64,000 bases of DNA. Origin: Podarcis erhardii. Taxonomy: Eukaryota. The notes below the pieces were generated by a model that saw only the letters and a program-made list of their open reading frames with translations, searched no databases and was not told where the DNA came from. Position 1 is the first letter of the stretch, and every line of letters starts with the position of its first letter. The translations under genes were made by a program, and so were the position numbers. Shown here piece after piece: positions 1 to 64,000 of this stretch. The DNA lies in assembly GCA_964252035.1 (NCBI GenBank), contig OZ176213.1. One strand, 5' to 3'.

Positions 1-246
1 GACACCTTTTATCAAACTTTAATGAAATGACCCAGGCAAACAAATTGTCATTAAACTTTCCATCACTTTGTCCCTTGGTATTGTCTTTTATAAATTGGAC
101 AGCAAATGTTGTATTGATCTCCTCGTTCTTGCAGCTGAACTTGAAATGACCCAGACGGCTGGTTGTTTATGGCCTAGAGTTGCTTTTCCTTGACACTTCC
201 ATCCACGGCATGACATCTCTTTTGTTTTTCTTTCTTTCTCGTGGAG

Positions 247-311
247 ATGAATGAACAAGACATACGGTATCGAGACATCCTCGGTCATGGCAATGGAGGA
301 ACCGTCTACAA
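247..311 (+). CDS. MAP2K5: MAP2K5 coding exon (human exon 8 equivalent), MNEQDIRYRDILGHGNGGTVY(K), Gly-rich loop
   Basis: Translation matches MEK5 subdomain I; 65 nt; pyrimidine tract then GAG acceptor (245-246 AG); donor GTGAGT at 312. Confidence 0.97.
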
Positions 312-669
312 GTGAGTGTTTGCCCCCCTCCCTTTTCTTCTTTTTGATCTCAAATTTTGGGAAAGAGAAGGCAGTGGTTCCCCCCCCCCTTCTCTAGGAA
401 TGTGTCATGAGGTGTCTGGCCTTTATTCCTCCTCTGTGAAGCGCTGATTGTATTTAATGTTTCTAGGAGTTGCCATAACTACCTTAGATCTTGAAAAATG
501 GCCCCTGTTTTTATGTATCTTGTTTGGTATTGTCTGAATCCCAGGCGGATGTGGAAAGTAGCTACTGTACTCTGAAAATGCTATTTCTGGAGTGTTGTCA
601 CTCTTGCTTCTACTGAGTAAATAAACTGAGGTGGAAGATCAGAACACCCCATATACAAGTGGCCTGGCA

Positions 670-860
670 TACCCATAACACTAAACCATAGTTTCTTTAG
701 CCTAATTATAGTTTGTTTGAATGTGTGGACCAAGCCCAGCTGATTAATGATGGTTTGATTTCTGCCAAAAGAAACCACAACGTGAAGCTATGGTTTACTG
801 TTGGATTACAAACCATGGTTTGTTTTAACGATGGTTTGGGGTTATGTTTGAAACCAACAG
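670..860. repeat. AT-rich palindromic repeat with reiterated AAACCA/TGGTTT units, probable non-autonomous DNA element
   Basis: AAACCATAGTTT, AAACCATGGTTT and several ATGGTTT half-sites within 190 bp. Confidence 0.45.
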
Positions 861-1094
861 CCTTCCTTGGACATGGCTTTTTTGATCACCCCATCTTAGA
901 TGCTTGCCAAGCTGCAAAAGCATGATGTAAGAGCAAGTGGAAAACAAATCAAGCTTTGAAGAAACTGGCCATGACTTGTTTGCTCATCTGTGAAACAAGT
1001 CATATTTCGAACAAACCATGGATTAGTATTGTGAACACAGCCAGTTTATTATTTTTAGTGTTTCATATATTTTTAGACAGTAGGGTTACAACAA

Positions 1095-1235
1095 GCAAAA
1101 TGAAAAAGTTATTTGTACAATGCAGAATCAAGCTAATGGAACTTCTTGCTATCACAAGCATAAATGGCTTTAGAACTGGATTAGATGAATACATGGAGGA
1201 TAGTTCAGTCGTCATCTAGTAACCATATGTTAAAT
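1095..1235 (+). mobile_element. CR1-type LINE 3' fragment
   Basis: GGCTTTAGAACTGGATTAGATGAATACATGGAGGATAG resembles the CR1 ORF2 end and 3' UTR; boundaries approximate. Confidence 0.6.
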
Positions 1236-1830
1236 AACCAACTTGTGGAACTCTTTGCCAATGCTTATTGTGAAGGCCAGCCCACTAGCAAGGATTGTGT
1301 ATATACAAAAGCTGCATTTCTGGTTATTATCCAGCCTCCATTTGGTGCATCCCAATGGTGCTGGTGGATATATACTGTCATGATGTTCTGCTTCCAACCC
1401 CCCAAGTGTCATCTTGGTCACTGTTGCTAGATGATATGCTGAGCTCAATGAATTGTTTGACCAGCCAATCTTTAGTTTCTTAACCACTGCCTAGCTTGAC
1501 ACTGGAGCTACTTGTACCTCATCAAATGTATGCTTTTTTGCCCATTGGGGTGGATTTCTGTGATTTCCTTAACCACTGTGTGTGATTACAGTTGCCTTTT
1601 GAGAAATTGGCCACCTTTTCCAACATGTGCATATGGTACCCATAGTTGCCAGAAAAGTTTGCTAATGGTGGAGTTGCCACCTCTTGAATTTGATGATCAG
1701 TGAATCATCTAATTAACATAAGATGCAGCTGCCTCTCCTGTTATTATCTGGATGCATAAGAACATTTGGTAAACCTGGTGTAGCTACACAGTTTGGGGGT
1801 AGTTTAATCCTTTGATGAGCTGTCCACTTC

Positions 1831-1892
1831 ATACCTAGAACTAACTCAGTTGGTCTTTAAGGTGCTACTGGAAGGAATTTTTTTATTTTGTT
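1831..1892 (+). mobile_element. 62-bp Penelope-like element (pLTR/tail) insertion with 11-bp TSD
   Basis: CTGTCCACTTC at 1820-1830 and 1893-1903; 54/55 nt identical to 44761-44815. Confidence 0.8.
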
Positions 1893-3209
1893 CTGTCCAC
1901 TTCTAATTGAGTAACAGCTCCAGGGCACCTCTCAGATAAGAGGCTAAGGATTTGGATTTGGATTTTCCACTGTCCCAAAATTCAACCCTTTTGCCTAAAA
2001 CTAATTTGGTCTGATTGAAAATCTAGCCCTTCTAGATAGGTTTGCCCCCTTGAGCTTTGCTTACCTTGGCACATCTTAATACAAGCCCCTGGGTGTGGGT
2101 GATAGGCGAGAGAGGCCGATCAATCACCTTCTGCTCAAATATGGGTAGTCCCATCTGTACTGGCATTCTCTTGAAGACACACCTGTTTTCACAGGCAATC
2201 CCTTGATCTGAGTGCCCTGTTCTAATGGCTCTGTTGTTTAATTGGGATTTTCTGTGTATTTTAATCATTGTTGTTAATGTTTTAATGTTTATGTCACTTC
2301 TTTTGTACTATTGAAAATTGCTTATAAGCCTATATTGGCATTAAGTGGTATATAAACTTATAAATATTAATAATAATAACAGCAGGTACAAGCTGACACA
2401 TGTGCAGTGGACAAAGCCTCTTTCAGAACTGGGAGGTTATTCTGTGGTTACTCATACAACCTGAAAGTGAGAGATGCATTCACCTCATCACCCCAGTTGC
2501 ACCTGTTCAGCACCAACTAGCTTTGAAAGTTAATGCATGTTTTATGTTTACAGCTCCCTTGATACTCTCTCCCACTTTTATGTGTTTGTCGCCCCTCTTT
2601 AAAAAAAATCCCCTAAAAGAAACCTTGTGCAGTGAACTCCCTTAGCCAGCTGCCTGCAGAAGCTGCCTATGGAAAGCCTTATTAATTTTAAGCATTACAA
2701 TAGCAAGGGGGTGCTTTATTTGACAGGAAAGTCTTTATCTCCTACATAGTGCAAAAGTTTAAGTCCCATAATGCAAGCATTCACACTTAATAGTCTGCAG
2801 TAGTGTATGAAAAATACCCCACAAGGAATTAAAATAAAACTTCATAAGGAAAGCCTTGAGGGAATGATAAAGATTTCTTCCAGGAAGAACTGTTTTCCAT
2901 ATACAAAACACATGTTTCTGTTTTCTTAGAAGACATTACTGTATAAGTTTTTTTGTTTTTAAAGAGAATTTTAAAACCACAGCATGCTTTTAAGTAGATT
3001 TCTGTTTACTATTCTGTCATGGAAAAATATTACATTGTTAACCTGGTTTAATTCCAGCAGCCTATCTGCAACCTCTCTCTCTCTGTGAATTTAAGTTGGA
3101 GCTGACATGTTATGTGGCATATGTTATACTGCCACCCAAGTCAGCATTGCTATGTTAAGATCTCTCCCCTTAATACAGCCTTTGCCAAGCTGGTGCCCGC
3201 CAGGTGTTT

Positions 3210-3875
3210 TGGTCTCTTCTTTGGTGATCACTCGGAGCCGAGTAAGATTGTCTTCCATAAACACAGTTTTAACAATGAATCCGTAAGTGACTGTGGAGGC
3301 CAATTCTGGACCCACACGTCATTCCGCAATGGGGACATTGGTTCCTGGGCGGGAGTTGATCACGGTGTGGATTTGCCAAGTGTGCCTTCCTCTTAGCATG
3401 TTTCTCCCTTGTGTTCTGAGTTCGAGTGTCTTCAAAGTCCATGACACCTTTGGTAAAGGCTGTTCAAGTGGAGTTCTCGCAGGCCAGTGTTTCCCATTTG
3501 TCAGTGTTTAGACTACTTTTTTTTAGATTTGCCTTGAGATAGTCTTTAAACCTCTTTTATTGACCACCAGCATTACGCATTCCATTTTTAAGTTCGGAAT
3601 AGAGTAGTTGCTTTGGAAGACAATAATCAGGCATCCGCACAATATGTCCAGTCCAACAAAGTTGATGTTGAAGAATCATTGCTTCAACACTGGTGATCTT
3701 TACTTCATCCAATACACTGATATTATTTTGCCCGTCTTCCCAAGTGATGTGTAAGATTTTTCGGAAACACCGTTGATGGAATCTTTTGAGAAGTTGGAGA
3801 TGGCGTTTGTAAGTGGTTCGTGTTTCACAAGCATGCAATAAGGTTTGTAGTACAATAGCTTTGTAAACAAGCATC
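3210..3875 (-). mobile_element. RTE-clade LINE (non-BovB), 5'-truncated 3' end
   Basis: ORF 3557..3874 (VYKAIVLQTLLHACET...QLCWTGHIVRMPD..LPKQLLYSEL) is the typical RTE post-RT region; continues after a stop to CPHC-x12-H-x3-H. Confidence 0.9.
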
Positions 3876-3892
3876 TTGTTTACATCTTGTTT

Positions 3893-4013
3893 GGGTCTAC
3901 AGCTCCCATCAGTCAGCAGAGCCGTATGATGCTTGGGCTTATGTGCTGTGGCGGCTGGGGCTCATGGGAGTTGTAGTCCAGAACATAATGGAGGGCACAA
4001 GGCTGGCAAACTC
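3893..4013. mobile_element. Short hairpin MITE (GGGAGTTGTAGTCC family), degenerate
   Basis: CTACAGCTCCCATC ... ATGGGAGTTGTAGTCC inverted arms. Confidence 0.65.
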
Positions 4014-4389
4014 TTACAGCACTTAAAAGCTGCAACCTCTGTCCCATACCTTTGACTGATGTGGTTAGTGATGTTATGGGGAAGGCAGGAGAATGCTGTT
4101 TTCAGAGGCACTTCCTGTCCTATGTAACATGTGGATCAGCCTTTATATGAACAGCTTTCTCGGCCTGTTTAATACATTATGTTCATTGGTGATCATTATC
4201 TATAAAAGTTCATGGCACAACAAACCATTTGAGACCATGTAAGGTTTATCAGAACGGTCGTTAGCTGTGGAAGTTTATTTTGAAATATTTCCTGGGATTG
4301 AATAGAAGACTCAATAGGGGGTCAATTATATCCTGTGTTTGATTGTATTGCCTTTATTTTATTGGATTTCTTAGCTGCTTTTTAATCAG

Positions 4390-4800
4390 GTCCCTGGGCA
4401 GGTTACAGTAATTTTAAAATATAATATAACAAATAAGATTGAGACAATTTTTGAATTGGAAGATTAGGGTGGGTGGGTTATACGTGTGTATCACACACAC
4501 TGGGGGGGTGTGTGTGTCAAAGGCCAGGTTAAAGAAGTACATCTTCAACATATGGCAATAGTTATGCAATGAAGATGCTGGAACAGCTCTGTGGGGAGGG
4601 AATTCCACAGCTTAGGGGCTGCCATAGAGAATGCCCTCTTCCAAGCCACGATTACCTGAACTATATAGGCATTGCAGCTATCAAGAGGGCCCTCTCTGCC
4701 AAATATAACACCCAGGATCTGTAGGGAAGGAGGTACTCTCTCAGATATTTAGAGTCTAAATCATTTAGAGTTTTAAACACTAATGTGAGCACCTTGAATT
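4390..4800 (-). mobile_element. L2-type LINE 3' fragment
   Basis: GGGGAGGGAATTCCACAGCTTAGGGGCTGCCATAGAGAATGCCCTC and AGCACCTTGAATTG, typical reverse-strand reptile L2 3' end; approximate ends. Confidence 0.65.
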
Positions 4801-5909
4801 GTGTTACAGCAGAAGCCAAACTGAAATTACCCCATTTGAAAGCTTACAGGTGGTTGAATTCTCTCTGGCTATAGGTAGTAGCCACACATATTGCCTTGGA
4901 GGCAATTGATGATCATTTCGTCAAATAAAATGAATTACAAATGCTTCTGCTGCTACATTTTATATTTTCTGGCTTCCAGCTTTCCACACTCTCTGCATGT
5001 TTCTGAAATGTGTGCACCTCATATTGATTTGTAACTGAAGAACAAAAGCATGTGTGTGTGTGTGTGACTTCCTAAAACCCTTCACTGAGTCATAGCCATT
5101 ACGGCAATGAAATATTACTCGCATTTCACAAACAAGAAGGAACGTTTCAGGTCGCTGAGCAGAAGCGTTCAGTTTCTGTTTCCAGGTGAACTAACTATTA
5201 TTGAAATAGTTTATGGAGATTGAGATATTGATCACTTTCATGCTAACCGTGGCTTAAGGGAAGAGTGAGAGAAGGGAGGGGGGGTTGTGTTCTTTAGAAG
5301 ACACCATTTCACTGGAGTGTGTGTATATGTGCCTATGTGTTTGGGGTTTTTACTGCCTCTGTGGGTTTATTGCTTGAAGAGAAGGGTATCTTTGCTTTAT
5401 TTTTATGACAATATAATTATACTTTAGAAATGCACTTGATTACTCTGTGCAGCAAAATTGTTCCAGTGCATTGCCTAGGCCAATACTGCTATACAAACAA
5501 CTTTTCAGTCAATTGAGTTGGGTTAAAAAAAAAAATCAATACTTTTATAGCAATATTTCTAGAGAGAACTTGCTGAATCCAATTTTTTGTCTTTCTGTTT
5601 GTTTGTTTAAAGAAAAGGTGGTTTATAGCTCTTAGCTTTCTGTTATGTTTATTTCCACCCATTTTAATAACTTAGGAATGGTGAGCACTTTGAGCTTGGC
5701 ACCTGGAATTTAAGCACCCCTGGATTTTGATGCTGTTCTGGTAGCTCAGTACAAAACTACTCAGGCTATGAAGTGTGTTTCAGCATATTGCCAGTTTGTC
5801 TGAATGTTCCTTGAGTGTTCCATTCAAGCAGTGAAACAGCTACCACTCAACACCTCCTAGCTCGCCCTGCACCTCAGAGCACCGCTCGACACTAGGCCAA
5901 TGTCCTCCA

Positions 5910-6030
5910 TCCATGCCCCAGCCATTTTATTTAATAGAATTTACCAGAGATTGTTTTTTGTTTGCTTGCTTGTTTGTTTGCCACCTATCTGACTGGGTTA
6001 CTCCAGCCACTCTGGGTAGCTTCCATTAAA
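5910..6030 (-). mobile_element. L2-type 3' tail
   Basis: CCTATCTGACTGGGTTACTCCAGCCACTCTGGGTAGCT is the reverse of the tail seen at 58283-58345. Confidence 0.55.
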
Positions 6031-6724
6031 GTAAAACACAGTATGTAATAAGTATCTCCTTCCATGCTCACAACAGCTAGTGACACCCCCAAACCTATTA
6101 AATCCTTATACATTGTGAACTGGATCTGATTTACATTCAGTTGTTTCCAGTATTCAGTCTAGCGTAGTTATATGCTGTGGACTTATTAACTCTATCTAAT
6201 TTAAACTAGATATTTTTGTGTGTGTTATCCCACAAATATTTGCCAAAAAGCAAGTATGATAGAGTATATAGGCTGTTGTGTATATATTGGAAAATATTTA
6301 TATACTGTAGCATCTAGGGTATTTACTTAAATTGCTTTTCTGAAAAATAATTCACTAGAAAGGCCAAGTGGCACTGAAAGTGGGTTTGCCTCCTGCCACA
6401 TTTTTTAACTCAGTTGCTGGTTTACAGAGCTCTGAGAAATCACTTTTTCTTTTTCTTTTTTGCAAAATTGCTTCCTCATTTCCAGTGAAATATGTTAACA
6501 ATGTGATTTATAATACAGCACACACTTTCTAACATTTGTGGCTGAGCAGAAACAGCACTGAATTATTTAGACAAAAACACCTTATTAGTATCATATAAAA
6601 CTGTGTCACTGGTAAATAACACATAATATTTCTCACTTGAATTGCGTCATCTAAACTTTTGCAAGATCTTCCACATGTTTATCCATGTCTGCTCATTCTG
6701 GCTTTAAGAGCTTGGTTTAGATTT

Positions 6725-6835
6725 ATGAAGAGCCTAATAGATCAGACCAAAGTTCCATCTAGTCCAGCTTTCCTTTTCCAGAATCAGCCAACCAGATGTC
6801 TCTGGGAACCTCATAAGTAGGGCAGGAAGGGGCAT
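6725..6835 (-). mobile_element. CR1-type 3' end
   Basis: AAGAGCCTAATAGATCAGACCAAAGTTCCATCTAGTCCAGC...AGCCAACCAGATG. Confidence 0.6.
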
Positions 6836-6977
6836 GGGCATAGCCAAGTAAAACAATAGAAATACTTAAGTAACTGACTAATCATGTCAGTTCTGGACCC
6901 CCTGACAAAAATCCTGACTATGCCCATGGGAAGGGGTCAGTCCTCCCCAGCCATATGCTTCCCTTGTAGATATACTG

Positions 6978-7232
6978 CAAGGGTGGGGAACCTTTTTCAG
7001 CCTGAGGGCCACACTTCTTTCTAGGACCACATGCCAGTGGCTAGAGGCAAAAGTTGGTGGAATAATGGGTGTAAATTTTCTGTCTGGCAGAAGCACTCAA
7101 TGAAGATGCATAGCAGGACTGGTGAGGGGGGTGGCCTGGAAGAGGTGGTGTAGCTAGGGAAAATACTGCGGACCAGATAGAGAGGCTTAAGGGGCCACAT
7201 TTGGCCCCAGGGTCTGAGGTTCTCCACCCCTG
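6978..7232. mobile_element. hAT-type MITE
   Basis: TIRs CAAGGGTGGGGAACCT / AGGTTCTCCACCCCTG (14/16); 8-bp TSD ATATACTG vs GTATGCTG (6/8, both transitions). Confidence 0.8.
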
Positions 7233-7718
7233 GTATGCTGCCTCTGAACATGAAGATTCCATTTAGCTAATCATGACCAGGAATAACCTCTTCACAAGCC
7301 TATGCTTGGTACAGGGAAGGAAGAGTCCTCATGGACTGTCCCTTGCTGAAGATGCTAAAATGCTTCCAAAGAGCAGAAAGAATGGCCCTTCTCTGTGTCC
7401 CACTTAGAGTGGGAAGCACATTTGAATGGGATGGAAGAGAAAGCAGAGGGACATCTTGGTGGCTGCACCAAGACTATGTAACACTTGCCCCCATGAATAT
7501 CACTTGGCCAACTTCCTCGCTATTTTTCATCAGTCATTAAAGACTGGCAGACTTTCATTGTATGTGGCAGATAATGTGTTTATGTTTGGTTTTAACTGTT
7601 GCTTCTCTCTCCTTGGTTGACTGTCTTTTATGCTGTTAATTAAAGTGTCATTTTAAACATTGATTTTGTACCAGAAGTGTGAGATATAAATATTATTAGA
7701 GATTTTTATGTATATAAC

Positions 7719-7978
7719 CAGCAGCAGCAGAAGAAGAAGAGTTTGGATTTGATATCCTGCTTTATCACTACCTGAAGGAGTCTCAAAGCGGCTAACATTC
7801 TCCTTTCCCTTCCTCCCCCACAACAAACACTCTGTGAGGTGAGTGGGGCTGAGAGACTTCAGAGAAGTGTGACTGGCCCAAGGTCACCCAGTAGCTGCAT
7901 GTGGAGGAGTGGGGAATCGAACCCGGTTCACCAGATTACGAGACTACTGCTCTTAACCACTACACTACACTGGCTCTC
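7719..7978 (-). mobile_element. Squam3-type tRNA-derived SINE, full length, with (CTT)n/(CTG)n tail
   Basis: Reverse complement reads GAGAGCCAGTGTAGTGTAGTGGTTAAGAGC..GGTTCGATTCCCC (A and B boxes); near-identical to 56389-56671. Confidence 0.9.
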
Positions 7979-8118
7979 TCATCAAGCACAAGATTAATGC
8001 TCCCCACAAGTTAGGTGAGTTGGAAAAACAGATTAGGCAGATTGGTCTTGGTCTATCAATAACTATCTAAATAGATAGCCATGCTATCTAAATAGAGATT
8101 CCATGTTCAAGGGCAGTA

Positions 8119-8341
8119 CAGTGGTACCTCGGGTTACATACGCTTCAGGTTACAGACTCCGCTAACCCAGAAATAGTACCTCGGGTTAAGAAATTGGCTT
8201 CAGGATGAGAACAGAAATCATGTGGCGGCGGCGCAGCAGCGGGAGGCCCCATTAGCTAAAGTGGTGCTTCAGGTTAAGAACAGTTTCAGGTTAAGAACAG
8301 ACCTCTGGAACAAATTAAGTACGTAACCAGAGGTACCACTG
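8119..8341 (+). mobile_element. Tc1/mariner (pogo/Tigger-like) MITE
   Basis: TIRs CAGTGGTACCTCGGGTTAC / GTAACCAGAGGTACCACTG (18/19), TA on both flanks; second copy at 23480. Confidence 0.9.
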
Positions 8342-8854
8342 TATAGCTGTCAGATCACAGGGAAAGGCCATTGCCTTCATATTCGGCTTGTGAGCTGCCC
8401 AGAGGAGCCCAGATAGATCAGAGAAGGTTGAGCTTAGTTGCACCTTTCTGGTCTGATATGATTGTGCTGTTTTGTTTTTAAGTGGACTTAAAAAAATCTA
8501 GTGCACAAGAGGTCTGGTTTATTTTTTTGGGGGGGGAGGAATCTTTCACACACGGAAACATCAGCCTCCTGTTTTCCACTGTGTTTTGTATCCTCTTCCT
8601 CCTTGTCTGTTTTTACCCTCTTGCATTCATCTAACGATTGCTTTAACTATATCTGGGCTACCACCCCACCAAATTCCTGTGGACAATCGTTACAGGTTAA
8701 CCAAGACTGACCGGTGATTGCAGTTCACTTGTTTCCATTGACCCCAGCCGTTGGCTGCCCGGCTCATAAAATCTGTTATGCACAAAAGTGCATAAAATGA
8801 AGATGAAGTGCCTCCTCCCAGCCTTGACAAAAACCGTTCCTTCTGCTGAACTGG

Positions 8855-9114
8855 NNNNNNNNNNNNNNNNNNNNNNNNNNNNNNNNNNNNNNNNNNNNNN
8901 NNNNNNNNNNNNNNNNNNNNNNNNNNNNNNNNNNNNNNNNNNNNNNNNNNNNNNNNNNNNNNNNNNNNNNNNNNNNNNNNNNNNNNNNNNNNNNNNNNNN
9001 NNNNNNNNNNNNNNNNNNNNNNNNNNNNNNNNNNNNNNNNNNNNNNNNNNNNNNNNNNNNNNNNNNNNNNNNNNNNNNNNNNNNNNNNNNNNNNNNNNNN
9101 NNNNNNNNNNNNNN
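8855..9114. other. Assembly gap, 260 N
   Basis: Run of N in the sequence. Confidence 1.
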
Positions 9115-9639
9115 AGTTATTTACCGAGGGCTGCACTGTTGTTCTGAGATGGAGCAATTCCCCAATCATCTTTTACTTTTACTTTTAATTTTTAAAGCTT
9201 CAGTATCCCAATCAATAGGTGACTGAAACTGATTAAAACTTATCCAACCAGCTGCCTATGGCAGTTTAATTAGAAACTGGTTGATTCTTAAATTAAACTT
9301 GTTTTTTTACACTGTGTACTCATCCTCCTGAATTTTCAGTAAAAAGTTAAGTTGTTCTTGATTAAAAATAAGTCAGGTATTTTTGGTAAGGAACAACAGA
9401 AGCCTGTTGTTTATTAGGAGATGGGATCTAACATGGTTAGCTCGGTGAGGGTTATTGCAAGCTTGTTCAAGCTGTACAGAGAGCATGGATTGGCATGTTG
9501 ACTGTCTTTCTGTATAAAAGCAAATAGGAGTGTAGTTAGTTTCTATTTCTTCTTCAGCAGGCCATTTTTTTTTTTTAGGAGTCCACCTAGCTGTCAGTCA
9601 CATACAACCCCTCTTCAGAAACTGCTTCACTGGTTGCCA

Positions 9640-9990
9640 CTGCAGTTCAAGCTGTTCACATTAAGCCCTAAATGATCTAGTCTCAAAATTTATGAAAGCA
9701 CTGCCTTATTCCCTACAGACCCTCTTGGGTATTTAGATAGGCAGTGGAGGCCCCTCTTGGTAGTTTTACCACCCTTGGAAGTTTGTAGCTGTGGAATTCC
9801 CTCCCCACAAAGGTCTGTCTGGCACCTTCATTGTATAGCTTTAGCTAAAGGCTCAACCTTTTTAACAGCTGAGTCGTATATTTTTAGGACCCACCCCCTT
9901 CTTCTGATGTAAATTATTTTAACTGATTTTAATATAGTATTTTATCGTTTTAAGCTGTGCTGGGGCCTTGCATAAAAGGACTGGTAATAA
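9640..9990 (+). mobile_element. L2-type LINE 3' fragment
   Basis: CTGTGGAATTCCCTCCCCACAAAGGTCTGTCTGGCACCTTCATTG followed by an AT-rich tail; approximate ends. Confidence 0.6.
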
Positions 9991-10959
9991 ATCCTTTTTA
10001 AAAGTGCTAAACAAATTTATAAAGCACAGGGGAGCATTCAGGAATGTGATTCCTTTATCTGCAGCCTAAAATGGTACAGTCCATTCTGTCCCTGCAGGAA
10101 TCTTTTTTTCTTCCTCCAAAAATTGTGTAGCGGGCCTTGAGTCATTGGAAGAGTTTTAGAGGCACACAGTTTGTGGGCCAGGGCATGCCTTCAAGTTAAT
10201 AATGAATCATTTTGTGGTCATTATTCAAGCATCTGCGGTGGGATTTCAGACAGAAGGAAGGGCTGGCATAGATTGTTGCTCTGAACGAGCTGAGTCCCAA
10301 TAAGAGCTGCTCTTTACTAGCGCTGTTCACTTCTGAATATCCTCTTTTTAACAACCAGCAAGTCAGGCTAATGGGCTTGCCTATTACAGAAGGCAACAAC
10401 TGTCAAAGTGCTAATTTCCTGGAAGCCATCTGAATCTTTTCCTTTTTAGATGGCTGTTTCAGTATGTGAAAATATCATCATTAAAACTCCCAAACTCTGG
10501 CCATTAGCACAGAGCAGAGTGCTAAATCTAGAGTGTGCAAACAAAAAGGCCTGGAACCAAATTTGTACGTGATTTTGCTACATGTTGTCTACAGCCAGTG
10601 AGCATCATATCCTTGCACAGTGTGTAATGTTTAGAGAAACTGAGCTTCTCATGCATGAGGATGTGATCGGCCGGTTTTCCCCTGTTGCTTATTTTATTTC
10701 TGGAAGGGTGGTGCTTCATTTTGTTTTCTGATCCAGGAGTTTTTGAGCACTGACGACTATCGTTGAGTAATGTATTATGGAGCCAAATCAACAGCTGCCT
10801 TGCAGTAAGGTTGCATCCAAAATAAGAGGATGGAGATTATGATTAGAGACATCTTCCCCTCCAGCAGGCTTTCTGAACGTTGTGTAGTTAGTTATTTCCT
10901 CTTCTTGGGCAGCTCATGTCAGTGTGTCTACATTTGACTGCTGTTGTGCTCCTGTCCTG

Positions 10960-11050
10960 CTTGAGAGCTTCTCAAAGGCATCTGGTTGGCCACAGGATGC
11001 TGGACTAGATGGGCTTTTGTCTCATCCAGTATGGCTTTCATTGCATTCTA
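10960..11050 (+). mobile_element. CR1-type 3' end
   Basis: GGCATCTGGTTGGCCACAGGATGCTGGACTAGATGGGC..ATCCAG. Confidence 0.6.
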
Positions 11051-11295
11051 GATACTCTACAAATCTGACTCTGTCAGTGCTTCCTGACCCATAAGAAGGA
11101 ATCAAGGGGAACAATGTAGCTTCAACCAGGAGGAAGAAACGATAACAAAGACCCTTTTCTGTGGATCATATTTATGCTGGTCCTAACAGGCATCTGTCAC
11201 TTACATTACCATGTTGAGAACTTGCAAGATTCTGGAGAAAGCAGTTTCAGGATCCTTGGTTTTTCCTGTCTTGACTTCTTGGGCTCATTGTTCTG

Positions 11296-11298
<3 letters not shown>

Positions 11299-11332
<34 letters not shown>
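11299..11332. repeat. (AC)n microsatellite
   Basis: Direct inspection. Confidence 0.98.
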
Positions 11333-11335
<3 letters not shown>

Positions 11336-13945
11336 AGTTCATCACCCTTCCTTCAGGAGGGGGAAAATAAGCAACTAGGAAAATTTGAATGGTTTTGCTC
11401 TCAAGTGGTATGTGTGTGCACACACGCCTGCCTCTGATAACACAGTCTGTCTTTCTGTGCCCAAAATAGCTATCTTGCCAGGTCTGGGCACATTGCCTTC
11501 TCAGAGCTCCCTGCAGGGAAGCATTTGAATTTTCCAAGTGGTAGAAACTTAGAGTTATGCAAAATGGACTTGGCCCACACCAAGTCCCTTCAGGCTTCAA
11601 ACGTCTGGGGATATGGTTAATAGTCAATAAAATATTTGACACAATTGTGCTGGTCATGCTTAAAAGCTGTTCTTTGTAAATGGATATAGAAGGCTCAGAG
11701 TAATGAACACAAATAGGTAACATTCAGCAAGAGAGTTCTGTGTTTTGTTTTTGTTTTCCTGGTGGGGAGGTGTCAAAAAGGCAACAACTGAGATTTCGTC
11801 TTTCCTGTAGTCTGTTTAAACAGGGTAGGAATATCGAATGTAGCAGCAGCTTAAAATAACTACTCCAGCCGTTAGAGGCTATTCAGAAGAATGAAAACTG
11901 CCAATCTTTACCATGAGTTAATTTTTCTGATTAGGTGAGCAGAAAGCAGGGTTAAAAGTTAGTGAGATGATGAATCAATGCCCTTCTAATTTAGAAATAA
12001 TACTGTTCTATTAGGGAGGAGGGCTTACTATACCATGCATTCTTCTGCAAGATTTTCAGCACCCTGTTAATTGATCCAAATGCTTTAATTGGAAAATCAA
12101 TCCATAGATTATAACACTGAATTATCTCAAGTGATGTTATATTTAGAGAATATAAATTTTGACCAGGTAATGAAACAAACAAATCATGTTTTACTTAAGC
12201 AAGTCATTTTAAAGATACCCACCTGGATCCAGAATATTTTGCCTTTTTGATGCATCTTCTTCCGGAAAGCAGAACTGCGGGGATTTGAAACTACACAAAG
12301 CAGCCCTGCCCTGCCCCCATTTCTTTTCACCACAAGGAGAAGATTGGAACATGTATTCTTTTGGATGTATTGCTCTTCTTCCTATATTGAAACAAATGGA
12401 GGAAGAATTGTGTGTAAGGAGCTCCATGTCCGGCCCTGAATTGGGTTTGGTATCTGGATCAAGGTAGCAAGCACATAATTTAAATGACCAATGTCAACTA
12501 GTTGTTCTGCTTAGTATTCACTTGTGGGGGAATGTTTTTCCAGCAAACTCATTGGGACAGGTAATTACTGCAGCAGCTACAGCCTAATTTGAAGTGTTAG
12601 CTGTTAATTAAAACACTGCCAAGGTGTCCGGTTTTCTTTTGGTGTAACCAAAGCTCCCATTCAGACTCCATTAATCACTTTACAGTTAATGTGCTGCAGG
12701 AGGTCAAGACAATTGAGATGCCATGGCGGTCAGGAGTAAACAAGTTTCCTTTCTTCCAGGTAGCATGGCACTTGCAGAAGCCAAGGGGATGCTCTGCCCC
12801 TGTGGGCACCGTATCTGTTTTGTGATCTCTTTCTCAATGATAATTAAAAGTTAAATTGCTACTGTCAATGCTCTGTAAACCAAACCAGGTACTTGCTCTT
12901 TGCTGGAAATTTAACCCAAACTTCCACGGATGAATTGGCGTGCATCATAATTAAATCATCAAGTCTTTCCTTTTAATTCATTTGGAAACAAGAGACCATC
13001 CCCATCCCCACTCCTCTCATGGAATAAGAAGGTGGTGGGAAGGATCGGCTTTCTTGACAGGCTAATTAAGTTGCCAAACTGCCCAGCACAGTACATATTG
13101 AACTAACAGACGTTAAGCATCCCATCTCAGATGTTTGTTTTCTTATCGTTTCTGCTTATCTGAAAGTCAAAATGTTCTGCCATTGTTGGTTCATCAATAG
13201 TTACCTCATGGATTACCTTCTATTTGGTTTATTGACTGTGCCTTCTGCTGTCAGTCTCTCAATTATCGTTTAAGTGGATAGTCTTCTTTTCTGCTTTTAA
13301 ATGCTTTTTCTTCAAATATATTTGGGATTCGCATAAATGCTGCTAAAAATTGTGTTTACAAATAAATCACATTGCTTGTGCATAATTTTAATACATAAAT
13401 TGTATTTTCATAAATTAAAATTAAATAATAGAAATGTAAATGTGTGAGTGATTATTCTGTAAAAAATTATAATATATATGAACAGAGGCACTGAGGCCGC
13501 AGTCCTTATGGCTAGCAAATCACATTGCATTTTATGGTGTGCTTTTTAGTTGAGTCCTGCAATGTCCTACCAAGACAAGAATAGTCCAGGTATTGATACC
13601 TGCCATGTGCTTGATATCACCCCCTTCTCTGTTTTTGCACTCCCAGGCAGGCAGCAAAATGGGAAGCCTATTTAGCTTTTATTAAACCACATTATGCAGT
13701 TGATAGGTTGCATTCAGTTGGTGAATTAGGAGTTGTGAAAGATTGATGTGAGTTTGCAAAATGGAAAGATGTCTGAAGCTGTTTACTTCATAAGAGCGAG
13801 AACTGGTGATGTGTATCACCCAAATTAACAAGTTGCTCAAAAATGGCATTGACTGCAAGTATTCATTAGTGTAACAAATCCAAAGAATGGATCTGATCCC
13901 CCCACTGCAGTTTGAACTGACTTTTTCTCTTTTTTCTGTATGCAG

Positions 13946-13985
13946 AGCAAACCATGTCCCCAGTGGGAAAATACTAGCCGTAAAG
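13946..13985 (+). CDS. MAP2K5: MAP2K5 exon 9 equivalent, (K)ANHVPSGKILAVK, with the catalytic Lys
   Basis: 40 nt; TGCAG acceptor, GTATGT donor; phase 2 start completes the AA|A Lys codon of the previous exon. Confidence 0.97.
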
Positions 13986-14153
13986 GTATGTTCTTCCAAA
14001 AAACTGCTTTACAAAAAAGTCCTCTTCTACCCTGCCCCAACCATCAAATTCTTATTTCAGCATTATTTGCCTTGGTGCATGAAAGCAAAACATATACATG
14101 TTCAGGCCATAGTGCAAAAAGCATCACACATACACATATACATACACACACAC

Positions 14154-14250
14154 ATTATTATATTGTATTAAATTGTATTATATTGTATTGTATTATTATA
14201 TTATATTATATTATATTATATTATATTATATTATATTATATTAATAATTA
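14154..14250. repeat. (TATTR)n pentanucleotide microsatellite
   Basis: TATTG/TATTA units in tandem. Confidence 0.95.
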
Positions 14251-15182
14251 TCACACCACTACACACTCTTTCCTTTCTAGGTCACACAAGTAGTCTTGGG
14301 AAGTATTTGCATGCATTGGAAAAGTAATGAACTGGAAACTGTCAGTTAGAAAATCTCAGATACTGTTGGTGCACCAAGCACACTGGCCCAGCTTGTCCAT
14401 TCTGTTGCTGAAGCCTTCAGCATTCCTAGAATATGTTTTCAAGTGCTTTCTTCATCTTCCTTTTGAAATGGGTCTTCCTTTCCTGCTTCCACTCAGAGAC
14501 CTTCTGTCTTCCACCAGTAAGACATCAGCATACTCTGAGAGAACAACAAATTCTTCCTAAACTTAAGTTGTTGCTGACCTGGCAAAATCCAAACCCCATG
14601 CTTTGGATTACAGGTTCCATCGGCCCCTGCAAGCACAACTGCTGAAGTCCAGAACATCTTGGGGTGGGGTGGGGTGGGGTGGGGGAGGTGGCACCAGGTT
14701 GGCAGAGGCAGTGTTAGACAAATTGCACTGAATTCCTTTTTGGAATCCACCACTTCCTGGTTGGGAAAAATAAGCCTGATTCTTCTGTTAAATAATGAGG
14801 GCTTTGACAGCAAATATTGCCCTGATTTGCGCAAACACACCCACCCCTTACATATCAGAACAGGTGTCGTTTTTCAGCAAGCCTTACATGGAGATTATTA
14901 TCCCAACCTGTATCTGCATTGGACCTGAAATTGTTTTTATCTACTGTATACTTTTTGTGTGAATGTGTTTCTTGTTAAATCAATATATTATGGGAATAAA
15001 ATAATAAGTGTCTGATCCCAATACTTTCGGTGCCAGTAAATCAAGGTTTATGACTGAAGCACCGACACAGCTTTATCACTTTCTTGCACAGCTCTAGCTA
15101 CTTAAGAGGTTAAGGATAATCACAGCCATTCATGTGAGTGTGAAGATTGGTGGTTTGGAAGCAAAGCAGGTGTGGACCAGTG

Positions 15183-15420
15183 TGAGAGCCAGTGGGGTAT
15201 ATTGGTTAAGAGCACAGGACAAGGACTGGGCAAACCAGATTCAAGTCTGCAACTTAGGCAGGAAGCCCACTAGAAGACAATGGGCCAGTCCCCATGTCAT
15301 AATCTTAACTTTCTTCACAGGGCTGTGGTGATAAAATGGGAAGGGAAGGAAAGAGAGGGGCCATAATATTTGCATTGAGGCATTCTAAAAGAAGAGTTGG
15401 GGTTTAAATGTAATAATAAT
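15183..15420 (+). mobile_element. Old Squam3-like SINE
   Basis: GAGAGCCAGTGGGGTATATTGGTTAAGAGC head, diverged body, AT-rich tail. Confidence 0.65.
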
Positions 15421-18400
15421 ATGAACACTGACAAGACAACCACTCAAGCCAGGATGCCGATGAGCTGGTGAGCAGATTAGCTGGCCAGGTGGTGAGCAGA
15501 TGTCGGCCATCTGAGAGACACTTGATCTTTTACCTGAACAGCAAGTTGCTCAGGCAGAAGTTTCAGGGTACAGGGCCAGAAGGAATCTCATTGGCCTCCT
15601 GAGTCACCTGGCTGCTTGTCAGAGCATCATCTAAATGCAGCAGAGAAAGGGCCAGCAGCTCTGTCCTCGGACAAGTCCTCATGGTGGCTCAGAGAACAAG
15701 ATGCCTCTGGCACTCCAGCAGCTAAACCAAGTTGAGGCTGCAGGGCCTTAGGCTGGGCATAAGAATGCTATTTGACTTGTTGATTCGGGTGTGAAAATAT
15801 ATTGAGCCTTGCTTTGTGGAAAGAGGGAGAAGAGTTTGAAAAAAGAGGGTGCCAGCAGTTTATACTCCCCCTCTCACTTCAAAACTATTTCTGTTTACTT
15901 AAAAACAGAGAGGAAAAATCTGTATGAGTTGAATATGCAATAAACTCCTGCTTTGTGGTTTCCTATCAGCTGATGCCTGTGGAACGTGCCCTCTGAACCT
16001 TCCTACCTCCTGCGGGAAGCCACCCGACTGAGGAGGTAGCATCCCTCCCCTTGCGTTGTGTGTGAGGAGGCCGTGTGCTGTTCTGCAACTACAGTGTTTC
16101 CTCTGCTCTTAACCTAGCATTTAAATGGTCCATTTGATTAATCATTTGTATACTGACTATCGTACTCCCAAATTTCCTCTGAGTTGTACATACTGTAAAA
16201 GACAATTATGTCACCACAGATTAAATAAGTGAATTAAAATGGAGTTGCAGCTTAATTTGACCTGTGATTTTGCTCTCGTTCCCTTTAGTGGCGTGCACAC
16301 CATTCCAGCAAATAGATGAAGTCATCCATGACAGCCGGTGATGAATTGCCATCGCTATACTGTATATTTTAATAGCCTCTCACTAATTTAAATTGAGCAC
16401 CGAGTAAATTATAATTCAGTCACTTGACTGCTTGTATTTAACTTGACAACTCATCCTTATTTGTCCTGGAGGTGTAGGAGAGAAGTGGAGAAAATGGGCT
16501 CAGGTATTTCTCATAGGGTTAACCCTTTCCCCTTGTAGTGTTCCGTGTCAAAGCCATTGTAGATAGGAACTTGATTGCTATTTCTGTTGCTGCTGTTATT
16601 TAACAAAAGGCGGGGCAATGATTTTAGGGCTGGGAGTCACATTTCCCATTTTAAATTGGGAAATGGGTTACACTCAAACTGTATGAACATGCCCCCTGAC
16701 CCCTTTCCTTCCTTACCACCCCTTTTCTTGGCACACTTCCACTCAAATAAATTAATAAAATATATGGGGCCAGAATACCAATGCAGGTCCCAGTATTCAA
16801 TACCTACCCTTTGTCCATTTCTGTATTTAGAGTAACTAAAATCGTGTAAAAAAAAATAATGAAGGTGATTTAGGGCCCAGAGTTACAGTGCAATTCTAAA
16901 CATGTCTACCCAGGAGTAATTCCTACTGAATTCAAAAAGGCTTACTCCTGGGTAAGGGGGGTTTGGTTTGTATTCTGAGTCTGTGATCCAACAGGAAAAT
17001 CATGGCTGCCTGTTTGCTGACATAGTTTATATCCTGCACCTTCAACATAATTTTGTATCTCAGGGCAGCCAAGAGAGTAGTCAGAAACAAGAAGTACAAT
17101 TTAGGTGATAATGTGTGCAAACTAGCTCATTTTAATAGGTGGTAAAATCAAACTGTTCTAAGTTACATTCTTACATTAGCATTTTTAAAAAGATAGTGGC
17201 TAAATGATAGCTGTGAGTTCTCCAGGTGGGCCTCTTTGGGAGGGCATTCCAAAGGTTTACTTTTAGTGAGCCTTGGGGAGTTGAGAGGAACTTGTGCCAT
17301 GTTGACATGGGTGGGTTTATGCATGACTGACTCAATATCAAATCAGGCCACAATCTGGATCTTCTGCAGTTTCCTAGCATCCTCTAAGTTGGCTGCGTGT
17401 GGTCCTCAGCCTTACTTCCAGTGGGGAAACTAGAAGGAAAGAAGGAAGGCAGAGCAAGACCAAAATGGGAAGGAAAACCAAAACGGAGGTGGGGGGAAGT
17501 CCTCTGTAAGCAATCGGTTCAGACTTCTTGCAAGAACATCTTCCCTTGCAGAGAGAAAGAGAAGCTGGTGACAGAGGTGACAAAGAAAGAAGAGAATTTG
17601 ACCCTGCCCACCTTGAGCCCTGGTCCTGCCCACTGCTGGCATGTGACCCCTAAGGAAATGCAACCCTTTCCAGAAAAAGTTTACTTGCCTCTGTCCTAAA
17701 ATAATTCTGGCTAAGTCCACAGTGGTGAATGTACCATGATTACTGTTTTGAACTTACTTTGGGGAAAACGGAAACTCCCTAAAATTGCATAGTGGGTGTT
17801 TCATGTGGCATGCCGTGGCCACAGTTTTTCAGTGGTGTGGCATGAGATTGTGTCATAGTGGCCAATCTCTGTGACAAGCCTTTGCTCGTGTACACATTGC
17901 GGCCTGGGGCAATTGGCAGCATTAATGCAATGTTGAGTAAAAGCCATGTGGTGGCCATTTCGTGTGAAGGAGGGCTAAGACCCTTCCATTCTTAAAAATC
18001 AATGTGCCTGTAATTCACAGCAACTCAGGGACTTTCTTCATTTCACGTCTTGGCTGATGCAGCATTTGCCATCCGTGACATCGAATCCAGTCAATATTCG
18101 GCTAAAGCTTTTGCAATGGGGGAAGCTGGGTTTCGAGCAGGGTTTTAACAATTGGAAAAGCAATCTCTTTTAGATATGATAGAGGGTTAAATTTTGTTGT
18201 TGTTTTAATGGGCAAAATTGATACAGTGTTCCAGCAGGTTACTTTGTTTTAAGCTTTCCACCCTGGAAAAAAAATGTAAGTGAATATTGTTGGCAAATGA
18301 CTATTGATCTGGAGAAATGTGTTAAATGTTCTCTTGGCAGCCTTTCTATTACAGTTACAATTTAGTTTAGTGAGAGCTTTTATAAATAACCCTAAAGCAA

Positions 18401-18631
18401 ATTCTTGATAGAAACTGGTTATGCTCTTTTTTCTCTGTTTAGACATACATCAATACTGTAAAATGTAGGTTTAGAAATGGGTTCTTTTTGTATGTGTGGT
18501 GTGGTGTTTTGTTTTGTTTTAAAATCAGAGGTCATGTTGCTTTCCATTGCCAACCTCGTGTGTTGTTGGTTGTGTTAATCCTGCAAAATATTATTGAGTC
18601 TCAACCAAGTACCAAAATCCTTGGGAGTGTA

Positions 18632-18667
<36 letters not shown>
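18632..18667. repeat. (TAT)n microsatellite (tail of the adjacent minus-strand L2 fragment)
   Basis: Direct inspection. Confidence 0.95.
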
Positions 18668-18669
<2 letters not shown>

Positions 18670-18900
18670 TTTAATTTATTAATCACTTTCCATGAAACTC
18701 CCTAAAGCAATTAACAATAAAAAATTCAATAATAAAAACATATGTAAAAACAATTTCATATCCAATACATAAATCTATCTAAATAAAAAGCTCTACCTAA
18801 AAGGTTTGTTGGAAAATGAAAAACTTCAGTAGGCACCAGAAAGGCAATAAATATGGTACCTGTCTGATATGTAATGGTAGGGAGCTCCATAACACACCAT
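18670..18900 (-). mobile_element. L2-type LINE 3' fragment
   Basis: CTTCAGTAGGCACCAGAAAGGCAATAA..ACCTGTCTGAT..GGTAGGGAGCTCCATAAC next to the (TAT)n tail. Confidence 0.55.
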
Positions 18901-19269
18901 AATTTTATTTAAAATGTGTTGCCACTCCCTGGGTCAGATAAAACTGACTTGGTAGTTGCCTGGTTTTCAACCAGTGTGCCGTGGCACACAGAGGTGTCTT
19001 GAAGGATGGTCAGGGATAACGTGGGCAACACTGGCCGGTAACTTATTAGGTGTGAGCTTTAGTTACTGGTTGCAAAGATCTTTACAGGTGTTGATCGTCA
19101 CTTGAAATACCCTATTCTGTTGGCAACAAACTGGCAGTCTGTTGGTGGTAGCCAGTTGACTTGAGCAGGAGTTGACTTGAACCACCTGAAAAATATATAG
19201 GTTTGTTGATGGCCACAGTGTTCACATGCATTATGTAATGAGATATAATGTTCTGATGCTTGCTTTCAG

Positions 19270-19338
19270 GTGATTCCTTTAGATATTACACTGGAACTTC
19301 AAAAGCAGATTATGTCGGAGTTAGAAATTCTTTACAAG
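19270..19338 (+). CDS. MAP2K5: MAP2K5 exon 10 equivalent, VIPLDITLELQKQIMSELEILYK (alphaC helix)
   Basis: 69 nt; TTTCAG acceptor, GTATAA donor; in frame. Confidence 0.98.
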
Positions 19339-19418
19339 GTATAATTTTCTAGCATTTACATTTCAATTCTGTGTATAGTGTGCCTTCAACATTGACATTT
19401 TTCTCTCTTCATCTGCAG

Positions 19419-19500
19419 TGTGATTCGTCCTATATCATAGGATTTTACGGTGCTTTTTTTGTAGAAAACAGGATTTCCCTTTGTACTGAATTCATGGATG
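19419..19500 (+). CDS. MAP2K5: MAP2K5 exon 11 equivalent, CDSSYIIGFYGAFFVENRISLCTEFMD(G)
   Basis: 82 nt; CTGCAG acceptor, GTGAGT donor; also visible inside ORF 19371..19574. Confidence 0.98.
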
Positions 19501-20360
19501 GTGAGTGGCGCTTGCATATTCTTGAAAAGCCTCAACTGTGGTTTTTTTTAAATGTAATTGGGAAATCAATTTGAACATTTGTGCACATCCTAAAGAAGCA
19601 CAAAGCGATTCCTAGTACAGATGGTGCAAGATGTCTTTTTCTCTTTTTTTTAGGAGGTATTTTAAAAATAATAACCTTTCACAAGCCTTAACACATCAGG
19701 CAGGCGAGAGTCATGATTACTTGATGTTAAGTATGTTACATTTTCCTCAATGGAGCTGCATTGACTTTTTATTGGAAATTTAAATAGAACAGAAGTAAAT
19801 GCTGCTTTATCTGTTGCTTGATATTTTCGACTTCCATACAATCTGTCTTTACTGACAAAACAGCTGTTCCCACTTTTAATGTTTCAGTCGCCAGCACAGA
19901 TTTTCCTTTAAATAAGCCTATTAGCTCACCCATTGTCCTGTGTGTTTTCAGCAAGCAGGAGTGGGTTGGGCATGGCAGGATTAAAGAGTTTCAGAGATTT
20001 TTTCGCCTGGGTTTCCTTAGCAATTTAACCCCATTGTTCATCCAATTAGAAATGTATCACATGAACAAGGCAGATGCACCTGAGCAGGTGAGTCAAGCAA
20101 TTGATTTTGATAGCAAGATATTTCCTCCCTATCCCTGGCAATATCACAAAAGAACTCTGGAGCCACTACTCCAGGATTGTGCTTTCCTCTCAGATGATGC
20201 AGTGTAGTGGCTTGGGCCAGCCCTATAGGTGAACAAGGGGGACGTTGGCAGACCTCACTTTGCTTATTACAGGCTAATCCTTTCTTCTGAGTCAATATCT
20301 TTACAAGCAAGTTCCTCTGTGTTTTATTTGATATTAACTATGTTTTGTTTGTTCCTGCAG

Positions 20361-20422
20361 GGGGCTCTTTGGATGTCTACAGAAAAATTCCAGAACACGT
20401 ACTGGGAAGAATAGCCGTAGCA
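20361..20422 (+). CDS. MAP2K5: MAP2K5 exon 12 equivalent, (G)GSLDVYRKIPEHVLGRIAVA
   Basis: 62 nt; CCTGCAG acceptor, GTGAGT donor; phases match neighbours. Confidence 0.98.
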
Positions 20423-21235
20423 GTGAGTACTTTGGGGTTCTATTTTTAATATAATAGTGTTAAATACTTAAATATTTATCACAGCTGATATTTGTAGATA
20501 TAAATATCATAGGAAGATGAGGAGTGGGGGGAGAGTGAGAATCATGGGGCACCTTGATAGCTAACAAATTTATTATGTGTGAACTATTGAGGAACTTCAT
20601 TCTGGACTTCAGTCCACAAAAGCTTTTGCCATTATAAAATCTGTTAGTTTTCAACAGGCCCCAAGACCCTTGGTGGTTTTTGGTGCAACAGACTACACAA
20701 CTACCCCCCTAAAAATGGGGGTGGGGAAAACCTCTTCCTTTTCTAGTATGTATTGGAGAATCGCAAATAAGTTTGGTTTGTAATTTGTTGGAGCCTAAGA
20801 AGTCTGCTTATAAGAAAACACCCTACAAAGTTTCTATATTATTAATTCTCATGTTGGCGTACTGTAGTCTCTTTAATTTTGTCAGTTTCATCAGTTGAAA
20901 GTTGTTTTCATAGAGATGTCTGGAAATTGCCATTAAAGTTCAATTTCAGTTTTTTATAATGTTGGAGTACTCTAAACAAATTCTAAAAGCCACATAAAAG
21001 CCACATGTTTTTCAAACAGCCTAATAGCAATCCTGTTATATATTTTGAAACTAATGTTGCATTCCATTTCACTTGTATCTTATTACATGCTTACCAGGAA
21101 GTTTTTGTCAAGTGAAACACATCTTCATCTGCATGTATTTGCACTGTTGATTGTATTCAGTTTTCGGGGGGGGTAGGTAGTATATCAGATTGACTTTATA
21201 AAAAGTAAATAACTCACATTACAGAGTTTAGGACA

Positions 21236-21345
21236 GGGTGACGAAGATGGGGACCCCCAGATGTTGTTGGACTACGATGCCCATCTTTCCTGACCGATGA
21301 GCATGCTGGCTGTGACTGATGGGAGTCGGAGTGCAACAATATCCC
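21236..21345. mobile_element. Short hairpin MITE, degenerate
   Basis: CAGATGTTGTTGGACTAC..CCCATC / GATGGGAGTCGGAGT arms. Confidence 0.6.
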
Positions 21346-21546
21346 CCAGTGTAGGGCATAATCAACTTTATACCATCAATTAACATACATTTCTATTGGG
21401 TATTTGTGAAAGGTGTTATGCAATTCTACCTCCCATATTTGTTTTGTCTCTTCATAGCAAAACCACTATTGATCTCAACAGCCCTTTTTGTATTTGCTTA
21501 GTTTTCTGTGCAAATTCATACTGTTTATCACTAGCATTCAGAGTTA

Positions 21547-21713
21547 CTGTATTTTTCCGTGTATAAGATGCCCCCATGTATAAGACGTCCCCTATTTTGG
21601 GAGACTCCAACTTAAGAAAACACCCCTTAGCACTACCCGTGAATAAGATGAGCCAATTTCAAACCCAATTTTTTGGTTAAAAAAAACCTAGTCTTATAAA
21701 CAGAAAAATACAG
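21547..21713. mobile_element. Tc1/mariner (Tigger-like) MITE
   Basis: TIRs CTGTATTTTTCCGTGTATAAGA / TCTTATAAACAGAAAAATACAG (20/22), TA at 21545-46 and 21714-15. Confidence 0.88.
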
Positions 21714-21724
21714 TATATGCAGAG

Positions 21725-22170
21725 GTTGCCATGTAGCTGCCATGGCTAATGGCCCTTGATAGCCTTCCTAAATCTGGTGCCCCCCAGATATTTTGAGCTG
21801 TAACTCCCATCACCCCCCCATTCATCTTACTGGCTGAAGCTCTTGAGAGCTGTAGTACAAAACATCTGTAGTCCAGCAGCTTGCAGAAGGCTGCCCTTGA
21901 TAGACTCATTTTCCATGAATTTACATAATCCTTCTTAAAGCTATCTAAGCCAGCAGCTACCATCTCATGGTAGGAAATTATTTGAGTTTATTAAGCAGTA
22001 TATAAAGAAGGCCATTCCTCCTGTGAGTCTTTAATGTATGGCCATGCAGCTTCATTGGGTGACCCCATATTAAACTGTTAGCACAGAAGGAGAAAAGTTC
22101 TGCTCTATCCACCCTTTTGCCATGGTTCGTAATTCTATAAACCTTTGCCCTCTTTCTTTTTCTTTTCTTT
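21725..22170 (-). mobile_element. CR1-type LINE fragment, interrupted by a hairpin MITE at about 21770-21895
   Basis: GCTAATGGCCCTTGATAGCC ... CCATGAATTTACATAATCCTTCTTAAAGCTATCTAAG..GCTACCATCTCATGG (reverse CR1 3' end). Confidence 0.65.
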
Positions 22171-23479
22171 TTTCCTAAAGCGAGTAGTCCCTAATATTAA
22201 GTTATGCACTTGCACAACGTATAGGCATATAACATACAGCTACCCCAATATATAGGACCTATTTTCCCCAGAAGATCAATAATAATTCTGTTTGCTCCAT
22301 CCATTAGTGTGGTGTACATGAAGGTCCCAGATAGTCTTCTCTCCATGATCCATCCAGAAGCTGCTTCAGCATAGTTGTTGCACTAGTATTAGATCTTATC
22401 CCTTCATGCCATGCTGGGGATAATGAGCTGAATTCTCCAAGTCTAAGAAGAGAATGTATCATAATTTTAAAGCCGCAGCCAAGACCAGTTGGAAGGGAGG
22501 TGTCATGGGGTAGGGTGCTGCTGAACAATTGCTAAATCTGAAGCAGGCTTTGATAATTTAAGTGGTTTAAAGCAGAACAAAAAGTTATTCTAAAATGTAC
22601 CATTTAATTAAATGCCTGTTTTCCACACTCATTATACATCAAGCTGACAACTGAAATCCTTTAATCTGATGCAGGCAGCTATTTAGGCTCCTTTCATTGT
22701 AATTCGCAGCTCAGCTTCATTCTCTCCACTTTAGCTGCATGTGCAAAGAGCATCTTTTAATCTGATGCTATCGCTTTGGAGCACTTGCAGATGGGCTTGT
22801 TTTTTCAGACTCGGCATGGTTCGCTTCTAACACACACACATGCACATACTGCTTTGGTGAGAGTAAAAGTGTTTCACTTTTGCAGTCCAGAGGATTTGCA
22901 CGATCTTATTAAATAACATTCATTTCTATAGTTCACTGTAAATTACAAATACTTTCTCCTCCTAGGCCTTTAGCCTGACAACAAGCATTCTGGAGTAGCA
23001 TCTTCAAACAGTTTTTCCAGAAAGGGAACATGTGCTGTGTCCAAGGCCACGCAGTGGATTCATGGCCAAACTAAAATCAAATTTTTGCATGATTTCTGAA
23101 AACCTGACTTTGAGTGATTGATCTAAGAAATCTTAAGTCTCTAGTTCAGTCCAACCCTTTTGGGTCCATGGAAACATCTGCAAACAGGAGAAATGAGTGC
23201 ATTCCACCCCTCACTCAACCTAACACACACCACAATCTAGTCTACTGTCTCCAATAAATGCTACTTTCACAATTAATTTCAGCAGCATTGGGGTACAGGA
23301 CCCTGGAGGCACCAGGGAAGACTTGTGCAGGTGAGCTTGCAAGTCTGGAGGTGTGCATGGGGCAGCCAGGGCTATGTGATAAGAGCCTTAAAAAAACTCA
23401 GCCATTCAGCAGAGAAGGTGGAGAAAGAGTGTGTGTGTTATGAATTATGCTACTCCTGCTACTCCTGAACTCCTGACTA

Positions 23480-23737
23480 CAGCGGTACCTTGGGTTACAG
23501 ACGCTTCAGGTTACAGACGCTTCAGGTTACAGACGCTTCAGGTTACAGACTCCGCTAACCCAGAAATAGTGCTTCAGGTTAATAATTTTGCTTCAGGATG
23601 AGAACAGAAATCATGCGGCAGCGGCATGTCAGCAGCTGGAGGCCCCATTAGCTAAAGTGGTGCTTCAGGTTAAGAACAGTTTCAGGTTAAGAATGGACCT
23701 CCAGAACGCATTAAGTTCTTAACCAGAGCTACCACGG
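23480..23737 (+). mobile_element. Tc1/mariner MITE, same family as 8119-8341, with an internal 16-bp triplication
   Basis: TA-flanked; CAGCGGTACCTTGGGTTAC left TIR; TTACAGACGCTTCAGG x3. Confidence 0.9.
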
Positions 23738-24303
23738 TATTGGATTGGGGAGGGGAACTGCATGTGTAGTGTCTGTCCAGATACAGGATTTCCCCTTTAG
23801 CTGGGGATATGATTGCAGAAGCACTCCAGCTGGATCAGATCAAATGTCTTGCTGGTGCCTTTAAGGGGTCACGGTTAAGTATCAACTTGCCAATATATTT
23901 TTGTGTGTTTTTCTGTCCCTTGTCCCAATTCCTTATATTCAACTGCATTCTTTCTTTAACAAATTCAGTTTAAGAAAAACTTGAACTGAATTTGCACAAG
24001 TGAATGTGATGGTCTTGCTCCTGATCTGTAAAACATGGATGGAATCCACCGTACACAGCCTTGCCACCTGTTAGTTCTTGGTGCTAGACTTAAAAACAAT
24101 CTTTCAGTTGCAACCAGAAGACAAGGCCAGTGCTGTACCAAAGCTAAGACAGGGCTACCAAATATTCCCAGACTGCCTTTTGCTTGTAACTTCAGATTTT
24201 TATTTTTATTTCCATTCCCGAAGCAACAACACAATGCACTGTATTTTGAGTGCTAATGTTGATTGAAGCTTTTTTCCCCCCCTGCAAAAGATGTGCACTT
24301 AAG

Positions 24304-24379
24304 CTGTCAAGAGAGTGAGTGATTGATGGCCGATCTAACTACTATTTGTGTCAAGGCTTTGTCAAGTCATTGTTGTCAA
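24304..24379 (+). promoter_or_regulatory. Candidate PBX-HOX/MEIS enhancer core
   Basis: TGATTGATGGC at 24320-24330 with TGTCAA at 24305, 24349, 24360, 24374; motif evidence only. Confidence 0.55.
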
Positions 24380-24734
24380 ATGCTGCTTTACTGAATATCA
24401 CAATATCTTCTGGAGTATTCAGTCAAAATGAATTCTATGCCACCATCTCTTTGATATAATGCTCAATACCTTGCGTCTACATTCTGAACCGGGAAATGGC
24501 CTTTTATTCAGTGTAAATGAATAGCTGTGATTCCTGATCAATGTACAAAGGGTTACAGGGCATTGTTGGATCTGTAGTTGTGAAATGTTCTTTTTTTTAA
24601 AAAAGAAAAAGTTGAAATGAAAAATCTGCTTGGTTAAGAGTGTGCTTTTTATAAGTATTTATTCAGCAGACATGCTTTGGTACAAAAGCTCTTAATGAAC
24701 TAATATTTGTTTTTTTGTCACCCTGGATGTAAAA

Positions 24735-24783
<49 letters not shown>
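24735..24783. repeat. (TAT)n microsatellite
   Basis: Direct inspection. Confidence 0.97.
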
Positions 24784-25789
24784 TAAAAATCCAAAATTCA
24801 AAAATGAACAGCAATATGCATTTACATTTAGTGTAGCCTCCACTCCTTGATGTGTTGTTACAGTATATGTACAGTGAAAAACAAAGATGCTTAACCACCT
24901 CTTATAGGACGGGATATAACTGATTTCCCTCCCGACTTGTACCCCATTTCTGCTGTAGTTTTGTGTACACTCAGCTTGAAAACATGTCGACAGTTTCTAT
25001 TATTCGTCTTCTGCCATAAGGACTAGTCCCTTATTCACTTTTTAAAATAAAAGATTTTCAGAATTCTAAGGAAGCAACTTTTATTAGTTCTAAGAATTAA
25101 AATTTTGTTGTTTTTGAGACTTTGTCAGTGGCACATTTGAATCAGGAAGATGAATGCAAATGTGTAGAATAGCTAGCAGAATTTTGCAAGAAAGATGTTC
25201 CATGTTAAAATGCTGACCCAACAGAAAGGAGGCAACAAAAAAATCAGGTTTTTAGGGTGTCATTCTAGACAAGGCTTTATAAAATTTGCAAGGTATTTGA
25301 AAGCAATGGTACAGATTTAGGAATAAAATTTACAGGGGTAAGGAAGTAAGAAGTTTCACACCCTGTCGGTTTAAATTCCTTAGCTATTGATTGGATTGGC
25401 TCTATATAGAAAGACAAGAAGAAATGCATTTTTTCTAGGCATGTGCATTGAGATGCTTTTTATTACAGGGTGTGCATAAATATCGATCACACAAGGGCCA
25501 CTTTTCTGTGGCTTCTTCACACTCCATTACAGGAATTCCAGTAAAGCTTGGAATGTACTACCACAAGATATAGCAAAGGTGATTAACTTTTAAAAAGCTA
25601 TTAGTGGCTGATAATTTTGATCCTCAAAGGGGGAAAAATATATAAAGTACACATTGTTACATTTCCTCAAAGGTGGCCAAAATCTGACTTCTTTTGGTTG
25701 TGATTTTTATATCATGGTAGATTCCAGTTTTAACTCTAGAAAATGAAAATCCATACCTTCAAGCATTCCTTTCTCTCTTCTGTTTGCAG

Positions 25790-25838
25790 GTTGTTAAAGG
25801 CCTTACATATTTATGGAGTTTAAAAATTTTACATAGAG
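25790..25838 (+). CDS. MAP2K5: MAP2K5 exon 13 equivalent, VVKGLTYLWSLKILHR(D)
   Basis: 49 nt; TTGCAG acceptor, GTGAGT donor; HRD motif split across the junction. Confidence 0.98.
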
Positions 25839-27171
25839 GTGAGTTGTGGATTTGTTTTTGCATTTTTCCAGTGCATATAATTGTTTAGTTTCATAAAAGG
25901 AATCACTATGATGTATTCAAGATTAACAGGTTTCTGGTAGAATGGAGGGTTTTTTTAAGGGAGCAACCTACTTCATCTGTTGCATAAAGTTAACATTTGG
26001 CTTGGTGCATATAAGCACAGTCTGGGATGGGATTCAGGGTTTTGGAACATAGCTGAAAATTGTGGGAGTGGAAATTGCTGATGATGGCTGAAATATTATA
26101 AATATCATCCAAAGCAAATGAAAAGCAATTTACATTTTGATATTTCTCTGGCCATGCACCCATCAAGAATAATTTCTCAGAGTAGTATGTGAGCCATAGA
26201 GTTGTGATTTGGCACCTTACAACAGCTGTTCAGGCCCCAGTATTGTAGTTCGTTGTTCCCTGCTTTGGAGCTGATTGGCTCCTTCTGGGTAATGACCAGT
26301 CACCAGCACCTCCCAAATGGATGTCCCACCTGATGTACAGGTGAGAAGTATGGCAGATGCATCCCATGGTGACAAACTTCTCTTGTTGAGGTTTCAGCTT
26401 GGCCTTTTCAACTAGAGCACCCCAATCTGCCATCAGTGGCTGATATGCATAATGAAAACTATCCAGTGTGAACCCTCAAACTGCAGATTTTGCAGAGCAG
26501 AGATAATCCTACTGATGCAGCCATCCAGTCTTTAAATGAGCTAATTTGTGAACCCACCCTTGAGCTCTTAGAATAGCCAGCAACCTCCAGAGGGAGCAGG
26601 CGACCAGGGTCAGAACAGCAGCAACAATTTGTCTGCTGTTACTGCTAATGCACAGGGGGTGGTGAAACATACATTCATATGTATATGTAGATATGTGTCG
26701 CTGCTGATAATTATCTCTTAGCAATTCACATCTCAAACAGGGTTTTGTATTTCTCAGTTTCCTTGAACTTTGGAATTCTGCACTCTAATGCTTGTGTGAA
26801 ATTCAAGAGGAGAGGGTGGCTTTTGTTTTTTAAAAATATTTTGAATAAAATGGATTTTTAAAATATCTATTTGGTATTGAATAAGGCAACTGCATTCAAC
26901 TTCTTGACCCTCTCCTTGACATTTTTGTAACAGCTAGAAAAGAGTTGCCCACATGCCATTTATCCAGTAGCCTGGTAAAAAATAGCTCAGATGGAGGTGG
27001 AATGAAAAGGCATCTGTTCATCCTCCATAAGGCTTGTCTCATATAAATAATTGGTATTAAGGAAACACTTGTGATCATGGGCACATAATGTTCCATTTTG
27101 GCTCTTGTTTAAATTCTTCCACATTCAAAATGGAAGTATTAATCACAAAACAGATGCTTTGGGAGAACATT

Positions 27172-27173
<2 letters not shown>

Positions 27174-27208
<35 letters not shown>
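27174..27208. repeat. (AC)n microsatellite
   Basis: Direct inspection. Confidence 0.98.
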
Positions 27209-27210
<2 letters not shown>

Positions 27211-27597
27211 GCTTTCTCTAGGTTTATTTATTTTCTTGAAGAAATAAAGGTGCATTTTTTAAAAATTCCAATAAAAATTGTGGTAGATACTATGTTGCCT
27301 GGTCAGTTTTCCGCAATTAATGAAGAGTCTTGTCGCACCTAAAAGGCTAGCAATTTTTATTGTGGCAATGTATTAGTCTTTTAAGGTACCACAATACTCT
27401 CTGTTGATTAATGCTTCTACTCTGGAAATTGTTTCCACTATCTGTCTGTTTTGAAGATTTAGAGAAATCTCACTCTAGAGCAGAGATGGCAAAACATGCA
27501 CCCTACCAAAGAGCTTATAGCTCCTATTTGGGATATTTTTGAAGAATGTAAACCTCAACCCCCAGCACAACTGCAGTCCTCCATGCCATGCGTTTAA

Positions 27598-27690
27598 CTT
27601 AGAGGTGGGGACCTTTTTCAGCCTGAGAGCTGATTTACCTTCTGGGCAAGCTTCAGAAAGCCAAATGCACATGTGAGTGGGTTCAAGGGG
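27598..27690. mobile_element. Partial hAT MITE related to 6978-7232
   Basis: GAGGTGGGGACCTTTTTCAGCCTGAG shared with the 5' end of the 6978 element. Confidence 0.55.
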
Positions 27691-28030
27691 GAAACTGGGT
27701 CCAGTGACTAATGCAAATTATAAGGTCTGACTCAGCAGATAAGATTGTGTTGGGGTTTTTTTTTGCAAGGCATAGCCTCAGAACAACAAGAAAAGCTCTT
27801 AGACATTAATTGGTACATAATACGATCAAAATATGAGTCCCATGTGAGTGTGGATGAGCCCTAAGCCTTCAAGTACAGATGTGTGTGTGTTTCAAATAAA
27901 CTTAGTACAGCAGCCAGAAAACTTTTATGTCTCCTTATAAATGATAAGCTATATATAGTAAGCTATATTTAATGAAGTGTGAATGCTGTATGGCTTGGCT
28001 TCCTTATCATGTGTTGCTGTCCCCTTACAG

Positions 28031-28104
28031 ATGTGAAGCCCTCAAATATGTTGGTGAACACAAGAGGCCAAGTCAAGTTATGTGACTTTGGGGTCAGCAC
28101 GCAG
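28031..28104 (+). CDS. MAP2K5: MAP2K5 exon 14 equivalent, (D)[24 protein letters not shown]
   Basis: 74 nt; TTACAG acceptor, GTACCT donor; DFG at 28084-28092. Confidence 0.98.
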
Positions 28105-29116
28105 GTACCTTCATTTCTTCTGCCCTTTCATCTATATCCCTCCTGTTAGCTCGTGTTTTCCAGACTGGCCACAAGACAAGCAGAGCCCCTTGCAAGCAAG
28201 CTTGGCTCTGCTGGGAATGGGGGATTCATCCCTTTTTTTTTTAATCTCCTGGTGACTTTTCTTCATCAGAATATGATTGTTCATTGTTTAATGACAGTAA
28301 AAACTGCTGATATTGTAATTACTACTTACGAATAGCAAACTTCATTGATATGCAGCTTGGCTCTGAAAGCGTTTGGATCAAACAAAAGGGAGGGCAGAGC
28401 GGGAGGATCGCCTGGGGAGCCCAACTGGCCCACAGTAAAAATTAATATTGGGAGCAACAATGGTGGTGGGCTTCAACAATGTGCAGCACAAATTTTAATT
28501 AATTTCCATTTTGGGCTTCCCTTGAGAACCACTGTGATACTGACCCATGAGCTTGCTGCAATGTTGAATTGAATTGCAGCCACCTTTCCTCCCAGCCAAA
28601 CATGAGGACCAAAGAGAAGGTCACTGCTGTATTATACGTTGTCAAAGTCTGTTGTCCCTCCAGCATATTTAGTGTTCATTCCAGCCTGATAATGAAGGTG
28701 GCTTTATTCACATCTTGAGCCAGCTGACAGTGGGGGGAGGAGGACGGCTGACTGGATGTGCTGAAAATAAAATAAAATAAAACCCTCCTTCCAATTGACT
28801 ATTTATATCCAACTGGTTGGTGGAGCACTAAAATCTCTAAGCATCCTGTTTAAAAGAGAATTGTCTTTAAGGTTATCTGCCATAAAGTGAAATACTGTGG
28901 TTGTTTTAAATTAGGGCTCTTGTTCAAAAGGAAAGAGAGATTTAATCATTTTTAACGCCTTCACAGGCAAATTTGTTTCCTCACACACACATACACACTT
29001 TATATAATTTTTAGCTGATTTATACATGGAATGATTGTAGGTTAAATGAGGAATAATTGCCCGTTTTATTCCCACATTATCTTTATATGGCTCTAACAGG
29101 CTGTTTTGTCTGATAG

Positions 29117-29167
29117 CTGGTGAATTCCATAGCCAAGACGTATGTCGGGACAAATGCTTATATGGCG
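29117..29167 (+). CDS. MAP2K5: MAP2K5 exon 15 equivalent, LVNSIAKTYVGTNAYMA (activation loop SIAKT)
   Basis: 51 nt; GATAG acceptor, GTAAGT donor; phospho-acceptor Ser (29126-29128) and Thr (29138-29140) intact. Confidence 0.98.
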
Positions 29168-29964
29168 GTAAGTAAATGTATGCAGATACTTCTGTTGCAG
29201 ATAAATAGCCTTTAGTGGGCTGCTCAGTTTTGTCTGTAGTTTTTAGTTTGGGTGCTGTTACTTCTACTGTTAGGTGTCTTAAGTCTTTCTTAGTAAACAG
29301 ATAGGGAAATAAGGAAACTGGTTTTTTTAAAATGTGACATGAGGAATAGTGATATAGAAAGCTAAAGTGCACATACCAAACTCCTATGCCTGCAAGGTCA
29401 ACTCATTCCCTTTGACAGATGAGGCAGCTCTGTGGGTGTACCCCATAACAAATGGAAAGCCCCATGTGCAGAGGGGGTTTGGGTGTGCAGAGAAGGAGCA
29501 TGTGTGGTTCATGAAAGATCCATCTAATTTGGGGGGATTTGTGTTCAGTTCTGTGCTCCACCATGAAGGCCCTGTCCGCTTCTTCAGTGTAACTCGGGGT
29601 TGTAAAAATAATGGGGAAAGTGATACAGAAATAATAGAACATTAACCCAATGATTCTTGGTTGTGTTTTGAAGCTCTTGGGTGGGGGTAAATGCCACAAG
29701 TGGGCTGTGGCCATTTAGGAAGGCAAGAGGGTGGGTGTGGATTGTAATTCTTAGCTTGCTGCTGTTAAAGAGTTTCTAGGACCTTGATAGGAAACCTCAC
29801 AGGCTAAGTGAGTGCTTTCCTAGTAAGCTTTTTTGGTGCCTCTTCAGGTACTAAAGAGAACTGAACTGTGAGAGATCAGCCTCTGCAACATAAAGCCTGT
29901 GGATTAGCCTTTTTGCTCTTGCCTGGTCAGCTGTAACAGTTGTTCCTGCCTTCTGGTGTTCATG

Positions 29965-30045
29965 CTCAGGTGCAGCCATCCTCTGGCTGAAGCTGATGGA
30001 GTTGTAGTCCTAAACAGCTGGAGGGCACCTGGTTGGGGAACCTTA
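29965..30045. mobile_element. Half of a hairpin MITE
   Basis: GATGGAGTTGTAGTCCTAAACAGCTGGAGGGCACCTGGTTGGGGAA. Confidence 0.6.
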
Positions 30046-31209
30046 TTCTAGTGCATGCCCTCATTCCGTTCCTATCTCTGATATATAGTTCAGTGTTCCA
30101 GGCATCTTGAGAATAGAGGTTATGAATATGTGACTTTTAATTGTGCTTGGGCATGTGCACAGGTTGGGTGTGCTCAAATGCTAGTCCAAATGATAGAGAT
30201 TGGCTTCTGCCATTCTGGGACCCTGCCTGCACCACAGATGAAGGTGGTTCGTTGGGTTTGCCAAATGCCTTGAGCGCAGGCTCCCCCTTTGCAGGAACGA
30301 TGTCATTGCTCGCACTCCATTGCCTTCACCTTTCTGCTTAAAGAGGAAAGATTTCCTGCACTCTAAGCAGGAATATGAGTAATCTTGAATTGTGAATACT
30401 GCAGATACTATTTTTTCTTTCTTTTGAAATCATTGATTCGCTTCACATTTTTCTAGCAAATGTATTTGGATCACTTAACCTCCTAAAGTACAGAATGGCA
30501 AATATGTAAAAGAGCTTTAAAGGTATTGGTTTTGATAAGTCCAGCTTGCCAGTTGCCACATCTCTCTCTCCTCAAAAGCAGGAACACTCTGATTTAAGCA
30601 GTGGGAGGACTTCAAACAAATTATTCTACCCAACTCCAGCTTTTCTTCTGGATGACTTTAAATAGCTGTAATAATTAAATTGTATTATTCCTTTTAATGT
30701 ACAAACCTCGATTACACATCTATTTCCCAGGTGTGCATTAAAGAAATTACTTCTTTTCTTATTGTTTACGGATGACTGTGATGCATCCATCTGTTAATTG
30801 AAAAAAGTGAGGATTAAAGCTGTAAGATGTTTTGTCAGTTCTTCTGTTAGGACTGCTTTGCTGCTTGAATGAATTTGTTTCCAGTCATCAGATTATTTTT
30901 TGGGGGTGTAATCTTGAAAGAAAGGGGGGATGCATATAACACTAGGAACGAAGAGAGGAACAGAACTGTATCCTGTTCCATCTGGTGCACAGGAGATAAG
31001 ATGGACAGATGTAACTGTTTTGTGGGCTCCTTGCAGCGCCTTTCTTGTTTGGAGGGCTGACATGGGGCTGAGCAGAATGCAAACAGTGGAAGCCAATTGA
31101 CTTGGTCTCAAACTAAGAAGAGCTTGTAACAGAAAACAGATGCAACAGTCCCCACATATGTCTAAGCTTAACTTTGTGAAATTTATACCAGGAGTAGCTT
31201 ACCTTGGCT

Positions 31210-31211
<2 letters not shown>

Positions 31212-31255
<44 letters not shown>
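31212..31255. repeat. (AC)n microsatellite
   Basis: Direct inspection. Confidence 0.98.
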
Positions 31256-31257
<2 letters not shown>

Positions 31258-32574
31258 TTCCAAAGAGTTGAGCAGCAGCTTTTTCTTGTTAGCAAAGTTT
31301 CTGCACCTTCCTTAGTGAAGGAAATTGTCCTTCCCCCACCCACTGCTTCAAGCACTCTGCTCGAGGAGGTGTTCAGAGGGGCACATTTAGTGGTGGATCA
31401 GGTGTCTCATGGCTGGCCTTCTGTCACCTGGCGTGGAAGCAGCTCAGAAACATTGCCTCAAGATGTCAAGGATGCTTCTGCCCTCCCTCTGGCCTTTCAG
31501 CTGTGGTGCTGGCAGCTCACTGTAACAAATTTGCAAGCTGGTGCCTAAGCAACATGGCTGTATGGATACTGCGATACCAGTTCCTACCTGGAATCAGTCT
31601 TCTTCTTAATAGAATGATTGTTGCTTAAAATTATACAGTGAAAAAAGGTTACAGGCAGACAAATCCCTACCCTAACAGCTTCAGATCTGAAGCAGGGATG
31701 GCAAGCTGACAGTTTGATCTGCCCACAGAGCCATTCTGTTTGTTCCCTAGTGGGAACCAAATTTCAATCAAGGTATGGAGGAAAACGTGCCAGTAATTCA
31801 GCTTGCGAGTAATAACAATAAAAAATCCTCCAAAGTTGAGTGGCAGAGAGATTCCAAAAACCTGTGGGTACTGCTTTATTCTATATAATTCTGTGTCCAG
31901 GCTATTCAAATTGTGTGCTAAGGAAAGCTATGCCCTGTATGAATGAGGCAAATTGAGCCTATTTGCATAATTTATTCTGTGATTTTTAAAATTATTTTGC
32001 ATAATTTATTCTACTACTAAGTTACAGAGAAGAGCAAGGGATAGGCATACCACTGAAATCTTGTGCTCTGTCCAAACTGGCATTGCTTAGCAAGTGTTTG
32101 CAGCCATAAAGACTAGGAACTTAACTGTTTTTAACGGAGGTTTTTAGGAAGTGAAATTCTGCAGCGCTATTACATTCTGCACTCTTCCCCCTTTTGCTGC
32201 TCCTATAGAATCACAGCACACATGTGTACTTGCGCAGATTTGATGGCATTTCAGCTGACATAGCTGTCAAGTCTCTGAAACCACTCTGAGAAGAAGATTA
32301 GAAAGGAGAAAGTGAAGTGCTTTTCAAGAGTAATTTATGGACTTCTGAAATGTTTGTTACCAGAACTGGCTTAACATGAGCCCTACCAAGGTTGCCTCTG
32401 TACATGACAGAGGGGACATTATTGCCTGTCTGGAGAGCCTGGTGGCTGCCCTCAGTGGCAGGTTGTACAAACTGAGGGAAGAGAAGCAGACCTGGGAGCT
32501 CTCTGGAGGGCAGAAGCTGGAATTGGTTCTTCAGGATTAACTGCCTGTAGTTCCTTCCCCTGATGAGCTTTCCA

Positions 32575-32765
32575 TAAAACCATAAGAATATCCCTACTGG
32601 ATCAGGCTGAAGCAGGCCACTAGTCCAGCATCTTGTTCTCAGATTGGCCAACCAGATGCTGCAATGGGAAACCTGCCAGCAGGACCTGAGAGTGCAGCAG
32701 CACTCTCCCCACTTGTGGTTCCCAGCAACAGGTATTTAGAGTCATATTGCCTCTGACAGTGGAGG
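32575..32765 (-). mobile_element. CR1-type 3' end
   Basis: CATAAGAA..CTGGATCAG..CTAGTCCAGCATC..GGCCAACCAGATGC..GCAGGACCTGAG. Confidence 0.7.
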
Positions 32766-34541
32766 GATCTATAGTCTGATCTCCCAGACCCCCAGTTCAA
32801 GCCCTACAGTCCATGATAAGCTCAGGACAGGAAAGGCTCACCTTTCTAGAACACCGCTATTGCTTTGCCTTTGTTCATAGGGACTCAGCTCAGAAGTGCT
32901 ATGATCTGTTCTCTACATGTGCTTTTCTTCTGGGAGGATTCTGCTCTCTGTACTGTCTAGAAGGCTGAGTCTTAAAGACCATTTAGGCCATTGTGTCTGT
33001 GTTTTTTACTTAACGTTTACTTGGCGCTAAAAGCTCCTGACCTGGGATTAGCAGCTGAGAGGAAGCATCCTTGAGCACGTTCGACTGGCACTAATTTGGG
33101 TGCGTTTGTTTTCTCTAAAGGCTTCTGGGTTATTATAGAGTGGAGGGGGAAAGGAGTTGTGCAAGGTGCCTGAACTAGACAGGTGCATTAACAGCACAGT
33201 GGGAAAGAGAGTCTTGTCGAGTCTTTTTATTGTTGCATTTCACACTTTACTTGACCTTGGCAATACTTAGAGCACAGCTTTTGAATAAAAGAGCTGGCTG
33301 GCTATTTTGCGTTCCTTGCTGTCTTGAGCGGTATTAAACTTGCCGCTAATTGGTGTGAGCTGAACCTCTTTTATTTGCAGGTTGCAATGTACATTAGCTT
33401 GGGAACAGTTAAACAAGAGCTGGTTTTCTGTGGACACCCTCCTTGCTTGCTTCACACATTCATACAGATGTGCTCGTAACTTGCATAAGACAGACGACAT
33501 GAAAATAGAGATGCATATGTGAGCATTGTTGGGAAAGTGATGTCCTGAGTAGTTTACGGCATCTAATTTTATTTTGATTGCTTTGTTGTCTATAAGGGTA
33601 CGTTTATTCTAACTATCAGAGACTCTGGGATAGAAATAAGTATAGTGAGGGCTGCTCTTAGGGTGCTCCCAGGAAGTTGCCCTGTGGTAGCATTTTTAGG
33701 GGTACTGCAGTTGGAAAGGTCAGCCTCCCCGGTGACATTTTGGTTGCTCAGTTGCAATGGGAGAATGGTGGTCCTGGTGCTGTATAAGAGCAGTCAGAAA
33801 CACAAGGAATACTAGCCCTGAGTAGGTGAGGCTACACATGATACTGTAACTCCATCCAGTATTGTATGTCACAAGAGTGCACAGTGCAGTTTGGCCATGC
33901 TTGGCAAAGCTACATACAACTGAGGCTGGCATGCTGCCTTTGGGGTAGTAACTGGGTCAAGCGTGGTGTACTCTCTGCCAACCCATTGGCTCTTGGTTTG
34001 CAATTCTAAATGCCCCACCAACACTTTGCTGCTCTGATAACCCACCCCAGTTAAGCTGGCCACATGTTTCATGCTTGCTTGCTTCCTTTTCAGCTCCACT
34101 CTGAAAAAGAGTGCTGTCCCTCAAACCCCAAGCAACTTTTGGCTTCTCACCATTCCACTCTCTGCCAGTTGTGCTGCTTGCTCAAACGTTTCCAGTTTCA
34201 CCTCTTAAGTCCCACTCCACGTCTCATTGCATCCTTGTGATACAATTGCCCCCTAAAGTTGCCGCTCATACTCTGATTGTGCAGCTAGGGTTGTTGTTCC
34301 CTCTCCTGCCAACATAACCTACATGAGAGCTTATCTTACGGATCCCAATTAGAGTGAAGAGAAAAGTACTTAAAAGTCTGTTTTTGCTGTTGAAATAAAT
34401 TCAGCAGAATGCATGCTTTCAAACATTTTTATCAAATTTTGAGAATCTTAAGTTTTCACTTTCCTTCTCTAATTAAGGTTGTGTTTTTATTTCTGGACAT
34501 TTCATTAGGTTCAGTTATCTCTCCCCATTTCCTTTTAACAG

Positions 34542-34613
34542 CCAGAACGCATTTCAGGAGAGCAGTATGGAATTCATTCTGATGTTTGGAGCCTAGGGAT
34601 TTCCTTCATGGAG
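34542..34613 (+). CDS. MAP2K5: MAP2K5 exon 16 equivalent, PERISGEQYGIHSDVWSLGISFME
   Basis: 72 nt; TAACAG acceptor, GTAGGT donor. Confidence 0.98.
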
Positions 34614-35255
34614 GTAGGTGCCTTTATATGTTTGTTTTTAAACTATATAAAAAGAACACAATTGGGTTTTGATTCCTGATTCATGCAGGCTTGGGTGTTT
34701 TTAAAGAGATCCTGCATATGAAATTTTTGCATGGGGGAAATGATGTGTGAGCTAAGTAATCCATGTTGATGCCCAAGCCACAGAGGATCAATCCCTTCCT
34801 CCCTTCTTTTGAGGGAGAGGCATCCTGTGGAATGGAGGCTACTAGAGGACCAGGCATCAGCATGGATAGCCCAGCTCGCACACCATTTGGGAAGCTAATA
34901 GGAGTACAGGGTTATTCTTTGTGAGGGATTTGTAAACCTGTGAACTGGGACTAAGATTACAAAGTGACTGCACTTTGGAGCATCCTTTTGCATGTTGAAT
35001 AGTATTTAACAACCATTGTTTAATCTCTGTGTTTTATTTAGAAAGGATTTGTTCTTCAGAAAGAAGTTTCTCTAGAGGTTTTTATCTTGAGGTTGGAAAG
35101 ACCCCATACTGGCTACATCATCTTATAGCCTATGGATGGGATTCAATGATGTGCTAAAGCCATTGTTCTATCAACACAAGCTTTTCTGCTTGCCAGAGGG
35201 AACTGTTTTCCCCACCCTCTCCCTGCACTATTATGCACAGGGAGCAGGGTTTTTT

Positions 35256-35280
35256 GTTTGTTTGTTTGTTTGTTTGTTTT
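35256..35280. repeat. (TTTG)n microsatellite
   Basis: Direct inspection. Confidence 0.9.
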
Positions 35281-36629
35281 GAGGGAGTGCAACCCCATTG
35301 CACCAGTACAACATCTTAGTTGAATCTAGCCCATAGAATGAAATTAGATTTCAGTTCTGCCTCTATTGTTGTTCCATTCCTACAACTTGGGTTGCCAAAT
35401 GTTAGGTTGGGCATGCTTCGCAGGTAAGTGAAATGGACCACTCCAGTGCCAGAAAACTGGAGGGTGCAGGAATTGAGGGCTCAGCTCATGCCTAGCTTGA
35501 TTAGGCCAAAGACATCGGCCAGGTTTCTGTAACATTTTGGGGTATTGCTGTTGCAGTTAAGAGTGTTCATCTGAAGTTTTTTTTTGCACGATGAGTAAAA
35601 TTTGTATATCATGGCCATCATTAATATGCTTTATGACCTGGATGGTAATCTACTCTTAGCTGCAACCACAATTATAATGTGGATAATTCAGAATGTTACA
35701 AAACCTGTCCTATGGCTTTGGCTTGACCTGAACCTCCATCCCATGTGTTAAGCTCATTTCTCATCTTGACATACCACACATAGTTATTATGATAAAATTG
35801 GAGGCCCCCCTTTCTGCTTCCTGTTGCTAACACTGCATGATGACTTCAGATAAGTAATCTGCTCCCCCCACAACTAAATGTTTGAGTCCTATAGCGGGGA
35901 TAGTTAAACTTAACACCAGAGAGCTTGTGCAAAGAGCCCTGGGCCTGGGTAGTGCCATCTCTTTGCACAGGGAGGGTCTGCTTATTGCCTCTTCTTGAAC
36001 AAACTTCCTTTCCTCTTCTTTGCCTTCTGCTTGCTTTTCTCTCCTGAGTCAGAAGCATGGAACAATTTGTCTCTGTGTGCTTTGTTAATTGGTGTGTCAT
36101 CTGCTCCTCGGAGACCTCTCCTCAACATGATCGTTGTTTTATTGAAGTGGTTTGAGTGATGTGTTAAATGAGGAGAGCGAGGGGAAATGGCTTTAGAAAG
36201 GTGAAGGTGATGCTCCAGGAAGCCATGCAAGGTCATTGCCACTGTCTGTCACACTGTCTGTTGACACTGGGGTGGGCCAGGGAGCATTTGGAGAGGACAG
36301 CTGGAGTTTATGTTGGAATTTCCAAACATCCCTTTTGAGCCAGACTTTGTGTCATTGAGCTAGTGTGTTCCTTAGATCCCTTGGGTAATAAAGCTAAAGA
36401 GGTTTTCTCTGCACTTCTTTTATTCAGAAAAAGAAAGGATGCCAGAGCTTAGAAATGTGTCAGAGTCCTTGATCCCACATGCATCCAGTGGGTTGAGTCA
36501 TGAGATTGAGGCATTCTGTGAAAGCAGGTGCACTCTCTTCTGAACAATTGCTTCATGTGTGTCAGGGCTGAGATCTAATATTGAAAGTTTCTGGGGTAAC
36601 CAGGAAAACTGCTGGTCCAAGTCTGGGCA

Positions 36630-36760
36630 ACAATCTATACCAACCTTCCCCCACCTGGGGCCCTGCAAGTGTATGGACCGCAACTCCCAATGGCTGTGCT
36701 GCCTGAGGCTAATGGGAGTTGTAGTCCAAAACATCTGGAGGGCCCCAGATAGAGGATGGC
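36630..36760. mobile_element. Short hairpin MITE
   Basis: GCAACTCCCA..ATGGGAGTTGTAGTCCAAAACATCTGGAGGGCCCCAG. Confidence 0.65.
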
Positions 36761-37351
36761 TGATATTCTTCTGGATGGCAATAGACTACTTCAATACTGT
36801 AGATTCATTAGTCATGGCAGGGTAATAAAAAGAGAATTGAGACATGTGAGGCCATTTGTTCTGAGCAGCTAATTCATTCTGCTCACTCCTAACAGGCCCT
36901 AAAAAAGGCTACTCTTTGCTTCATTGTGTAGGGGGAAAGAACCCAGCCTGACAGCAGTGCAGTAATGCTTCAGAGCCTGCTTGAACTCTGTTGTCAACCT
37001 GAAATTTATTTTAGTCTTCTAAGCTTGGAGCAAAATGTGTGGATCTACCTGCTACCAAGTCAGACTATTTATCCATTTTGCTCAGTATTGTGTACCCTAA
37101 ACTACCCGTCATGTTTATATTCTCACTTTTTTTAAAAGTGTGTGTAACTGGGTTGCTTCCATTTTGAAGGAAAAAAGGTTGCAGGATGCAATTGTATCTT
37201 AAATCTACTTTATTTTGAAGGGGAGGGGGTAGTAAACAGTAAACGGCAAATAGGCCGTATGCAGGTTTTGACCCAGAGAATATCTGAGAAAATCAGTGGA
37301 AGAGAGAAGGAAGCTTAGAATGTGTTACATTACAGATGTAGATACATGAGA

Positions 37352-37550
37352 AAGCTATAGTTCAGTGGTAGAGCATGTGCTTTGCTTGTCAAAGGTCCCA
37401 GGTTCAGTTGCTGGCATTGCTAGGACTGGGAAGAAATATTGTTTGTCAGAGCCTTTGGAAAGATGCTGCCAGGCTGAGTAAATGGTACTTGGCTGAATGG
37501 ACCAGTTGTTTGACATGGTATTAGGCAGCATCATATGATCAAGCCTCCCT
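37352..37550 (+). mobile_element. Old tRNA-derived SINE (Squam2-like)
   Basis: AGCTATAGTTCAGTGGTAGAGCATGTGCTTTGC..AAGGTCCCAGGTTCA head; TGGACCAG..GGTATTAGGCAGC tail. Confidence 0.75.
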
Positions 37551-37714
37551 AAGCTACAGTTCACTCTGACAAGCCCACAGTAGGGGGACTTCTGGTTTGG
37601 AGGGTGTCAGTTCCTTGGAGATGCAAGTCCTGGCCCAGTACAGGTTGAAAATTAAGCCTTTCACAATTTATTTCCCAATAAATCCTACTAATATTACTAG
37701 CCACAATGGCTGTG

Positions 37715-37885
37715 TACTGTCTCTGCTATCAGAAGCAACATCCCTCTGAATGCCTGTTGCTGGGGAGCACAAGTGGGGAGAGCTTTTTTGACCTCAGGTT
37801 CTCCCTGGGGCATCTGGGTGGCCACTGAAGGAACAGAATGCCAGACACCAGTTTGCTCCAGCTAGACTTTTCTTATACCCTTAAC
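37715..37885 (+). mobile_element. CR1-type 3' end
   Basis: CCTCTGAATGCCTGTTGCTGGGGAGCAC..GGCATCTGGGTGGCCACTG..AGAATGC. Confidence 0.6.
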
Positions 37886-38399
37886 GTTAGTTTGGGGAAA
37901 GCTGCTTTATCTCCATGGGAAATGTTTTGGTGGAAGTGGCTGGCCTTTCTTGAAATGTTCTTGCTTTGAAAACTGAAGCATGAGGATTGGTGGGTTTTCC
38001 CCCTTTCCTGGTACTATTAAAAAGATAAATTGGACAGCAACGAGTGAGGCATGAGGCATCTCTTGGGACCTAGTTATGAGTCCTGTAATATTGTGCTGGG
38101 GCCACTGTTGTCTCCTCTGTGTTGTAAAACCTCCCCAGAGCTTTTTGCAACGATTGTTAGGGGTGTTTTGTTTGAGCTTCTTCCCCATGTTGACATTTCT
38201 GTCTGGTCACCAGAAAGTGGCATTTTTCTAGTACATACCATGCAAGCGCAGGGTGACAAAACAGCTTATGGTCTCACACTGAAAAGTGTTATACAAATCA
38301 TTATTATTAGTTATCTTCAGCACTGTTATCAATAACATTGTAATCTAGGAATGCCCTTGTGTCCATCACTGGCTCTCCATGTCTTAAAACAATTAAACC

Positions 38400-38727
38400 C
38401 TCAGTATTGCAGTGGTAGATCACATGTTTTGCATGCAGAAGGTCCCATATTCAATTTCCAGGTAACACTGGAACCCTGGAATACTCCTTCCCAAAACCCT
38501 GGAGAGCCACTGACCATTAGTGTAGGTCATTCCCAAACTTGGGTCTCCAGTTGTTTTTGGACTACAATTCCCATCATCCCTGACCACTGGTCTTGCCAGC
38601 TAGGGGTGATGGGAGTTGTAGTCCAAAAACAGCTGGAGACCCAAGTTTAGGAAACGCTGGTATAGGCAGTACTGAGCCAATGGGCCAATTGGTCTGATTC
38701 GGTATAAGGCAACTTCATATGGTCCTA
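38400..38727 (+). mobile_element. Squam2-like SINE split by a hairpin MITE
   Basis: Head CAGTGGTAGATCACATG..GCATGCAGAAGGTCCC (about 38410-38445); tail GTACTGAGC..GGTATAAGGCAACTTCATATG (about 38669-38722). Confidence 0.75.
38524..38659. mobile_element. Near-perfect palindromic MITE (hAT-like)
   Basis: About 50-bp arms CCCAAACTTGGGTCTCCAGTTGTTTTTGGACTACAATTCCCATCA / TGATGGGAGTTGTAGTCCAAAAACAGCTGGAGACCCAAGTTTAGG; possible TSD GTGTAGGT/GTATAGGC. Confidence 0.85.
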
Positions 38728-38796
38728 GGTGCTGCTACTTTGTCGCAGGGCCCTGGTCCCAATGTGCATCACACTTGCTGCTAGATTCATTATGCC

Positions 38797-39440
38797 CAGG
38801 GCCGGATTTAGGTTTGATGAGGCCCTAAGCTACTGAAGGTGATGGGGCCCTTTATATGTCCAGCTGTCCTTTGTCAACAACAAATTGTCGCTGTTTTTTG
38901 TGTTGAATATATGACGCGGGTGGCGCTGTGGGTTAAACACAGAGCCTAGGACTTGCCGATCAGAAGGTCGGCGGTTTGAATCCCCGCGACGGGGTGAGCT
39001 CCCGTTGCCCGGTCCCTGCTCCTGCCAACCTAGCAGTTCGAAAGCACGTCAAAGTGCAAGTAGATAAACAGGTACCACTCCGGCGGGAAGGTAAAAGGCG
39101 TTTCCGTGCGCTGCTCTGGTTCGCCAGAAGCGGCTTAGTCATGCTGGCCACATGACCCAGAAGCTGTATGCCGGCTCCCTTGGCTAGTAAAGTGAGATGA
39201 GCGCCGCAACCCCAGAGTCGGCCACGACTAGACCTAATGGTCAGGGGTCCCTTTACCTTTACCTATATGCTATATGGTAATTTATGGACTTAATAGGTAC
39301 CTAAAGCTATTTTATTTGTTTTTTATCTTATATTTTGGAAATGTACATCCAGGTTTTTTTCCTTTAAATATTTTTGGGGGGCCCAAGAGAATGGGGTCCT
39401 AAGCTAAAGCTTGTTTAGCTTACACGTAAATCTGGCACTG
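38797..39440. mobile_element. hAT-superfamily non-autonomous element hosting a Sauria SINE
   Basis: Perfect 8-bp TSD ATTATGCC (38789-38796, 39441-39448); TIRs CAGGGCCGGATTTA / TAAATCTGGCACTG (12/14). Confidence 0.92.
38914..39263 (+). mobile_element. Sauria SINE (Squam1), full length, lacertid type
   Basis: GACGCGGGTGGCGCTGTGGGTTAAAC head, B box GGTTTGAATCC, (ACCTTT)n tail; TSD TATATG at 38908-38913 and 39264-39269. Confidence 0.95.
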
Positions 39441-39987
39441 ATTATGCCCACCTTGCAGATTTCCAGTGCCAGGCAAAGAGAGCTTGCACTGTAGAGATGC
39501 GGTCCTATCTGCCTCCATAGAAAGTCATGGCCAGTGGTTGCTTTCAGTTCACTGCTGGAAATTCAAGCTGTCTTGTCACTCCCCTTTTAATTCTGTGTCT
39601 GCTTCTGCAAGATAGAAGGTCAGTATTAACTAATCCCATTTAGAGTGGCATTATTTCCCCATTCTTTCTTTGAAGATTTTAAGTAGTTGTTAATTGAACA
39701 CATTAGATGGATCTGGGCACATTTCAGTACCTACGGTATGATTTGTTTTAAATTGCTTTAACTATTTTCCATGCCACATTTCCAACCTTCCTTAGACTTT
39801 TTTTTTAAACCAAACACTATTTTATAACCAACTATCCAAGGAACCAGATAGTGATTTGATGGCTGCAAGTCACTCCATTATGGTAACAAGCAGACCAAAA
39901 CAATTGAGTTACAGCTTTAAAAATATATATTAATAATATAAGCTGTTGGTCCCTTGTGCCTCAAGAGAAATCTCTTAGTTCACATCA

Positions 39988-40122
39988 GCCTTTGCCGACC
40001 TGGTGCCCTCTGGACGTTTTGGACGACAACTCCAATCAGTCCCAGCCAATACAGCTGTGCTTGCTGAAGCAGATGGGAGTTGTAGGTTTAAACATCTGGA
40101 GGGCACCAGATTGCCAAAAGCT
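39988..40122. mobile_element. Short hairpin MITE
   Basis: AGCCTTTGCCGACCTGGTGCCCTCTGGACGTTTT / AAACATCTGGAGGGCACCAGATTGCCAAAAGCT arms. Confidence 0.75.
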
Positions 40123-40754
40123 AGTCTACGTCCAACCCACAGAGCTGCTCAAACAGATCTCCAGAGCCTCTGAGTCTTTTATTATCCTTCCAGGACCTTC
40201 TCTCCCTGACCCCAACTCCTTTCTCATCCATATGCAGTTGCTGCTGACTCCAGTTCTGACTGTCCAATTTCCGAATTAATACTATGCACATCCACAAAAC
40301 CACCTTGATAGGCAAAGGCACTCAAAGGGTATCTTCTCCAGAAGTGATATTACAATCTCCAGAACTTGTTTCTTGAGAGAGAAATAGTGTCTTCTGAATG
40401 GGAACTTGGTTCTGATGCCAGATTTTGCATGTGTTAGGTAAGAATAAACACAAGCTCTGCTGGAAGCAGAATGGACTGTGTCTTTCTGTTTAGGCTGCTA
40501 ACAGTGGAGAAGGTTGTTTTGTAGAGCTGGTACTTTCCCCATATGACACTCTGAGCTGGTCTGACAGCTGGCAAAGAAAAGAAAATATCATTTCTTTCTT
40601 TTTTACAGTCAATTGTTTTGTATTACTTTGAATTATTGAAGGGCATATCTCTTACTTATTGAGTTCATGCAGGTGGCCCCCTGTTGTTCCTTTGGACTAT
40701 TTATGGATACACAAGCTAACTTTTTGGTCTTTATTGGGTATTGTTGTTTGCTTG

Positions 40755-40785
40755 TTTGCTTTGCTTTGCTTTGCTTTGCTTTGCT
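40755..40785. repeat. (TTTGC)n microsatellite
   Basis: Direct inspection. Confidence 0.92.
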
Positions 40786-40863
40786 TTTTACCACCATTGA
40801 TCATGCCTCCCCAGCCTGGAAATCTAGTTTCTTCTTATTTATGTAGAGGTGAACTGCCTGCAG

Positions 40864-40999
40864 CAGGCGTAGCCAGCATGGTGCCCTCCAGGTGTTTTGG
40901 ACTACAACTCCCATCCTCCTTGATCACTTGTAATGCTGAGTGGGGCTGTTGGGAGTCATAGTCCAGAACATCTAGAGGGCACCATGTTGGCCACCCCTG
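40864..40999. mobile_element. Short hairpin MITE (hAT-like CAGGGGT ends)
   Basis: CAGGCGTAGCCAGCATGGTGCCCTCCAGGTGTTTTGGACTAC / TAGTCCAGAACATCTAGAGGGCACCATGTTGGCCACCCCTG. Confidence 0.8.
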
Positions 41000-43267
41000 G
41001 GCTACCATAACAATACAAACGGTGGCATATAAAATGACATTAAGCTATTGATTAAAAATTATCTTCAGTGAACCTTGGTGTCCTCTTAAGAAAATCTTAG
41101 AGGAAATGAGCAACTACTTCTGGAAGTAGTTTTTCTCATCCTTAGTGGCTAAATTAGACTTCTCTGAAGTATGCATAAAGAATTGGGGGGGGGCTCTGTT
41201 TCAAAAAAATTGAGACTCAAGATGAGTAAAGCTTTTAGATATTAGAAGTAGACATGAAAGACATGTAGCTTGTGTGTTCTTTGTCTGTAGTAATTGAAGT
41301 TAGGGAAAATTTTAAGGTTGAATTCTGTGCCTTGCTAGGGAGATGCAGACTTGCAAGTTTTGTTCATGCATACTGAGTGTGTAAATTTTACTGAATGTGT
41401 TGTTGTCTTACCTTTTGTTAAACTCTTGCTCTGTGATGGTTTGTTGACTAGTTAAAAAATAAACAAATCCAACATAAAATATTATAAAACTCTCTAAATT
41501 TAAACATAAAAATTGTTTGGCATTTGCATGGCTCTGTAACTGTTGTCATGAGAAGTTTTACACCTCGGTTACTAGCTTCTCTGTTTGCCTTTATCTAGGC
41601 TTGCCACACAGATGGTAAGCTAAAGAGGGCGCTCTTGGTTGACCATGGAGACTCTGTAGAGGCGGAGGTGAGGCTGTTGAGCTATGTAGAGGTCAAGTCA
41701 TGTAGGATTTGGCAGCTGAAAACCAGCCCTTTTAAAACATTCAGGTGACTATAGAGCTGTAGTTTCCACTGATTCCATGTACCCTGGTCTTGGAGATGTG
41801 CACACTGGGAGACAGGCTGATGCATATGGACCAATTGAATTTTGTAATCAGAGGCATGTGTGTGTAAGAGACGGACCATTCTAGTTCTTCCCTTGTGATT
41901 TTTGCCAAACAAAGGTCGTCTGTTGAAAGCAACTTCTCTATTGTCACAACGAAAGCTGATGTCCAGCATTTGTGGTGGTTTTTGTGGGGGTAGAATTGGA
42001 AGTAAAGGTTCCACTGCCCAAGGCCTGGGTCATGAATTAATAATTGCCTCCTCCGTGGCGGGTGAGGCCCATCAGCAAAGCTGGGAACGAAGAAGTTGCC
42101 TTGCAGAGTGCTATCAATCACCCAGTGACCATAACTTCTAGTAATTAGTGTATTTTATGGGCCTCTGCTTCCGAGGCTTGGAAGCGCATATGCTCCAGTC
42201 ACAGTGAAACTTAGCCAGAGTAATATTCCAGAATGATTTATCCGCTTGCTGCACTGGGAGGTAACCCTATATTAGGGGAAGATTGTGAACTAAGCTGCAA
42301 TAAAGTGTAAGTTTAGGTAAAGTTTGCCCAGGTTGAGACCTCAATGCATCATTTCTTTTCCGGCATTCATTGCTCGGCGACAGTAGGCAGGCTTTGTGCT
42401 GAGGAAATAAATAACGCAATTATGTGAACAGAGAGGTGTACGAGCAGTGAAAGAAATATGTATGCGGTCTTCCTACAAATCCATCTCTAAACAAAACTCG
42501 GATTCTGAAACTCAACTAATTAGCCATCTTTATTGCTACTCAAGCTCCTTTTTTTGTTACAGAAGTGCCTAAGGCAAACCAGCGTACAAAGAGACGAGCA
42601 CCCTGCTCTTGGCAGTCCTATCGTGCCAAATTTGCAGCAGGCTGGGAGCTCAAGCCCCATCTCCCTTCACTCTCTCCCCCAATAAGAGAAGCTGGGAGAG
42701 TTGGGAAGGAGCAGAACTGGGGTGGCACCTCCTGTTTCGTCACCTCTGCACCTCCAAAGCCTCCCTTACCTGAGTCTTGCGGCAGCCCCGCAAAAAGTGG
42801 CCGTGACAGCGGCAGGTTCTGGTGAGATCTCACAAGATCTTGGCAGAAGCCACTGCTGCCACTGCTTCTCAGCCAGCGGCAGAAGGGGTGTTGCCTCTTG
42901 GTGTTCCACCGCCTGATGCAGCTGCCTCAGCCCGCCTCATGGGCATGCTGGCTCTAAGCAGGACTGTGTCTGATTTGCCAGCAGGACCTTGCTCCTTGCA
43001 ATTCTATTTCTTTGCATTTCCACATCATTTATTATTTCTACAGCACTATCTGTGCGCCTGGCACTAGACAGAGTGCTAGAGGATGGCTTTCTGCTCCAGG
43101 TTGCTTACAATCTCAAATACGACTCGGGGGCGGGTAGACAAAGGGGAGGGAAGTAGAAGCAGAACTAAACATGGACACTACAAAAGACTGTGAGAAGTGC
43201 AGCACTGCAAGAACAGGGAGCTGGTTTAGATTGGCCTTTGAGCTAATCCCGAAGAGCTCTTCTTACA

Positions 43268-43390
43268 TTGTTCTGTGGCTCTCCAGATGTTTTTGGACTA
43301 TACATCTCATCATCGCTGACCATTGGCCATTGAGATTGGCACTAATGGGAATTGGAGTCCAAAACAACTGGAGAACTACTGGGGGAGTGG
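43268..43390. mobile_element. Short hairpin MITE
   Basis: CTCCAGATGTTTTTGGACTA..CATC / ATGGGAATTGGAGTCCAAAACAACTGGAG. Confidence 0.7.
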
Positions 43391-44726
43391 GCTATGCAGA
43401 GCACCAAAGCCTCAGCCTCCAGACACCAAGAATTCCTCTCCAGGACTTGAATTAAATACATTGATTTCAACTTGCCAGCCAAACTTGAAGCTGGAGGTCT
43501 CTCATCTCAGGTAGATCCCAGGCTTTACATCAGGAACAGCCTTTACAAAAACGGAGCATCCGTACCTAAAGTAATTGGGGGGTGGGTGTATGCAGAATTT
43601 AGCAGCACTGGGTGATTCTTTTTGATTTATAAGGCTTTAGTGAAAGTGAATTAAACTTGGGGTTTAATCTCTTTTGTCTGGAGGTCCCAGAGGGCATGTT
43701 TCTTGCTTGGTCTGGTGGCCTTTCTCCCTAGCCTAGGTGCAGCCTCCAACAGACGTGTCATTTCATCTGTCTCTGTTACTCGGGCTCATGGCCCTCTGCA
43801 GGGGTCGCACATTCCACAAGTTATCAGCTAATGGTCTTGTACATTAAAAATGGAAGCTTCCTCTGCTCAGTGGCCTTGCCTTGCTTTGTTTCTAAGCCCC
43901 AGACACTTTGGAGTGCAGCTGCGAACTATAGGCAGAAGATTAAATTAATTTGTAACTCTCCCCCCCTTTTTTTCTTTTGGACCTGTGTTACTAAATCCTT
44001 CTCATTTAATTGAAACCCTATTTCAATGTGGTTTGCGTCTCTTGTTCTTTGTTGCCAATTTAACCTCCAAAGCACTTTAACATGAGTAAATTGCGGTTAT
44101 ATCCTCCTGGATTCTTTTTTAAACTGAGCAATAAGAGGACAGTGGAATTGGTATAGGTAGGAAGGAAAAACGATAGGGCTTCTTCTTGCAGTATTTAATA
44201 TTTATCAGGGTCTTTGTCAGTGGAAAGTTAAAGCGATTTTAAACCTTGAATCTAGAAATCTACAAATTGGTCTCGGAAATGAAATCTTACCATGTGAGTT
44301 TCAGGTAATCCAGTTGTTATGTCTGGGTTTGTTTGGTCTGTTGTTGTTTTTTTAAAAAAGTTTCCAATGTCTGAATGTTCCAAACTGTCGGCTGCTTTCC
44401 TCTAAATTGAGGGTTTAACTGCAGTGCACAATCTAAATGCAAAATCTTGAGATGGAAATTTAATTGTGTAAAATGTGCACAAAGTAATTAAGAACAAATT
44501 TTAGAACATTTCAGACTATAAAGTTCTTCTTTAGCTCGATCACAAGCAGTATCGTAAGTGCTTATTTTCAATTTGCAGTTATGCTGAGAAACATGGAATG
44601 CAACTAAATAAAGCCATCCTGTGCTCTTCAGTATAACTGTAAATTAAAAAGCCAAACAAACTTGCAAGTCGCACAGAGTAATTTAAAGAAGGGTGGGCAG
44701 GAGACTTTATAGCATCATTGTCCATT

Positions 44727-44764
44727 GTATCTGAAGAAGTGTGCATGCACATGAAAGCTCATAC
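44727..44764 (+). ncRNA. Minimal type I hammerhead ribozyme motif
   Basis: Helix I GUAU/AUAC, core CUGAAGA, helix II GUGUG-CAUG-CACAU, GAAA, palindromic AGCU helix III, CUC cleavage triplet. Confidence 0.75.
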
Positions 44765-44815
44765 CTAGAACTAACTTAGTTGGTCTTTAAGGTGCTACTG
44801 GAAGGAATTTTTTTA
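44727..44815 (+). mobile_element. Penelope-like element pLTR/tail remnant
   Basis: GTATCTGAAGAAGTGTGCATGCACATGAAAGCTCATACC..GTTGGTCTTTAAGGTGCTACT, the common reptile Penelope/Neptune-type terminus; sister copy at 1831. Confidence 0.8.
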
Positions 44816-45077
44816 TCTTAAAAACAATATTCAGCATGCCCTTGCCTCAGTGGCTTTCTGTTTACATTAGTGTCAGGACTCAAGCCTGCAGTGGATCTTG
44901 AACTCACCATTTGAGGGATGTTAAGCTGGGATTTAATGAGTATATTGCCACCCAGATCTAGTCAAAGGTGGAATTGCAACAAGACCACCTTGGCGTACCT
45001 CTTGCTGCCAATAGACCAGAGGCAGGTGAGGCTCCCAGACCTCTGAAAAAACGTTGATGGCCAGCTTGCTTGTATAT

Positions 45078-45270
45078 GAATGTATGAAGCTGCCTTATAT
45101 TGCATCAGATCATTGGTCCATCCAGTTCAGCATTGTCTCCTCCAGCAGCCACACCTCTCCACAGTGTCAAGCTGAGGCACGTCTTTCTCGGCCATGCTTC
45201 CCTAGGATGCTGGAGATTGAACTTAGCTCTTCATGAAATGCAAAGTGTGTTCTCTAACAATGAACTGCTG
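45078..45270 (-). mobile_element. Old Squam2-like SINE
   Basis: GAAGCTGCCTTATAT..GATCATTGGTCCATCCAGTTCAGCATTGTC is the reverse of the family tail. Confidence 0.65.
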
Positions 45271-45499
45271 TTGCATGTGTTCCTCTAAGTGCCCCTCAGT
45301 CTATGCCTTCCCCCAGCAGCCGAATGCACCTTGGAAGGTCACTATAACTGAAGGTATGTTGAAAGTTTCATGGTAGGATGGAAAGATGTGTATTCTGATT
45401 TGACCCCTCCTCCTGAAGAAATCCAGGGAAACAAACGCATTCACAGTAAAAAATATTCTTTTTTAAAAAAGCATTCTAAAAGCAGTTACATTAAAACAG

Positions 45500-45680
45500 T
45501 CAAAAACCAGTTAAAACATGATCTCATCCAGTGATCTCAGGGTTGCCAGGAACAGTATCCTTCAGACATCACATGCCTGGGTAAAGAAGAATGTTTTCAA
45601 GTTCATTGTAAAATTCAGTACTGATGGATGCAGATACACCTCACCAGGGGTTGTGTAAATAGGAAGTCACCACTGAAAAG
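45500..45680 (-). mobile_element. L2-type fragment adjoining BovB
   Basis: ATGCCTGGGTAAAGAAGAATGTTTTCAA..GATGGATGCAGATACACCTCACCAGGG. Confidence 0.5.
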
Positions 45681-45686
45681 CAGCAT

Positions 45687-46052
45687 GTTGTTCAGTCATT
45701 TAGTCGTGTCCGACTCTTCATGACCCCATGGACCAGAGCACGCCAGGCCCTCCTGTCTTTCACTGCCTCCCGCATTTTGGTCAAACTCACGTTTGTATCT
45801 TTGAGAACGCTGTCCAACCATCTTGTCCTCTGTCGTCCCCTTCTCCTTGTGCCCTCAATCTTTACCAGCATCAGGGTCTTTTCCAGGGAGTCTTCTCTTC
45901 TCATGAGGTGGCCAAAGTACTGGAGCCTGAGCTTCACAACCTGTCCTTCCAGTGAGCACTCAGGGCTGATTTCCTTCAGAATGAAGAAGTTTGATCTTCT
46001 TGCAGTCCATGGGACTCTCAAGAATCTCCTCCAGCACCATAATTCAAAAGCA
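45687..46052 (-). mobile_element. RTE-BovB LINE, 5'-truncated 3' end
   Basis: ORF 45692..46165 contains AFELWCWRR..VPWTARRSN..ILKEISPECSLEGQ..KLRLQYFGHLMRREDSLEKTLML..RRRGRQRTRWLD; ends in ...KSRTRLND. Confidence 0.96.
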
Positions 46053-46059
46053 CCCATTA

Positions 46060-46200
46060 TACCAGGGTTGTGGGATCTGCGGCCTTCCATCTGTTGTTGG
46101 ACTACAATCCCATCATCTGTGACCATTGGCCATGTTGCCTGGGACTGGTGAGGGTTAGAGTCCAACAGCTACTGGGCTGGCTGTGGAACAGGTGCCCCAT
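46060..46200. mobile_element. Short hairpin MITE abutting the BovB 5' break
   Basis: CATCTGTTGTTGGACTACAATCCCATCATC / GGTTAGAGTCCAACAGCT. Confidence 0.65.
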
Positions 46201-46365
46201 CCTTGGCTTATACTATTCTGTGTATGTTAAAGCTTTTAGTGTTACCTCCTTTCACTATTCTTAATCATGGACATAACAAATAACTTCACATTTTATCTTT
46301 GTCATTCAGTTCTCCTAGCAAGTCACTGAGGCATCATGCCCTGATTTAGAGATACATTTGAATCT

Positions 46366-46540
46366 TAGAAGCTGCCTTATACAGAATCAGCCCAGTGCTG
46401 TCTGTTCCCACTGGTGTTGGCTCTCCAAGGAGTTAGGCTGAGAGAGATCTTTTCCAGCCCTGCCACCCAACAGTGAGTGCAAGTGGTTGAATCTGGGGCC
46501 TTATGCATGCAAATCACATGCTCCACTACTGAGCATATCT
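46366..46540 (-). mobile_element. Old Squam2-like SINE
   Basis: GAAGCTGCCTTATAC tail and GCATGCAAATCACATGCTCCACTACTGAGC head, both in reverse. Confidence 0.65.

Positions 46541-64000: not shown

What the first reader, a model, noticed from the sequence alone, without database searches (positions are those of the whole stretch)
24304..24379. PBX-HOX site surrounded by four co-oriented MEIS-type TGTCAA sites in 76 bp
Seen: CTGTCAA (24304), TGATTGATGGC (24320-24330), TGTCAA (24349, 24360, 24374), all on one strand, inside about 750 bp of non-repeat sequence (23930-24700); a second GAGTGATTGAT lies at 23112. Known: TGATTGATGG is the optimal anterior HOX-PBX site and, with TGACA, defines vertebrate hindbrain enhancer grammar. 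Inference: best enhancer candidate in the window, plausibly linking MEIS1 to SKOR1, two restless-legs genes. I know of no description of this element, but could not search.
Basis: partly seen in the sequence, partly recalled or inferred. Interest (0 to 1): 0.7.

Follow-up and report, generated by a model that had tools for sequence, protein, structure and literature searches.

The report
Lizard-and-relatives conserved intronic TALE-site element
The motif cluster is real and forms the core of a roughly 250-base non-coding block in a MAP2K5 intron that at least three squamate lineages have kept, so it is probably a regulatory element bound by PBX-type factors; the HOX-specific reading, conservation beyond squamates and the link to SKOR1 remain unproven.

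Summary
Observation confirmed. CTGTCAA (24304), TGATTGATGGC (24320) and TGTCAA (24349, 24360, 24374) are all on the + strand. They lie in the 5.3-kb MAP2K5 intron between exons ending at 20425 and starting at 25790.

The PBX-HOX + CTGTCA pair alone is at chance level: at least one such pair appears in 38% of shuffles, and a second one sits at 16329-16348. Four co-oriented TGTCAA in 76 bp is rare (1 of 2000 shuffles).

The decisive evidence is conservation. Orthologous contigs from two other squamates (L006; L010/L011) are collinear with the window but align to it only in islands. One island is 24179-24428 (79-84% identity). Between L006 and L010 this block is 93% identical against a 65% median.

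Motif by motif:
- The PBX half (GAGTGAGTGATTGA) is invariant.
- TGATTGATGG reads TGATTGACAG, the PBX:PREP/MEIS decamer, in the other two squamates.
- CTGTCA is kept in L006 and lost in L010.
- TGTCAA sites 2 and 3 are invariant but non-canonical for MEIS.
- TGTCAA site 4 is found only in the window.

A teleost map2k5 gene shows no trace of the element. Birds and mammals could not be reached.

"Best enhancer candidate in the window" is not supported. The block at 16103-16535 is better conserved, including in a probable mammal, and carries an invariant TGACAG-4bp-TGATGAATTG. The MEIS1-to-SKOR1 link is already published, through other sites.

Verdict: a new member of a known kind, of moderate interest.

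The parts
24179..24428 (.). Squamate-conserved non-coding element (about 250 bp) that contains the finding.
   Evidence: blastn gave 24280-24428 vs L006 at 79% (E 3e-27) and 24280-24395 vs L010/L011 at 84.5% (E 2e-28). An upstream extension, 24179-24225, is 74-77% identical and collinear. Between L006 and L010 the block is 93% identical against a 65% median.
24304..24309 (+). CTGTCA, the canonical MEIS/PREP hexamer (HEXA), 10 bp upstream of the PBX site.
   Evidence: Kept in L006; reads CTGTCG in L010/L011 (A2).
24313..24326 (+). GAGTGAGTGATTGA, an invariant stretch that includes the PBX half-site TGAT.
   Evidence: Identical in the window, L006, L010 and L011 (A2).
24320..24329 (+). TGATTGATGG, a PBX:HOX-type decamer in this lizard. 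The orthologous site reads TGATTGACAG (PBX:PREP/MEIS DECA) in L006 and L010/L011.
   Evidence: A1 and A2. The motif fits TGATNNATKR (PMC4489388). The Hoxa2 r4 element reads TGATTGATGA (PMC2425489). DECA is described in PMC6023610.
24340..24376 (+). A 37-nt nearly invariant block, TACT-n-TTTGTGTCAAGGCTTTGTCAA-n-TCATTGTTGT. It holds TGTCAA sites 2 (24349) and 3 (24360) and the SOX-like cores CTTTGT and CATTGTT.
   Evidence: 35 of 37 columns are identical in all four sequences (A2). TRF finds an 11-bp period.
24374..24379 (+). TGTCAA site 4, specific to the window's lineage.
   Evidence: Reads TGTAAA in L006, L010 and L011 (A2).
20360..20425 (+). MAP2K5 exon (GGSLDVYRKIPEHVLGRIAVAV), upstream border of the host intron.
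   Evidence: conserved in L006.
25790..25838 (+). MAP2K5 exon (VVKGLTYLWSLKILHR), downstream border of the host intron.
   Evidence: conserved in L006 and L010/L011.

Best explanation
The 76-bp cluster is the core of a roughly 250-bp conserved non-coding element in a MAP2K5 intron of a lizard. Most likely it is a developmental cis-regulatory element whose key input is a PBX-containing TALE complex bound at the invariant GAGTGAGTGATTGA.

In this lizard the site reads as PBX:HOX (TGATTGATGG), with a MEIS/PREP hexamer 10 bp upstream. [quoted passage not shown] In two other squamates the same site is the PBX:PREP/MEIS decamer TGATTGACAG, which needs no HOX partner.

The adjacent invariant 37-nt block holds two TGTCAA and two SOX-like cores. 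It probably binds further factors, such as weak MEIS/TGIF-type or SOX-type proteins.

Shown: the sequence, its position in the gene, and conservation with motif-level turnover. Inferred: binding, enhancer activity, tissue, and the target gene (SKOR1 and/or MAP2K5).

Conservation:
- Orthologous contigs from two other squamates are collinear with the window and align to it only in islands, one of which covers the finding.
- The four-sequence alignment A2 has 89% mean column identity, with invariant GAGTGAGTGATTGA and an invariant TGTGTCAAGGCTTTGTCAA.
- L006 and L010 can be aligned through neutral intron (median 65% in 60-column windows), yet the block is 93% identical.

Against non-regulatory readings:
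- No open reading frame is conserved.
- There is no Rfam match over the element: the only two hits in 24271-25789 are weak, far below their gathering scores, and lie elsewhere (24530-24636 and 25318-25436).
- There is no covariation.

Literature:
- TGATNNATKR plus CTGTCA within 40 bp predicts hindbrain enhancers when conserved (PMC4489388).
- HEXA sits about 10 bp from PBX:HOX, and DECA is bound by PBX:PREP (PMC6023610).
- TGATTGATGA is the functional Hoxa2 r4 site (PMC2425489).
- MAP2K5 hosts 15 HCNEs of the LBXCOR1/SKOR1 regulatory block (PMC2831330).
Against: - Conservation is shown only within squamates.
- The element, and every other squamate island, is undetectable in a milkfish map2k5 gene.
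- The published syntax requires both motifs to be conserved. Here the HOX half is not, and CTGTCA is lost in L010.
- The bare motif pair is at chance level.
- The two invariant TGTCAA lack the leading C that is invariant in the published MEIS/PREP matrix.
- There are no chromatin, binding, expression or reporter data.
- The species behind L006 and L010 are unknown, so the depth of the comparison is only bounded by how far the sequences can be aligned.
Confidence: 0.5

Rival explanations
1. The block is a real regulatory element, but the TALE reading is incidental. Its function rests on other factors that bind the invariant 37-nt block, for example SOX-type factors on CTTTGT and CATTGTT, or an unknown factor on the 11-bp-spaced GTCAAG repeats.
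For: The longest invariant run is the 37-nt block, not the PBX:HOX decamer. TGTCAA sites 2 and 3 do not fit the CTG[T/C]CA matrix. AACAATG and ACAAAG, read on the minus strand, match the SOX consensus as I know it. The canonical CTGTCA is dispensable in L010.
Against: GAGTGAGTGATTGA is also invariant, and both of its variants are perfect known TALE dimer sites. That is unlikely if the site were unconstrained.
Confidence: 0.22
2. One reading: an anterior PBX-HOX/MEIS hindbrain enhancer, conserved in birds and mammals, through which MEIS1 controls SKOR1.
For: In the window the arrangement is a perfect syntax match with a 10-bp gap. MAP2K5 introns host SKOR1-block HCNEs (PMC2831330). MEIS1 activates SKOR1 in human cells (PMC6093889).
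Against: The HOX half-site and two of the four MEIS-type sites are not conserved even among squamates. No teleost counterpart was found. The published MEIS1 sites lie in the SKOR1 upstream region, not in MAP2K5. A better-conserved syntax match sits at 16329-16348.
Confidence: 0.1
3. The block is a conserved non-coding transcript feature, not an enhancer: an alternative or non-coding exon, an intronic RNA hairpin, or a splicing-control element of MAP2K5.
For: It is intronic and on the sense strand. TGATTGA and TCAAGTCA form an imperfect inverted repeat, which gives a predicted hairpin.
Against: The covariation term is +0.31 and nearly all pairs are invariant. There is no Rfam match over the element: the only two hits in 24271-25789 are weak, far below their gathering scores, and lie elsewhere. 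No conserved open frame exists and there is a 1-bp indel. The element is 1.4 kb from the nearest splice site.
Confidence: 0.08
4. The block has no function. The motifs are a chance co-occurrence plus an old 11-bp micro-duplication, in a patch that merely evolves slowly.
For: The pair syntax is at chance level. TRF finds an 11-bp period. Only three lineages were compared, and two of them are related.
Against: 93% identity against a 65% background between L006 and L010. The block can still be aligned to a lizard whose neutral intron no longer aligns. The other islands in the same comparison include exons and one block that is also kept in a probable mammal.
Confidence: 0.1

Closest known systems
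Hindbrain enhancer syntax 'hb_40' (Grice et al. 2015, PMC4489388; Parker et al. 2011, PMC3261376)
   Same: TGATNNATKR (here TGATTGATGG) with CTGTCA 10 bp away. The element is intronic, near a developmental transcription-factor gene block, and inside a conserved non-coding element.
   Different: The published predictor requires both motifs to be conserved (human-fish CNEs or GERP elements). Here the PBX:HOX form is specific to the window's lineage, CTGTCA is lost in one squamate, and conservation beyond squamates is not shown.
Hoxb2 / Hoxa2 rhombomere-4 PBX-HOX + PREP/MEIS elements (Jacobs 1999 and Ferretti 2000 as cited in PMC6023610; Lampe 2008, PMC2425489)
   Same: An anterior-type TGATTGAT octamer (the Hoxa2 element is TGATTGATGA), with a PREP/MEIS hexamer on the same strand about 10 bp away.
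   Different: Those elements sit in Hox clusters, are conserved from fish to mammals, and have been validated in vivo. This one is in MAP2K5 and is untested.
DECA elements bound by PBX:PREP (Ladam et al. 2018, PMC6023610; Penkov 2013 as cited there)
   Same: The orthologous site in L006 and L010/L011 is a perfect TGATTGACAG.
   Different: In the window the decamer is changed at two bases. DECA elements typically have a CCAAT about 20 bp away. Here the only CCAAT is about 68 bp away, it is found in L006/L010, and it is absent from the window.
HCNEs of the LBXCOR1 (SKOR1) genomic regulatory block inside the bystander gene MAP2K5 (Dong et al. 2010, PMC2831330)
   Same: A conserved non-coding block within a MAP2K5 intron.
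   Different: Their 15 HCNEs are defined by deep vertebrate conservation. I could not establish whether this block is one of them. The 16103-16535 block is a better fit.
MEIS1 sites upstream of human SKOR1 (Catoire et al. 2018, PMC6093889)
   Same: MEIS/PBX-type sites proposed to control SKOR1.
   Different: Those sites are 8.7 and 1.76 kb upstream of the SKOR1 ATG, poorly conserved, and tested by EMSA and luciferase assay. This one is deep inside MAP2K5, in a reptile, and untested.

Membership tests
hb_40 PBX-HOX + MEIS/PREP hindbrain enhancer syntax | PBX-HOX motif TGATNNATKR is present | tested here: met
   TGATTGATGG at 24320-24329.
hb_40 PBX-HOX + MEIS/PREP hindbrain enhancer syntax | CTGTCA lies within 40 bp | tested here: met
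   CTGTCA at 24304-24309, gap 10 bp.
hb_40 PBX-HOX + MEIS/PREP hindbrain enhancer syntax | Both motifs are conserved across species (CNE / GERP element) | tested here: not met
   L006 and L010/L011 read TGATTGACAG, which fails TGATNNAT. L010/L011 read CTGTCG (A2). The surrounding block itself is conserved among squamates. Conservation to birds, mammals or fish was either untestable or not found.
hb_40 PBX-HOX + MEIS/PREP hindbrain enhancer syntax | Segment-restricted hindbrain reporter activity that depends on both sites | not testable with these tools
   Needs a transgenic assay.
DECA (PBX:PREP) element | TGATTGACAG decamer | tested here: not met
   The window has TGATTGATGG. The decamer is present only in the orthologues L006 and L010/L011.
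DECA (PBX:PREP) element | NF-Y CCAAT box about 20 bp away | tested here: not met
   There is no CCAAT in the window's element. In L006/L010 a CCAAT lies about 68 bp downstream (A2; spacing from PMC6023610).
HCNE of the SKOR1/LBXCOR1 regulatory block within MAP2K5 | Non-coding and located inside MAP2K5 | tested here: met
   The element is in the intron between the exons at 20360-20425 and 25790-25838. No conserved frame exists.
HCNE of the SKOR1/LBXCOR1 regulatory block within MAP2K5 | High conservation between distant vertebrate classes | tested here: inconclusive
   Conserved among three squamate lineages. Not detectable in milkfish map2k5. Bird, turtle and mammal loci could not be fetched.
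HCNE of the SKOR1/LBXCOR1 regulatory block within MAP2K5 | Acts on SKOR1 rather than on the host gene | not testable with these tools
   Needs chromatin-contact or perturbation data.

The most novel reading that the evidence does not exclude
One orthologous TALE site has switched, by two adjacent substitutions (TGATTGA-CA-G versus TGATTGA-TG-G), between the two binding modes described for TALE factors. One mode is the HOX-independent PBX:PREP/MEIS decamer; the other is a PBX:HOX site with a nearby HEXA hexamer. The rest of the element stayed fixed. This would be a natural example of a conserved enhancer changing its HOX dependence between squamate lineages, possibly with a change in where SKOR1 or MAP2K5 is expressed along the body axis.
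Probability: 0.15. Interest if true: 0.55.

Novelty: new member of a known kind. Interest (0 to 1): 0.35.

Why it matters
If the element is active, it adds a concrete, mutable candidate to the poorly charted regulatory landscape of the MAP2K5/SKOR1 locus, a restless-legs risk locus. It would also give a compact natural experiment: the same conserved element carries a PBX:HOX site in one squamate lineage and a PBX:PREP/MEIS decamer in another. As it stands, it is one more conserved non-coding element with TALE motifs. Thousands of these have been predicted, and within this same window a better-conserved example exists at 16103-16535.

Tried and rejected
- **Reads.** No RNA or depth data were obtained. 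From then on no letters of 24235-24270 went to any search or comparison: they were replaced by N or left out, and I worked beside them.
- **Word search with the ORF around exon Ef.** It gave only short contigs from distant taxa (L001-L005). These share the exon and nothing else, and do not reach far enough upstream.
- **The big protein search.** I kept the query as short as possible (32 aa).
- **Full genes too long to fetch.** Podarcis 133 kb, Crotalus 126 kb and Pelecanoides 140 kb.
- **Other fetch failures.** Ictalurus gave only mRNA contigs. P0004 and P0005 contigs were too short.
- **L015.** This is probably buffalo host DNA, inferred from the sample label plus PMC8831627. It ends before the relevant intron. 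I did not take it for human (no Alu signature, ruminant-gut study label), but its host is not proven.
- **Word search with an ORF across the element.** Blank, which says nothing.
- **GTDB pattern scans.** The first found nothing; the second found 8 bacterial chance matches, mostly Porphyromonas.
- **Rfam and RNAalifold.** Nothing.
- **Published element lists.** The held text of Grice et al.'s supplements has no MAP2K5 or SKOR1 entry, but their genome-wide table was cut when stored.
- **CCAAT as an NF-Y partner of the decamer.** Rejected as weak, because the spacing is 68 bp rather than about 20 bp.

Full report
**1. What is there**

The window is a piece of MAP2K5 on the + strand. I mapped ten exons with clean ag/gt borders by six-frame motif search. 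Their translations are identical to annotated squamate MAP2K5, for example Crotalus isoform X9. The finding lies in the 5.3-kb intron between the exon ending at 20425 (GGSLDVYRKIPEHVLGRIAVAV) and the exon starting at 25790 (VVKGLTYLWSLKILHR). The sauropsid-type residue in VENRISLCTEFMDG and the collinear squamate contigs found below are consistent with that.

**2. Is it more than chance?**

There are two answers.

- The core grammar, TGATNNATKR plus CTGTCA within 40 bp (Grice et al. 2015, PMC4489388), is not. It occurs twice in this window (also at 16329-16348) and at least once in 38% of composition-preserving shuffles. Grice et al. themselves count 31,081 such pairs in the masked human genome and use only the conserved ones.
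- Four co-oriented TGTCAA in 76 bp is unusual. It occurred in 1 of 2000 dinucleotide shuffles. It is also the only four-copy hexamer cluster in the window outside microsatellites, A/T-rich low-complexity tracts and the 16-bp tandem array.

TRF sees a weak 11-bp period over sites 2 and 3, so an old micro-duplication may have created them. Only site 1 has the leading C that is invariant in the published MEIS/PREP matrix, CTG[T/C]CA.

**3. Conservation**

The reads tools gave nothing. I kept those 36 letters out of every later search and comparison and worked beside them.

To obtain orthologous introns I went through proteins.

- A short exon peptide in the big search gave MAP2K5 ids and also ORF fragments called on genomic contigs.
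- One fragment led to L006, a 17.7-kb Logan contig.
- A pattern built from the part conserved between the window and L006 found two JGI metagenome contigs, L010 and L011. They are 99.6% identical to each other.
- L006 and L010 align almost continuously at 70-79%, so they are two related species.
- Both are collinear with the window but align to it only in islands, so the window's lizard is more distant.
- The contigs have no Alu signature and have compact introns like the window's. I take them for squamate host DNA, not human.

The islands between the window and L006/L010 are:

| Window position | What it is |
|---|---|
| exons | MAP2K5 coding exons |
| 12534-13180 | non-coding island |
| 16103-16535 | non-coding island |
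| 18244-18479 | non-coding island |
| 19740-19951 | non-coding island |
| 22516-22712 | non-coding island |
| 24280-24428 | non-coding island that contains the finding |
| 27015-27171 | non-coding island |

The island with the finding is 79% identical to L006 (E 3e-27) and 84.5% identical to L010 (E 2e-28). It extends upstream to 24179. Between L006 and L010, where neutral intron is still alignable (median 65% identity in 60-column windows), the block at L006 14416-14701 is 93% identical. It is one of seven blocks of 90% or more in 5.4 kb, and another of the seven is the exon. The finding therefore sits in a constrained element of about 250 bp.

**4. Motif by motif (alignment A2)**

| Feature | Window | L006 | L010/L011 |
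|---|---|---|---|
| Site 1 | CTGTCA | CTGTCA | CTGTCG |
| GAGTGAGTGATTGA | invariant | invariant | invariant |
| Decamer | TGATTGATGG | TGATTGACAG | TGATTGACAG |
| Sites 2 and 3 (TGTGTCAAGGCTTTGTCAA) | invariant | invariant | invariant |
| Site 4 | TGTCAA | TGTAAA | TGTAAA |

- TGATTGACAG is the DECA site of PBX:PREP/MEIS dimers (Ladam et al. 2018, PMC6023610).
- Sites 2 and 3 sit inside a 37-nt block with 35 invariant columns.
- What is conserved, then, is a PBX-type TALE site plus a neighbouring block. The block's two TGTCAA are non-canonical for MEIS and overlap SOX-like cores (CTTTGT, CATTGTT; the SOX match rests on my own knowledge).
- The HOX-specific half and two of the four "MEIS" sites are not conserved.
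- With only two deep lineages, the ancestral state of the decamer cannot be told.

**5. Deeper conservation**

- A milkfish map2k5 gene (L014, 47 kb) has the orthologous intron at only 1.5 kb. It shows no trace of the element or of any other squamate island.
- This does not exclude a fish counterpart on the paralogous block that lost map2k5 (Dong et al. 2010, PMC2831330).
- Birds, turtles and mammals could not be reached. Their gene ranges exceed the tool's 100 kb limit, one bird contig was withheld, and the other routes were blank.

**6. Alternatives**

- No reading frame is conserved, and there is a 1-bp indel.
- No Rfam family matches the element. The scan of 24271-25789 returned only two weak hits, far below their gathering scores and located elsewhere.
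- A predicted hairpin comes from an imperfect inverted repeat (TGATTGA / TCAAGTCA) and has no covariation support.
- The block is single-copy in the window.

**7. Comparison with what is known**

- In this lizard the arrangement matches the hb_40 syntax and the roughly 10-bp HEXA/PBX:HOX offset (PMC4489388, PMC6023610).
- The octamer is that of the validated Hoxa2 r4 element, TGATTGATGA (PMC2425489).
- Membership in the hb_40 class fails on its defining requirement that both motifs be conserved.
- MAP2K5 is a published bystander host of 15 HCNEs of the LBXCOR1/SKOR1 block (PMC2831330), and MAP2K5 is listed among UCE-associated genes (PMC13513235). An intronic SKOR1 enhancer here is therefore plausible.
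- No data tie this block to SKOR1.
- The MEIS1-to-SKOR1 link is already published, via sites 8.7 and 1.76 kb upstream of the SKOR1 ATG (PMC6093889).
- I found no paper that describes this element.

**8. The stronger candidate**

The block at 16103-16535 is 89.7% identical to L006. It is 86.7% identical over 466 bp to L015. L015 is a contig from an ENA metagenome labelled TONG22-1, and its exon carries the non-sauropsid residue RISICTEF. By inference from the label and PMC8831627, it is probably water-buffalo host DNA.

That block contains TGACAG-4bp-TGATGAATTG, a full syntax match that is invariant in all three sequences (A3). "Best enhancer candidate in the window" therefore belongs to that block, not to the finding.

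**9. Verdict**

This is a new member of a known kind: a lineage-conserved non-coding element with TALE sites. The one moderately interesting twist is the apparent toggling between PBX:HOX and PBX:PREP/MEIS forms of the same site. Interest 0.35.

Noticed in passing
window 16103-16535 (core 16329-16348): This is the most strongly conserved non-coding block seen: 89.7% identical to squamate L006 and 86.7% over 466 bp to L015 (non-sauropsid, probably buffalo host DNA). It holds TGACAG-4bp-TGATGAATTG, a complete PBX-HOX + MEIS/PREP syntax match that is invariant in all three sequences. It is a better hindbrain-type enhancer candidate than the finding.
   Followed up: partly
window 12534-13180, 18244-18479, 19740-19951, 22516-22712, 27015-27171: Further non-coding islands are conserved with L006 and/or L010 (77-83% identity). 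18270-18417 and 19759-19948 are also conserved in L015. Together they look like the intragenic conserved-element set reported for MAP2K5 as a bystander of SKOR1.
   Followed up: partly
window 8855-9114: A run of 260 N lies in the intron between the exons at 250-312 and 13947-13985.
   Followed up: no
They lie inside the conserved element, 34 bp upstream of the finding. They were left out of all later searches and comparisons.
   Followed up: no
window 23522-23740 and 8129-8344; tandem at 23493-23550: A dispersed repeat is present in two copies in the window (88.6% over 219 bp). Just 5' of one copy is a perfect 16-bp tandem, GGTTACAGACGCTTCA x3.6. It is probably a squamate SINE-like element.
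   Followed up: no
window 54784-54793: A second exact TGATTGATGG sits in an A/T-rich stretch, with no CTGTCA within 100 bp. Its conservation could not be tested because no orthologous contig reaches it.
   Followed up: no
window 24318-24326 vs 24360-24369: GTGATTGA and TCAAGTCA form an imperfect inverted repeat. Read on the minus strand, site 3 is TGACTTGACAA, a near-copy of the PBX:MEIS decamer. This could be a second, inverted TALE site or simply the source of the predicted hairpin.
   Followed up: partly
L006 12813-12918, 13331-13425, 14898-14962, 16989-17152: These blocks are at least 90% identical between L006 and L010 but have no detectable counterpart in the window's lizard. They may be lineage-restricted conserved elements in the same intron region.
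   Followed up: no
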